Of a DNA stretch of 53,210 nucleotides, positions 1 through 53,210 are shown in pieces. Below the pieces are notes generated by a model. The model was given only the letters and a program-made list of their open reading frames with translations. It made no database searches and was not told the DNA's origin. Within the stretch, counting starts at the first letter, position 1; each line of letters begins with the position of its first letter. The stretch spans positions 1-53,210 of the IMG/VR virus record IMGVR_UViG_3300034061_003829; one strand, given 5' to 3'. A program made the translations under genes and the position numbers. Origin of the DNA: a virus (Duplodnaviria > Caudoviricetes).

Positions 1-14
1 TTATTGGAATTAGT

Positions 15-725
15 ATGAATAAAACGACAATAATAAGTGATTTACACTTAGGTAGTAAGGCGGCAAGAAGGGAAGATATTATCAAGTTTTTAGATGAATT
101 AAAAACTGAGGTATTGATATTAAATGGCGATATTATTGATGGATGGGCTCTTCAAAGGGGTTCTAAATGGACTAAACAGGATACAAAAATCATCAGGAAG
201 TTATTAAAGATGTCAGAAACTGGGACTGAAATAGTTTGGGTTAGGGGAAATCACGATGAGTTTATTAGGGAGTTTATCCCTATGATGTTGGGTGATATTA
301 AGATGGTTGAGGATTACATTATTCAATCGAACGGTGTAAGATATTATGTTTTTCATGGTGATATATTGGATGTTTTTATTACAAAGATTAAGTGGTTGGC
401 TTATATTGGTTCAATTGGATATGATATTGCATTATGGATTAATCGCTGGTATAATAGATGGAGAAAGTGGAGAGGATTACCATACTATTCAATATCAAAG
501 GATATAAAAAATGGGATAAAGAAAGCAACCAATTTCATAAATGATTTTGAGGATAATGCTATAAGAATTGCCAAACAAAAAGATTGCCAAGTTGCCATTT
601 GTGGACATATTCATCAACCAGCAATGAGGGATAATTATTTTAATTCTGGTGATTGGTGTGAAAATTGTACTGCTTTGGTTGAAACAAAAAATGGTGAGTG
701 GAAAATAATTGATTTTCATAAATAA
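15..725 (+). CDS. Calcineurin-like metallophosphoesterase, UDP-2,3-diacylglucosamine hydrolase (LpxH-like)
   Basis: Motifs ISDLHLG, LNGDIIDGW, RGNHDE, FHGD, CGHIH and NSGDW in canonical order. Confidence 0.85.
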   Translation: MNKTTIISDLHLGSKAARREDIIKFLDELKTEVLILNGDIIDGWALQRGSKWTKQDTKIIRKLLKMSETGTEIVWVRGNHDEFIREFIPMMLGDIKMVEDYIIQSNGVRYYVFHGDILDVFITKIKWLAYIGSIGYDIALWINRWYNRWRKWRGLPYYSISKDIKNGIKKATNFINDFEDNAIRIAKQKDCQVAICGHIHQPAMRDNYFNSGDWCENCTALVETKNGEWKIIDFHK

Positions 726-761
726 TTTATTTATATTTCATATATAACATAAAAAAATAAT

Positions 762-1217
762 ATGGAATTAATAAGTTCTCACATTTGCAAGGCAAGTGAA
801 ATAGGTGTTCATAATAATATGTTTGGGGGTTATATTCTATCCCTTATAGATGATGCAGCGGCAGCATACGCATCTCAGATTTGTGATACACCAAGAGTTG
901 TCACAATTAAAATTGATGAATTGGTATTCAAGAAACCTGTTAAAGTTGGTAGCATTTTAAAGTGTTATGGTGAGGTAAAAGAGTTTGGAACAACATCTGT
1001 CACCTTATATATTGAAATGAGAAGGCACAATGTATATACGGGTAAGCAAGAAGTGGTTACACATACCAATATCAAGTTTGTAAGGATTGATGATGAAGGA
1101 AATCCATTGGCTATCTCTAATAGAGTTAAAGGTAGGTATTTTGAACGAATTAAAAAGTATGGTAAAGGTTTATTAAGTGAAGAAGAAAGAACATTAGAAA
1201 CTGAAAACAAGAAATAA
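762..1217 (+). CDS. Acyl-CoA thioesterase (HotDog fold, YciA-like)
   Basis: HNNMFGG..L..ID.AA, VVT..ID...FKKPV.VG, GTTS and FVRID..G.P motifs. Confidence 0.85.
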   Translation: MELISSHICKASEIGVHNNMFGGYILSLIDDAAAAYASQICDTPRVVTIKIDELVFKKPVKVGSILKCYGEVKEFGTTSVTLYIEMRRHNVYTGKQEVVTHTNIKFVRIDDEGNPLAISNRVKGRYFERIKKYGKGLLSEEERTLETENKK

Positions 1218-1238
1218 TTTTTAAGATATTTATTAGGT

Positions 1239-1472
1239 ATGAGAGTAGATTTAAACGGAGCAAAAACAATTACAATTGTTCCAGCACAAACAAAAACATT
1301 AAGTTCATTAACAATTGACAGAGTTGTAGATTTACAAGGAGATAAAAAAGTATTTGCAATTATAAATGAATTATATGAACCTGTTGATTTATGGGTTGGA
1401 GCGGATTATGATGCTGTCGGACAATGGACAGATACAGATGTTGCTAACAGAATTAGAGAGATTTTTGCGTGA
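1239..1472 (+). CDS. Small hypothetical protein, probably late/virion-associated
   Basis: 77-aa ORF; TATTTATT motif at 1227-1234; GTGA overlap with next gene. Confidence 0.7.
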   Translation: MRVDLNGAKTITIVPAQTKTLSSLTIDRVVDLQGDKKVFAIINELYEPVDLWVGADYDAVGQWTDTDVANRIREIFA

Positions 1473-2380
1473 TACAAAGAGGTTATCAGGAACATGAGTT
1501 AATGAAATACACCCTTAGAGAGCCAGAATTAAAGGTTTTTGAGGGTAAAGAGATACTTATGCACTTAGATTCGTTCTGTTTAGGTGATACTATCTGTTTT
1601 TCAAGTATGATTTATAAGTTTATGGAGGTTCATAAACCTTCTAAACTCATAATTTCCACATTTTTACCACATTTATTCGATTTTCAAGACGAAAGGATAA
1701 GAATTGTCAAATCATCAGACCCAACAATAACAACAACTGCCGATCAGTTAATAAATATTGGTTATGATAAGAATAATTTAGAACATACCAAATATGGGAT
1801 GTTTTACGCTACAAAAGATACTATGTTGATACCTTTTGACAGCAAACCAGGAAAAGTCCCTGTAAAACCCCTAAAAAGGGTTAAAAATGACAAAAAAATA
1901 GTAATTGCGCCCGAATCTTTAAAGAAAATAGCTAGATGGGACTACTTTGGGGGTAAAGGATGGCAAATTGTGGTTGATTATTTAACATCAAATGGGTATG
2001 AAGTATATAATATTTCGTATGAAAACACATTAAATCTAAGGAATGTTCATCAATATAACGGATTTAAGGACATAAATGTTGCTTTGGGACATATATTATC
2101 ATCAAGATTATTTATTGGGTTATCATCAGGGTTAAGTTGGTTAGCTTGGGCTTATGATGTTCCTGTTGTAATGATTTCTAATTTCACTAAATCGTGGAAT
2201 GAGTTTGATTGTTATAGGGTTGATAATCCTGCTGGGTGTAATGGGTGTTTTAATATATTCCAAAACATAAAAAGTCATTGTCCGATATTTGAAGGGACGT
2301 TAAGGGAAAATGAATGTCACAAAAAAATTACACCTGAGATGGTAATTCGAAAAATTGACTTGGCTTTGTCAGAAAATTAG
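1469..2380 (+). CDS. TibC/Aah-like (autotransporter heptosyltransferase-type) GT-B glycosyltransferase
   Basis: LDSFCLGDTI, GWQIVVDYL..GY, FIGLSSGLSWLAWA...PVVMISNFT..WNEF and C-terminal CNGC...C...C..I.PEMV pattern. Confidence 0.75.
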   Translation: MIQRGYQEHELMKYTLREPELKVFEGKEILMHLDSFCLGDTICFSSMIYKFMEVHKPSKLIISTFLPHLFDFQDERIRIVKSSDPTITTTADQLINIGYDKNNLEHTKYGMFYATKDTMLIPFDSKPGKVPVKPLKRVKNDKKIVIAPESLKKIARWDYFGGKGWQIVVDYLTSNGYEVYNISYENTLNLRNVHQYNGFKDINVALGHILSSRLFIGLSSGLSWLAWAYDVPVVMISNFTKSWNEFDCYRVDNPAGCNGCFNIFQNIKSHCPIFEGTLRENECHKKITPEMVIRKIDLALSEN

Positions 2381-2390
2381 TTTATATTTG
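2360..2390 (+). promoter_or_regulatory. Bacteroidota-type primary sigma promoter
   Basis: TTG (2360-2362), 20-nt spacer, TATATTTG (2383-2390), ahead of a small-gene operon. Confidence 0.55.
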
Positions 2391-2409
2391 ATAAAAAGGA
2401 GAAAATAAT

Positions 2410-2586
2410 ATGAGTTATGTAATTGCAAGACCAAGTGATATTAATGGTAAATTACCAGTTTTAATTGTTGATGATCATGGTGAGATTATGGAGTTTGAAA
2501 AAATGACAGATGCTGAGTTTGTTGTAAAAGTTTTGAAATCTAACGATCCGCAAGATAGGGAATACACAATTAAAAAGATTGGATAA
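2410..2586 (+). CDS. Small hypothetical protein (58 aa, MSYVIARPSDINGKLPVLIVDDHGE...)
   Basis: Translated by hand; below ORF-track cutoff; fills gap after the promoter. Confidence 0.65.
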   Translation: MSYVIARPSDINGKLPVLIVDDHGEIMEFEKMTDAEFVVKVLKSNDPQDREYTIKKIG

Positions 2587-2587
2587 A

Positions 2588-2752
2588 ATGGGAAAGACAA
2601 AAGAAATGATGGAGTTTTACGAATATTCTGATGAATACATAAATGAACAAATACATTTAAAACTAAATGTAGATGCTCAGCATTATATAGATTTATATGA
2701 GCAAGATATTCAAGAGGGATCAAAAGATTTAGATTATGAAGATAAAAATTGA
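2588..2752 (+). CDS. Small acidic hypothetical protein (54 aa, MGKTKEMMEFYEYSDE...)
   Basis: Translated by hand; starts 1 nt after previous stop and overlaps next start. Confidence 0.6.
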   Translation: MGKTKEMMEFYEYSDEYINEQIHLKLNVDAQHYIDLYEQDIQEGSKDLDYEDKN

Positions 2753-3293
2753 TTTTACAGAAAAAACTATTCTTAATTTAATTGATAGGGATTTCCCATT
2801 CTTTACCATTTATAGAATAATGGAAGCTACTAATTGGAGATGGTTTGATAGTCCAAACATACCAACATTTGATAGAATTAAAAAAACATTATTTAATTTA
2901 ATCAATTCAGCTAAAAAATATGGTTGTGCTGGGACTGGTGGATTTGAGGTTGAGTATAAAGAAGAAACTTATAATATAAGATTTGATGTTGCCACATTTG
3001 CATTTACTGAAAAATCTGATAAATGGGATAATGAAGATTTATCATATTTATCAATGTTTATTGATAAGGTTGAAGCAACGGAAATCATATTAAACTCAAC
3101 ACTCGCCTTACTTAGGAATAGTGAGAAAGATATTTTCTTTATGAGAAAATGTAATGAGTTTATAGATAGTGGATTGTCTTATGAATATGATAAGAAATTA
3201 GGTTTAATATTTAGAAAAGAAGATAATGGTGATGATACACCGCCATTATATGAATTAATATTTGTTGGTGTAGATAAAAGTTTTGAAGTATGA
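2736..3293 (+). CDS. Hypothetical protein
   Basis: 185-aa ORF in a tightly packed operon. Confidence 0.7.
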   Translation: MKIKIDFTEKTILNLIDRDFPFFTIYRIMEATNWRWFDSPNIPTFDRIKKTLFNLINSAKKYGCAGTGGFEVEYKEETYNIRFDVATFAFTEKSDKWDNEDLSYLSMFIDKVEATEIILNSTLALLRNSEKDIFFMRKCNEFIDSGLSYEYDKKLGLIFRKEDNGDDTPPLYELIFVGVDKSFEV

Positions 3294-3478
3294 TTTGGAT
3301 TGGATATATATTATTAGTATTAATAAATGTTTTTGTAGCATTTTTAATAAAGATGTCGAGAAAGACATCATTCTGGGGTAGAATTGTATTATTATTACCA
3401 CCATTAGCGATTTGTTATGGGATAGCTTTCCTATTATTAACTTTATTCTATTTTATTAAATATTATTTAAAGGATTAA
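3290..3478 (+). CDS. Small two-TM membrane protein
   Basis: Two hydrophobic stretches separated by basic loop KMSRK; ATGA overlap. Confidence 0.65.
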   Translation: MIWIGYILLVLINVFVAFLIKMSRKTSFWGRIVLLLPPLAICYGIAFLLLTLFYFIKYYLKD

Positions 3479-3480
3479 AG

Positions 3481-3762
3481 ATGGTAGTTAGTTTTAATAT
3501 TGGTTATGATTTAGGTGGATGGGCTGTATTAAGCCCATTCCCTGTTTTAGAGTATTGTGATAATATTCGTGAATTAACAAACAGAATTAGGGAGGGTGTT
3601 CCTGATTTATATAATTGGGCTATTCAATCATCAGTTCCACCTGAAACAATGAGATTGTATTTGGTTATACATGAAGAAGGATTACCTGAAAAGAAGTTTA
3701 TTATTAGGTCTTATTATATAAGGGAATACAAAGAGTATTTAGAAATGAAGAAGGGTGAATAA
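3481..3762 (+). CDS. Hypothetical protein
   Basis: 93-aa ORF, followed by terminator. Confidence 0.65.
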   Translation: MVVSFNIGYDLGGWAVLSPFPVLEYCDNIRELTNRIREGVPDLYNWAIQSSVPPETMRLYLVIHEEGLPEKKFIIRSYYIREYKEYLEMKKGE

Positions 3763-3775
3763 TCATCCTTTTTTT
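3751..3775 (+). terminator. Intrinsic terminator
   Basis: AAGGGTGA-ATAA-TCATCCTT followed by a T run. Confidence 0.7.
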
Positions 3776-3787
3776 GTGCTTTTATGT

Positions 3788-3889
3788 TTAGTATATATCA
3801 ATTTTTGATATAGCATCTATTGTATTATTCCACCATTTTTTGATGGCTTGAATGATGTGATTAAGTTTGGATTTTCTTTTTTCTCCCAT
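3788..3889 (-). CDS. 33-aa amphipathic peptide (MGEKRKSKLNHIIQAIKKWWNNTIDAISKIDIY)
   Basis: Translated by hand; fills the gap between terminator and fibre promoter; TATTTACTA on the minus strand just upstream. Confidence 0.45.
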   Translation of the reverse strand: MGEKRKSKLNHIIQAIKKWWNNTIDAISKIDIY

Positions 3890-3913
3890 AATACTAAAAT
3901 ATAGTAAATAAAC

Positions 3914-3969
3914 TATTTATAGTAAATAATTTGTTGGCTTCGGCCTGTATCAATAATTGATGTAAATTA
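3914..3969 (+). promoter_or_regulatory. TATTTATA late-type motif plus structured leader with C(UUCG)G hairpin
   Basis: TATTTATA 3914-3921; GGC-TTCG-GCC 3936-3945; TGTATCAA-TAA-TTGATGTA 3946-3964. Confidence 0.55.
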
Positions 3970-3973
3970 AAGT

Positions 3974-6900
3974 ATGGCGTATAATATAAAAGGGGATTTA
4001 AGTGTTCTTCGTAGGATATTTTCAAGGTTCATAAGAGTTGAAACCTTATCAGGTAATACAGGTAATGTATTAGCTGCGGATAATAATGGTGAAATTATAT
4101 CAAGAAATGTAGATTTCTTTTTAACTGGTTCAACAATATTCAATAACAAAGTAGATAATTCTACTTTTTATGGTTATACATCAGCCACAAATACTTTAAT
4201 TGGGACAAAATTAGACACATCAATATACACAGCTTTTACTAATAGTTTTTATACTTATACAAGTGCAACCAATACTTTAATTGGGACAAAATTAGATACA
4301 TCAATATTTGCCAATTATACCGCAAATACAGGATCAAATGTATCTGCAGCATTTACCGCTTTTACTCAAACATTTTATCAATACACATCTGATACAAATA
4401 ATCTAATAAATACTAAATTAGATAAAACAACATTTACTGCTTTCACAAATAGCTTCAATAGTTATTCGGCTAATACTCAGAACACCATAAACAATAATTA
4501 TAGTGAGTTTACAGCATTTACCAATAGTTTCAATAGTTATTCAGCCAATACCCAAACTCAATTGAATAATAAGTATGATAAAAGTGGTGGAACAATATCT
4601 GGTAGTGTAACCATTCTTGGTAATTTAATTGTTAATGGGACAGCAACAACAATTAACACACAAAACTTATTGGTATATGATCCGATAATTGGATTAGCTT
4701 TAGTTCAATCAGGTTCAACAAATCCAACATTAGATTCTGGTTTTATAATTGAAAGGGGTGTATCAGGAAACACAGGTTTCTTATGGATTGAAACAAATAA
4801 ACAATTTGAATTAGGTTATACAAATAATACATATAATGATTTAAATGTATCTATAAGTAATTATGGTAATCTAAAACTTGGTGGTTTAAAAACGAATTAT
4901 CTTTATGATAGTTTAGGAACAACAGGATTAACTAATTATATTTTAACAACAACACCAACAGGTGTAAGATGGTTAAGTGGTTCAACTAATGTTGATATAT
5001 CAGGTAAATTGGATATATCAGTTTTTACAGCATTTACAGATAGTTTCTATGGTTATACCGCCAATACTCAGAATACTATAAATAATAATTATAGTCAGTT
5101 TACATCATTTACTAATAGTTTTTACTCATACAGTTCGAATACTCAAAATACTATCAATAACAATTATAGTCAATTTACAGCTTTCACGAATAGCTTTAAT
5201 AGTTATTCGGCTAATACTCAAAATACTATCAATAACAATTATAGTCAGTTTACGGCTTTTACTAATAGCTTCTATTCATATAGTTCAAACACTCAAAATA
5301 CGATAAATAACAATTATAGTCAGTTTACATCATTTACTAATAGTTTTTATTCTTATAGCTCAAATACTCAAAATACTATCAATAATAATTATAGTCAGTT
5401 TACGGCATTTACTAATACTTTTTATACGTATAGTGCTCAAACAGATAGTAGATTATTGTTTAGTTCAACAACAACAGGTTCGACATTTAGAATAAATAGT
5501 AATAACCTAGCATCAGCACAATATTCAACTGTAAGTGGTGGTAGAAATAACATATCATCAGGTGATTATGCATTTATAGGTGGTGGTTGTGCTAATACAG
5601 CATCTGGTAATTGTTCAATTATAGGTGGTGGGGATAATAATAAAGCTTTAGGTTCATCATCAACAATTAGTGGTGGTATTTATAATACTACTACATGTAA
5701 TAACTCATCAATTGGTGGTGGTTGTTATAATATTATTGATTGTTGTAATAGTAGTGTAATTGGTGGTGGTATAGGTAATTATATTGTTAATAATAAATCA
5801 TCTATTGGTGGTGGTTTAATGAATGTTATTGGTTGCACATCAACATATTCGGGTTATTGGGATACCTCAAAAATAAACATTTTGGGTGATGTATCAACAC
5901 TTTTTAATAGTAGTGATAATGTAGGGGCTTTTAATATTGCTGAAAACTCATTTAAAATAACATCAGTATCAAATTCATATTTTAACTCAGGTGTTGGTTG
6001 TACAGAAATAACATTAAATACTTCATTAGGTGGCTCTAGTAATATAGTATTATATAATAAAACAACTTCAAGTGTTAGTGGTTTTTATAATACAATAGGT
6101 GGTGGTTTAGGTAATGTATCTTATGGGAATTATTCAACAATAGGTGGTGGGTGTAGAAATACATCATCTGGTTATTATTCATTTATTGGTAGTGGTTTTT
6201 TAAATACTACATTATGTAGTCAATCATTCATAGGTGGTGGTTTAAGAAATACATTATCAGGTAATTCTTCAGTTATTGGTGGTGGTGAGTTTAATACGGT
6301 ATTAAATGCTTATTCTATTATTTCAGGTGGACAAAATAATACATCATCGGGATATACATCAGGTATTGGTGGTGGTAATGGGAACGTTGCTTCAGGTCAA
6401 AACTCTTTTATTGGTGGTGGTCTTAGTAATTCAACGACTGAAAATGCTAATGTTGTAAGTGGCGGTATGTCAAATACTGTGTCAGGTTATAGGTCAGCCA
6501 TACTTGGTGGTCTTAGTAATACTGTTTCAGGTTGTTATTCTGTAAATGGTGCTGGTAAAAATAATATAGTATCAGGTTGTTTTTCAGCCATACTTGGTGG
6601 ATGTAGTAACACAGCGAGTGGGAATAATACATTTGTTTTAGGTTCTAATTTAATTGGTTGTAGTGATAACACAACATATGTTCAAAACTTAAAAATAAAC
6701 AATGGAACTGAAGCTTTATTTACTACAACAAATAAAACATTAACGACAGGATTAAACTCTTTATATGTTTTACCAACAGTATATGATGGAGCATTCATTG
6801 ATTATGTTGCTAAGTGTGGTGCTAATTATAGAGCCGGACAAATGATGTCTACTTGGAGTGGTGGGACTATTGTATTTAATGAAACAACGACTGTCGATAT

Positions 6901-7015
6901 TGGAAATACAAATCGTATTTATATGTGTATGATAATATCAGGTGGAAGTCCTGTTTTTATATCATCAGCAACAACATCAGGATGGTGTGTTAAATCAATA
7001 ATTAAGGCAATTTAA
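3974..7015 (+). CDS. Long fibre-like virion protein (25-aa stalk repeats and ~15-aa GG..N beta-roll repeats)
   Basis: 1013 aa, N/S/T/G-rich; SxIGGGxxN repeats reminiscent of YadA-like head repeats. Confidence 0.75.
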   Translation: MAYNIKGDLSVLRRIFSRFIRVETLSGNTGNVLAADNNGEIISRNVDFFLTGSTIFNNKVDNSTFYGYTSATNTLIGTKLDTSIYTAFTNSFYTYTSATNTLIGTKLDTSIFANYTANTGSNVSAAFTAFTQTFYQYTSDTNNLINTKLDKTTFTAFTNSFNSYSANTQNTINNNYSEFTAFTNSFNSYSANTQTQLNNKYDKSGGTISGSVTILGNLIVNGTATTINTQNLLVYDPIIGLALVQSGSTNPTLDSGFIIERGVSGNTGFLWIETNKQFELGYTNNTYNDLNVSISNYGNLKLGGLKTNYLYDSLGTTGLTNYILTTTPTGVRWLSGSTNVDISGKLDISVFTAFTDSFYGYTANTQNTINNNYSQFTSFTNSFYSYSSNTQNTINNNYSQFTAFTNSFNSYSANTQNTINNNYSQFTAFTNSFYSYSSNTQNTINNNYSQFTSFTNSFYSYSSNTQNTINNNYSQFTAFTNTFYTYSAQTDSRLLFSSTTTGSTFRINSNNLASAQYSTVSGGRNNISSGDYAFIGGGCANTASGNCSIIGGGDNNKALGSSSTISGGIYNTTTCNNSSIGGGCYNIIDCCNSSVIGGGIGNYIVNNKSSIGGGLMNVIGCTSTYSGYWDTSKINILGDVSTLFNSSDNVGAFNIAENSFKITSVSNSYFNSGVGCTEITLNTSLGGSSNIVLYNKTTSSVSGFYNTIGGGLGNVSYGNYSTIGGGCRNTSSGYYSFIGSGFLNTTLCSQSFIGGGLRNTLSGNSSVIGGGEFNTVLNAYSIISGGQNNTSSGYTSGIGGGNGNVASGQNSFIGGGLSNSTTENANVVSGGMSNTVSGYRSAILGGLSNTVSGCYSVNGAGKNNIVSGCFSAILGGCSNTASGNNTFVLGSNLIGCSDNTTYVQNLKINNGTEALFTTTNKTLTTGLNSLYVLPTVYDGAFIDYVAKCGANYRAGQMMSTWSGGTIVFNETTTVDIGNTNRIYMCMIISGGSPVFISSATTSGWCVKSIIKAI
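5063..5437 (+). repeat. Coding tandem repeat, 5 x 75 nt (NTQNTINNNYSQFT[AS]FTNSFYSYSS)
   Basis: Units start at 5063, 5138, 5213, 5288 and 5363; related units near 4472 and 4547; variation mostly synonymous. Confidence 0.9.
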
Positions 7016-7025
7016 TAAAATTAAG

Positions 7026-7065
7026 TATTTATAGGAATAATAAAATACCTGGAAAGTGAAAGGTA
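7026..7065 (+). promoter_or_regulatory. TATTTATA motif plus TACCT-GGAAAGTGAA-AGGTA hairpin before the start codon
   Basis: Motif 7026-7033; 5-bp stem 7046-7050/7061-7065; ATG at 7070. Confidence 0.5.
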
Positions 7066-7069
7066 AAAA

Positions 7070-10000
7070 ATGGCAAATGAGTTTAGAGTAAAAAATGGTC
7101 TGATAGTTGATGGTGATTCAACTTTAAATGGTAAAATATATGATGTTTCTGGTTCAACAGGGTCATCAGGACAAATCCTTAGTTCATCACCTAATGGTGT
7201 ATTATGGATAAGTGGTGGAACAAGCTTAACCTTAACACCTAATTTTGATTATATTGATTTTACAACGGGTTATACAACAACGGCTAAAACAGCAAGAGTT
7301 TATTACGATTCAAATGAGCAAGCATTATCTTATTTCCCTAATACACCTAGCATGGATGTAACCGTTAATATCGGTCAAGAAAGTTTAATAAGGGTATATA
7401 ATAATACAGGGGTACAAATTAATAATGGTTCTGTTGTTCATATATCCGGTTCATCATTAGGTCTTCCAACAATTGTTTTATCAAATGCTGCTTTTGATGA
7501 TAGAGCTGAAGTTGCAGGTTTTGCAACTCACGACATTCCAAATAATACTATTGGTTTTATTACCAATTTTGGTATTGTAAGAGATGTTAATACATCAGCA
7601 TTTAATGTGGGTGATGAATTATATTTATCAGATACAATATCCGGTGGTTTCACAAATAATGTAATTGGGATTAATTTTAGTTCCAGAGTTTGTTCAGTTG
7701 GTTGGGTTGTAACGACTGGCGTAACCAATGGTAAGATATTAGTGTCAATTACGAATGAAAATAAGGTTCAAAGTTTAACAAATAAACAAGTAAATATTTT
7801 ATTAGGTAATACCATATCAACAGGTGTTTTTGAATACACTGGTCTAACTAAAACATCAAATACGACATTCCAAATCGCACCTGTTAGAGGTTGGTTTGTT
7901 GATAACACAACAAACCCTGTAATACCATATGTATTACAAGTTAATTATAGTGGTAGTACAACAGGACAAACAACACCTTATTTATCGACTAGTGATGCAA
8001 CATATATATTATTAACGTCAGCCGGAACAATAAGTTATCAAACATCGTTTCCTTCCCCACAACAAAGGAGACAAAATATTTTCTTAGGTAAGGTTGTTCA
8101 TCCAAGTAGAACGTCAATATTAAATATAAATAATACTGTTGATTTTGATGTATCACCAATGCAGGCACTACGTGATTTGTGGACACCAATTAAATTAATA
8201 AATGATGGTATTATAGTATCTCCGAATGGTGCTAATTTAAATATTAATACATCGGCAGGAGGATTGTGGGGTAATGGTATTGGTTGGACTACAAATCAAT
8301 TAAACCCCAATCAGGTATCAATAGCAGCCAAATCACCTGCTTCTTTCTTTTATAGGACTCAAACAGGTGGTACTTCTTCTTCCGTAACATTGATTGATCC
8401 AACAAAATATGATGTTGGTGGTGCTATAACTAGTATGGGTGGTGCGGGTAGTGATAACGCCAGTAACCAACGAGTTTATTTATATCCAACAGGTGTTATA
8501 AATATATTATACGGACAAACAAACTACCCCAACTTAACAGCCGCAGTTGCTGGAATACAAACCGAAACTTTCGTTACATATCCTAACGCTCAAACCACTG
8601 GTGTTTTAATTGGTATTATTTCAGTAAGGAATGATATTGTTGCGGATGGTCAACCATTGACTAATACTAATTATGCTAAATTTACTTCAGTATCTAAATT
8701 TGGTGAATTAATAGGTGGAACTGGTGGTTTATCAACAACTACATTACAACAAGCATACGATAACTCAGTTCAACCTGAAATATTAACTAACTCAACATTG
8801 GGTGCGGTTACATTTAAAAGAGGGAGTGCATCTGAATCGGATAACGTAATTGAGGTTCAGAGTAACACAGGTAATAATACATTTGCCGTTACAGGAGAAG
8901 GTAATGTAAGTGGTAATTCATTTAACGTAAAAACTTACATATATGATAGTTTAAATACTTCAGGGGTGACAAATCAGGTATTATTTACATCACCATCAGG
9001 TGTTATATGGAATAATATTGATTATATTGTAACAGGCTTAACAAATAATAAAGTTATTGAATTAGGTAGTGGTGTAGGTTCTACATTAAGAATAAGTAAT
9101 AGTAATTTATCATCAGGTAGTTATTCTGGTGTATTAAGCGGAACGGGTAATACAGCTTCAGGTAGTTATTCTCTTGTGGGTGGTGGTGTATCTAATATTG
9201 TGACAGGTGAAATAGGATTTATAGGTGCTGGATGCTTGAATACAATCACATCAACATTTTCATCTGTAAATGGTGGTTGTAATAATGATATATTTGGTGA
9301 TTATTCATTTATAGGTGGTGGTAGAAGTAATTTAGTTTCAGGTCTTTGTTCGGTAGTAGGTGGTGGTTCAACAAATACCGCATCAAATACATTTACAACA
9401 ATCGGTGGTGGTTCAGGTAATACTGTATCATCAATATTTTCAACAACAGCCGGTGGTGTATTAAATACGGCATCAGGTAACTACGCATCAATCGGTGGTG
9501 GGTGTAGAAACATTGTTGGTGGTTTATTTGGTACAGTTGCTGGTGGTAGATTTAACTCAGCCGGTGGTGAAAGTTCTATTGTATTAGGTGGACAACAAAA
9601 TGCAGCTGTTTTTACAGGTGGTGCCATTGCAGGTGGTTGTTTAAATACATCTAACTGTTTCTATGTAACAATTGCTGGTGGTTGTTGTAACTCATCAAAT
9701 GGTGATAGTGCAACTATTATTGGTGGTAGATGTAATAGATCATCGGGAGCTTGTTCAACAATATCAGGTGGATATGCTAATACATCATCAGCGGCTTTTT
9801 CAAATGTAGGTGGTGGTTTTAGAAATATAGTGTCAGGAGCTTGTTCATTTATTGGTGGTGGTTCAGGACATACGGTTTCAAACTCTTTTTCAAGTCTTGT
9901 TAGTGGTTGGAGGAATACCGTATCAGGGACTTATTGTGGTATTGCAGCAACTGCTAACTCGTTGGTTGGTGGTGTAGGTAATGCAATTAATACATCTTTT

Positions 10001-11236
10001 TCAGGTGTTACAGGTATAAACTATGTTGGTTATTCATTCGTAGGTGGTGGATTAAGTAACTCTAATTTTGGAACTTTCTCAACACTATCAGGTGGTTATT
10101 TAAATAGAACTTGTTCGGTATCAACGACTGTTGGTGGTGGTTGTGGTAATACTTCATCAGCGAGGTATTCAACTGTGGTAGGTGGTCATGGTAATACAGC
10201 ATCAGGTAACTGTTCGGTGTCTGGTGGTAGGTTGGGAGTCGCATCTCAACCAGGGACAGTTTCTTTTGGGGTTTTTAATACCGCATCAGGAACTTATTCA
10301 CTTGTTGCCGGTGGAAGAAGTAGCACGGCTTCAGGATACGCATCAGCAATCGCAGGTGGTAGACAAAATACAACTACAGCTTGTTGTTCATTTGTAGGTG
10401 GTGGTTGGAGAAATGTATCGTCAGGTATTTTTTCAGTTGTAGGTGGTGGTTGTAATAATTTATCACAAGGTGCTTATAGTGGTATATTAGGTGGTTTATC
10501 AGGATTTACAGGTGCTTATTCAGTAGTTGTTGGAGGTAAATCAAATACAGCTTCAGGGACATATTCAGGTATTCTTGGTGGTTCAGGTAATACTATAACA
10601 ACAACTAACTCATTTATTATTGGTTCAAATATTTCAGCCACAACTAATAACACAACCTTTGTTCGTTCACTAAACGTATCAGCAACACAATCTGTGGCTG
10701 GTAATCAGGAAACAGGTATATTAGTAAGAGGTTCCGGAACTGTTGGTGGAAACGAATTTTTAGATTTTATAAGAGGTGAAAATACATTTTCTAGTGCTAC
10801 TAACACTAAAAAAACAATTAGAATAAACAATATCGGCACCTTTGAAATTGTTAATAACGCATATAGTACCGTAATATTATCCCTTACAGATGCCGGTGTT
10901 TTAAGTACACCTGGTGGTGGAACTTCCGATATTAGAACCAAAACAAATATAGAATATATTAATGATGATTATATACCATTTATAAATAAATTAAAACCGG
11001 TAAGGTTTGAGTTTAATGGTAATATTGGAGTTAAAAGACATGGTTTTATCGCTCAAGATGTTTTAGAAATTAAACCTGACTTAGTTTTAGGTAATGGTGG
11101 TGATGAAAATGGAACATATGGTTTAGATTATGATGGTATATTATCTTTAACAGTTAAAGCATTACAAGAAGCTAATTCTAAAATAGAAAGTTTAGAGAAA
11201 GAAATTACAGACATAAAAGCTTTATTAAATAAGTAA
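7070..11236 (+). CDS. Tail fibre/spike with beta-roll repeats and C-terminal intramolecular chaperone (peptidase S74-type)
   Basis: 1388 aa; long GG..N repeat array; C-terminal TSDIRTKTNI...LKPVRF...GFIAQDV...GLDY...VKALQE plus coiled coil. Confidence 0.85.
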   Translation: MANEFRVKNGLIVDGDSTLNGKIYDVSGSTGSSGQILSSSPNGVLWISGGTSLTLTPNFDYIDFTTGYTTTAKTARVYYDSNEQALSYFPNTPSMDVTVNIGQESLIRVYNNTGVQINNGSVVHISGSSLGLPTIVLSNAAFDDRAEVAGFATHDIPNNTIGFITNFGIVRDVNTSAFNVGDELYLSDTISGGFTNNVIGINFSSRVCSVGWVVTTGVTNGKILVSITNENKVQSLTNKQVNILLGNTISTGVFEYTGLTKTSNTTFQIAPVRGWFVDNTTNPVIPYVLQVNYSGSTTGQTTPYLSTSDATYILLTSAGTISYQTSFPSPQQRRQNIFLGKVVHPSRTSILNINNTVDFDVSPMQALRDLWTPIKLINDGIIVSPNGANLNINTSAGGLWGNGIGWTTNQLNPNQVSIAAKSPASFFYRTQTGGTSSSVTLIDPTKYDVGGAITSMGGAGSDNASNQRVYLYPTGVINILYGQTNYPNLTAAVAGIQTETFVTYPNAQTTGVLIGIISVRNDIVADGQPLTNTNYAKFTSVSKFGELIGGTGGLSTTTLQQAYDNSVQPEILTNSTLGAVTFKRGSASESDNVIEVQSNTGNNTFAVTGEGNVSGNSFNVKTYIYDSLNTSGVTNQVLFTSPSGVIWNNIDYIVTGLTNNKVIELGSGVGSTLRISNSNLSSGSYSGVLSGTGNTASGSYSLVGGGVSNIVTGEIGFIGAGCLNTITSTFSSVNGGCNNDIFGDYSFIGGGRSNLVSGLCSVVGGGSTNTASNTFTTIGGGSGNTVSSIFSTTAGGVLNTASGNYASIGGGCRNIVGGLFGTVAGGRFNSAGGESSIVLGGQQNAAVFTGGAIAGGCLNTSNCFYVTIAGGCCNSSNGDSATIIGGRCNRSSGACSTISGGYANTSSAAFSNVGGGFRNIVSGACSFIGGGSGHTVSNSFSSLVSGWRNTVSGTYCGIAATANSLVGGVGNAINTSFSGVTGINYVGYSFVGGGLSNSNFGTFSTLSGGYLNRTCSVSTTVGGGCGNTSSARYSTVVGGHGNTASGNCSVSGGRLGVASQPGTVSFGVFNTASGTYSLVAGGRSSTASGYASAIAGGRQNTTTACCSFVGGGWRNVSSGIFSVVGGGCNNLSQGAYSGILGGLSGFTGAYSVVVGGKSNTASGTYSGILGGSGNTITTTNSFIIGSNISATTNNTTFVRSLNVSATQSVAGNQETGILVRGSGTVGGNEFLDFIRGENTFSSATNTKKTIRINNIGTFEIVNNAYSTVILSLTDAGVLSTPGGGTSDIRTKTNIEYINDDYIPFINKLKPVRFEFNGNIGVKRHGFIAQDVLEIKPDLVLGNGGDENGTYGLDYDGILSLTVKALQEANSKIESLEKEITDIKALLNK

Positions 11237-11255
11237 TTATACCTATTATTACCAT

Positions 11256-11711
11256 ATGACTAAAATTATATGGTTAATAGGGCAAGCAGGACATGGTAAA
11301 ACAGTTCTTGCAAAATTATTACAAGAACACATTGATAGAGTTGGTGTAAATGACGTGTTTCACATTGATGGTGATGATTTAAGAAATCTTACAATTAATA
11401 AAGATTATTCAAGAGCTGGAAGAGAGCAAAACATTAGAAATGCTCAGGTTATTGCTAAATATCTACAAAATAAAGGATATCATGTGGTAGTTTCACTTAT
11501 GACACCATATAGGGATTTAAGAGAAGAGTTTAAGGAAAACACAGAAAATGTATATGAGATTTATGTTCATACCACAGATATAAGAGGTAGAGAGCAGTTT
11601 CACGTTGAAGATTTTCAAAAGCCCGTATTCAATTATTTAGATATGGATACAACAAATATAACACCAGAAGAATGTTTAAAGGAGATTATAGATTATGTCG
11701 GATTGGTATAA
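11256..11711 (+). CDS. cysC: Adenylyl-sulfate (APS) kinase
   Basis: P-loop GQAGHGKT, IDGDDLR, DYSRAGREQNI, VVSLMTPY..LRE, EIYV. Confidence 0.85.
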   Translation: MTKIIWLIGQAGHGKTVLAKLLQEHIDRVGVNDVFHIDGDDLRNLTINKDYSRAGREQNIRNAQVIAKYLQNKGYHVVVSLMTPYRDLREEFKENTENVYEIYVHTTDIRGREQFHVEDFQKPVFNYLDMDTTNITPEECLKEIIDYVGLV

Positions 11712-12099
11712 AAAAGTACACGTTCAGTCATCATTAGAACGTAAAGAAGGACAATATGCTATGTTTATTGGTAGATGGCAACCATTACATAAAGGACATC
11801 AAGAGATGTTTCAACAAGCAATGAATGAAGGTAAGAATATTTTAATTTGTATTAGAGATATTCAACCTGATGAAAAAAACCCATATTCAGCTGAGGAAGT
11901 AAAAGCTAATATTGTAAATCATTATTCTAATGAAGTATCGGAGGGTAAAGTAAAAGTAATGGTAATTCCTGATATTTGTTCAGTTGAGTTTGGTAGAGGT
12001 GTTGGGTATGATATTATTGAGCATTTACCACCATTGGATATTGCAAATATCTCAGCAACAAAAATAAGAGAACAATTAAAATCTGAGGGAAAATTATAA
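11695..12099 (+). CDS. HxGH nucleotidyltransferase (cytidylyltransferase-like; candidate minimal ATP sulfurylase)
   Basis: FIGRWQPLHKGH, NPYS and ISATKIR motifs; overlaps cysC. Confidence 0.75.
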   Translation: MSDWYKKVHVQSSLERKEGQYAMFIGRWQPLHKGHQEMFQQAMNEGKNILICIRDIQPDEKNPYSAEEVKANIVNHYSNEVSEGKVKVMVIPDICSVEFGRGVGYDIIEHLPPLDIANISATKIREQLKSEGKL

Positions 12100-12524
12100 T
12101 GAAAACTTATAAAATAAGATTTAATACTGCATCTACAAATGATAATGTGAGATGGAGATTAATACCTGATAATGGTGAAGAAATATTAGTATCTGATATT
12201 TTTATTGATGGTGAGGTATTCACAACAAAAGACCATATAGATGGTATAGGTTACAAATGGCATATTACTTGTAAAGGTAATTGTTTAATTAAAGATAATG
12301 TTGCTTATATTACTACACCACCAAAGGATTCCGCAGTTAAAAGACATTTATTAAAAACAATCTCTTATAGATTTTTGGGGACATTAACAACAGTAGTAAC
12401 CGCATATATTTTAGGAGCACCAATAGCGTTGGCTTCAATGTTAGGTATAGGTGAATTGGTATTAAAACCGATTATTTATTTTTTACACGAAAGAGCTTGG
12501 TATAAGTACATAAAAATAAAGTAA
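12099..12524 (+). CDS. Protein with C-terminal DUF2061-like membrane domain
   Basis: RHLLKTISYR..GT.TT ... E...K...YFLHER.W; TAATG coupling to upstream gene. Confidence 0.7.
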   Translation: MKTYKIRFNTASTNDNVRWRLIPDNGEEILVSDIFIDGEVFTTKDHIDGIGYKWHITCKGNCLIKDNVAYITTPPKDSAVKRHLLKTISYRFLGTLTTVVTAYILGAPIALASMLGIGELVLKPIIYFLHERAWYKYIKIK

Positions 12525-12537
12525 GTATTTATGTATA

Positions 12538-13407
12538 ATGGGAGTAATAATACAAAATCAATCAATAGTAAGAGGTAACGTAGTTATTAATCGGTTAAAT
12601 CCACCATCACCTTATAATTCATTAAATACAATAGCGAATTATTTAAGGGGTAATATGACAGCCTTTAGAAACCCAAGTTTTTATACTTATTGGTTAGATA
12701 ATGGTATTCCACCAACTTATTCTACAGCAGGAATACCTGATGGTGTTCAAATAAATGATGGTGGTGCCGATATGTTTGATGGTGGTAATATAACAACACC
12801 ATGGCTTAGAAATAATGTAACATATACTACTACCGCAGGTTGGTCAGCTGCGTCATATCCTAACTCTATTAATTACAGTAGTTCAACAATCAATAACATA
12901 GATAGTGATTTTTATTATACGAGTTTGGGTTATATTAGATATTCAGGTGGAACTCAAAATGGTTTATACCATCCTTTAACTGTTATTGGTACAAGGCTTA
13001 ATCAAGGAAGTCCTATTGGTTGGCAAATTGGTGGTAATTCAGGTGCGGATGGTGGTGGTATATTAGCATCAGGTTTATTATATAATGGAGATGTTTTAAG
13101 TGGATTTACGGTATATGCTTTTTTTAGGGAAACATATAACGCCACTGATCCTTCACATTGTAATTTATTTATTTTAATGGGACATCCAAATTGGCGTTCA
13201 GGTTATGGGGCTGTAAGAACATTTGCCGACCCTGTGTCGAATGGTGGTTGTGGTGGTTTTTTAGCTATGACAGGTTCTTCAATTAATAACTTATTGGCAA
13301 TACAAACCCTATTAAGTAAAGCTAGTGGTGTATTAGTTACATCGGCAGAGTGTCAGACAGTCGTCCAAAACTTCGTGTTAAAAGTTAAAGAAGCCGTTAA
13401 TTTTTAA
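12538..13407 (+). CDS. Hypothetical Gly/aromatic-rich protein, probably virion surface
   Basis: 289 aa; TATTTATG 4 nt upstream; contains DGGADMFDGGN. Confidence 0.7.
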   Translation: MGVIIQNQSIVRGNVVINRLNPPSPYNSLNTIANYLRGNMTAFRNPSFYTYWLDNGIPPTYSTAGIPDGVQINDGGADMFDGGNITTPWLRNNVTYTTTAGWSAASYPNSINYSSSTINNIDSDFYYTSLGYIRYSGGTQNGLYHPLTVIGTRLNQGSPIGWQIGGNSGADGGGILASGLLYNGDVLSGFTVYAFFRETYNATDPSHCNLFILMGHPNWRSGYGAVRTFADPVSNGGCGGFLAMTGSSINNLLAIQTLLSKASGVLVTSAECQTVVQNFVLKVKEAVNF

Positions 13408-13446
13408 TATTTTGCTTTTATTTATAAAGTAAAGTATTTATAATAG

Positions 13447-14130
13447 ATGAACGAGGCAATATCAAAAGAAAGATTATCTTCTAAAGATTTATATTTAAAT
13501 AGATTCCTTAAAAAGGATAAAAAACCAAAGAAAGAACCAAATCTAGATGATAGTTATTTGGTTAAACTTAGGAATGCTGTTAAAAGTATAAACTATAAAG
13601 ACATAGATTTTCAATCAACAGAACAGTATCAGAGTGAGCAGTTCTATAACGTGGAAATAGATAATAAGGAAATCAATCTATTACTAACTTATGTTAAGAA
13701 TTATGCGTTACAAGATAAAGTTGCCGGTGAAAAAGTAAAACCTGAAAAGTTTGAGTTTGTTGTTAGTGTAAATGAAACAGATTTCAATAGAGTTCATTTT
13801 CGTAAATCTTTACCTAAATTATTAAGAGGTATTGGTCTTGGTTATAAAATATATAAATCATTAGCCTTTAAATTAGGTTATATATCATCAGATAATACAG
13901 CCACATTCGCAGCTCAATCAGTATGGTATTATTTAATACAAGACCCAGATTTTAATTATATTTTACATAAAAACTTTGTATTCATAATAATACGTGATTT
14001 ACCAGTTCAAAAGAAAATAAATGCAGTTATTTCATATATGAAGCATTACAAATGGTTATTTGAAGATGAGAGTGAGTTTGATATTGATGATGAATTAGTT
14101 CAAGAATTAGAAGAATATGGCAATACCTAA
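13447..14130 (+). CDS. Putative GNAT-like acetyltransferase
   Basis: LRGIGLGYKIYK resembles the acetyl-CoA-binding motif A, followed by SSD...T..AQSVW; TATTTATA 4 nt upstream. Confidence 0.55.
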   Translation: MNEAISKERLSSKDLYLNRFLKKDKKPKKEPNLDDSYLVKLRNAVKSINYKDIDFQSTEQYQSEQFYNVEIDNKEINLLLTYVKNYALQDKVAGEKVKPEKFEFVVSVNETDFNRVHFRKSLPKLLRGIGLGYKIYKSLAFKLGYISSDNTATFAAQSVWYYLIQDPDFNYILHKNFVFIIIRDLPVQKKINAVISYMKHYKWLFEDESEFDIDDELVQELEEYGNT

Positions 14131-14920
14131 GAAAACTGTAAATATTGTCGCTCAGAAACAATTAAATAATGAAAGAGTTCATTTAGTTGAGCGTATTAGG
14201 CAGAACGAAAGTTTTCTACCTAAAGGGATATTGCATGAAGATTTGGATAGGGGTTTTGTTGATTTTGTAAATAACGATATAACTCTAAATATTGATGGTA
14301 AGGGTGTTCCTGTTTTGTTTATATCATTACAGAATTGGAATGAGTTTACAAAAACTTGGGAGTTTGCGGATAAATATAAGAATGTTCAGATGCCGTTTAT
14401 CACTATTGTTAGGAATACAAATATAAACTTAAATGAACAAATGAGATATAATATTCCTTACCTTTTTAAAAAAGACTTGTTGAAATTCCCTGTATGGAAT
14501 GGTAATAGAAATGGTTATGATATATATGAAATACCACAACCTGTTAGGGTTAATATATCATATGATGTAACAATATTTTCAACAAGAATGAAGGAATTGA
14601 ATAGGTATAATAAAATTATGTTGACTAAATTTTCATCTAATCAGGCCTATACAACAATAAATGGGCATTATATCCCAATAAGATTAGATGGGGTGTCAAG
14701 TGATAACCAAGTTGATATAATGAGTAAAAAGTTTTATAAACAAACTTATAAACTTATTGAAGAAGGATTATTATTGGATGAAAATAATTTTGTAATAAAA
14801 CCAGCAATAGATAGAACAATAATAAATTATATTCCAGGTGTAGCTAAAGGTACTGCGGTTGTTGATCCAAGTGAGAATCAGTTTGTGGTTAATGGTTATA
14901 TTGATGATTATTTTGAATAA
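14117..14920 (+). CDS. Putative tail completion/terminator-like protein, paralog 1
   Basis: High similarity to the first ~235 aa of 16179..17543; upstream of sheath gene; function inferred from context only. Confidence 0.55.
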   Translation: MAIPKKTVNIVAQKQLNNERVHLVERIRQNESFLPKGILHEDLDRGFVDFVNNDITLNIDGKGVPVLFISLQNWNEFTKTWEFADKYKNVQMPFITIVRNTNINLNEQMRYNIPYLFKKDLLKFPVWNGNRNGYDIYEIPQPVRVNISYDVTIFSTRMKELNRYNKIMLTKFSSNQAYTTINGHYIPIRLDGVSSDNQVDIMSKKFYKQTYKLIEEGLLLDENNFVIKPAIDRTIINYIPGVAKGTAVVDPSENQFVVNGYIDDYFE

Positions 14921-14925
14921 AAGAT

Positions 14926-16164
14926 ATGGGATTAGTATTAAGAGAAGTAAAAGGTAGTAAATTAACTATTCAAGAAATGGATGGTAATTTAACTTATTTG
15001 GATGGTGGTATTACAGCGAACACCCAAAATATTAACGCTAAATTAAATGTAAGTGATTTTAATTCATATAGTAGTAATACTAATACATTAATTGGTAATA
15101 AATTAAATGTAAGTGATTTTAATATATATAGTTCTACAACTAATACATTAATTAATTCTAAGTTAAATCTAACTGATTTTAGTTTATATAGCTCTACAAC
15201 TAATACATTAATTAATTCTAAGTTAGATCTAATTGATTTTAGTTCATACAGTTCAACCACAAATACAAGAATAAATAATAAATTAGATATTTCAATATTT
15301 GCAACATACACAGCAACCACGGCTTCAAATACGTCAGGTGTTACTTATAGTGATTTTGCGGCCTATACCGCAGCAACAAATACGAGAATAAATAATAAAT
15401 TAGATATTTCAATATTTGCAACATACACAGCAACTACAGCTTCAAACGTATCCGGTGTAACTTATAATGATTTTGCAGCTTATACCGCAGCAACAAATAC
15501 GAGGATAAATAACAATTTTAGTCAGTTTACAGGGTTTACTAATAGTTTTTATGTATATACATCAACAACAAACACGAGAATAAATAATAAAGTAGAAACA
15601 TCTACTTATAATACATTTACCGGAACTACATTACCAGTAACTTATTTTAGGTTAGGTGGTAATTCATTTGGGTCAAGCGCTTTATTAGGTACTAATGACA
15701 CTCAAAGTTTAGGGTTTGAAACTAATGCCTTAACTAGAATGACAATAGCAAGTGGTGGTAATGTGGCGATTAATACAACACCTACCGCTAATAGATTAGA
15801 ATTATATCAGTCAGGTGGAACCGTATTTAACGTTGGTGGTGGTGTTGGTAACTTATTTACTGTAAACGATTCAAATGTTGGTAATTTATTAACAGTTCAA
15901 GATGTTTCAGGTAATACTATATTTTTAACAACATCAAGTGGTCAATCAGGTTTTAATACATCAGCAATTACACAATCAGCTCAAGTTCAAATAGATAGCA
16001 CCACAAAAGGATTTTTACCCCCAAGAATGACAGGTGTTCAAGTGGAAGCCATACCATCACCAGCTGAAGGTTTATTGGTATATGCGACAGATGCTGGGGT
16101 TGGTTCAGTAACAAGTAAAGGTTGGTGGGGTTATGATGGATCAACTTGGGTTAAATTAAATTAA
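14926..16164 (+). CDS. Short fibre-like virion protein with 20-aa and 39-aa stalk repeats
   Basis: N-terminal LREVKGSKLT..EMDGN; repeats NTLI.[NS]KL...DF..YSS; C-terminal STTKGFLPPRMT...PAEGLLVY...GYDGSTW. Confidence 0.7.
   Translation: MGLVLREVKGSKLTIQEMDGNLTYLDGGITANTQNINAKLNVSDFNSYSSNTNTLIGNKLNVSDFNIYSSTTNTLINSKLNLTDFSLYSSTTNTLINSKLDLIDFSSYSSTTNTRINNKLDISIFATYTATTASNTSGVTYSDFAAYTAATNTRINNKLDISIFATYTATTASNVSGVTYNDFAAYTAATNTRINNNFSQFTGFTNSFYVYTSTTNTRINNKVETSTYNTFTGTTLPVTYFRLGGNSFGSSALLGTNDTQSLGFETNALTRMTIASGGNVAINTTPTANRLELYQSGGTVFNVGGGVGNLFTVNDSNVGNLLTVQDVSGNTIFLTTSSGQSGFNTSAITQSAQVQIDSTTKGFLPPRMTGVQVEAIPSPAEGLLVYATDAGVGSVTSKGWWGYDGSTWVKLN
15031..15520 (+). repeat. Coding tandem repeats: about 4-5 x 60 nt, then 2 x 117 nt
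   Basis: 60-nt periodicity visible as aligned columns in 15031-15300; 39-aa unit ATNTRINNKLDISIFATYTATTAS.. occurs twice. Confidence 0.85.
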
Positions 16165-16178
16165 ACTATTTATATATA

Positions 16179-17543
16179 ATGGGATTACCTAAAAAAAATA
16201 TACAAGTAAAAATACAAAAACAATTAAACGCTGAAAGAGTTTCATTAGTTGAACGAATAAGACAAAATGAAGCTTTCTTACCAAAGGGTGTATTGCATGA
16301 GGATTTGGATAGAGGGTTTGTTGAGTTTGCAAATAAAACTCTATTGTTAAATATAGATGGTAAAGAAGTACCAGTATTATTTTTATCAATACAGAATTGG
16401 AATGAGTTTACGAAAACTTGGCAATTCTCAGACAAATATAAGAATATCCAAATGCCATTTATTACAATAGTAAGAAATACGGATGTTGTATTGTCGGATA
16501 ATATGAAGTATAACATTCCTTATTTATACAAAAAATCAGTATTAAATGTCCCTGTATGGAATGGTAATAGAAATGGTTATGATATATATGAAATACCACA
16601 ACCAATATATGTTGATGTTAAATATGATGTAAGATTATTTTCAACAAGGTTAAGAGAATTAAATGAATTTAATAAAATTGTATTAACCGAATTTTCATCA
16701 GAACAAGCATATACAGATGTGAATGGACATTATGTTCCAATAACATTAGAAAGTGTAGATGATGAACACGAAATAAATGACATAAATAAAAAGAGATTTT
16801 ATGTTCAGAAATATAATTTTAATTTACACGGATTTTTATTAGACGAAGAAGAGTTCAATATTAAACCAGCAGTAACAAGAACATTATTAAGTTATAAGTT
16901 TTTAGGTGGTAAAAGAAATAAAAAAGGAGCTCCTAATATAGTTGTAAATAAAGGTAATGATGGGCATTTAGAAATTAATATTGAGTTTTTTGTTGGCTCC
17001 CCTTTAAACGTATCATTTGCAGCTGATGGGCAATACACAATTAATGGTATTGTAACAGACAATGTAAGTAGTTATGAAATATTAAAAAATGGTGTATCGG
17101 TGTCACCAACATTCAATATGACTTCAGGTGATGTGATAGAAATAACAGTTAGTCAAACTAACGATGGTGCAAATAGTAATTTTAATTTATTAGGAACATA
17201 TAATAGTGATATGGATATTAATAATTTCATTACTGACCCATCTACTAATGTTGCTGGTTATTATTTCGAAAAGAAAACAACTTATGATTTATTATATAAT
17301 CCAAATACTACTGAATTAAGTTTTACCAATTTATATCCTGGTGTATTGAAAGAAGTGACAAATGTTAAATCCGATATAACGTCATATAGTGTTTATAAAA
17401 ATAATAATTTAATCACATTACCTAATGATGTTGCCGTTAATGATACTATTAAAGTGATTATATCTAGGACGGATATAAATCAACCGAGTAATTTAAGTGT
17501 TATTCAAGTATTTAATAATAGTACAATAAGCATTAACGGATAA
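16179..17543 (+). CDS. Putative tail completion/terminator-like protein, paralog 2, with extra C-terminal beta domains
   Basis: Paralog of 14117..14920; TATTTATA at 16167-16174. Confidence 0.55.
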   Translation: MGLPKKNIQVKIQKQLNAERVSLVERIRQNEAFLPKGVLHEDLDRGFVEFANKTLLLNIDGKEVPVLFLSIQNWNEFTKTWQFSDKYKNIQMPFITIVRNTDVVLSDNMKYNIPYLYKKSVLNVPVWNGNRNGYDIYEIPQPIYVDVKYDVRLFSTRLRELNEFNKIVLTEFSSEQAYTDVNGHYVPITLESVDDEHEINDINKKRFYVQKYNFNLHGFLLDEEEFNIKPAVTRTLLSYKFLGGKRNKKGAPNIVVNKGNDGHLEINIEFFVGSPLNVSFAADGQYTINGIVTDNVSSYEILKNGVSVSPTFNMTSGDVIEITVSQTNDGANSNFNLLGTYNSDMDINNFITDPSTNVAGYYFEKKTTYDLLYNPNTTELSFTNLYPGVLKEVTNVKSDITSYSVYKNNNLITLPNDVAVNDTIKVIISRTDINQPSNLSVIQVFNNSTISING

Positions 17544-18013
17544 TGAATTCATTTAAACAAAATATAGTTGTTTTACCTACCAAAGTCGTAGAGCTTACAG
17601 GTAGTACAATACCAAAAGGTATTGAGATACCATTAGGAATACCATCATCAGGTAATTTTATTGGTGCTGTCCCTGGTTGGAATAGCTCAACTTATGTAAC
17701 TAACGCATTAGATGAGTTAAATAAAACATTATTATTATTTAGTGGTCAATCCGCAACTGCAAGTAAATCGGAATTATTATTTAATAGCACAACTGATTGG
17801 AGTGGTCCTACTGATGGTTATTATAGTGTTACATACCCAAAACTATCACATTTAAAAGGCACTAACCCTATTTATGTTATTCAAGAGTTAATTTCAGGTA
17901 GTTATTATGAAGTTAAACCAGATCATATCGTAGTAAGTGGTAGTGGTGATATGTCAATATATGTGATTGATGATCCCGATGGAAGATTTTCGGGAAGAAT
18001 TATAGTTGTTTAA
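17543..18013 (+). CDS. Hypothetical virion protein
   Basis: 156 aa, TAATG-coupled; LG.P..G...T....A.D....L segment resembles one in 27559..31947. Confidence 0.65.
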   Translation: MNSFKQNIVVLPTKVVELTGSTIPKGIEIPLGIPSSGNFIGAVPGWNSSTYVTNALDELNKTLLLFSGQSATASKSELLFNSTTDWSGPTDGYYSVTYPKLSHLKGTNPIYVIQELISGSYYEVKPDHIVVSGSGDMSIYVIDDPDGRFSGRIIVV

Positions 18014-18035
18014 TGTTATTTGTAAAAATAATAAC

Positions 18036-18043
18036 TATTTATA
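18036..18043 (+). promoter_or_regulatory. Putative late promoter TATTTATA (sheath gene)
   Basis: Same motif recurs before most structural genes. Confidence 0.6.
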
Positions 18044-18079
18044 GAGTAAATAAATTATAAAAAGATAAAAAAATAAATT

Positions 18080-21043
18080 ATGGCAGAACAAATAAACGTA
18101 TCACCTGGTGTATATACTAGTGAAGTTGACTTAACCTTTGCAGCGCAGAGTTTAGGTGTTAGTTCATTAGGTATAGTAGGTGAGGCTCAAAGAGGTCCAG
18201 CGTTTGAACCGATTCTAGTAAAGAATTATGACGAATTCACTACTTATTTTGGTGGTGCAAATCCTGAAAAGTTTTCAGGTACACAAATTGTAAAATATGA
18301 AGGAAATTACATAGCTAGGGAATACCTTTCACAAGCAAGTCAAATGTATATGACTAGAGTATTAGGTTTAAGTGGTTATGATGCTGGATCAGCTTGGTCA
18401 ATCAGCACAATCGCACAACCTGATATTTCGACAATTAATACAGCACCTATAACAAAAACAACATTGTTTTCTGATTTCTCGTATGATAGTAGTGTTGGTG
18501 TATTAAAAAATAATTATAATGGAGTTTATTCATACCCTTACCCTGTAAGTGATTATGCGAATAATATATCAGGATATACAACATCTCTTGTAACTTCTGC
18601 GATAAGTAATTATTCATCTAGACTTTACCCATTATCGGCAGCAACAATAAGTTATAAATTTGGTGACTTATCTTACGCATCAAACACAGTAATCACCGGT
18701 GTTACAAAAAATTCAATGACAAATATATTGGATTCTGATACTACTGATAGTACTTGGTTTAATACATTATTCACACAAAAAGCAGATACAACTTATTCAG
18801 GTGTAACATATGGTGTGTTTATTACAGGTTTAACTAAAAACGGTACAATTTATTCAGGTTCTACTTGTTATTTTATTGAAACAGCGTCGGCATCAACTTA
18901 CACATCTTGGAATAACCTTGTAGTTGCAACATTAAGAAGTGACGCTAATTGGACTAATAATACATTAACACCTGTTGTTAATGGTAATGTTATTAATCCT
19001 TTATTATCACCTATCGATGATATTACAACAAATGCTAAGGGTGCTTTTAAAATTTTAGTAACCGCAACAACGGGAAAACTTGAGTACACAGTTAGTATGG
19101 ATGACACTAAGAGAGAATACTTACCATTAGTGTTAGGTAAACAACCAAAAGAAAAACAAAGTGCTTTATTCGTTGAAGAGATTTATCCTGAGTTATTAAA
19201 CTATGGTTACTTAAAGGGTTATGTTAGAGGATTAAAAGCTACTTTAATTAGCAACTCATCTTCATCAGGTGTTAATATGACAGATTATAAAGAACAATGG
19301 GCTACACCAGCAACACCTTATTTCGTATCAGAATTAAGAGGTACTGACGTATTCAAATTGTTTAGAGTTGTTACAATCTCAGATGGTAATGCGGCTAACA
19401 CATTAGTTAAAATATCAATCCAAAACATCAATTTAGAAAGAAAAGAATTTGATTTAATTGTAAGAGATTTCAACGATACAGATGCTAATCCAGTTATTAT
19501 TGAAAAATACATCAGATGTTCAATGGATGAAAGTCAATTAACTTATATCGGTAAAAAGGTTGGTACTATTGATGGTAAATATGATTTGAAGTCTAAATAC
19601 ATTATGATTGAAATCGATCCTGATGCTCCATCTACAGCAGTTCCGGCAGGTTTTATGGGTTATACTTTTAGAACTTATGGTACAGGAACAACAAACCCTA
19701 AAATCCAATATAAAACTAAATACTTTACAGCAGGTGAGCAAATCACAAATCCACCAGCAGGTATTTCACCAATAATCTCAGGTGGTGATAACATTAGAAA
19801 ATCATTCTTAGGTATTTCTGATAGTAACTTCTGGGGTTATGATAGTGATTTCTTCCAATACAAAGGTAATGTAGCTTCAACTACAACTACTAATGGTTTC
19901 CATATGGATTCAGGTGCAACTAGCGTAAGTGTAAATGGTGTAGCGGCAACATTTGATGTGGGTGTAGCTCCATTCCAAACAGAGGCTGGAACAGCGGGAA
20001 CAGCTTATTCAAGTTTATTAAGTAGAAAATTCACAGCAGCACCTTATGGTGGTTATGATGGATGGGATATTTACAGATCTTACAGAACTAATGGTGATAG
20101 TTATAGAATCGGACAAACTATTTACACTAACGAAGGATTTAGTGCGTTAGGTAACTCTGACTATTATGCATACAAAACAGGTATCGATACATTCGCTAAT
20201 CCTGAAAATGCGGATATCAACGTATTAGTAACTCCAGGTATTGATATTGAAAACAACTCATCATTAGTTGAATATACTATTGATATGGTTGAAAATGATA
20301 GAGCTGATAGTATCTACATTCCAACTTTACCTGATATTAATATGTTTGCATCAGATTCATCAGATACAAATAACTGGAAAACTTCACAAGAAGCGGTTGA
20401 TTTAATTAATGAAGTTGGTGTTGATTCTAACTACACAGCAGTTTACTTCCCATTCGTTCTTTACAATGACACAGAAAACAATTCTAAAGTTTGGATTCCA
20501 CCTACAGCTGAAGTGGTAAGAAACTTAGCATTGACTGATAATATTGCTTATGAGTGGTACGCAATTGCAGGTGTTGAGAGAGGTTTAGTTAATTCAAAAC
20601 CAAGAGTTAAATTATCTCAAACTGATAGAGATACATTATATCCAGGTAGAATCAATCCAATCGCTACATTCAGAGGAGTTGGACCGGTTATTTGGGGTAA
20701 TAGAAACTTACAAATTAGAGATTCTGTTCTTGATAGATTAAACATCAGAAGATTGTTATTACAAACAAGAAAGCTTATCGCAGCAGTTGGTTTAAGATTA
20801 TTATTCCAACCAAACGATCAACAAGTGAGAAACGATTTCTTGAACTTAGTAAATCCAATCTTGGATGGTATTAGAAGAGAAAGAGGTTTAACTGATTTCA
20901 GAGTTAAATTGAGTAACGCACCTGAAGATATTGATAATAACGAGTTGAACGGTACAATTTACTTGAAACCAACTTCAGCTTTAGAATATATCAACATTCA
21001 GTTTGTAATTACACCACAAGGAGCTTCATTCGAGAACGTGTAA
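18080..21043 (+). CDS. gp18: Tail sheath protein (T4 gp18-like)
   Basis: N-terminal SPGVY..E.D and G.A.RGPAF.P; C-terminal W.A.AG..RG, RD.LY..RINPI, WG.R, LDRLN.RRLL, F.PND and IYLKP..ALEYI...F. Confidence 0.95.
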   Translation: MAEQINVSPGVYTSEVDLTFAAQSLGVSSLGIVGEAQRGPAFEPILVKNYDEFTTYFGGANPEKFSGTQIVKYEGNYIAREYLSQASQMYMTRVLGLSGYDAGSAWSISTIAQPDISTINTAPITKTTLFSDFSYDSSVGVLKNNYNGVYSYPYPVSDYANNISGYTTSLVTSAISNYSSRLYPLSAATISYKFGDLSYASNTVITGVTKNSMTNILDSDTTDSTWFNTLFTQKADTTYSGVTYGVFITGLTKNGTIYSGSTCYFIETASASTYTSWNNLVVATLRSDANWTNNTLTPVVNGNVINPLLSPIDDITTNAKGAFKILVTATTGKLEYTVSMDDTKREYLPLVLGKQPKEKQSALFVEEIYPELLNYGYLKGYVRGLKATLISNSSSSGVNMTDYKEQWATPATPYFVSELRGTDVFKLFRVVTISDGNAANTLVKISIQNINLERKEFDLIVRDFNDTDANPVIIEKYIRCSMDESQLTYIGKKVGTIDGKYDLKSKYIMIEIDPDAPSTAVPAGFMGYTFRTYGTGTTNPKIQYKTKYFTAGEQITNPPAGISPIISGGDNIRKSFLGISDSNFWGYDSDFFQYKGNVASTTTTNGFHMDSGATSVSVNGVAATFDVGVAPFQTEAGTAGTAYSSLLSRKFTAAPYGGYDGWDIYRSYRTNGDSYRIGQTIYTNEGFSALGNSDYYAYKTGIDTFANPENADINVLVTPGIDIENNSSLVEYTIDMVENDRADSIYIPTLPDINMFASDSSDTNNWKTSQEAVDLINEVGVDSNYTAVYFPFVLYNDTENNSKVWIPPTAEVVRNLALTDNIAYEWYAIAGVERGLVNSKPRVKLSQTDRDTLYPGRINPIATFRGVGPVIWGNRNLQIRDSVLDRLNIRRLLLQTRKLIAAVGLRLLFQPNDQQVRNDFLNLVNPILDGIRRERGLTDFRVKLSNAPEDIDNNELNGTIYLKPTSALEYINIQFVITPQGASFENV

Positions 21044-21063
21044 TAAACATAAAACAATAAATT

Positions 21064-21095
21064 AAAAGGGTGGGTAGTAATATTCACCCTTTTTT
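21064..21095 (+). terminator. Intrinsic terminator after sheath gene
   Basis: AAAAGGGTGGGTA-GTAA-TATTCACCCTTTTTT. Confidence 0.85.
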
Positions 21096-21138
21096 ATTTT
21101 ATATAACCAATTAAAAATCAAAACATTAAAAATAAGAA

Positions 21139-21198
21139 TTGGTAAAATAGTTAATAATTCCTATATTTGACTAAAATTGACAAAACGTAATATTTATA
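21139..21198 (+). promoter_or_regulatory. Tandem host-type (TTG-N20-TATATTTG) and late-type (TATTTATA) promoter motifs
   Basis: TATATTTG 21162-21169; TATTTATA 21191-21198; ATG at 21202. Confidence 0.5.
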
Positions 21199-21201
21199 TA
21201 T

Positions 21202-22371
21202 ATGAAAAATTTAATCGTAGAAGGAAGAAAACTTAGAGTATATAAATTTGATTGGGATGATAATATTTTAAATCTCCCAACAAAAATTAAAATGTATAAG
21301 AAAAATAAACCTGTTTATGTTTCAACTAGTGAGTTTGCCGAATTAAGAAATAATCCTGAGTATGAAGTTAGAGATGACGCATTTGAGGATTTTAAAGATT
21401 TTGGTGATAGAGGTGATGATGCGTTTATTGAAGATACTAAGACAGCTATCGCTAATAATAAGAAAGCACCTTCTTTTAAGAAGTTTAAAGAAGCTTTAAA
21501 ACACGTAAACTACTTTGCTATCATTACGGCTAGAGGACACGCACCAGAGACGTTAAAAAGGGGTGTAAGGACATTTATTAATTTAGCTCTAACTCCTGAT
21601 GAGAAGATTACATTTAAGAAAAACTTAAAAAAATTATATGGTGATTTACCTTTCAATGATTTAGTTGAAAAGTATTTGGTTAATCAAAAATACTACCCTG
21701 TATCATCACCTGAGTTTCAAAAACAATTTGGTTCTATGTCTGGAGCTGAAAAACCTGAAATTGCTAAACAAATAGCTTCAAGAGATTTTATCAATTATAT
21801 TGAGAATGTGGCTAACAATCTTGACGCTAAAGATATTAGGATTATGAATCCAAAATCAAAAGGTGAATTAGAAATTAGTGTTGGATTTTCAGATGACGAT
21901 AAGAAAAATGTAAAAGCAATGGAGGAGTTTATGAAAGCTCTGAAAAAAGAAAAACCTAATATGACATTTGTTATCTACGATACCTCAAACCCTAAAGATG
22001 TTAAAAAGACAGTTATTGAAGGTTTAATGAAAGAAAGTGATGAATATAATAAGATTAGTGATTATAAAAATATTGCTGATATTCATAGGGAAATTAAAAC
22101 TATAATTGAAGAATCTGGTTTAGTATATGACGATTACGAAGAATCTTTTGTTGAGTATGCTGATTATGAAGAGGGTGGGTATGAAGGATATTATGAAATA
22201 AAAATATCTTTAGATAGTCCAAGATATGCTGGTGATATTACACCTGAGCAATATTTAAGAGTTAAAGAAAAACTTAAAAGATTAGTTGGTGTTGATTATG
22301 TTGATATTAACACAAATAATAGAACAATAACAATCTCAATGATTGATGAATATCCTGATATGTTTATATAA
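21202..22371 (+). CDS. HAD-superfamily hydrolase-like protein with appended acidic C-terminal domain
   Basis: FDWDDN (motif I), IITARGH (motif II), K (motif III), FSDDD..N (motif IV). Confidence 0.65.
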   Translation: MKNLIVEGRKLRVYKFDWDDNILNLPTKIKMYKKNKPVYVSTSEFAELRNNPEYEVRDDAFEDFKDFGDRGDDAFIEDTKTAIANNKKAPSFKKFKEALKHVNYFAIITARGHAPETLKRGVRTFINLALTPDEKITFKKNLKKLYGDLPFNDLVEKYLVNQKYYPVSSPEFQKQFGSMSGAEKPEIAKQIASRDFINYIENVANNLDAKDIRIMNPKSKGELEISVGFSDDDKKNVKAMEEFMKALKKEKPNMTFVIYDTSNPKDVKKTVIEGLMKESDEYNKISDYKNIADIHREIKTIIEESGLVYDDYEESFVEYADYEEGGYEGYYEIKISLDSPRYAGDITPEQYLRVKEKLKRLVGVDYVDINTNNRTITISMIDEYPDMFI

Positions 22372-22374
22372 TTT

Positions 22375-23436
22375 ATGATATTAACCGAATATAATAAAAA
22401 AGATGTCGATATCTTAAAAGAATTAGATAATCAATTTACAATCGCCTTTGAGTTTGAGTTAGAAACTGAAGATCCTCACAATCCTGAAGAGGTTGATGAC
22501 GAAATAGTTATTCAAACAATTAAAGATGGTGTATATACTCAATTAAGAGGTGATAGAAGAGCCAACCCTGAGTTTATTGATGATATTATAAGTCAGATAG
22601 AATTAGATGATGAAGATTTCACATATGATGAATTATTAAACCCATCTTTATATGATGGTAACAAAAGAAGAATGATTGAGGTGATTAGAGGTATTTCAAT
22701 GGAAAATACTAATGATACTTTATCATATTTAACATTGAAGGTGAAAGAGTATTTACCTAATTTTTACAGAAAATGGTCAGACAAAATGAAGTTTGAACTT
22801 GATAATTCGTTGGATAAAGGTATTGAATTTTCACCTATCACATACTTAAACTCAATTAGTGAAGCGATAGATTTGATAAATGACTTTTATGATGACTTTG
22901 ATAAACAATCATATTGGAAATTCACACAAAAAACTGGTTTACATATAAACATAGGTTTTAAAGAAAGAAAAGATTGGAATATCCTTAAAGGTGTTTTATT
23001 TTTAAGTGATGACCCATCAAAAACCAAAAATAAAATACCTTATGTATTTAAAGGTATTGAAAGAAGGATTGGTAGTAAGTATGCTGGTTCATTCAAAAGA
23101 TTGGTGTTTGATAAGGTGGGTAGTGATTCTGAAACATTTACAGTTAAAAAAGATAACTTAGAGAATGTTGAGGATTATTTTAATGAATATCTTTTAAAGC
23201 TTTTAGATACGGAGGGTTATGATAGCCCCACATATTTTAAGTTGTATGGATTAAATATTACAAGATTAAAGAAAGATAATTACATTGAGTTTAGATATCC
23301 AGGAGGTCCAATAAATAGGGAGGTATTAATTGATAAGTTATTCTATTTCTGTTACTTATGCGCTTTAATGACAAATCCTGACTACAAAAAAGAGCAGTAT
23401 TATAAGAGATTATATACTTTTTTAAAATTATTTTAA
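22375..23436 (+). CDS. Putative amidoligase (COOH-NH2 ligase type 2)
   Basis: FEFELE, D.SL..GIEFSP, TGLHINIG and IEFRYPGG motifs. Confidence 0.75.
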   Translation: MILTEYNKKDVDILKELDNQFTIAFEFELETEDPHNPEEVDDEIVIQTIKDGVYTQLRGDRRANPEFIDDIISQIELDDEDFTYDELLNPSLYDGNKRRMIEVIRGISMENTNDTLSYLTLKVKEYLPNFYRKWSDKMKFELDNSLDKGIEFSPITYLNSISEAIDLINDFYDDFDKQSYWKFTQKTGLHINIGFKERKDWNILKGVLFLSDDPSKTKNKIPYVFKGIERRIGSKYAGSFKRLVFDKVGSDSETFTVKKDNLENVEDYFNEYLLKLLDTEGYDSPTYFKLYGLNITRLKKDNYIEFRYPGGPINREVLIDKLFYFCYLCALMTNPDYKKEQYYKRLYTFLKLF

Positions 23437-23442
23437 ATTTTT

Positions 23443-23473
23443 TTTGGTGTTTTAAATTTTATCTGTATATTTG
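23443..23473 (+). promoter_or_regulatory. Bacteroidota-type primary sigma promoter
   Basis: TTTG (23443-23446), 19-nt spacer, TATATTTG (23466-23473). Confidence 0.7.
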
Positions 23474-23495
23474 TATAACAATAAACAAATAAACT

Positions 23496-24221
23496 ATGAC
23501 TAACACTAAAAGAGAAACCATCATCAAAAGAATTAATTTGTTGAAGGAAAAAACCACAGCTAATGGTTGTACAGAGGCAGAAGCTATGTCAGCAGCTGAA
23601 ATGATTTCTAGACTTCTCCAAGAATACGATTTGTCTATGACAGAGGTTGAGGTTAAATCACAAGAGTTTATTACCGATTCTATTCAAATGGATAGTGGGA
23701 ATAAAAAACCAATTCACGATATTTTAGGTTCAATTGGTTATTTTACCGATACTAAAGTTTATTTCAATAAACGTATGGGAAATTATGTTTACAATTTCTT
23801 TGGAGCTAAAAAGGATGTTGAGTTTGCTGGTTATTTGTTTGATTTGTTATCACACGCAATGGATAATGAATACGCTAAATATCAAAAAACAGCTGAATAC
23901 AAATCTATTGGTGGTAGAACAGCTCGTGGTTCTTTCTATAAGGGTATGATTGTAAGATTAAGTCAAAGACTTCGTGAAATGAAGAATTCTATCCGTGAAG
24001 AAGCAAAATCATCTGGTTTGGTATTGTATAATAAAATGGCTATCACCGAACAAATGTTTAAAAAAGAAAACCCATTTTTAAGATTAAGGACATCTACATC
24101 AAGAATAACAATTTCTGATAACGATGCTTTTAATTCAGGTAAAGAAGCGGCTAATCGTGTAAATATTACGTCAGGGTTGGGTGGAAGAAAAGCTTCAGAA
24201 ACTATGAGATTGGGAGCTTAG
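23496..24221 (+). CDS. DUF2786-family protein
   Basis: II.RI.LL......G.TE.EA..A......L...Y.L N-terminus, FFG...D...A.Y, SF..G, and final G..AA..V. Confidence 0.75.
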   Translation: MTNTKRETIIKRINLLKEKTTANGCTEAEAMSAAEMISRLLQEYDLSMTEVEVKSQEFITDSIQMDSGNKKPIHDILGSIGYFTDTKVYFNKRMGNYVYNFFGAKKDVEFAGYLFDLLSHAMDNEYAKYQKTAEYKSIGGRTARGSFYKGMIVRLSQRLREMKNSIREEAKSSGLVLYNKMAITEQMFKKENPFLRLRTSTSRITISDNDAFNSGKEAANRVNITSGLGGRKASETMRLGA

Positions 24222-24526
24222 TCATTAAATCCCATCTTACTTTTTAACCTTTTTACATCTTCAATAATAACTTTAGGGTCTTCGGACCCTATTTTTTCGA
24301 CATTAAATTTGTTTTTAATATCACTAGCAAAGAATTTACCTACACTTTGAGCTTCTTGTAATCTTAAAAATGTTGGCATATCTACATTCATATACTTATA
24401 GATATTACCATTATTAAAGGTGATGTATAAATCGTTATCTAAGAAATTATAAACTGATTTATAGATATTTGAAGATTCGTAAATACTGATAATCTTATCT
24501 TTTTCTTTTTTGGTTTCAAGTAACAT
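24218..24526 (-). CDS. KTSC-domain protein
   Basis: ESSNI....Y......L.ITF.NG..Y.Y..V......L..A.SVGKFF...IK; start moved to MLLETKK at 24526. Confidence 0.85.
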   Translation of the reverse strand: MLLETKKEKDKIISIYESSNIYKSVYNFLDNDLYITFNNGNIYKYMNVDMPTFLRLQEAQSVGKFFASDIKNKFNVEKIGSEDPKVIIEDVKRLKSKMGFND

Positions 24527-24604
24527 AAAAAAAATTTGACTTATGATGTTTATTTTATTATATATGTTATACAATAATAAATTAAAACTAAAAAAAATAA
24601 ACAA

Positions 24605-24964
24605 ATGTATCTATTAAAAAATTTAGACAGATTTCAAAAATCTTTTAATCATTTATTTTTAACAGGTTTTTCTGATGAGATTGGGGGTAGTTTAATTAAA
24701 ACAAATGTGATTGAGAATGATGAATCATACGATATTGAGTTCGTTGTTCCTGGTTTTAAGAGAGAAGAATTATCAGTAACTATTGAGGGTAAAAACTTGG
24801 TGGTTGAGGGTAAAAAGGAAGGTAAAGAAATTAAATATAATAAGAGTATTTATTTCCCTAATGGTGTAAAAACGATAACCGCTAAATTAGAAAATGGTAT
24901 TTTAACGGTATCAATACCAAAAGAAAAAACAAAAAAAGATAAAATTGTTGTTGATATTAAATAA
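24605..24964 (+). CDS. Small heat shock protein (Hsp20/alpha-crystallin)
   Basis: N..E....Y......PGF..EE.....L.V.G and ITAKLENGILTVSIPK. Confidence 0.9.
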   Translation: MYLLKNLDRFQKSFNHLFLTGFSDEIGGSLIKTNVIENDESYDIEFVVPGFKREELSVTIEGKNLVVEGKKEGKEIKYNKSIYFPNGVKTITAKLENGILTVSIPKEKTKKDKIVVDIK

Positions 24965-24981
24965 AATAATATTTATCTTTG
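24951..24981 (+). promoter_or_regulatory. Promoter for tmRNA (overlapping host-type and late-type motifs)
   Basis: TTG 24951-24953, 20-nt spacer, TATCTTTG 24974-24981; overlapping TATTTATC 24970-24977. Confidence 0.55.
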
Positions 24982-24991
24982 AATAAAGAAT

Positions 24992-25360
24992 GGGCAATTA
25001 CTGGTTTTGACCTGTAATGGTTGGATATCTTAAACAAGCAAGACCTACTTTAAGTCTTTAAAAACTGAGGTAAAAAATCAACTGGCAACGGTTACAACTC
25101 TGAGGACATGATGTCCTTACCAACTTCACTTATGAAGAGCTTCAAAACTCAAGAAGCTGAACTTGAGTTAGCTTAAGTGAACTTGGCTTAAAGCCAAACA
25201 CAGCAAACCCTTTTGTTAGAGTAGTCAATAACTATCACACATTTTTCCGATTGGTGTTAAAATAAGAGGGATATTTGGTTGTTAGAAAATAACCTAAGCT
25301 TGTAAATAATTTAGGTTATTACAAATTATGGGAACGGAGGTTCGACCCCTCCATTGTCCA
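24992..25360 (+). ncRNA. ssrA: tmRNA (one-piece)
   Basis: Acceptor stem GGGCAAT/ATTGTCC with G3-U wobble and discriminator A; T-arm GGAGG-TTCGACC-CCTCC; resume context ATCAACT|GGC; tag ORF 25084-25176; 369 nt; CCA not encoded. Confidence 0.92.
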
Positions 25361-25420
25361 CGTTAGTTTATCCATTCTATCAAAATGGATTGGTGGAGTG
25401 ATACGAATATGGTCACCTCG

Positions 25421-25452
25421 AAGCCCGACAGAAATGTTGGGTTTTCTTTTTT
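25421..25452 (+). terminator. Intrinsic terminator of tmRNA transcript
   Basis: AAGCCCGACA-GAAA-TGTTGGGTTTT; G-U pairs favour the + strand. Confidence 0.8.
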
Positions 25453-26065
25453 ATAGGTATCCTGAAACTAAATAAGATAATTTTTCAATTTCATCCATTT
25501 GTTCATCGGTTAATTTCATCTTATTCTTAATAAAAGATACTCTCACAAAACCGAATATAGAACCTTCAATATTTTCAATTACGAATCCGTAATCATTTTT
25601 AACTCCTTTGGTATATAAATAATTTTTCCAAGTTGTAGGATTTTTAGTGTCATTAGTATCTATACTATATCTTTTTTCATCAAAGAATGGCATAAAATGA
25701 TCTGAAAAAGGTGTAAGTAACACATCTTTAAACTCCATATTTTCAATTGATATCCCTGAAGATACAACTTCATAAATCATACTACCTTTAGTAAACTCTA
25801 CTTTTTGTCCTTTTTTATTGAAGAAAACACCTCCATTATGAAGAACTGTGATGGAAACTCTATCTGAATTAGTTATTTCTAATATTTGTTGTAACTTACC
25901 TACAATCTGTTTTGATTTGGTAATATTGCGTTTAACTCTTTCGATTTTATCAAGGTTTTTCTTCTTGTCCATTAGTATTTTGACAAAGTATCCAATAGCA
26001 CCACTAATTATCCCTAATAGTGACACAATAACTGGTGTGGGTATGTATAATCCAAAAAATATCAT
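25451..26065 (-). CDS. Single-TM protein with GAF-like soluble domain (possible T4 gpT-type holin)
   Basis: N-terminal hydrophobic helix, then DRV.I...HNGG...YE...G; minus-strand TATTTATA at 26086-26093. Confidence 0.5.
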   Translation of the reverse strand: MIFFGLYIPTPVIVSLLGIISGAIGYFVKILMDKKKNLDKIERVKRNITKSKQIVGKLQQILEITNSDRVSITVLHNGGVFFNKKGQKVEFTKGSMIYEVVSSGISIENMEFKDVLLTPFSDHFMPFFDEKRYSIDTNDTKNPTTWKNYLYTKGVKNDYGFVIENIEGSIFGFVRVSFIKNKMKLTDEQMDEIEKLSYLVSGYL

Positions 26066-26131
26066 TTCATTAAAATTCTATACTCTATAAATATATATAA
26101 TTGAAAAGGAAACTATTTATATATAAAAAAA

Positions 26132-27538
26132 ATGGGAAAATATAGAACATATTTTAGTAAAAACAATACATTAGTTAGAAATTCGTATGTAAACACAGCT
26201 AGAAATCCTATCGCTGAGATATATTATGGGTTTGATGAAACTCAATCAAGAACATTTTCAAGATACATTTTTGATATTGATTTGACAAACATATATAACT
26301 TATATACAGGTAAAACAATAACTACATTAAATGGAACAACACACACATTAAACTTAAAGAATTGTTCGTCTTTTGATGAATTATTCGGTGAACTTGTTGG
26401 TACTAAAACAAGAGGTAATTCATTTGATCTTATATTATTTAAAATATCAGGTGAAACTTGGGATCAAGGTATCGGTTATGATTATGCTGATTATAAAACA
26501 GAAACTTTAATCAGAGATCCTTTTGTTTATACTGAAACACCTTCAAATTGGTATTATAATAAAACTAATTCAAGCTGGAATATCCCTGGTGTTTATAGTA
26601 CACCTAATATTATCGCAACGCAACATTTCGATTTAGGTAATGAGGATTTAAAGTTAGATGTTTCAAGTGAGATAAATAATAGATTACAAAATAAAATATT
26701 TAGCGGTGTTAGTTATGGTTTAGCATTTACAACATCATTGGAAAATATTCCGTATAGTGCCGTTACATCTGATGCTTCATTACAATATGTAGGTTTCTTT
26801 TCTAAATATACACAAACATTCTATCAACCATTTTTAGAAACAAACTATGACGATTTAATTCAAGACGATAGAAACTTCTTCTATAAAGGTAAAATGAATA
26901 ATTTATTTCTTTATGTTAATCAGAATGGAGCACCTAAAAACTTAGACAATTTACCTGTTTGTAGAGTGTATAATGAAAGTGGTGATATATTTTCAGCAAT
27001 TACAGGAACTCAAAAAACTGTCGGTGTATATTATGTAAGTTTGTATGTACCCGAAACTTACCCATATGATTCGGTATTATTTAATGATGTTTGGAGTAAT
27101 CTATCAATCAACGGAATAAGAAAAGTGGATGCTAGTTTAGAGTTTGAAGTTAAATGTGATGAATATTATAGTATCGGAACTGGTGAATTTTTACCGAAAG
27201 AATATGGTTTATCATTTAGCGGTTTGAAGAGAGATGAGGTGGTAAGAAAAGGTGAGGTAAGAAAGGTGGTTGTAAGCGTAAGAGAACCTTACGTTTATGA
27301 AGTACCCGTTTTAACTGATTTTGTTCAATATAAAATATACGTGAAAGAAGGACCTTTAAATGAAATCCTTGTTCAAGATTGGACTGATGTAAATAGAAGT
27401 GCAAATATGAATTATTTTATATTAGATAGTAGTTGGTTATTACCAAATAAGTACTATTTAGATATAAGGGTTAGTTCAAATCAAGAGATAAGAGATTATA
27501 AAGAAATAACTCAGTTTTTCGTAAGACAAGAATTATAA
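26132..27538 (+). CDS. Hypothetical virion structural protein (tail/baseplate region)
   Basis: 468 aa beta-rich; TATTTATA at 26114-26121; first gene of the fibre operon. Confidence 0.65.
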   Translation: MGKYRTYFSKNNTLVRNSYVNTARNPIAEIYYGFDETQSRTFSRYIFDIDLTNIYNLYTGKTITTLNGTTHTLNLKNCSSFDELFGELVGTKTRGNSFDLILFKISGETWDQGIGYDYADYKTETLIRDPFVYTETPSNWYYNKTNSSWNIPGVYSTPNIIATQHFDLGNEDLKLDVSSEINNRLQNKIFSGVSYGLAFTTSLENIPYSAVTSDASLQYVGFFSKYTQTFYQPFLETNYDDLIQDDRNFFYKGKMNNLFLYVNQNGAPKNLDNLPVCRVYNESGDIFSAITGTQKTVGVYYVSLYVPETYPYDSVLFNDVWSNLSINGIRKVDASLEFEVKCDEYYSIGTGEFLPKEYGLSFSGLKRDEVVRKGEVRKVVVSVREPYVYEVPVLTDFVQYKIYVKEGPLNEILVQDWTDVNRSANMNYFILDSSWLLPNKYYLDIRVSSNQEIRDYKEITQFFVRQEL

Positions 27539-27558
27539 ACAAATAAAAATTAAAAAAG

Positions 27559-30500
27559 ATGTCAAGTTTAAATAATAATTATATAAATAAAACCTTTAAT
27601 TCATTATTAAAATTATTTAGTAATGAATCATTTACTGGGACAACTAAACACATTATTAGTGATGGTTTAGGAAATGTATTACCAATATCTTTTGATGTGG
27701 ATGGTACAACAATTATTTCAGGTGCAACGAAAGCTAATAAATTTATTGGTGGTGATAATACTTCAGCCGGTGGTGATGGAACGTTTGTTGGTGGTGGCGT
27801 ATCAAATGATGCAGCTGGACAATGCTCATCAATTGTTGGTGGTAAAAATAATACAGTATTTAGAGAATATTCAGCTATATTAGGTGGCGAAAATAACGTT
27901 TCAAATGAAACTTATTCGGTTATAGGTGGTGGTTTAAGTAACACTACTGAAGGACAATATTCAGGTATATTAGGAGGGCAAAATAATTATACTAATTTAA
28001 ATAATACATTTATAATTGGTTCTAATATAACCGCAACAACTACTAATACAACTTACGTTGAAAACATTAGTATTGCTGGTAATGTATATGATTCTAATAA
28101 TAGTAGTGGGACAAATGGACAAGTTTTATATAGAGGTGACACCGGTTTAGAATGGTTTACTATTAATATTGGTACAATTACAGGTAATAGTATATCTAAA
28201 GAAGTGTTTTACCAATACACAAGTGATACAAATACTTTAATCGGAACTAAATTAAATATAACTGACTTTAGTTCATATAGTGCCAATACAAATACTTTAA
28301 TTGGAACTAAAGTTGATAATATTAGCTTTTTTAACTATACAGCGGAAACTGAAACTAAAAAATTAGATACCAGTGTATTCGCATTCTATACCGCAAATAC
28401 ACCTTCTAATGTTAGTTATTTAACAACCGCATTTACACAAACATTTGTAAGTTACACTGCTAACACTAAAACAGAAATTGATTCTAAGTTAAATTATACA
28501 ACATTTACTGCATACACGGCAACAACAAATACAAGAATAAATAATAAAGTAGAAACATCTACATATAATTCATTTGTCTCAAGTACTAATTCTTCAATAG
28601 GAAGCTTAACGTCAGGTTTAGCGACTAAGGTTATTGAAGATGGTGGTTCTGGTTCAACTATAAGAATTAATAATAGTAACACAGTTCAAGGTACAGGTTC
28701 ATCAGTATTAGGTGGTTGTACTAACACATCTTCAGGTAATTTTTCAACTATATCAGGTGGTTATAGTAATACAAATGATACTAATGCAAATTGTTCAGTA
28801 ATTGTAGGTGGTTGTATTAATACAAATAGTGAAAGATTTTCATTTATAGGTGGTGGTTGTCGTAATACTTCATCAGGTAATTATGGCTTTATAGGTGGTG
28901 GTTGTCAGAATACGATTGGTAGTGTTGGTAAATCAACAATCGTAGGTGGTTCAACTAACGTAACTAATAGTAATTATACTTATGTGGGTGGTGGTAGCAC
29001 TAACTATGTTGGTACAAATGCTGATTGTGGTGTAATTAGTGGTGGTTTCCAAAATACAATATTAGATGGTGGTAGTGGAGTATGTTTATCAACAATAGGT
29101 GGTGGTGCATACAATCAAGTTGGTGGTAATTTTTCAAATGTTGGGGGTGGTTTCCAAAATACCGCAGCTTGTCAAGGTGGTTTTATTGGTGGTGGTACTT
29201 ATAATACATTACTTGGTAATTGTGCTGTAATTGGTGGTGGTTGTAATAACACAGCATCAGGTGGATATTCAATAATCGGTGGTGGTTGTAATAATAAAGC
29301 GAATGGTGATTACTCAAATATATTAGGTGGTAGTGGAAACGTAGCGGATGCTAACAATACGTTTGTTTTAGGTTCTAATATTAATACTTCAACACCAGAT
29401 ACCACGTATGTAGAAAGTTTGAATGTTTGTGGTGCTTTATATGATAATGGAGCATCTTCAGGTAGTGCTGGTAATATATTATCATCAACAGGAAGTGGTG
29501 CTAGATGGCGTTCAGCTGATAATTTAATATCAGGTAGTACGTCAGTAACAAGTAAATTAAGTTTAACTAATTTCAATACATACACATCTTCAACTAATAC
29601 ATTAATCGGAACTAAATTAAATATAACTGATTTTAGTTTATATAGTGCAAATACTAATACATTAATTGGATCTAAATTAAATTTAGCCGATTTTAGTGTT
29701 TATAGTTCTACTACAAATAATATAAAATACGATAAAAGTGGTGGTATTATTAGTGGTAATGTAACAATTACAGGTAATTTAACTTTGTTGGGTTCAGGTA
29801 ACACAATAAATGTTCAAAACTCAGTTATAACTTCACCTATATTATTACTAGCATCAGGTAGCACACTATCAACATTAAACGCTGGTTTATTAATTAACAG
29901 GGCTACAACAGGAAGCACAGCATTTATCTATAAAGAAGATTTAGGTGAATATCAATTAGGTTACACAACAGCAACAACAGCATCTGGATTATCAATAGTT
30001 AATTTTAATAGCTATGGTAAATTGCGTTTAGGTGGTTTATACACCACTAACGTATATGATAGATTAAATAATAGTGGTTCAGTAAATGACGTATTATTTT
30101 CAAAGGATAGTGGTGTGGAATGGGGTAATTTAGATTATAAACTAAATGTAGTTGATTTTAATTCTTACAGCTCAAATACACTATCAAACTTTATAAGTTA
30201 TACTGGTTTAACTAAAACACAAATAGATAGTAAATTAAATATAACTGATTTTAGTTTATATAGTTCAACAACTAATAATATTATTAATAATAAATTAAGT
30301 ATTTCAGGTGGTACAGTATATGGTGATTTAAATGTTTTAGGTAATGTTACAGCAAATACATTTTATGGTATTGGTGGTTATACTACATTAGGAACACCAG
30401 CAGATGGTAGTTATGATACAGGATTATTAGGTTTAACATCGGCAACAACAATTAATTACGCTGTTGATCAGATTGATACAATTCTAGCTTTATTAGCACC

Positions 30501-31947
30501 AGCTAAACCACCAAGATTAGATGCCTCATCTTGGATTAGTCCAGGTTATTCATCAGCAGTTGCTTCAGGTGATTGGGTTAATATTTCAGGAACTACAATA
30601 AGTAAAGTAATATTTAACAATCTATTACCTCAATTTAGAGTTACAGGCGGAACAAGTGGAACTTTTAGTGGGTTTTGGAATGGTTTATTAGGTGATATAA
30701 CATTTTATGTGAATGGTACATCTAATGGTTCTAAACTTTTAACAACAACAAGTGTAAACGCATCCACAGCTAATACAGGTACTTATTTAGGTTTAACCTT
30801 GAATGTAAATGATTATTATGTGAATCAAACAGGTAAATCAGGTTTCTGGTCAGCAATCGCAGCTTCAGGTAGAACACAGAGTATTTTATCAAACAACGCA
30901 TTTACATCACAAACATATACATTAACTCATACTGAAACAGGAAGTATATCGGAAAGTTTTTATGTTGATACCACTTATACCCCTACAATATCTAATATAT
31001 CGCAAACAGCAACACCTTCTTCAATAACAAGATATGTGTCAGGTGTTCCATCGTTAGCGGTAGGTGATTCTTTCACATATTCATATAGAGTTAATAATGC
31101 GGTAAGTAAGTTCTATACAACAGGAACATTTGCTAAAATGGATGGTTCTACTTGGACAATAAATAGTACATCATACGCTAGTAGTTCATTATCACCTAAA
31201 CCATTTTCAGGGCAATCAGTAACATTAACATCACAATCATTAGCAGCAACAACTAACAAATATAGTGAAAGTCCAAGTATTACTTTTTATGGTTATAACG
31301 CAATAAATGGTGTTGGAACTTCGTCATCATCATTAACAGGTTATAGAATTGATACGGTATCAAATGAAAATAGATTAAGAAATGCGGCGAATGGTGAAAA
31401 TAACCCTCCACCTACAAACTTTTACCCTGTACAGTATCAATTACCATATGATTCAACAGAAAGGATTGTGGGTAATGTAACTAATACGTCTTATAATTAC
31501 GAATTACAATTATTAAATGGTAGTTATCAAGTGCCAACAGGTCTTGATTATTCAACTTATACTGGTGGTTATAATTATTCATCAGTAGGTTCACAAACAA
31601 GATTTGTTTTATTAACAGGAACTCCATTAAGTTCGGTAAATAGTGTGACAATAACATTTAACGGAACAAGCCCTACTTGGACAGCAGCAGCTAATGGTGT
31701 CACTTCAGGATTAACTTTAAATGTAAGAGTTAGTGGAACAGATTGGATTGATGGTAACGCACCATACTCTGGTAGTGGAAGCCCATCGGCTAATGGTACT
31801 CCAGCAATGGTTTCATCCGATTCATCGGCAACAGTTAAAAAAATAACGTTTGGTTCAACTGCGAGAAGTGGGACTATTTATGTGAGAATAGGATTACCAG
31901 CATTAAGCGATAAAAAATTCACAGGAATATCAATAACAACATCATAA
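27559..31947 (+). CDS. Long fibre-like virion protein (two beta-roll arrays, stalk repeats, S/T-rich C-terminal domains)
   Basis: 1462 aa; shares TNTLIGTKL, KYDKSGG.ISG.VTI.GNL and KVIE.G.GST.RINN modules with the other fibres. Confidence 0.75.
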   Translation: MSSLNNNYINKTFNSLLKLFSNESFTGTTKHIISDGLGNVLPISFDVDGTTIISGATKANKFIGGDNTSAGGDGTFVGGGVSNDAAGQCSSIVGGKNNTVFREYSAILGGENNVSNETYSVIGGGLSNTTEGQYSGILGGQNNYTNLNNTFIIGSNITATTTNTTYVENISIAGNVYDSNNSSGTNGQVLYRGDTGLEWFTINIGTITGNSISKEVFYQYTSDTNTLIGTKLNITDFSSYSANTNTLIGTKVDNISFFNYTAETETKKLDTSVFAFYTANTPSNVSYLTTAFTQTFVSYTANTKTEIDSKLNYTTFTAYTATTNTRINNKVETSTYNSFVSSTNSSIGSLTSGLATKVIEDGGSGSTIRINNSNTVQGTGSSVLGGCTNTSSGNFSTISGGYSNTNDTNANCSVIVGGCINTNSERFSFIGGGCRNTSSGNYGFIGGGCQNTIGSVGKSTIVGGSTNVTNSNYTYVGGGSTNYVGTNADCGVISGGFQNTILDGGSGVCLSTIGGGAYNQVGGNFSNVGGGFQNTAACQGGFIGGGTYNTLLGNCAVIGGGCNNTASGGYSIIGGGCNNKANGDYSNILGGSGNVADANNTFVLGSNINTSTPDTTYVESLNVCGALYDNGASSGSAGNILSSTGSGARWRSADNLISGSTSVTSKLSLTNFNTYTSSTNTLIGTKLNITDFSLYSANTNTLIGSKLNLADFSVYSSTTNNIKYDKSGGIISGNVTITGNLTLLGSGNTINVQNSVITSPILLLASGSTLSTLNAGLLINRATTGSTAFIYKEDLGEYQLGYTTATTASGLSIVNFNSYGKLRLGGLYTTNVYDRLNNSGSVNDVLFSKDSGVEWGNLDYKLNVVDFNSYSSNTLSNFISYTGLTKTQIDSKLNITDFSLYSSTTNNIINNKLSISGGTVYGDLNVLGNVTANTFYGIGGYTTLGTPADGSYDTGLLGLTSATTINYAVDQIDTILALLAPAKPPRLDASSWISPGYSSAVASGDWVNISGTTISKVIFNNLLPQFRVTGGTSGTFSGFWNGLLGDITFYVNGTSNGSKLLTTTSVNASTANTGTYLGLTLNVNDYYVNQTGKSGFWSAIAASGRTQSILSNNAFTSQTYTLTHTETGSISESFYVDTTYTPTISNISQTATPSSITRYVSGVPSLAVGDSFTYSYRVNNAVSKFYTTGTFAKMDGSTWTINSTSYASSSLSPKPFSGQSVTLTSQSLAATTNKYSESPSITFYGYNAINGVGTSSSSLTGYRIDTVSNENRLRNAANGENNPPPTNFYPVQYQLPYDSTERIVGNVTNTSYNYELQLLNGSYQVPTGLDYSTYTGGYNYSSVGSQTRFVLLTGTPLSSVNSVTITFNGTSPTWTAAANGVTSGLTLNVRVSGTDWIDGNAPYSGSGSPSANGTPAMVSSDSSATVKKITFGSTARSGTIYVRIGLPALSDKKFTGISITTS

Positions 31948-31959
31948 AAATTATAAAAA

Positions 31960-34900
31960 ATGGCAATAAGTACAAACGAAATAGCTCAAAGATTATTTAA
32001 AAAATTATTAGGTAAAGGTGATACATTTACTAATAGAGCATTCTATGAAGAACCATATAATGGACCACTTCAAATGTTTTCTAATAATGTTTGGACCGAT
32101 ACATCTAAAATACCAACAGTATTTTTCCCAACATCATCAACACAATCAGGGACAACGGTTCAAAGTTTGTTAAATGATTCTTATGTTTATCCAGATGGAA
32201 CAACAGGTTTAACCCAAAATAATGCAGTTGTTCAGATTAAAACATATAACCTAACATTAAATCCTGGTTCTAGTGGTGATACTCAAAGTTTTGCCTTTGT
32301 TAATCCAAACGCTGTTGATGTAGTACCTTCTACCTATGGAAGTGCGTATCAATATTATATAACATATAATAGTGGAACTGTGTTATCATTTGGTTCAGGT
32401 GATTCAGTATTTGACCCTGAATCAGGTATATTAAAGTTTTATACCAATACCCCTTCTGATTGGTCTAGTGGTGATTTTGTTATTAAAGCCGCTAAATATA
32501 TTGGTAATAAATTGTCAGCATATGATTTATCTCTTATTAATACCAATTCAGGTAGTACAGCGCAATTAAACTCATTTTTAAGTGGGTTTTATTCTTACAC
32601 ATCAAACACTAAAACACAAATAGATAATAAAGTTATTGAGGTTGGTAGTGGTGTTGGATCAACCATAAGAATAAATAACAATAACGAAGCATTTTCTGAA
32701 TATTCAAGTGTTTTATCAGGAACAGGTAATACTTCATATGGTAGTAGTTCAGTAATTAGTGGTGGTAAAGAAAATTTAATATCAGGTTCACCTAGTAATA
32801 GATTCTCAGTAATCGCAGGTGGATTAAAAAATACTATATTTGGTAATTCCAATTCAGGTTATGGTTCTTGTAGTGTAATTGGGGGTGGATGTGGTAATAT
32901 AACTTGTGGTGTAGTAACTGTCATAGGTGGTGGTTTTAATAATACCGCATACGCTGCTGGGGCTACAATATCAGGAGGTTATCGTAACGTATCAAATCAA
33001 ACATATTCGTTTATAGGTAGTGGTCAAAATAATAAAATAACAAATATTGCTGGTGGATGTGTATCTGTTATAGGTGGTGGTCTATTAAATACTATTTCGG
33101 GTAGTACATTATGTAATGCAGCTAATTTTATAGGTTCAGGACAAGGTAACACTTTATTTGATTCTAGATTTTCAGTAATAAATGGTGGTTTTAATAATAG
33201 ATTATTTGGGTTTAATTCTACTATTGGCGGTGGAACAATTAACACATCGTATTGTGATAATAGTACAATAGGTGGTGGATGTAGAAATATAATATTAGGA
33301 CCTGGTGGATTTATTGGTGGTGGATTAAATAATATAGTATCCGGTAACACATCAGCAATAGCTGGTGGTATTTGCAACATCGTAACAGGTAATACATCAG
33401 CAATTGTAGGAGGACAACAAAATATTATTACCTCCGATTTTTCCGGTATTTTAAGTGGTAGATTAAATAGGATAGAAAATAGTAATTCTACCATTGGTGG
33501 TGGTATAAGTAATACAATTTTAAGTGATTGTTCATTTATAGGCGGTGGTAATTGTAATACTACATACGCCGGTGGAGCTACAATATCAGGAGGTTATTGT
33601 AACACATCAGATCAAACAAATTCGTATATAGGTAGTGGTAGTCGTAATAAAATAGTAAGTATTGGGGGTGGATGTATATCTGTTATTGGTGGTGGTCAAT
33701 TAAACACTATTTCAGGCAGTACATTATGTAATATAGGTAACTTTATAGGTTCAGGACAAGGTAACACTTTATTTGATTCTAGATTTTCAGTAATAAATGG
33801 TGGTTTTAATAATACTTTAGTCGGATGTAACTCTACTATTGGTGGTGGAACAAATAACATATCGTATTGTGATAATAGTACGATAGGTGGTGGTTGCAGT
33901 AATAATATATTAGGTACTAATGGATTTATAGGTGGTGGTATAAATAATCTAATATCAGGTTCAACATCTGTTATTGATGGTGGTTCCAATAATGGTATAA
34001 CAGGTAATACATCAGCAATTGTAGGAGGACAACAAAATACTATTAAATCAGATTTTTCCGGCATTCTAAGTGGTAGATTAAATAGAGTGGAAAATAACCA
34101 TTCACTTATTGGTGGTGGTATAAATAATACAACTTTAGGTGATTGTTCATTTATAGGTGGTGGTTGTGGTAATAATATATTTAATTGTAGCCACAATTCA
34201 ATTGTTGGTGGTTCTTTAAATACTATTTCAGGTAGCTCATTTTCAATGATAGGTAATGGAGATAGAAATACAATAGCAACATCAGGTGGTATTCAAAATA
34301 TAATTGCGTCAGGTAAACTTAATTTAATATCAGGTAATACATTAAGTTCTACGATTTCTGGTGGGTATAAAAATACGATAATTGGTTCACAATCAACCAT
34401 TGCGGGTGGACAAAATAACATTGTAATAAACACCAATTCAGTAGTTGGTGGTGGTATTAATAATACAATTAGTGGAACTTTATCCGGTATAGTTGGTGGT
34501 TGTGATAATAAAACATTAAGTTCTGGTGGATTTATAGGTGGTGGTATTAATAATATAGTATCCGGTAACACATCAGCAATAGCTGGCGGATCTAATAATA
34601 TTGTAACAGGTAATACATCAGCAATTGTAGGAGGACAACAAAATATTATTACCTCTGATTTTTCCGGTATTTTAAGTGGTAGATTAAATAGGGTCGATAA
34701 TAACCATTCACTTATCGGTGGTGGTATAAATAATACAACTTTAGGTGATTGTTCGTTTATAGGTGGTGGTTGTGGTAATAATATATTTAATTGTTGTTAT
34801 AACTCAATAGTTGTTGGTTTTAGAAATACTATTTCAGGTAGCTCATTTTCAATGATAGGTAATGGAGATAGAAATACAATAGCAACATCACCAAATAGTG

Positions 34901-36876
34901 TTCAAAATATAATTGCGTCAGGTAAACTTAATTTAATATCAGGTAATACATTAAGTTCTACAATTTCTGGTGGGTATTGTAATACAATAATTGGGTCGTA
35001 TTCAACAGTTGCCGGTGGACAAAACAACACTATAACAAGTATTAACTCAGCAGTTAGTGGGGGTTTATGTAATACAATTAGTGGATGTTTATCAGGTATA
35101 GGTAGTGGATGTAGAAATACAATATTATCATCGGGATCAACAATTACTGGAGGTATTTGTAACACAACTTCAGGTGATTGTTCATTAATAGGTGGTGGAT
35201 TTAGAAATACTATATCATCAATTGGTTCAACCATAACAGGTGGTATTTGTAATACAACTTCAGGTGATTGTTCATTAATAGGTGGTGGATTTAGAAATAC
35301 CATTTGTGCTAACTCACCACATACTTTAATAGTTGGTGGTGAAAGAAACGTTATTAGTGGTTGTCATTCAGTAATTGTAGGTGGTAGTGGTAATACAATA
35401 ACTAGTCAAGCTAGATCATTTATTGCTGGTGGTTTTAGAAATACAGCACTTTGTAGTAACACATTTATTTTAGGTAGTAATTTAACAGCAACAACAGTAA
35501 ATACAACTTATGTTGAAAGTTTAAATGTTAAAAACTATGTTTATGATTCTACAAGTAGTTCAGGGACAACAGGTCAAGTTTTAACCACAACTAATTCAGG
35601 TGTTAGATGGAATACATCAGTTGATCCTGTAATTATATTAGGTACAGGAACAGGTTCTTCAGTAAGGAAAGGTAATAATAATACAACATTAGGTAGTTAT
35701 TCAACCGTAAGTGGTGGTCAATACAATACCTCATCAGGTAACACATCAACAATTGCCGGTGGTGGATATAATGTGATTGATGGTTTTGAAAGTTTAATAG
35801 GTGGTGGTGTTGGAAATTATGTGATTAATGATAAATCGTCTGTTGTTGGTGGTTTAATGAATATTGTAGGTGAATCTAAAATATATTCAGCTAATTGGAC
35901 TTTATTTAATACATTATTAACTATTTCAGGTGACGTATCAACTTATTTTAATGTTAATAATGAAGTAAGAGTATTTAATTTCAATGATAACTCATATAAC
36001 ACAACAACGATTTTAGCTTCAGTTTATGATAACCCATCTAATTCAACTCAATTATTATTAAAAGATAGTGTTGGTAGTAATAGTGATACAATATTTTATA
36101 ATAAAACAACATCAATAGAAAATGGTTGTTACAATTTCATTGGTGGTGGTATAGGTAATATATCTTATGGATGTCATTCATCAATAGTGGGTGGTTTTAC
36201 AAATATTACATCAGGTAATACATCAACAATTGCTGGTGGTTGTTATAATACATCGATTGAAAGTTATTCATTTATAGGTGGTGGTGTATGTAATACAGTT
36301 TCTAATACTTATTCAACAATTTTAACTGGTTATAAAAATACAATTACAGGTTGTCATTCAGGTATTATCGCTGGTTCAGGGAATACTATAACAAGTAATA
36401 ATTCAATAATTGGTGGTGGTTGTAAAAATACAATTTATGATTTAAGTGATTATTCAAATATTTTAGGTGGTTATAATAACTACATATCAGGTAGCACATC
36501 TTCTTTAATTATTGGTGGTGGTAATAATACTTTGATTACTACCAATAATTCGTGCCCATCTGAATATTCAAATATTATAGGTGGTCAATGTAATAAAAAT
36601 TATGGCGATTGTACCTCTATACTTGGCGGATCTAATAATACTATTAGTTTTAGAACCCCTGGTTCAGTTATTTTAGGTGGGGCTAATAATACAATACCTG
36701 ATAATATTTCAAGTAGTTTTATATTAGGTAGTAATATAACTGCAAATTGTAGTGACACAACATTCGTAAAATACTTGAATATTGGAGGAATAATAGAAAC
36801 AAACACATGTTCAAGTTTATCGCAAGGAACTCTTTGGAGATGTGTTGGTGATGATGTGGTAAGAATAAAATTATAA
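31960..36876 (+). CDS. Very long Cys/Gly-rich beta-roll fibre protein
   Basis: 1638 aa; most of the protein is ~15-aa SxIGGGxxN repeats with frequent Cys. Confidence 0.75.
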   Translation: MAISTNEIAQRLFKKLLGKGDTFTNRAFYEEPYNGPLQMFSNNVWTDTSKIPTVFFPTSSTQSGTTVQSLLNDSYVYPDGTTGLTQNNAVVQIKTYNLTLNPGSSGDTQSFAFVNPNAVDVVPSTYGSAYQYYITYNSGTVLSFGSGDSVFDPESGILKFYTNTPSDWSSGDFVIKAAKYIGNKLSAYDLSLINTNSGSTAQLNSFLSGFYSYTSNTKTQIDNKVIEVGSGVGSTIRINNNNEAFSEYSSVLSGTGNTSYGSSSVISGGKENLISGSPSNRFSVIAGGLKNTIFGNSNSGYGSCSVIGGGCGNITCGVVTVIGGGFNNTAYAAGATISGGYRNVSNQTYSFIGSGQNNKITNIAGGCVSVIGGGLLNTISGSTLCNAANFIGSGQGNTLFDSRFSVINGGFNNRLFGFNSTIGGGTINTSYCDNSTIGGGCRNIILGPGGFIGGGLNNIVSGNTSAIAGGICNIVTGNTSAIVGGQQNIITSDFSGILSGRLNRIENSNSTIGGGISNTILSDCSFIGGGNCNTTYAGGATISGGYCNTSDQTNSYIGSGSRNKIVSIGGGCISVIGGGQLNTISGSTLCNIGNFIGSGQGNTLFDSRFSVINGGFNNTLVGCNSTIGGGTNNISYCDNSTIGGGCSNNILGTNGFIGGGINNLISGSTSVIDGGSNNGITGNTSAIVGGQQNTIKSDFSGILSGRLNRVENNHSLIGGGINNTTLGDCSFIGGGCGNNIFNCSHNSIVGGSLNTISGSSFSMIGNGDRNTIATSGGIQNIIASGKLNLISGNTLSSTISGGYKNTIIGSQSTIAGGQNNIVINTNSVVGGGINNTISGTLSGIVGGCDNKTLSSGGFIGGGINNIVSGNTSAIAGGSNNIVTGNTSAIVGGQQNIITSDFSGILSGRLNRVDNNHSLIGGGINNTTLGDCSFIGGGCGNNIFNCCYNSIVVGFRNTISGSSFSMIGNGDRNTIATSPNSVQNIIASGKLNLISGNTLSSTISGGYCNTIIGSYSTVAGGQNNTITSINSAVSGGLCNTISGCLSGIGSGCRNTILSSGSTITGGICNTTSGDCSLIGGGFRNTISSIGSTITGGICNTTSGDCSLIGGGFRNTICANSPHTLIVGGERNVISGCHSVIVGGSGNTITSQARSFIAGGFRNTALCSNTFILGSNLTATTVNTTYVESLNVKNYVYDSTSSSGTTGQVLTTTNSGVRWNTSVDPVIILGTGTGSSVRKGNNNTTLGSYSTVSGGQYNTSSGNTSTIAGGGYNVIDGFESLIGGGVGNYVINDKSSVVGGLMNIVGESKIYSANWTLFNTLLTISGDVSTYFNVNNEVRVFNFNDNSYNTTTILASVYDNPSNSTQLLLKDSVGSNSDTIFYNKTTSIENGCYNFIGGGIGNISYGCHSSIVGGFTNITSGNTSTIAGGCYNTSIESYSFIGGGVCNTVSNTYSTILTGYKNTITGCHSGIIAGSGNTITSNNSIIGGGCKNTIYDLSDYSNILGGYNNYISGSTSSLIIGGGNNTLITTNNSCPSEYSNIIGGQCNKNYGDCTSILGGSNNTISFRTPGSVILGGANNTIPDNISSSFILGSNITANCSDTTFVKYLNIGGIIETNTCSSLSQGTLWRCVGDDVVRIKL
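32940..34980 (+). repeat. Internal mosaic duplications with 606-615-nt period
   Basis: ACAGGTAATACATCAGCAATTGTAGGAGGACAACAAAATA at 33385, 34000 and 34606; 73-nt identity 33127-33199 with 33742-33814. Confidence 0.85.
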
Positions 36877-36912
36877 TATTTACTAAGAGCGTAGTTTTCT
36901 TATATTCATTAT

Positions 36913-37794
36913 ATGAAAAACTACGCTTTATTTCACATAGAAGGTGGGTTGGGTAAACACGTTGCCGCCACCGCAGTTGCAAAATGTATAAAAAACAATC
37001 ACCCTGATAGGGAGCTTCTTGTTGTATGTGCATACCCTGAAGTATTCTTAAATCTTAATTTTGTTCATAAAGTATTTAGGTTAGGTAACACACCATACTT
37101 TTATCAAGATTATATTAAAGACAAAGATACTTTAATATTTAAACACGAACCTTACTTCACAGAAGATCACATTGGTAAAAAATTATCTCTTACTGAGAAT
37201 TGGTGTAAATTGTATAAATTAGATTACTTAGGTGAAACACCTGAATTAGTATTTAATGTTAGACAAACACAATGGGGTTTTAGAAAATGGCAAAGACAAA
37301 GACCCGTTATGGTTATTCAAACAAACGGAGGTCCATTAAATCAAGAAATGCCTTATTCTTGGACAAGGGATATTCCTTATCCTGTAGCACAAGCTTTAGT
37401 TGATTATTACGCTAAAGATTATCATATTATACAAGTTTGTAGACACGAAGAAAATAAATTATCTGGTTGTGAACACGTAATGGAATCAATGTCAAATATG
37501 GAATTATTCTCATTATTATTATCATCACAAAAAAGAATACTTATTGATAGTTGTTTACAACACGCAGCGTCAGCTTTAGGATTAAAATCAACCGTATTAT
37601 GGATTGGGACATCACCTAAATTATTTGGTTATGATTCACACGATAATATTGTAGCACAAATAAATGACAACATTAAATTACCTGATAGTTATTTATTTGA
37701 TTTTAGTTTTAATGGGGTATTACATGAATGTCCTTTAATGGATTTTAACATTTTCGATATGGATTCAATAATTTATTCAGTAAGCACACAATAA
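36913..37794 (+). CDS. GT-B glycosyltransferase (GT9/heptosyltransferase-like)
   Basis: N-terminal GGLGKHVA.TA; C-terminal IDSCLQHAASALG..STVLW..T.P..FGY..H.N. Confidence 0.7.
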   Translation: MKNYALFHIEGGLGKHVAATAVAKCIKNNHPDRELLVVCAYPEVFLNLNFVHKVFRLGNTPYFYQDYIKDKDTLIFKHEPYFTEDHIGKKLSLTENWCKLYKLDYLGETPELVFNVRQTQWGFRKWQRQRPVMVIQTNGGPLNQEMPYSWTRDIPYPVAQALVDYYAKDYHIIQVCRHEENKLSGCEHVMESMSNMELFSLLLSSQKRILIDSCLQHAASALGLKSTVLWIGTSPKLFGYDSHDNIVAQINDNIKLPDSYLFDFSFNGVLHECPLMDFNIFDMDSIIYSVSTQ

Positions 37795-38612
37795 TGGTAG
37801 AAAAAATATTCTTTCAGAGTTCGTTACCTAGAAGTGGTTCAACTCTATTACAAAACATAATGGGACAAAATCCAGACTTTTACGTCACACCAACATCAGG
37901 TGTATTAGAATTAGTATATGCAGCAAGAGCTAATTACACATCATCACCTGAGTTTAAAGCACAGGATTCTGAATTAATGAAGGAAGGATTCACAGCTTTT
38001 TGTAAGAATGGTATTGAGGGTTACTTTAACGCAATTACAGATAAAAAATACGCAATGGATAAATCAAGGGGTTGGGGTATTCATTATGGATTTCTTAATT
38101 CATTTTATCCTGAACCAAAAATTATCTGTATGATAAGAGACCCAAGAGCAATATACGCTTCAATGGAAAAAAACTTTAGAAAAAATCAACATTTAGATTC
38201 AGGTATTGTAGATCACGCACAAATGCAAGGTACGACAACTGAAAAAAGGATTGATATATGGACACAAGGACAACCAGTGGGTTTAGCATTAGAAAGATTA
38301 TATCAGGTATTAAGAGAAGGTATTGGACAAAAAATGTTGTTTGTTAAATTTGAAGATTTGTGTAGACAACCTGAAATTGAAATGCAAAGAATATATAAGT
38401 ATTTAGAAGTTCCTTATTTTCAACACGATTTCAATAATATTGAACAGATAACACAGGAAGATGATGCTGTATATGGTATATATGGTGATCACGTAATTAA
38501 ACCTAAATTAGAACCCGTTAAAAATGATTATAAAGAAGTATTAGGTGTAAATGCGGCTAATTGGATTAGAAATAATTTTAAATGGTTTTATGATGAGTTT
38601 AAATATATTTAA
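37794..38612 (+). CDS. PAPS-dependent sulfotransferase
   Basis: 5'-PSB loop SLPRSGSTLL, DK.R.W, 3'-PB IRDPRAIYAS, V.FEDL...P.....IY.YL; TAATG-coupled to the GT. Confidence 0.88.
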   Translation: MVEKIFFQSSLPRSGSTLLQNIMGQNPDFYVTPTSGVLELVYAARANYTSSPEFKAQDSELMKEGFTAFCKNGIEGYFNAITDKKYAMDKSRGWGIHYGFLNSFYPEPKIICMIRDPRAIYASMEKNFRKNQHLDSGIVDHAQMQGTTTEKRIDIWTQGQPVGLALERLYQVLREGIGQKMLFVKFEDLCRQPEIEMQRIYKYLEVPYFQHDFNNIEQITQEDDAVYGIYGDHVIKPKLEPVKNDYKEVLGVNAANWIRNNFKWFYDEFKYI

Positions 38613-38613
38613 T

Positions 38614-38641
38614 AAAAACCCTCGAATGTGAGGGTTTTTTT
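38614..38641 (+). terminator. Intrinsic terminator ending the fibre-GT-sulfotransferase operon
   Basis: AAAAACCCTC-GAATGT-GAGGGTTTTTTT. Confidence 0.85.
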
Positions 38642-38702
38642 ATTTTACAACTATTTATATCTAAATAATTTAACATTTTATAAAAATTAGATATTTATCA
38701 AT

Positions 38703-39053
38703 ATGATGCAAAGAATACTAGTACCTTCAACAAGCGCCGATTTTAACAATTATGTATATGATACAGTTGTTGTAACATCAGCATGTACAGTAACATTAAA
38801 TGGTACTACATACACATTTCCAGCGGGCGTAACATTTGAAATGGATGTTAAATCTGTTCAGGTAGGTAGTCCTGTGCTACTTTTAAGTGGTTATTTAACT
38901 ACATATATGTTTCCAGTTTATCTTGGAAATCCATGGACTACTGATTATTTAGGTAGACCAATAATAAATTCAGCGAATGGAGGTGTTTGGGCTATAACTG
39001 GTAATACATCATTTAGTTCAGTTACAGGTACACAATACGCATACTATAAATAA
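38703..39053 (+). CDS. Hypothetical virion protein
   Basis: 116 aa; TATTTATA 38652 and TATTTATC 38692 upstream. Confidence 0.65.
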   Translation: MMQRILVPSTSADFNNYVYDTVVVTSACTVTLNGTTYTFPAGVTFEMDVKSVQVGSPVLLLSGYLTTYMFPVYLGNPWTTDYLGRPIINSANGGVWAITGNTSFSSVTGTQYAYYK

Positions 39054-39072
39054 AAATTAAAACAAATAATAT

Positions 39073-40131
39073 ATGGACTCAATTAGAGCGGTAGGTAGTG
39101 AATTACTACAAGGACAAGAAAAACATAATAGATTAATTGAATTAATGGGTATTAAGAAAACCGTTAATGAATCTAAAAAATCGGTGAATAATGAAGATTA
39201 TATTATTCACGCAGCGGATGGTAAATCTTATGGTATTTTCAGAGAAAACAAAAACTTCTTTGTAAAATACGCTAATAAACATACTGAAGATTCAAACGAC
39301 TTTGAATACATTGGCGGATTAGTTAGAAAAACTAAAGAATTACACGAATCTTATTCAGATGCATTTAGAAGATTAAATGTAATGATTAGTGACATCAATC
39401 AAAAATATGGTGTTAAGAACCCTAAAACTTTATTTGAGGCTGACAAACAATATATGTTACAACCTGAAGCTCCAACTTCAGAAGCTCCAACTTCAGCACC
39501 TACAACAGATGCTGGACTTCCAGCACCGGCACCTGATACAACTCAACCGGCAGCTGAAGGTGATGAAAATGATCCAGTTAAAATGGTTCAAAGTTTAACA
39601 GGTAAATTAGGACAAGCTCTTAGAGATAACATGCAAAACGAACAAGTTTCTAATGCAGAAATGGTTAAGTATGTATTGAATTCAGTTTTATCAGCAGTTG
39701 ATTTAAATAAATTAACACCTGAAGATAAAGAAGTTTTAAATAATAAAATATTAGGTAAAGAAGAACAACCAGCAACACCTGAAGCAGGTGCTCCAACTGA
39801 AACTCCTGCACCTGAAGCGGCTCCAGCTCCTGAAGGTACAACACCTGAAGCGGGTAGTGAAGATCCATTCGCAGGTTTAGATCAAGCAGCAGCTGAAGCA
39901 GGAACTCAAACTGAAGGTTTACTTAATTTAGCTGTTACTTACGAACAAGAATTAGCTATTAACAATTTATTATCTCTTTGTGAAAACAAAAACATTAAAT
40001 TAAAAAGATATAAAGTTGAGAATGAAAATGTTATTTTCGAATCATCTAAAGGTAGAAAATTTGTTGTAAGACCAACTGGTGTTTCATTATTAATGACTGA
40101 AAATAAAGAATATAAAAAATTGTTAATCTAA
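39073..40131 (+). CDS. Hypothetical head-associated protein with Pro/Ala/Glu/Thr linkers
   Basis: 352 aa; codon usage resembles that of the sheath and capsid genes. Confidence 0.7.
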   Translation: MDSIRAVGSELLQGQEKHNRLIELMGIKKTVNESKKSVNNEDYIIHAADGKSYGIFRENKNFFVKYANKHTEDSNDFEYIGGLVRKTKELHESYSDAFRRLNVMISDINQKYGVKNPKTLFEADKQYMLQPEAPTSEAPTSAPTTDAGLPAPAPDTTQPAAEGDENDPVKMVQSLTGKLGQALRDNMQNEQVSNAEMVKYVLNSVLSAVDLNKLTPEDKEVLNNKILGKEEQPATPEAGAPTETPAPEAAPAPEGTTPEAGSEDPFAGLDQAAAEAGTQTEGLLNLAVTYEQELAINNLLSLCENKNIKLKRYKVENENVIFESSKGRKFVVRPTGVSLLMTENKEYKKLLI

Positions 40132-40139
40132 GGTAAAAA

Positions 40140-40511
40140 ATGTATCTTTGTTATATTAATAAGTTAGGTCCTAATTATAAGGGTGAGTTAATATACGAGT
40201 TCATTTTTACAAATGATATAGATAATGTGAATGGGGATGATTGGGATAGATTACCAGCTAGTGGTTATCCGGATCTTCCCCATTCTAATTTTATGTCAAA
40301 TGTAATGTTATTAAAGACAAGTATTTTAGATTTAGAATTAGCTAAGAATAATGATTTTTTTACTTATAATGATTGTAAAGAAGGAATTATAGCTATGGGA
40401 TGGGAAGAATCATACGTTATTGATAAAATGATATTCAAGTTTGGTGATGATTTGGAAAGTGTTAAAGATAAACTATATAGGAAAGATTACTATTTAGAAG
40501 AAATAAATTGA
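40140..40511 (+). CDS. Hypothetical protein
   Basis: 123-aa ORF in operon. Confidence 0.7.
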   Translation: MYLCYINKLGPNYKGELIYEFIFTNDIDNVNGDDWDRLPASGYPDLPHSNFMSNVMLLKTSILDLELAKNNDFFTYNDCKEGIIAMGWEESYVIDKMIFKFGDDLESVKDKLYRKDYYLEEIN

Positions 40512-40542
40512 TAAAATAAAATAAAAAGTATATATTTGTAGT

Positions 40543-41058
40543 ATGAATATTATTAAAAAATCCGATTTAATGGAGTTTGTTTCAGAAAAGAAACAAATGT
40601 TATTGGGTAGAAAAATGGAAGCATCTGCTGAACCAGCTGTTGCTCCACCAAAGACAAAGCCTGGTACTAAACCAGCACCATCAACACCTAAATACCCAAA
40701 ACCTGCGGTAACTCCAAAACCAAAGGCTATGGTTGAACCGGCTGTTGCCCCGCCAAAGACAAAGCCTGGTACTAAACCAGCACCATCAACACCTAAATAC
40801 CCAAAACCTGCGGTAACTCCAAAACCAAAGGCAGTGTTAAAAGGGTTAGATGAAGAAATGAAAGTATCTAAAAAAGTGAAACTTAACAAAAAATACCCAA
40901 AAAAATTTGTTAAAGAACATATTAATTCGTATTTTAGCGTAAACATTGTGAGTGAAACAATTAATGAGGATTATTCAGTTGAATTGCATTTGGTTGGTAA
41001 CAAATCAGAATTGGTTAAATGTTTAAAAAACCTTAAAGAAGGTAACGTAATAAACTAA
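40543..41058 (+). CDS. Hypothetical Pro/Lys-rich protein
   Basis: 171 aa; TTG-N20-TATATTTG ends 4 nt before ATG. Confidence 0.7.
   Translation: MNIIKKSDLMEFVSEKKQMLLGRKMEASAEPAVAPPKTKPGTKPAPSTPKYPKPAVTPKPKAMVEPAVAPPKTKPGTKPAPSTPKYPKPAVTPKPKAVLKGLDEEMKVSKKVKLNKKYPKKFVKEHINSYFSVNIVSETINEDYSVELHLVGNKSELVKCLKNLKEGNVIN
40630..40833 (+). repeat. Near-perfect 105-nt tandem duplication (EPAVAPPKTKPGTKPAPSTPKYPKPAVTPKPKA x2)
   Basis: Units start at 40630 and 40735. Confidence 0.95.
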
Positions 41059-41076
41059 TATCATTCAATATGTCAA

Positions 41077-42408
41077 ATGAGTAACAAAATATTTAAGAAA
41101 AAAGAAGTTTTAAAATTAATAAAAGAAGATATGATTCCATACGGAGATGACCCAAACAGAATTGAGCGTTCAATTGAGCGTAGAATAACTAATAGACAAA
41201 ATCCATTAGGTGCTAACCCAGCCTTCCCTGAAGGCACTCCTGAAAGTAATTTTGAGGAAATAATGGCATCTGAACAGTTTAAAAACTCTATTGAGAAAAT
41301 CAAAACATACGCTGGTAGAAAAAATATTCGCGTTGTAGATGGTAGAGGTGTAATTCAACCAATGGCTTTGGTTCAATTACAAATGGAGTTAGTTCGTGAT
41401 ATGGTTAATAAAGAAAGAAACCATAAACCACAATTAGAAAAATTAGCTATTAAATTATTAAAACAAGATTTTAATATCCCTGGACAATTACAATCTAAAA
41501 TAGAAAATGGTAGAACTATTTATTACGATGGATCATTACAGTATGACGTATCTTTAACATTACCTGTTGATTTGAGTGATGCTCAAACTGAGATGCAAAT
41601 GCAAATGCAACAAGAACCTGAAGAGGTTATTGAGAATATTGAAGAGTTGGATTTAGAAGTAGCTAAAAGAAGATTCTTAAATGCAATGATGGCAGGTGCA
41701 GCCTTCAAAGGACAATATATGTTCCATATGGCAGAAGATGAAATTAATTTTATCGATGAAGATTTAATTACGGAATATGGTTTATTAATGGCTATTACGG
41801 AATGGGCTTACTTTATGATTCCACCTGAACATGCGGCAGCCGCTGCAGCTTCAGGGGAACAAGCGGGTGGTTCTGAAAGAGTTGATTTTACAACCGAACC
41901 CCCTACATTAATTTGTAGGGCTAGATCATTCCCATTACTTTGTCACGAAATTGTTAAATCTTTTATGGAATTTATGTCAGCTTGGGGATTACCTCAAGGT
42001 GGGGAAGAAAGTGAAGTAAAAAAAGCTCAACATATTCTTAATAAAGCAGATTTTTTAGAAGCTGAAAATTGGGATTTAATGTTAGGACCTGGATTTTGGG
42101 CTAGATTTTTAGACGCTATCGATGAAAATGAAATAGATATTAAGTCTAATTTATATACGAAAATAGTTCAAATGCCAGTAAAAGAATTTAATTCATTTAT
42201 GAAAGAAGTTTTAAAGAAATCACCAAGAGGTAAACAAATGATGGTTGATTTGGCTAACGAAATTAAAGATGCTATCAGTAAGGAAGAATATAATACAGCG
42301 ATGATTCCATATAGTGAACCTGAAGAAGAACCTAATAATGAACCTAATAATGAACCTGATGAAGATATAGATGTTGATGATATAGATATATCTGACTTAT
42401 TTAAATAA
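41077..42408 (+). CDS. Hypothetical helical protein (probably head/internal)
   Basis: 443 aa; N-terminal EVLKLIKE leader; acidic tail. Confidence 0.75.
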   Translation: MSNKIFKKKEVLKLIKEDMIPYGDDPNRIERSIERRITNRQNPLGANPAFPEGTPESNFEEIMASEQFKNSIEKIKTYAGRKNIRVVDGRGVIQPMALVQLQMELVRDMVNKERNHKPQLEKLAIKLLKQDFNIPGQLQSKIENGRTIYYDGSLQYDVSLTLPVDLSDAQTEMQMQMQQEPEEVIENIEELDLEVAKRRFLNAMMAGAAFKGQYMFHMAEDEINFIDEDLITEYGLLMAITEWAYFMIPPEHAAAAAASGEQAGGSERVDFTTEPPTLICRARSFPLLCHEIVKSFMEFMSAWGLPQGGEESEVKKAQHILNKADFLEAENWDLMLGPGFWARFLDAIDENEIDIKSNLYTKIVQMPVKEFNSFMKEVLKKSPRGKQMMVDLANEIKDAISKEEYNTAMIPYSEPEEEPNNEPNNEPDEDIDVDDIDISDLFK

Positions 42409-42409
42409 T

Positions 42410-42437
42410 AAAAAAACCCCTTAATTGGGGTTTTTTT
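42410..42437. terminator. Bidirectional intrinsic terminator
   Basis: A-run-CCCC-TTAATT-GGGG-T-run between convergent genes. Confidence 0.8.
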
Positions 42438-42472
42438 ATTTTATAGGTGAGTTGATTCACCCATTAATCTAA

Positions 42473-42904
42473 TTATTTTTTATTAGGATAACATTCAATT
42501 TCGTTATTCTCAGTAAATATTTTAAGTAATTCTTCACATTTATTTTTAACGAATAGGACAATCTCATCCCTGAATGGATCTTGTGGTTCGTGGTAGAATA
42601 GAACCGTATCAACTGACATAAAGCTTTTTTTATCTTTAACCATACCTGAAGATCTTAAATCCAAATCAACAATCCATTTTCTATCGTTGAAAATTGAATT
42701 TTTAAGGCTGTCAGCCAATAAGTGTTTGTAGTTTTTAGTTAATTTTTTTATTAGGTTTTCATAATCTTCATAATCTTCATTTGGTTTTATCCAAGTGGAC
42801 ATTTGTAGATATATTGAAATGGGGTTCTTAATGTTCACAGTTCCGTAGCTAATCTTAAATCGCTCATCTAATGGCAAATTTAACTTTTTACCTGTTTTAA
42901 TCAT
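42473..42904 (-). CDS. Hypothetical protein
   Basis: 143-aa ORF divergent from the protease gene. Confidence 0.7.
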   Translation of the reverse strand: MIKTGKKLNLPLDERFKISYGTVNIKNPISIYLQMSTWIKPNEDYEDYENLIKKLTKNYKHLLADSLKNSIFNDRKWIVDLDLRSSGMVKDKKSFMSVDTVLFYHEPQDPFRDEIVLFVKNKCEELLKIFTENNEIECYPNKK

Positions 42905-43000
42905 TTGTTTTTTCTATGTGTTTTTTAGTTTATTATCTGATAAAACAATAAGTATTTTGTGTCATAATAACAAATTTTATTTTAGCTTATATTTATATGT

Positions 43001-43702
43001 ATGACAAAATATATTGATTACTCTAAATTGAGAGTTCTTAAAGAGAATGAAGAAGGTTATGGTATTATAATTGACAATACCGGTTATATTGATCCTAAGA
43101 TTGAACGTAATTCTAGACTAGTAGAATCATATTCACTTGAACAAGATAAAGATATTATTTTATACGCTATTCTTCAAAAATACGATACTGAAAATAAAAA
43201 TGGTAGAATATACCCTGAGAAGGTATTAAAAGCTAATGTAGAAAAGTATCAAAAAGTTATTGATCAACATAGAGCAATATCAGAATTAAATCACCCAGAA
43301 ACATCAATTATTGACTTAGAAAGAGTTTCACACGAGATATTGGAAACTTGGTGGGAAGGAAAAGAATTATGGGGTAAATTGAAGATTCTTACTTCACCTG
43401 GATTTAAGAAATATGGTTATGTTGGTAATTACGCACCTGACATCGCAGCAAATCTTTTATTACACGGAATTACAATCGGTATTTCATCAAGAGGTATTGG
43501 TTCATTGAAAAAAGAAGGTAATAAAAATATTGTTCAATCGGATTTTGAGTTAATCTGTTTTGACTTGGTTTCACAACCATCAACACCAGGAGCTTATTTA
43601 TTTACTGATCAATCATTAAGTAAAGTTTATACAGAGAACATTAATAGAAATACAGTAATTTCTGAAGATGTAATAAAATCAATCGATAATTTCTTAATCT
43701 AA
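43001..43702 (+). CDS. gp21: Prohead protease (T4 gp21-like)
   Basis: NKNGRIYP, ELNHPE...IDLERVSH, GISSRGIGSL and DFELICFDLVSQPSTPGA. Confidence 0.95.
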   Translation: MTKYIDYSKLRVLKENEEGYGIIIDNTGYIDPKIERNSRLVESYSLEQDKDIILYAILQKYDTENKNGRIYPEKVLKANVEKYQKVIDQHRAISELNHPETSIIDLERVSHEILETWWEGKELWGKLKILTSPGFKKYGYVGNYAPDIAANLLLHGITIGISSRGIGSLKKEGNKNIVQSDFELICFDLVSQPSTPGAYLFTDQSLSKVYTENINRNTVISEDVIKSIDNFLI

Positions 43703-43851
43703 TGGCAAAGGCAACAAAAGGTGGATCATCAGGAGCAAAAGTAAAATTAAACTCTAAAAAGAGTGGTAATGGTGTTCACGCTAAAGCAAAAACATCTAGC
43801 AATAAAAACTCAAAAAATTATAAAAAGCCATATGGCGGACAAGGTAGATAA
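43702..43851 (+). CDS. 49-aa very basic peptide ending KNYKKPYGGQGR
   Basis: Translated by hand; TAATG-coupled to the protease gene; next ATG 1 nt after its stop. Confidence 0.75.
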   Translation: MAKATKGGSSGAKVKLNSKKSGNGVHAKAKTSSNKNSKNYKKPYGGQGR

Positions 43852-43852
43852 T

Positions 43853-44371
43853 ATGAAAAAGATTAAATTAACAGAAGCGGATTTAACAAGAATAATCCAA
43901 AGAATCATTAAAGAAGATGATTCAGAGATGTACACAAATTATATGTTCTTCTCTAATTTAGAACAAATAAAACGTCAATGTGAGAAACTATTATCATTGG
44001 ATAAAAGTATGATTGATAATATCATCCAAAATAGACATGATTGGGCAGATGATCATATATCAGAAGCTAAAAACAATGTGGATCAAGTATTCGATTTCTT
44101 TATGGGTAAAGTAAACGAAGATTCGATGGAGATGAGTGAATGGATTATGAGAGTCCCAACCGATGAAAGTGAAGAAATGAATGAAAAGTGGGCTGGAAAA
44201 TCTGTGGTTAAAAAGACAGGTGAATATTCAGATAAAACAATTGCAGAATTAAAATCTGAATTAAAGAAGTTAAAAAATAATCCAGAAAAGACAGAAGCTT
44301 TAAAGAAAAAAGAAAGACAATTAATATTTGCTATCAGAGCAAAAGGTGGATGGAAGAAAGGAAAAATGTAA
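43853..44371 (+). CDS. Hypothetical head cargo protein (KLTEADLTRIIQRIIKE leader)
   Basis: Start moved from 43763 to 43853 because the upstream part overlaps the 49-aa gene. Confidence 0.7.
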   Translation: MKKIKLTEADLTRIIQRIIKEDDSEMYTNYMFFSNLEQIKRQCEKLLSLDKSMIDNIIQNRHDWADDHISEAKNNVDQVFDFFMGKVNEDSMEMSEWIMRVPTDESEEMNEKWAGKSVVKKTGEYSDKTIAELKSELKKLKNNPEKTEALKKKERQLIFAIRAKGGWKKGKM

Positions 44372-44372
44372 T

Positions 44373-44717
44373 ATGAAAATCATTATCACAGAAGAACAAC
44401 TTAAAAAAATCAAATCTACTGACTTTGAAGAATTTGCATCTAAAAGGTTTGGTGGGGCTGAAAAGATAGCTAATAACGCTAAAGAAAAAGGTGGGTCATC
44501 TATGTTGACATATCACCATTTTATAGTTAAATTACCATACTATAAAAAAGCATCTGAAGGTAAGTTTGATTTAGAAAAATCTAAATCTGAATTAAAAGAG
44601 CATATGGATAGAGTGTGTGGTTTAAGTGAGGATGTGAATATCGGACAAGTAGATTTCCAAAGGCTTTTAGGTAAAATAGAAGTATTAGGTGAATTAATTA
44701 TTAAACATAAAAAATAA
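44373..44717 (+). CDS. Hypothetical head cargo protein (MKIIITEEQLKKI leader)
   Basis: Start moved to ATG 44373, 1 nt after previous stop. Confidence 0.7.
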   Translation: MKIIITEEQLKKIKSTDFEEFASKRFGGAEKIANNAKEKGGSSMLTYHHFIVKLPYYKKASEGKFDLEKSKSELKEHMDRVCGLSEDVNIGQVDFQRLLGKIEVLGELIIKHKK

Positions 44718-44896
44718 TGAAAACTATTTTATTAACGGAAGATGAGTTAATTTACTTAATTGAGAAATGGACAAAGAAATATAAAAAATCTATTAATTGT
44801 TCAAATCCAAAAGGTTTCTCTCAAAAAGCACATTGTGCAGCAAGGAAGAAAAGACAACATCATCAACCTACTAAATCTAAATCACCTTTTAAATAA
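44717..44896 (+). CDS. 59-aa protein: LTEDELIYLIE leader plus basic Cys/His mini-domain (KWTKKYKKSINCSNPKGFSQKAHCAARKK)
   Basis: Translated by hand; TAATG-coupled; ends right before terminator. Confidence 0.75.
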   Translation: MKTILLTEDELIYLIEKWTKKYKKSINCSNPKGFSQKAHCAARKKRQHHQPTKSKSPFK

Positions 44897-44902
44897 AAAA
44901 TT

Positions 44903-44933
44903 AAAACTCAGACTTTCCAATCTGAGTTTTTTT
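44903..44933 (+). terminator. Intrinsic terminator
   Basis: AAAACTCAGA-CTTTCCAA-TCTGAGTTTTTTT. Confidence 0.75.
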
Positions 44934-44962
44934 ATTTATAGTTAAGTATAATTTAAAACAAT

Positions 44963-45196
44963 ATGGAAGAAAGAGATTTTTATTACTTTAAGTGTGTTAC
45001 CACTATGTCAATACCTGATGAGAATTCGGGTAAAATCAAAAAGAAAAACGAAGAGTTTATCGTAAAGGCTGTAAGTCCTACCGATGTAGAAGCTCAAATG
45101 GTTCAATTTATGAATGGAACAGTTTATGATTGGAGTATTACAAGTGTAACAAAAACTAAAATCGAATCACTTATCCAAGATGGAAAAGCGATTTAA
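44963..45196 (+). CDS. DUF4494-like protein
   Basis: YF.C.......E..GK.KK..E.F.V.A.S.T..EA...I..V....I pattern typical of this Bacteroidota-associated family. Confidence 0.7.
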   Translation: MEERDFYYFKCVTTMSIPDENSGKIKKKNEEFIVKAVSPTDVEAQMVQFMNGTVYDWSITSVTKTKIESLIQDGKAI

Positions 45197-45201
45197 CCCT
45201 T

Positions 45202-45265
45202 AAAACCCCTTAATTGGGGTTTTTTTATGTCCTTATAATAACCCTCACAAAATGGGGGTTTTTTT
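45202..45265 (+). terminator. Two tandem intrinsic terminators insulating the scaffold/capsid promoter
   Basis: AAAACCCC-TTAATT-GGGGTTTTTTT and ACCCTCA-CAAAA-TGGGGGTTTTTTT. Confidence 0.75.
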
Positions 45266-45317
45266 GTGCTTTATAAAAAATATTTATGACAAAACTACAT
45301 TTTACCAAAAAACCCCC

Positions 45318-45336
45318 TATTTATAGTGTATAAATA
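45318..45336 (+). promoter_or_regulatory. Putative late promoter of scaffold/capsid operon (inverted pair TATTTATA-GTG-TATAAATA)
   Basis: TATTTATA 45318-45325 and its reverse complement 45329-45336. Confidence 0.6.
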
Positions 45337-45354
45337 AATTTTTATTTAAGACAC

Positions 45355-46659
45355 ATGAAAAAAACAAATTCAATTATTGAAGAAGCTCTAATCGAAGCAA
45401 GTCAATTAGAGGAAGCAGTTAAAGAAGTAGGAAAGGAAGTTCTAGCTACGGCTATGAAGCAAGAGATCGATGAGATCATTAAAAGTTCATTAACTGAAGA
45501 AGAAGAGGAAGAATCACCTGAAATGGATTCTATGGGTATGGAAGCACCTGAAATGCCAGAAGCTCCTGAATCAACCGAAGTACCTGAAATGCCAGAAATG
45601 GAAGATGGTGAAGAAGATGAAGAAGTTATGGATATGACAAACGCATCTGACGCTGAAGTTATCAAAGTATTTAAAGCTATGGGTCCAGAGGATTCAATCG
45701 AAGTTACTAAAACAGAAGATGGAATACATTTAAAAGATGGGGATAATGAATATATCCTACAAATGGAAGGTGTGGAAGAAATGACTGATGAAGAACTTGA
45801 TGAGTATTTGGATGAAGCTACATTTGAAGATTTCGATGAATTAGATATCGAAGATGAAGATGAGGACGAAGATGACGATGAAGAAGAGTACGAAGAAGAT
45901 GAAGATGTCGAAGATGATGATTTAGAATTTGAAGGTTGGATGAATGAATTAATGGATGAAGATTCTATGTCAGAATATATGAGTTCTGAAAGTCCTGATA
46001 ATGAAGATATGAGTGAAGAGTACGGTGAAGTAGTTTACGAAATCGAACTTGACGAAGCATCTGAAGTTATGGATGAAGATATGGACGAAGCTGAAGAGGA
46101 TGAAGATTTAGAAGAAGCTGCAAGAACATATGGTAATGGTTCTAGAGATGGTAGTAGAGGTCTTAGAAAGGCAAGAACACCTAATAGATATTATTCATAT
46201 AGAAATGGTTTCGATGTTAAAGTTGAATCTGAAAACAGAGAGTTAAAAAACCAAATTAAATTAATCGAATCTGAATTAAAAGGATATAAAGCAAAAAATA
46301 ATGAATATAAATCAGCTTTAGGTTCTTTAAAAGAAAAGATGAATGAAATGGCAGTTTACTATACAAATCTTTCATACACTAACAAATTGTTCACAGAACA
46401 CACAACAACTAAAAAAGAAAAATTAGACATTCTTAGAAAGTTTGACAACGTAAAAAGTGTGAATGAGTCTAAAAATTTATTTAAAATGCTTTCTGAAGAT
46501 TTATCAAGCAAGAAAACAATTTCTAACTTGAATTCATTATCAGAAAACGTGGAGAAAACATTAACAAGTAGTTCATCAAAATTGACTGAATCAGTTGTTT
46601 ATGAAGATCCAAAAATCAAACAAATTAAAGATTTAATGTCAAAGTTAAATAGAAAATAA
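45355..46659 (+). CDS. Prohead core/scaffolding protein (gp22-like)
   Basis: Extremely acidic centre, C-terminal coiled coil, directly upstream of the major capsid gene. Confidence 0.75.
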   Translation: MKKTNSIIEEALIEASQLEEAVKEVGKEVLATAMKQEIDEIIKSSLTEEEEEESPEMDSMGMEAPEMPEAPESTEVPEMPEMEDGEEDEEVMDMTNASDAEVIKVFKAMGPEDSIEVTKTEDGIHLKDGDNEYILQMEGVEEMTDEELDEYLDEATFEDFDELDIEDEDEDEDDDEEEYEEDEDVEDDDLEFEGWMNELMDEDSMSEYMSSESPDNEDMSEEYGEVVYEIELDEASEVMDEDMDEAEEDEDLEEAARTYGNGSRDGSRGLRKARTPNRYYSYRNGFDVKVESENRELKNQIKLIESELKGYKAKNNEYKSALGSLKEKMNEMAVYYTNLSYTNKLFTEHTTTKKEKLDILRKFDNVKSVNESKNLFKMLSEDLSSKKTISNLNSLSENVEKTLTSSSSKLTESVVYEDPKIKQIKDLMSKLNRK

Positions 46660-46694
46660 AACAATAAAATAAAACAAATAAACAAATAACAACT

Positions 46695-48545
46695 ATGAGT
46701 AGTTTTTTATTAAAATCTGGTGAAGTAGGAAACATCGGATTAAAACAAATGAAACTTGTAAGAGAGCAAACTATTGAAAAATGGGATAGAATGGGCTTTC
46801 TTGAAGGTTTAGAAGGTCACACTAAAGACAATGTGGCTCAATTATTCGAGAACCAAGCTTCTTTCTTAATCAATGAAGCAACTGCAACAGATTCAGCAGG
46901 TTCTTTCGAAACAGTAGTATTCCCTATCATCAGAAGGGTATTCTCAAAATTATTAGCTAACGAAATCGTTTCAGTTCAAGCTTTGAACATGCCGATTGGT
47001 AGAATTTTCTACTTCGTTCCTAAAATTTCTCAGAGAACTCAAGTAGGTAATGTATGGCAACATTCAAATCCTTTTGGATATCCAAATACTGATACTAACA
47101 ACACACAATTCCAATCAACAAACTTGTATGATGCATACTATGATTCAACTTCAGGTTTAGACAACAACCAATTGTTTGACAGATCTAAAGGTGCTTACCA
47201 AGAATTCACAACAAACCCATTAACAATGGTTACTTTAACTACATTGTCAGGTGGAACATCAGTATTTACTAACGTTGCTACTGTAAACCAAACAGGTTGT
47301 ACAAGATATGTAACTTTTGAAGTATCTGGTTTCACTTCAGGTGGTGCTGGTAAAATCATCGGTCCAAATGGTAATGAAATGGATTCAGAAGAATTCTTAG
47401 CTTCATTCCAAATGTTAAATAACACTAACTTATTCTGTTGTACAGGTTCAACAGGTGGTGTTGGTTCAGGTAAAGGTACAACTATATCATACGCAGCTAA
47501 TTCACCAATGGAATTTAGAGTTGTAACTCAAAAGTACTCTAGACAAATCGTTGATTACTGGGCTCAAGTTCAAGGTAATTTAGGTGGACAAACAGTTCAA
47601 TCTTCAGCGCAAGATTTGTGTACTCCAACAGGTAAAATGTATGTTGAAGTAGATTTAAGTTGTCCAGCTTGTATCACTTGTGATTCAGTAGATGGTTATG
47701 TAGGTTCATATTTACCAGGTGGTGTTAATAACGAAGCTTTCTCAACATTCACCGCTAAATGGAGACAATATAGAGATTTAGAATTTGAATCAGCTTTAGG
47801 TGAAGTTTCATTCGAATTAGACTCAGTAACAATCTCTGTAACAGAAAGAAAATTAAGAGCACAATGGTCTCCTGAAATGGCTCAAGACGTAAGTGCATTC
47901 CATAACATCGACGCAGAAGCTGAATTAACAGCTATCTTGTCTGAAGAAATCGCAGCAGAAATCGATAGAGAAATCTTGAGAGATTTGAGAAAAGCAGCAG
48001 CTTGGAGATTAAGATGGGATTGGAACGGTTGGAAACGTGCAGCATCAGGTGGTGGTTTCAACGCTTACACTCAAAAAGACTGGAACCAAACATTGATTAC
48101 TACAATCAATCAGATTTCAGCTCAAATCTTCAAATCAACTTTAAGAGGTGGTGCTAACTGGATCGTATGTTCAGCTGAAGTTTCAGCAATCTTCGATGAT
48201 TTACAATACTTCCACGTTTCAAACGCTAACCCTGAAGAAGATCAATACAATATGGGTATTGAAAAAATTGGTACACTTCAAGGAAGATACAAAGTGTATA
48301 GAGATCCATACTTCCCAGCTAACAAAGTGTTAATCGGACACAAAGGTTCATCTATGTTAGATACTGGTTATGTATATGCTCCATACGTACCACTTCAATT
48401 GACTCCAACTATGTATAACCCATTCACTTTCGCACCTATTAAAGGTATCATGACTAGATACGCAACTAAGGTGTTGAACAATAGGTTCTATGGTGTTATC
48501 ACAGTAGATGGTATCAGAACTTTCAACGTAGCAGAATTAAGATAA
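46695..48545 (+). CDS. gp23: Major capsid protein (T4 gp23-like) with Cys-rich insertion
   Basis: FP..RRVF..L.A.EIVSVQ, RKLRAQWSPEMAQD..A.H.IDAEAELT, EIDREIL, GYVYAPYVPLQ and KGIMTRYA. Confidence 0.97.
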   Translation: MSSFLLKSGEVGNIGLKQMKLVREQTIEKWDRMGFLEGLEGHTKDNVAQLFENQASFLINEATATDSAGSFETVVFPIIRRVFSKLLANEIVSVQALNMPIGRIFYFVPKISQRTQVGNVWQHSNPFGYPNTDTNNTQFQSTNLYDAYYDSTSGLDNNQLFDRSKGAYQEFTTNPLTMVTLTTLSGGTSVFTNVATVNQTGCTRYVTFEVSGFTSGGAGKIIGPNGNEMDSEEFLASFQMLNNTNLFCCTGSTGGVGSGKGTTISYAANSPMEFRVVTQKYSRQIVDYWAQVQGNLGGQTVQSSAQDLCTPTGKMYVEVDLSCPACITCDSVDGYVGSYLPGGVNNEAFSTFTAKWRQYRDLEFESALGEVSFELDSVTISVTERKLRAQWSPEMAQDVSAFHNIDAEAELTAILSEEIAAEIDREILRDLRKAAAWRLRWDWNGWKRAASGGGFNAYTQKDWNQTLITTINQISAQIFKSTLRGGANWIVCSAEVSAIFDDLQYFHVSNANPEEDQYNMGIEKIGTLQGRYKVYRDPYFPANKVLIGHKGSSMLDTGYVYAPYVPLQLTPTMYNPFTFAPIKGIMTRYATKVLNNRFYGVITVDGIRTFNVAELR

Positions 48546-48567
48546 TCTTAATTGTTAAACTAAATAT

Positions 48568-48598
48568 AAAAGGTGGATTTAAGTCCACCTTTTTTTTT
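48568..48598 (+). terminator. Intrinsic terminator after capsid gene
   Basis: AAAAGGTGGATT-T-AAGTCCACC followed by a T run. Confidence 0.85.
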
Positions 48599-48619
48599 GC
48601 TATTAACTATTTATAACAT

Positions 48620-49033
48620 ATGAACAAACTGCGTAAAATTATTAAAGAACAATTATTATTAGAAAAAAAAATTGCAGTACTTACCTCTAAAATAGAGGTA
48701 GCTTTTAAATTTGAGGTTGATAGAAGCACACACGCATATCTAAGAAGTAAAAGAACGGATATACCTAATTACGATGAAAGAGAAATATCAAACTCAGAAA
48801 TAAAGTATGTTATTGAGTTATCTATGCGTAAAATAGCGGAATCAATTATGTTAGGTGAAATAAAAGATGGGGTTCCATTTGTTATTAAATCAATACAAAA
48901 AGAAATAGCAATTGCTATAGACCCTACACTTATAGGTGGAACTTATTGGAAATTATTTGTTCTTACAGTATTTAGAGAATCTGAAGAATTACCTTTCAGG
49001 GTTAGTAAAGATCAGATTGTCATATGGATATAA
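48620..49033 (+). CDS. Hypothetical head cargo protein, possibly BECR/RelE-like RNase fold
   Basis: LRKIIKEQLLLE leader; STHAYLR and terminal LFVLTVFR strand; TATTTATA 4 nt upstream. Confidence 0.55.
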   Translation: MNKLRKIIKEQLLLEKKIAVLTSKIEVAFKFEVDRSTHAYLRSKRTDIPNYDEREISNSEIKYVIELSMRKIAESIMLGEIKDGVPFVIKSIQKEIAIAIDPTLIGGTYWKLFVLTVFRESEELPFRVSKDQIVIWI

Positions 49034-49147
49034 AAAAACAGGGTTTAGTATCTAAATCGTTTCTACCCTGTTTAAATTAGGGGTTTTCAGTCCTAATCAA
49101 ATTGTGACTGATTTAATTGTATCTGAATTGTTTCCATCAATCACAAT
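49032..49147 (-). ncRNA. Candidate ~110-nt three-hairpin small RNA with duplicated loop motif
   Basis: Minus-strand TTTG-N19-TATATTTG promoter; three stems; GAAACRATTYAGATAC in two loops; ends in hairpin plus U7. Confidence 0.7.
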
Positions 49148-49148
49148 A

Positions 49149-49179
49149 CAAATATAAACAAAATATTTGATATACCAAA
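49149..49179 (-). promoter_or_regulatory. Bacteroidota-type promoter driving the candidate sRNA
   Basis: CAAATATA 49149-49156 and CAAA 49176-49179 on the + strand, 19-nt spacer. Confidence 0.65.
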
Positions 49180-49259
49180 AAAAAATAATCTTTTTTAAAA
49201 AATTGTGTATTTATTGTCCAGCAATGAATAAGTAGTTGTTTCAATGAATAAACAATTCA

Positions 49260-49505
49260 ATGGTATGGACACAAAACGTAATGCTTCTAAAAATAAAAAG
49301 CAAAATAAAACAGAATTATCTTACCTTCATATTAATGATGGCGATGTTCTTCAATCCGTTTGGTTACGATATGATTTTTTTCACTATCCTCAGCCTGACC
49401 GGTTCATATTGGATTACAGTTTCAATTTTTTACCTCATATCTGGGTGTTTATTCTCTTTATATTTCTACTTGTCTAAAAAAAATAAGAAAATTAGTGAGG
49501 AATGA
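49260..49505 (+). CDS. Small membrane protein (2 predicted TM segments)
   Basis: Hydrophobic FILMMAMFFNPFGYDMIFFTILSLTGSYWITVSIFYLISG.. with basic C-terminal tail. Confidence 0.65.
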   Translation: MVWTQNVMLLKIKSKIKQNYLTFILMMAMFFNPFGYDMIFFTILSLTGSYWITVSIFYLISGCLFSLYFYLSKKNKKISEE

Positions 49506-49561
49506 ATATTTCTGAAAACACACTATTTATATGTATAAACATAAAAAATTAAATTAAAAAT

Positions 49562-50050
49562 ATGGCAGATTTATTAAGCAAAATACCATTACCATTTGAA
49601 CCGTTAAGAAAAAATAGGTTCATCGTAAGATTTCCATCAACTTTGGGTATTAACGAATGGTATGTAACATCAGCATCAAGACCTACAATAACAATTGAAC
49701 CAACGGAAGTTCCATTTTTAAATACTTCTACTTATGTAGCAGGTAGATTTAACTGGGGAACAATTGACGTTACATTCAAAGACCCAATTGGACCTTCAGC
49801 ATCTCAAGCACTTATGGAATGGGTTCGTTTATGTGCTGAATCAGTTACAGGACGTATGGGTTATGCAGCTGGTTATAAGAAAGATATCGATTTAGAATTA
49901 TTAGACCCACCAGGAGCTGTAGTTCAAAAATGGAGATTAGAAGGAACATTCATATCTTCAGCTAACTTTGGTAGTTTAGATTATAGCTCTAATGATATTG
50001 CAGATATCACAGTAACATTAAGACCTGATAGATGTATATTAGTTTACTAA
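49562..50050 (+). CDS. gp19: Tail tube protein (T4 gp19-like)
   Basis: EP.RKNRF, RP.I, YVAGR..W..I..TF.D, EW, YKKDI.LE.LD..G..V.KW.L.G.F....FG.LDY and .TL..D. Confidence 0.92.
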   Translation: MADLLSKIPLPFEPLRKNRFIVRFPSTLGINEWYVTSASRPTITIEPTEVPFLNTSTYVAGRFNWGTIDVTFKDPIGPSASQALMEWVRLCAESVTGRMGYAAGYKKDIDLELLDPPGAVVQKWRLEGTFISSANFGSLDYSSNDIADITVTLRPDRCILVY

Positions 50051-50062
50051 TTTTATAATCAG

Positions 50063-50422
50063 ATGTGTTATAAGAGAGTTGCAATAATAGATGAAGATAT
50101 ATTAGCTAATATCCTTAATTCTAGGATTATTAGAGATAATCTTAAAGGTGTTATTACTTACGATTTTATCGACATTAATTTCGCATTGAGTTTTCTAACT
50201 AAAAATCCAGTCAATTTAATTGTAGTGGAAAAAAGTTTAGTTAAAAAAAGTATTGATAAAATAAAAGGGTGTCAAAAAGACACCCCTATTTATGTTCTAA
50301 CAGATAAGTTTGAAGATGATTTTTTTTCTAAGTATCCAACTATTAATAATTACATTAATAGCCCAATATTAAAATCAAATACACATATTATTGAGAAGGC
50401 GATTTTCCAGATAGCCCAATAG
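50063..50422 (+). CDS. Degenerate single-domain response regulator receiver (pseudo-receiver)
   Basis: VAIIDED, AL.FL...PVNLIVVE, PIYVLT and YINSPI follow the REC beta/alpha pattern. Confidence 0.6.
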   Translation: MCYKRVAIIDEDILANILNSRIIRDNLKGVITYDFIDINFALSFLTKNPVNLIVVEKSLVKKSIDKIKGCQKDTPIYVLTDKFEDDFFSKYPTINNYINSPILKSNTHIIEKAIFQIAQ

Positions 50423-50537
50423 TATCGTTATAATATTTCCTCAATTTTTCACCAAGAACCATGTCATTAGGCGTGGTTCTTATTATGTTCAGAATCTCTT
50501 CCAAAACTTTTTTACTATTGGATGGTATCGATTGCAT
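50388..50537 (-). CDS. Small hypothetical protein (PNDMVLGEKLR motif)
   Basis: Start moved to MQSIPS at 50537; last gene of the thioredoxin operon. Confidence 0.55.
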   Translation of the reverse strand: MQSIPSNSKKVLEEILNIIRTTPNDMVLGEKLRKYYNDTIGLSGKSPSQ

Positions 50538-50817
50538 GAATAATATTTGTTTTAGGTTGTAATCCAACAATTTTATTCTTTACCTCACCACCTTTAATAA
50601 ATATCAAGGTTGGGACTGACATAATTTCGTATTTACCAGCTACTTCCATATTTTGATTAATATCAATATATAAAATATTAACATCTGTTCTTTCACCAGC
50701 TATTTCAGTCATAACAGGTTTTAATATTTTACAAGGTCCACACCAACTAGCACTAAAGTAAAGTATGTTTAATTTTTCATTGTCCAATTCTAATTGGTTA
50801 TTTGCTATCTCTATCAT
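50515..50817 (-). CDS. trxA: Thioredoxin
   Basis: FSASWCGPCK, SVPTL.F.K.G. Confidence 0.92.
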   Translation of the reverse strand: MIEIANNQLELDNEKLNILYFSASWCGPCKILKPVMTEIAGERTDVNILYIDINQNMEVAGKYEIMSVPTLIFIKGGEVKNKIVGLQPKTNIIHAIDTIQ

Positions 50818-51133
50818 AATTTTCTATTTCTTTTATTATTTCAACTATTTGTTCTTTTGCTAATAAACCATCCCTATTACTCATTAATTTTTCATTTTTT
50901 ACAAAATAAAATGCTGGTACAATAGGGACATGAAATTTTGAATCAACAAAATCTCTATTTACATCCACATCTACATTATATACATCAACTGAATCTTTAT
51001 ATTCTTCAGATATTTCTTCCATAATTGGTTTCATTTGACTACAAGGTCCACACCATTTAGCTGTGAAACAAATTATACTAGTTTTTTCTTGATTTAAATC
51101 AAATTTTTCAATACCTTCTAAATTAACTATCAT
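50798..51133 (-). CDS. trxA: Thioredoxin (second copy)
   Basis: FTAKWCGPCS, VDVD, IVPAF. Confidence 0.9.
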   Translation of the reverse strand: MIVNLEGIEKFDLNQEKTSIICFTAKWCGPCSQMKPIMEEISEEYKDSVDVYNVDVDVNRDFVDSKFHVPIVPAFYFVKNEKLMSNRDGLLAKEQIVEIIKEIENYDRDSK

Positions 51134-51345
51134 AACTTTAAATCAATTTCTTTTTCACATTTATTACAAACTAATACCTCATAAGGTATTAATGCTTCCC
51201 TACCTGTTGGGGATAATAATGCCGATATTTTTTTAACCTTTAAAAGTTCTTTAAATGTTTTGTTTCCACATTCACATTCATAGTCAGGTTGTTCCAACAC
51301 GGCTTTCGGAACACTCACAATTTTACCATTTCCTATATTTTCCAT
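51130..51345 (-). CDS. Small zinc-ribbon-like protein
   Basis: CECG...CNKC and ISALLSPTG.E. Confidence 0.7.
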   Translation of the reverse strand: MENIGNGKIVSVPKAVLEQPDYECECGNKTFKELLKVKKISALLSPTGREALIPYEVLVCNKCEKEIDLKL

Positions 51346-51429
51346 TATATTTGTATCTTATATGTAGAATAATAAATAAAATGATTGTCAAAATAAACAA
51401 TATATATACCATAATTTTTAATTTTTTGT

Positions 51430-51460
51430 TTTGTAATTATAAAAAATTACCTTATATTTG
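51430..51460 (+). promoter_or_regulatory. Bacteroidota-type promoter
   Basis: TTTG 51430-51433, 19-nt spacer, TATATTTG 51453-51460; ATG at 51465. Confidence 0.7.
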
Positions 51461-51464
51461 TAAA

Positions 51465-52040
51465 ATGAAAGTAGTATTTTTAGATAATGATGGGGTAATA
51501 TGCTTACCTAAAAATTGGGGTAGTAGGTTTAAGAAAACCAAAGCATACTCTAACGTGGTATTTGGTTTAGATGGTAATATCCCAGTAGAGTTTAGGTTTG
51601 ATAACTTTGACAAAAAAGCAATCAAAGTTTTAAATGAAATCTTAACGGAAACAGGTGCTGAAATAGTTGTTAGTTCAGATTGGAGACATCACGCCACATT
51701 GGAAGAAATGGGTGAATACTATACATCACAAGGTATTATTAAAAAACCTATTGGATTAACACCTAAAACTGAGGATATTGACTCTAAATGGTGGAGTAGA
51801 TTTAAAAATCAAGCTCTCTTAGAGGATGAAAGAGTTATTGAAATTAGGTATTGGTTAGAACATCATCCCGAAGTAACTCATTGGGTTGCTGTTGATGACT
51901 TAAATCTTGGTGTATATGAACCCATTTCAGGTGATATATTCAATGAGGATGGTTTAATCAATTTTGTCCATACAAGAAAACTCAATGAAGGAATTAAACA
52001 AACAGGTATAAAAGATAAGATATTAAACTTCCTTAAATAA
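51465..52040 (+). CDS. HAD domain protein (Swiss-Army-Knife RNA-repair-like HAD)
   Basis: MKVVFLDNDGV, IVVSSDWR, G.TP, R..EI..WL and WVAVDD; start moved from 51255 to 51465. Confidence 0.85.
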   Translation: MKVVFLDNDGVICLPKNWGSRFKKTKAYSNVVFGLDGNIPVEFRFDNFDKKAIKVLNEILTETGAEIVVSSDWRHHATLEEMGEYYTSQGIIKKPIGLTPKTEDIDSKWWSRFKNQALLEDERVIEIRYWLEHHPEVTHWVAVDDLNLGVYEPISGDIFNEDGLINFVHTRKLNEGIKQTGIKDKILNFLK

Positions 52041-52064
52041 AAAAACCCCAATTAAGGGGTTTTT
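52039..52064. terminator. Bidirectional intrinsic terminator
   Basis: A-run-CCCC-AATTAA-GGGG-T-run between convergent genes. Confidence 0.8.
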
Positions 52065-52098
52065 CTTTGTTCTGGTGAATCCAAAATAGTTTTTTAAC

Positions 52099-52839
52099 TT
52101 ACACCTTAATTCCGCAATTTGGACAAAACTTAAAGGTTTCTTTTACTTTCTTACCACATTCAGTACAATATCTCTTTAAATCTTTACCTTCAATTGGTTT
52201 AGATGAAAATGGTAATATTTTGTATTTAACTTCTTTTGATGAATAATAGTTAAAATTACCATAAGATGTTTCAAATTTTTGATTACTTGAATCCCCTTTT
52301 TCAACTCTACCTGTTTCAACTGAGTTCAATGATAAAGAACCGGCAACATTTGTTGCGTATGAAGCTTTTATATCTCCAGTAATATTTGATGTGTATGAAC
52401 CAATAGTAAGGTTATTTGCATAACCCCCACCTGTTGTTCCGTACCATATGTTACCTGAATTGTATGAAGGTATATTATAATAGTTAGAGAAATATTCATT
52501 ATAGAACTTAACTTCAATATCCCCATTATTTCTAATTGCGTTTAAAGATTCATTTGTATTTTCAATATCATAAGTTTTATAAATAAACTTGTTATTGGAA
52601 TCAATAAATCTTTCTAAGAATATTCTTTGACCTGGATTTACAACAATACCTGAACCGGTTATTTCTTCTCCATTTAACCATATTTTGGCTAATACTCTGT
52701 TTGTTTTTGGGTTAAATAATTCGATTTCGAATACATCTCCATCATTTAAATAAAGATTGTTGTGATTGTAGATTTTAGCCCTTGATTTTTTTCTTGTGAT
52801 GTGCGCTTCGGGCATAGCATCGCTAATTGTTTGATACAT
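52099..52839 (-). CDS. Hypothetical protein with C-terminal zinc ribbon
   Basis: YCTECGKK....FKFCPNCG; beta-rich N-terminal domain; low-complexity linker. Confidence 0.75.
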   Translation of the reverse strand: MYQTISDAMPEAHITRKKSRAKIYNHNNLYLNDGDVFEIELFNPKTNRVLAKIWLNGEEITGSGIVVNPGQRIFLERFIDSNNKFIYKTYDIENTNESLNAIRNNGDIEVKFYNEYFSNYYNIPSYNSGNIWYGTTGGGYANNLTIGSYTSNITGDIKASYATNVAGSLSLNSVETGRVEKGDSSNQKFETSYGNFNYYSSKEVKYKILPFSSKPIEGKDLKRYCTECGKKVKETFKFCPNCGIKV

Positions 52840-52872
52840 TGTTTTTAATTTTTAATTATAATTTATATTACA

Positions 52873-52931
52873 TCTACCAATCCATTTGTGTCCTTAAACA
52901 CTCAAAAGCTAAAATAGCTCGGACTAATAGA
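52873..52931 (-). ncRNA. Candidate cis-regulatory three-way-junction RNA in 5' UTR
   Basis: P1 TCTATTAGTCC/GGATTGGTAGA, P2 GAGCTA/TAGCTT, P3 GTGTT/GACAC; non-canonical pairs are G-U on the minus strand. Confidence 0.6.
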
Positions 52932-52958
52932 ATAAAAATCTTAAATTGTATTATACTA

Positions 52959-53210
52959 TTACTTTAAAGTAAGTAAATATTTTAATTGGTTTAACTCACC
53001 AATAATTTCATCTCTGATATTTGTTAAGTTAGTATCTTCATCACCTAAATGTTCATCTAACTCATTAAATATATCTATGTGGTGCATAATAAACTTTTGA
53101 ACATCCATATCGTTTATATTATACACTCTAATAGTTCCATATCCACCATCAAAGTAGCATCTACCATATTTACCCATATATTCTTCCATAAACTTATCAG
53201 CTAAATCAGA
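52959..53210 (-). CDS. Ferritin/Dps-like protein (DUF5856-like), 5'-truncated by window edge
   Basis: D.F.E..MGKYGR ... DT.L.NIRDEI.G.LN.LKYLLTL; frame open to position 53210. Confidence 0.7.
   Translation of the reverse strand, partial: SDLADKFMEEYMGKYGRCYFDGGYGTIRVYNINDMDVQKFIMHHIDIFNELDEHLGDEDTNLTNIRDEIIGELNQLKYLLTLK

Follow-up and report, generated by a model that had tools for sequence, protein, structure and literature searches.

A predicted small RNA of a large freshwater phage and its undescribed family of conserved-loop hairpins

Structure of the locus

The analyzed window is the whole 53,210 nt stretch of record IMGVR_UViG_3300034061_003829, a virus of the Caudoviricetes. Within this window, a predicted small RNA gene of about 110 nt lies on the minus strand, antisense behind the capsid-gene module. 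The features of the locus are the following.

46695–48545, plus strand: major capsid protein of the T4 gp23 family (PF07068, E 1.1e-74; phrog_138)
48620–49033, plus strand: convergent gene of 137 aa abutting the predicted sRNA terminator, a conserved neighbor of unknown function
49149–49179, minus strand: predicted Bacteroidota-type promoter with TTTG (49179–49176), a 19-nt spacer and TATATTTG (49156–49149)
49101–49147, minus strand: hairpin H1, a 12-bp stem (49147–49136 with 49112–49101) and a 23-nt loop carrying GAAACAATTCAGATAC (49134–49119)
49075–49098, minus strand: hairpin H2, a 7-bp stem (49098–49092 with 49081–49075; AUUAGGA/CCCUAAU region) and a 10-nt A-rich loop without the motif
49029–49074, minus strand: hairpin H3 and predicted terminator, a 9-bp stem (49073–49065 with 49044–49036), a 20-nt loop with GAAACGATTTAGATAC (49063–49048) and a U7 run (49038–49032)
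49562–50050, plus strand: tail tube protein, T4 gp19-like (PF06841, E 6.4e-8; phrog_4542, E 6e-32), on the promoter side of the sRNA

An earlier note, made from the sequence alone, had described this arrangement of promoter, three hairpins and U7 with matching motifs in two of the loops, and this observation is confirmed. The two loop motifs are identical at 14 of 16 positions. One of the 12 pairs in H1 is U-G and would be an A-C mismatch on the plus strand. H2 has 7 pairs in the MFE fold, compared to the 6 given previously. The first three U of the U7 run lie in the H3 stem, and the run overlaps the stop codon of the convergent gene. The MFE is -27.8 kcal/mol (z = -2.98), and 1 of 200 shuffles folds as well. 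The sequence GAAACRATTYAGATAC occurs exactly twice in the 53,210 bases. Allowing up to 3 mismatches there are 7 matches against 3.8 expected, and 8 of 100 shuffles reach 7, hence only the two exact copies stand out. The only ORF is a TTG-started frame of 35 aa (49137–49244, minus strand), which overlaps the 5′ arm of H1 by 11 bases and otherwise runs over the promoter.

Taken alone, the window offers limited support for the promoter and the terminator. Matches to the promoter pattern are not significant in this AT-rich sequence (5 found against 5.4 expected), and a sigma-70 scan showed no enrichment. The terminator scan did not flag H3, because it allows loops of 3–8 nt and the H3 loop has 20 nt. 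A promoter region of 76% identity at 23419–23476 precedes gene 23496. The weight of the evidence comes from conservation in relatives and not from the window alone.

The order scaffold, MCP, (226-aa gene), 137-aa gene and antisense sRNA is kept in the relatives, in which homologs of the 137-aa protein with 38–97% identity lie next to the sRNA. Searches of Pfam, PHROG and PDB returned no sequence match for this protein. Its AF2 model has a pLDDT of 83, and Foldseek found only hits with E>0.1, among them RelE, YoeB, HigB and T4 RegB. The nearest named Atlas cluster is DUF4258 at 0.81. These leads are all below significance and provide only a weak hint of a RelE/RegB-like fold. The GenBank phage collection yielded no DNA match and one protein match, LR745206.1, in which the homolog is followed by a plain terminator and not by the RNA.

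A hairpin family with a conserved loop

The RNA belongs to a large family absent from Rfam 15. At gathering thresholds, the whole window gave only a tmRNA at 24992–25363, and for the region 48950–49300 at E up to 10 the best match was an unrelated lncRNA model with 20.5 bits against a gathering score of 50. None of the papers searched for four motif strings contained them, and literature searches, judged from their listings, gave nothing on this motif. With three simple patterns we found the motif in well over 100 viral contigs, and it is abundant in lake viromes. The unit is a single hairpin, a stem of at least 5–6 pairs and of freely varying sequence that displays a loop of about 20 nt with the core AAC-N-AUU-N-AGAUAC-AA, usually right after TAnnTTTG. 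With the covariance model of this hairpin (R1), H1 of the window scores 36.3 bits (E 2e-6) and H3 24.9 bits (E 0.005).

To test whether the stems are structural, we compared 47 distinct hairpins. In total, 93.9% of cells are paired against 53.8% in shuffles, and 9 of 9 pairs change on both sides, in 176 such cells, which 0 of 500 shuffles reach; slid controls stay at or below 49.4%. The alignment was fitted to the model, which leans these counts toward the structure. Compensatory changes are also seen in H3, where AACAGGG/CCCTGTT of the window is AACGGGA/TCCCGTT in the related loci L014 and L033. For H2, RNAalifold on 20 full-length relatives predicts 5 pairs, 4 of them with changes on both sides, although H2 is missing in some relatives (loci L049, L204 and L252). 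Among the internal non-Watson-Crick pairs of 44 distinct stems, 18 are G-U/U-G, 3 are A-C/C-A and 10 are others, which fixes the strand. The note had named conservation of the motif without the stems as a refuting condition; this was not observed, as the stems are kept through compensatory changes while their sequence drifts.

A TAnnTTTG box ends 0–7 nt before the first hairpin in 31 of 39 family units, and 1 nt before the H1 match in the window. The same box type lies upstream of 16S rRNA genes in 5 of 5 Flavobacteriaceae leaders. Twelve loop columns are invariant in 47 of 47 rows. This invariance is partly an ascertainment effect, because most members were collected with patterns or a model that fix these letters; however, copies reached without any motif pattern, through the neighboring protein, carry the core in 11 of 11 loci. 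The two variable loop positions change almost only by transition (G 44 / A 3 and C 31 / U 14 / A 2). Units carry one, two or three loops, and one locus holds two 2-loop units in tandem.

In other giant phages, single hairpins head or sit inside tRNA arrays, or precede GOLLD RNA, in 20 of 20 assessable loci. The hairpin lies 460–740 nt upstream of the Rfam GOLLD match on the same strand in loci L079/L175, L221/L222/L280 (all in giant phage G017), L246, L257, L259, L260, L284 and L299, and about 840 nt upstream in L219. In G017 it is the 5′ leader of two longer RNAs, one of them GOLLD, with no U run after it. In L255, L312 and L314 it lies 32–33 nt before the next tRNA inside arrays, without a promoter of its own. 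Most single hairpins, in contrast, are closed units with their own promoter and U run and a fresh promoter following for the downstream genes. The RNA also occurs without the 137-aa gene, in L042, L047, L048 and the tRNA/GOLLD loci. Outside phages, it was found in three Bacteroidota MAG contigs next to a resolvase, with two copies just upstream of the resolvase gene; the 159-aa ORF beside these copies is unrelated to the 137-aa protein. The shared partner is therefore not a neighboring gene. In two related giant phages (G002 and G003), the core follows the AUG of a 118-aa gene, with the AUG in a 4-bp stem, the layout of a translational operator. The homolog in LR745206.1 lacks it, and no such site was found in the window.

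We searched for complementary targets and found none beyond chance. A duplex scan of the window was no better than with shuffled loops, and the same was true for the loops against the adjacent GOLLD RNAs and tRNA arrays. With the complement pattern in 4 phage records, including three further records of 195–635 kb, every match with no mismatch was a motif copy itself. Two sets of 3 and 4 Flavobacteriaceae genomes scored at control level, and the single 1-mismatch hit lies inside a PriA-like ORF. With respect to expression, the one metatranscriptome run examined holds 8% of the sampled words and only depth-2 contigs of 151 nt over the locus. One of these (48954–49104) runs across the predicted H3 terminator and fits read-through on either strand, or DNA carry-over, as well as it fits the sRNA.

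Possible function of the loop

Our best reading is that the locus is an independently transcribed small RNA, starting at a host-type (Bacteroidota) promoter and ending at its own H3/U7 terminator, of a widespread family of freshwater giant and T4-like phages of Bacteroidota. We propose that the loop is the binding site of a sequence-specific RNA-binding protein, which could be a host protein or a core phage protein and is probably linked to stable-RNA or tRNA metabolism or to RNA-directed defense. The RNA would then act in trans by offering one to four such sites, either titrating the protein as a sponge or decoy or recruiting it. This reading is tentative, with a probability of roughly 0.42. 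The structure, the strand, the promoter linkage, the family, the variable number of loops and the genomic association with tRNA arrays and GOLLD rest on the analysis itself, whereas transcription and its early timing, binding of the loop by a protein, and the identity of that protein are inferences. In favor are the variable number of loops, as in known protein-sponge RNAs, the near-invariant loop letters, the lack of a detected RNA target, the copy at the AUG and the occurrence in unrelated mobile elements.

The interpretation in the earlier note is thus partly supported. A self-contained promoter-to-terminator unit without a meaningful ORF, structural stems and a conserved, functional loop sequence are in line with our results. 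Its suggestion of an early RNA rests only on the promoter type, a decoy or sponge for a host protein fits the facts above but remains an inference without an identified partner, and a two-seed antisense RNA got no support from the five target searches. That the unit is a single hairpin, with two copies only one of several arrangements, and that the family is tied to tRNA arrays and GOLLD could not be seen from the window.

Two other readings appear unlikely but possible. In a trans-acting base-pairing sRNA, each loop would be a long seed for a conserved target of the form 5′-UUGUAUCU-G-AAU-U-GUU-3′ in a host or phage RNA. Long single-stranded loops on stable hairpins are typical seed displays, and pairing with a fixed U and a fixed G, through Watson-Crick or wobble pairs, would allow exactly the transitions seen at the variable positions. 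However, rare A at the second variable position and U at the first (loci L126 and L131) do not fit one fixed target, and none of the target searches above found a complementary site beyond chance, although without the true host genome its absence is not proven. Alternatively, the hairpin could be a cis-acting module, such as a 5′-terminal stabilizer, a processing signal, or a factor-dependent terminator or antiterminator of stable-RNA operons, which in the window would control transcription entering the late capsid module from the wrong side. Its position within a few nt of the predicted transcription start, the leaders and tRNA-array copies described above, and the same layout in host rRNA leaders (tandem promoter, hairpin and conserved element) fit this view, and a loop-binding factor could set the strength of H3 with its atypically long terminator loop. 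On the other hand, most single hairpins are closed units, a stabilizer or terminator needs no invariant 16-nt loop, and the window RNA has nothing downstream to regulate except the antisense of a convergent gene.

A DNA-level element is very unlikely. The sequence would then be a protein-binding or nicking site displayed in single-stranded or cruciform DNA, as in a replication origin, a recombination site or a mobile cassette, or else a variant late promoter. G-T wobble asymmetry would also arise in single-stranded DNA of that strand, the MAG copies lie upstream of a resolvase gene, and promoter-plus-hairpin cassettes occur in tandem like mobile regulatory cassettes. Against this stand the tight coupling to an upstream promoter and a downstream U run on the same strand and the occurrence inside tRNA arrays, where the hairpin would be co-transcribed; moreover, no recombinase or HUH nuclease gene was noted beside the phage copies, and the only recombinase seen next to any copy is the resolvase of the MAG contigs. 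The late promoter of this phage group, TATTTATA, located 5–6 nt before the ATG, matches the loop at only 5–6 of 8 positions, least in the commonest loop variant. Equally doubtful is an RNA anti-CRISPR that mimics a host CRISPR repeat and captures Cas proteins, although the family is also present in non-phage mobile elements. The stems vary freely while only the loop is conserved, and a repeat mimic should keep the whole repeat. An exact-pattern scan of 185,579 species genomes gave 37 stretches, about the chance number by a rough estimate, none in an array with CRISPR-like spacing, and R1 matched 0 of 150 other Bacteroidia genomes under strict filters that could lose weak matches; as the true host is unknown, this is not final.

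Further likenesses were rejected. For a mimic of the 16S rRNA helix 24 (790 loop), the best local score at that place of a Flavobacteriaceae rRNA operon was 16, below the shuffled mean of 18.8. Likeness to a Flavobacteriaceae rRNA-leader element (AAAGTTCATAAACA) was seen by eye, but the best PWM score against 5 leaders was 2.5 bits, with a null mean of 7.7. Hammerhead, anticodon-loop and T-loop likenesses were dropped on visual inspection. An inner helix within the loop (5′-GRAAC with 5′-GAUAC, capped by NAUUNA) is unsupported, because the outer G-C pair is not kept in variants such as ACAAC, AUAAC and UCAAC.

More speculatively, and unlikely on present evidence, the hairpin may be a new kind of RNA tool shared by mobile elements of Bacteroidota, its loop being the ligand of a host protein that acts on tRNAs or other stable RNAs, for example a tRNA-directed defense nuclease or an RNA-surveillance factor. 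Giant phages would express it with their tRNA arrays and GOLLD as a decoy, and the lineage of the window would have built a multi-loop version fired from an early promoter. In a bolder form, the hairpin would be a working partner or cargo of the GOLLD RNA assembly. Few phage-encoded regulatory RNAs are known, and RNA-based counter-defense has been described only recently. To our knowledge, this is the first element consistently linked to both phage tRNA arrays and GOLLD, whose functions are still open questions, so finding what binds the loop could bear on both. A hairpin of about 45 nt with 14 near-invariant loop letters is ideal bait for a pull-down, and R1 marks a class of genes that protein-centered pipelines miss.

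Comparison with known systems

The promoter-early stem-loop (PeSL) cassettes of T4-type phages reportedly (Arbiol et al. 2010) consist of an early-type promoter directly followed by a stem-loop, repeated in tandem and found at module borders of T4-like genomes, an arrangement resembling the one found here. PeSL stem-loops are not known to have an invariant 16-nt loop or to have been described as separate RNA genes. The small stable RNAs of the phage T4 tRNA cluster (species 1 and 2) are non-tRNA RNAs of unknown function encoded within or beside a tRNA cluster; they are longer, and the window copy is not near tRNAs. The antitoxin RNAs of type III toxin-antitoxin systems (ToxI-like) are tandem direct repeats of a whole unit upstream of an endoribonuclease toxin gene, but here only the loops repeat, the stems are unrelated, and the neighboring gene is convergent rather than downstream.

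RNA anti-CRISPRs, or solitary repeat units (PMC10651486), are likewise small, phage-encoded, promoter-driven structured RNAs in variable copy number thought to bind a host protein, but no likeness to any CRISPR repeat was found in the scans above, and conservation lies in the loop and not in the whole unit. GOLLD RNA (Rfam RF02032) shares the habitat, lake phages, and is reported to lie beside tRNAs. The hairpin is not part of the Rfam GOLLD model, the window itself has no GOLLD match, and no base pairing with GOLLD is predicted.

Protein-sponge sRNAs of the CsrB/RsmZ type also show the same short loop sequence on several hairpins with unrelated stems, in numbers that differ between relatives. 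In such systems the motif also occurs at translation start regions of target mRNAs; for the core there is a single case, in the 118-aa gene of G002 and G003. The loop core has 16 letters and is not centered on GGA, no CsrA-like partner is known, Bacteroidota are not known to possess CsrA, and the RNA is phage-borne. Membership in this class is excluded, and only the logic is shared.

The small RNA locus and its genomic setting

We read the minus strand of the locus and compared it with the earlier note, whose observation of a promoter, three hairpins and a U run held. Its coordinates are right, except that the second hairpin, for which the note had given 6 pairs, can form 7. The features of the window needed here are as follows.

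49179-49029, minus strand: in order, TTTG, 19 nt, TATATTTG, a 12-bp hairpin (H1) with one U-G pair, a 7-bp hairpin (H2), a 9-bp hairpin (H3) and a run of seven U
46695-48545: T4 gp23-type capsid protein
49562-50050: gp19-type tail tube protein
24992-25363, plus strand: full-length tmRNA gene (Rfam RF00023, 55.6 bits)
23443-23473 and 51430-51460, both plus strand: two more host-type TTTG...TAnnTTTG promoters, the first 76% identical over 55 nt to the sRNA promoter region, the second inside the listed ORF 51255-52040, suggesting a later true start (MKVVFLDNDG...)
For example 3913, 16166, 18035, 26113, 38651, 45317, 48607 and 49523, plus strand: motif (A)CTATTTATA a few bases before the ATG of many genes
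50515-51133, minus strand: two adjacent small ORFs of 100 and 111 aa carrying WCGPC, which by eye reads like thioredoxin

The minimum-energy fold reproduces the three hairpins at -27.8 kcal/mol (z = -2.98), and 1 of 200 shuffles folds as well. The loops of H1 and H3 hold GAAACAATTCAGATAC and GAAACGATTTAGATAC, identical at 14 of 16 positions, and these are the only two exact matches to GAAACRATTYAGATAC in the window. Taken alone, the promoter match is not evidence, as the same pattern occurs 5 times in the window against 5.4 expected, and the terminator scan ignores H3 because of its 20-nt loop.

The window is a viral metagenome record rated 17% complete by CheckV, which implies a genome of roughly 300 kb. 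Nearly identical DNA is present in lake-water metagenome runs from many studies. In addition to the (A)CTATTTATA motif in front of plus-strand genes around the locus, TATTTATA stands 5-6 nt before the ATG of the neighboring 137-aa gene in 16 of 16 relatives. By analogy with the T4 late promoter, we consider this probably the late promoter of this phage group, giving near-leaderless mRNAs. The sRNA promoter is of the other class. It is 76% identical over 55 nt to the promoter region of gene 23496, and its -7 box is of the type found upstream of 16S rRNA genes in 5 of 5 Flavobacteriaceae leaders examined. That the promoter is host-type and hence early is an inference from this. In these leaders (loci L335-L339), the rRNA operons are preceded by two or three tandem TAnnTTTG promoters, each followed by a hairpin and a conserved AAAGTTCATAAACA-like element, then TTGAATTGACAGCG, which may be the antitermination leader of this family.

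The neighboring 137-aa gene has no detectable family. A confident structure model (pLDDT 83) finds only sub-threshold structural neighbors, among which RelE, YoeB, HigB, ParE and T4 RegB recur, and a protein language-model search names DUF4258 as the nearest labeled cluster at 0.81, below the level to be trusted. An RNase-like neighbor would be suggestive, but this evidence is too thin to build on, and the RNA also occurs without this gene.

A family of hairpins with a conserved loop

A scan of viral contigs for the motif yielded at least 119 stretches, and eight of those loci carry two copies 69 nt apart. Independently of any motif, we fetched loci through the neighboring 137-aa protein. In 11 of 11 of them, the convergent downstream region holds one or two hairpins with the same loop core, even at 53% protein identity. 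The stems differ while the loop stays, examples of stems being AAACAGGGT/ACCCTGTTT, GAACGGGA/TCCCGTTC, AGGTGGGTT/GGCCCACCT and GAAACG/CGTTTC.

We built a covariance model (R1) from ten hairpins, which found the element in about sixty of the loci collected at that point; many of these hits were second hairpins that no pattern had picked up. On the model-based alignment of 47 distinct hairpins, 93.9% of cells form pairs against 53.8% in shuffles, every one of the 9 pairs shows changes on both sides, 176 cells carry such changes (0 of 500 shuffles reach this), and sliding the partner by 1-3 columns drops pairing to 49.4% or less. This alignment was fitted to the model, which favors the structure somewhat, but a stem table made without the model shows the same thing. 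H2 is supported separately, with 4 of its 5 predicted pairs changing on both sides in 20 full-length relatives.

To determine the strand, we looked for stems while allowing any mismatch. Internal non-Watson-Crick pairs in 44 distinct stems are G-U or U-G 18 times, A-C or C-A 3 times, and other 10 times. The structure therefore forms on the strand that carries the motif as written, which in the window is the minus strand. A TAnnTTTG box ends 0-7 nt before the first hairpin in 31 of 39 units. Of the remaining eight, one has the box 43 nt upstream, three of the four phage units without it have a near-variant by eye, ending TTTA where the box has TTTG, and three are copies in metagenome-assembled genomes (MAGs). 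The one RNA run that holds part of the stretch gives depth-2 contigs of 151 nt, one of which spans 48954-49104, across the terminator, and proves nothing about a discrete sRNA; the transcript is inferred, without direct proof. Most terminal hairpins are followed by a T-rich stretch.

In the 47 distinct rows, the columns A, C, A, U, U, A, G, A, U, A, C of the core are invariant. The first variable position is G 44 / A 3 and the second is C 31 / U 14 / A 2, while purines precede the core and AA follows it. Variants met later, including GGCAAC, GGUAAC, GUCAAC, GACAAC, GAUAAC and GGAAGAC, narrow the invariant part to AAC-N-AUU-N-AGAUAC-AA. Much of this set was gathered with patterns that fix these letters, so that invariance is partly built in. 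The copies reached through the protein and the second hairpins found only by the model are the fairer sample, and they keep the core.

Architectures and genomic contexts

In the arrangement seen in the window, the order is promoter, H1 with motif, H2 without motif, H3 with motif and U run. Among related loci (L numbers), L049 and L204 lack H2, L126-L132 and L207 lack H1, L306 carries three motif hairpins, and L252 carries two complete two-hairpin units in tandem. This type lies antisense in the late module, in the order scaffold, capsid protein, (226-aa gene), 137-aa gene, sRNA, next late genes. The 137-aa gene is usually the direct neighbor, but L042, L047 and L048 lack it there. No tRNA was found in the window or in six such loci.

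In the single-hairpin type, the order is promoter, one motif hairpin, often a U run, then a second promoter. Counting promoter-linked single hairpins and the tandem pair of L257, and leaving out two doubtful rows (L027, L090), three rows that are H1 of two-hairpin units, and six hairpins cut by the end of the locus, 17 such loci could be assessed. With three loci in which the hairpin lies inside a tRNA array, this makes 20 loci from 18 contigs, several of which are close relatives. All 20 have a tRNA gene or a match to GOLLD RNA within 815 nt downstream on the same strand.

Loci with tRNAs are L171-L174, L217, L218, L219, L289 and L315. L255, L312 and L314 are the in-array cases, in which the hairpin has no promoter and lies 32-33 nt before the next tRNA. 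In L040/L174, L004, L097 and L217, the second promoter is followed by a short conserved stretch and a small ORF (MKNLNLN..., MRTINKH..., MKTINVN..., MTTMNLN...) just ahead of the tRNA arrays.

Loci with GOLLD are L175/L079, the two cassettes of G017, L246, L257, L259, L260, L284 and L299; L219, counted among the tRNA loci, has GOLLD about 840 nt downstream as well. In G017, the hairpin has no U run and is the 5′ leader of the RNA that contains GOLLD. In five related contigs (L299, L257, L284, L259 and L260), a tmRNA gene converges on GOLLD. Upstream of GOLLD in L205 and L079, a second promoter-plus-hairpin cassette carries a loop GGGAATGAAAGATAC, which looks like a diverged, one-base-shorter relative of the motif and may be a sister family.

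The 635-kb GenBank phage LR745206.1 carries three single hairpins in such islands and none next to its 137-aa homolog. Downstream of that homolog (L216, 3400-3700) lies a plain hairpin terminator and a convergent ORF whose end reads by eye like an S1 RNA-binding domain.

Three Bacteroidota MAG contigs carry one or two hairpins next to a resolvase gene (PF00239, E 5e-35) and an ORF that by eye we take to be a tyrosine integrase. In the Flavobacteriaceae MAG contig (L158), a Flavo-1 RNA (RF01705, 71.9 bits; 341-419, plus strand) lies about 3.5 kb from the motif hairpins. Apart from these three contigs, the motif is not a cellular RNA in what we searched: one genome each of 185,579 species gave 37 exact-pattern stretches, about the chance number by a rough estimate, and R1 matched 0 of 150 other Bacteroidia genomes.

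Possible modes of action and comparison with known RNAs

Any mechanism has to explain a nearly invariant single-stranded sequence of 16 nt on a stem of arbitrary sequence, one to four copies per unit, a position at the very 5′ end of transcripts, presence in unrelated mobile elements with no shared neighboring gene, and a link to stable-RNA gene islands. We searched for a pairing partner and found none in the window or in the adjacent GOLLD RNAs and tRNA arrays. In the window's own record and three further phage records of 195-635 kb, every match with no mismatch is a motif copy itself, and seven Flavobacteriaceae genomes score at control level.

One zero-mismatch copy is different. In phage G002 (L224, 760-1116), and identically in phage G003 (L228), a 118-aa early gene begins ATG-AACAATTTAGATACAA, so that it carries the loop core at codons 2-6, behind a host-type promoter and with the AUG inside a 4-bp stem. 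The gene follows an AAA_33 kinase-like gene. Between these two phages, the first 20 codons and the upstream region compared carry almost no nucleotide change, while the rest of the protein differs by 14%. This is the layout of a translational operator. A 52%-identical homolog in LR745206.1 lies about 0.8 kb upstream of a motif hairpin, a tRNA-Met and GOLLD, but lacks the core.

A protein that recognizes the loop would explain both the mRNA copy and the multi-loop sRNAs, following the logic of CsrA with CsrB or of the T4 translational repressors. We therefore put a protein ligand first, tentatively and with a probability of about 0.42. A base-pairing role appears unlikely on present evidence, but the transition-only pattern at the two variable positions is a real point in its favor. 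A cis-acting role appears about equally unlikely, although the leader and in-array copies are a real point for it. The interpretation in the earlier note, of an early decoy or sponge RNA for a host protein or else a two-seed antisense RNA, is partly supported: the self-contained unit on the minus strand, the structural stems and the conserved loop hold, the early timing and the decoy or sponge role are inferred, and the two-seed antisense option got no support from the target searches. Mimicry of 16S helix 24, likeness to the host rRNA-leader element and late-promoter mimicry were dropped after testing, as was CRISPR-repeat mimicry after the exact-pattern scan and the R1 search of Bacteroidia genomes. 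A hammerhead-like core was also rejected because by eye there is no CUGAUGA and there are no stems between the conserved words, only GAAAC.

The analysis establishes a real and well-supported structured RNA gene, whereas its mechanism, including any binding of a protein to the loop, is inferred, as are its transcription and early timing. Phage-encoded structured regulatory or decoy RNAs are already known; what is new here is the family, with its striking invariant loop and an unexpected link to tRNA arrays and GOLLD RNA. No Rfam 15 model matches. No paper searched contains any of the four motif strings used, and further searches for related work, at the level of listings and abstracts, gave nothing relevant, although a mention in supplementary material cannot be excluded.

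The RNA is a member of none of the systems it most resembles. The closest analogs in logic are sponge sRNAs with repeated loop motifs. In genomic habit, the closest are the small stable RNAs of phage tRNA clusters and the promoter-stem-loop cassettes of T4-type phages, and in possible purpose, the RNA anti-CRISPRs.
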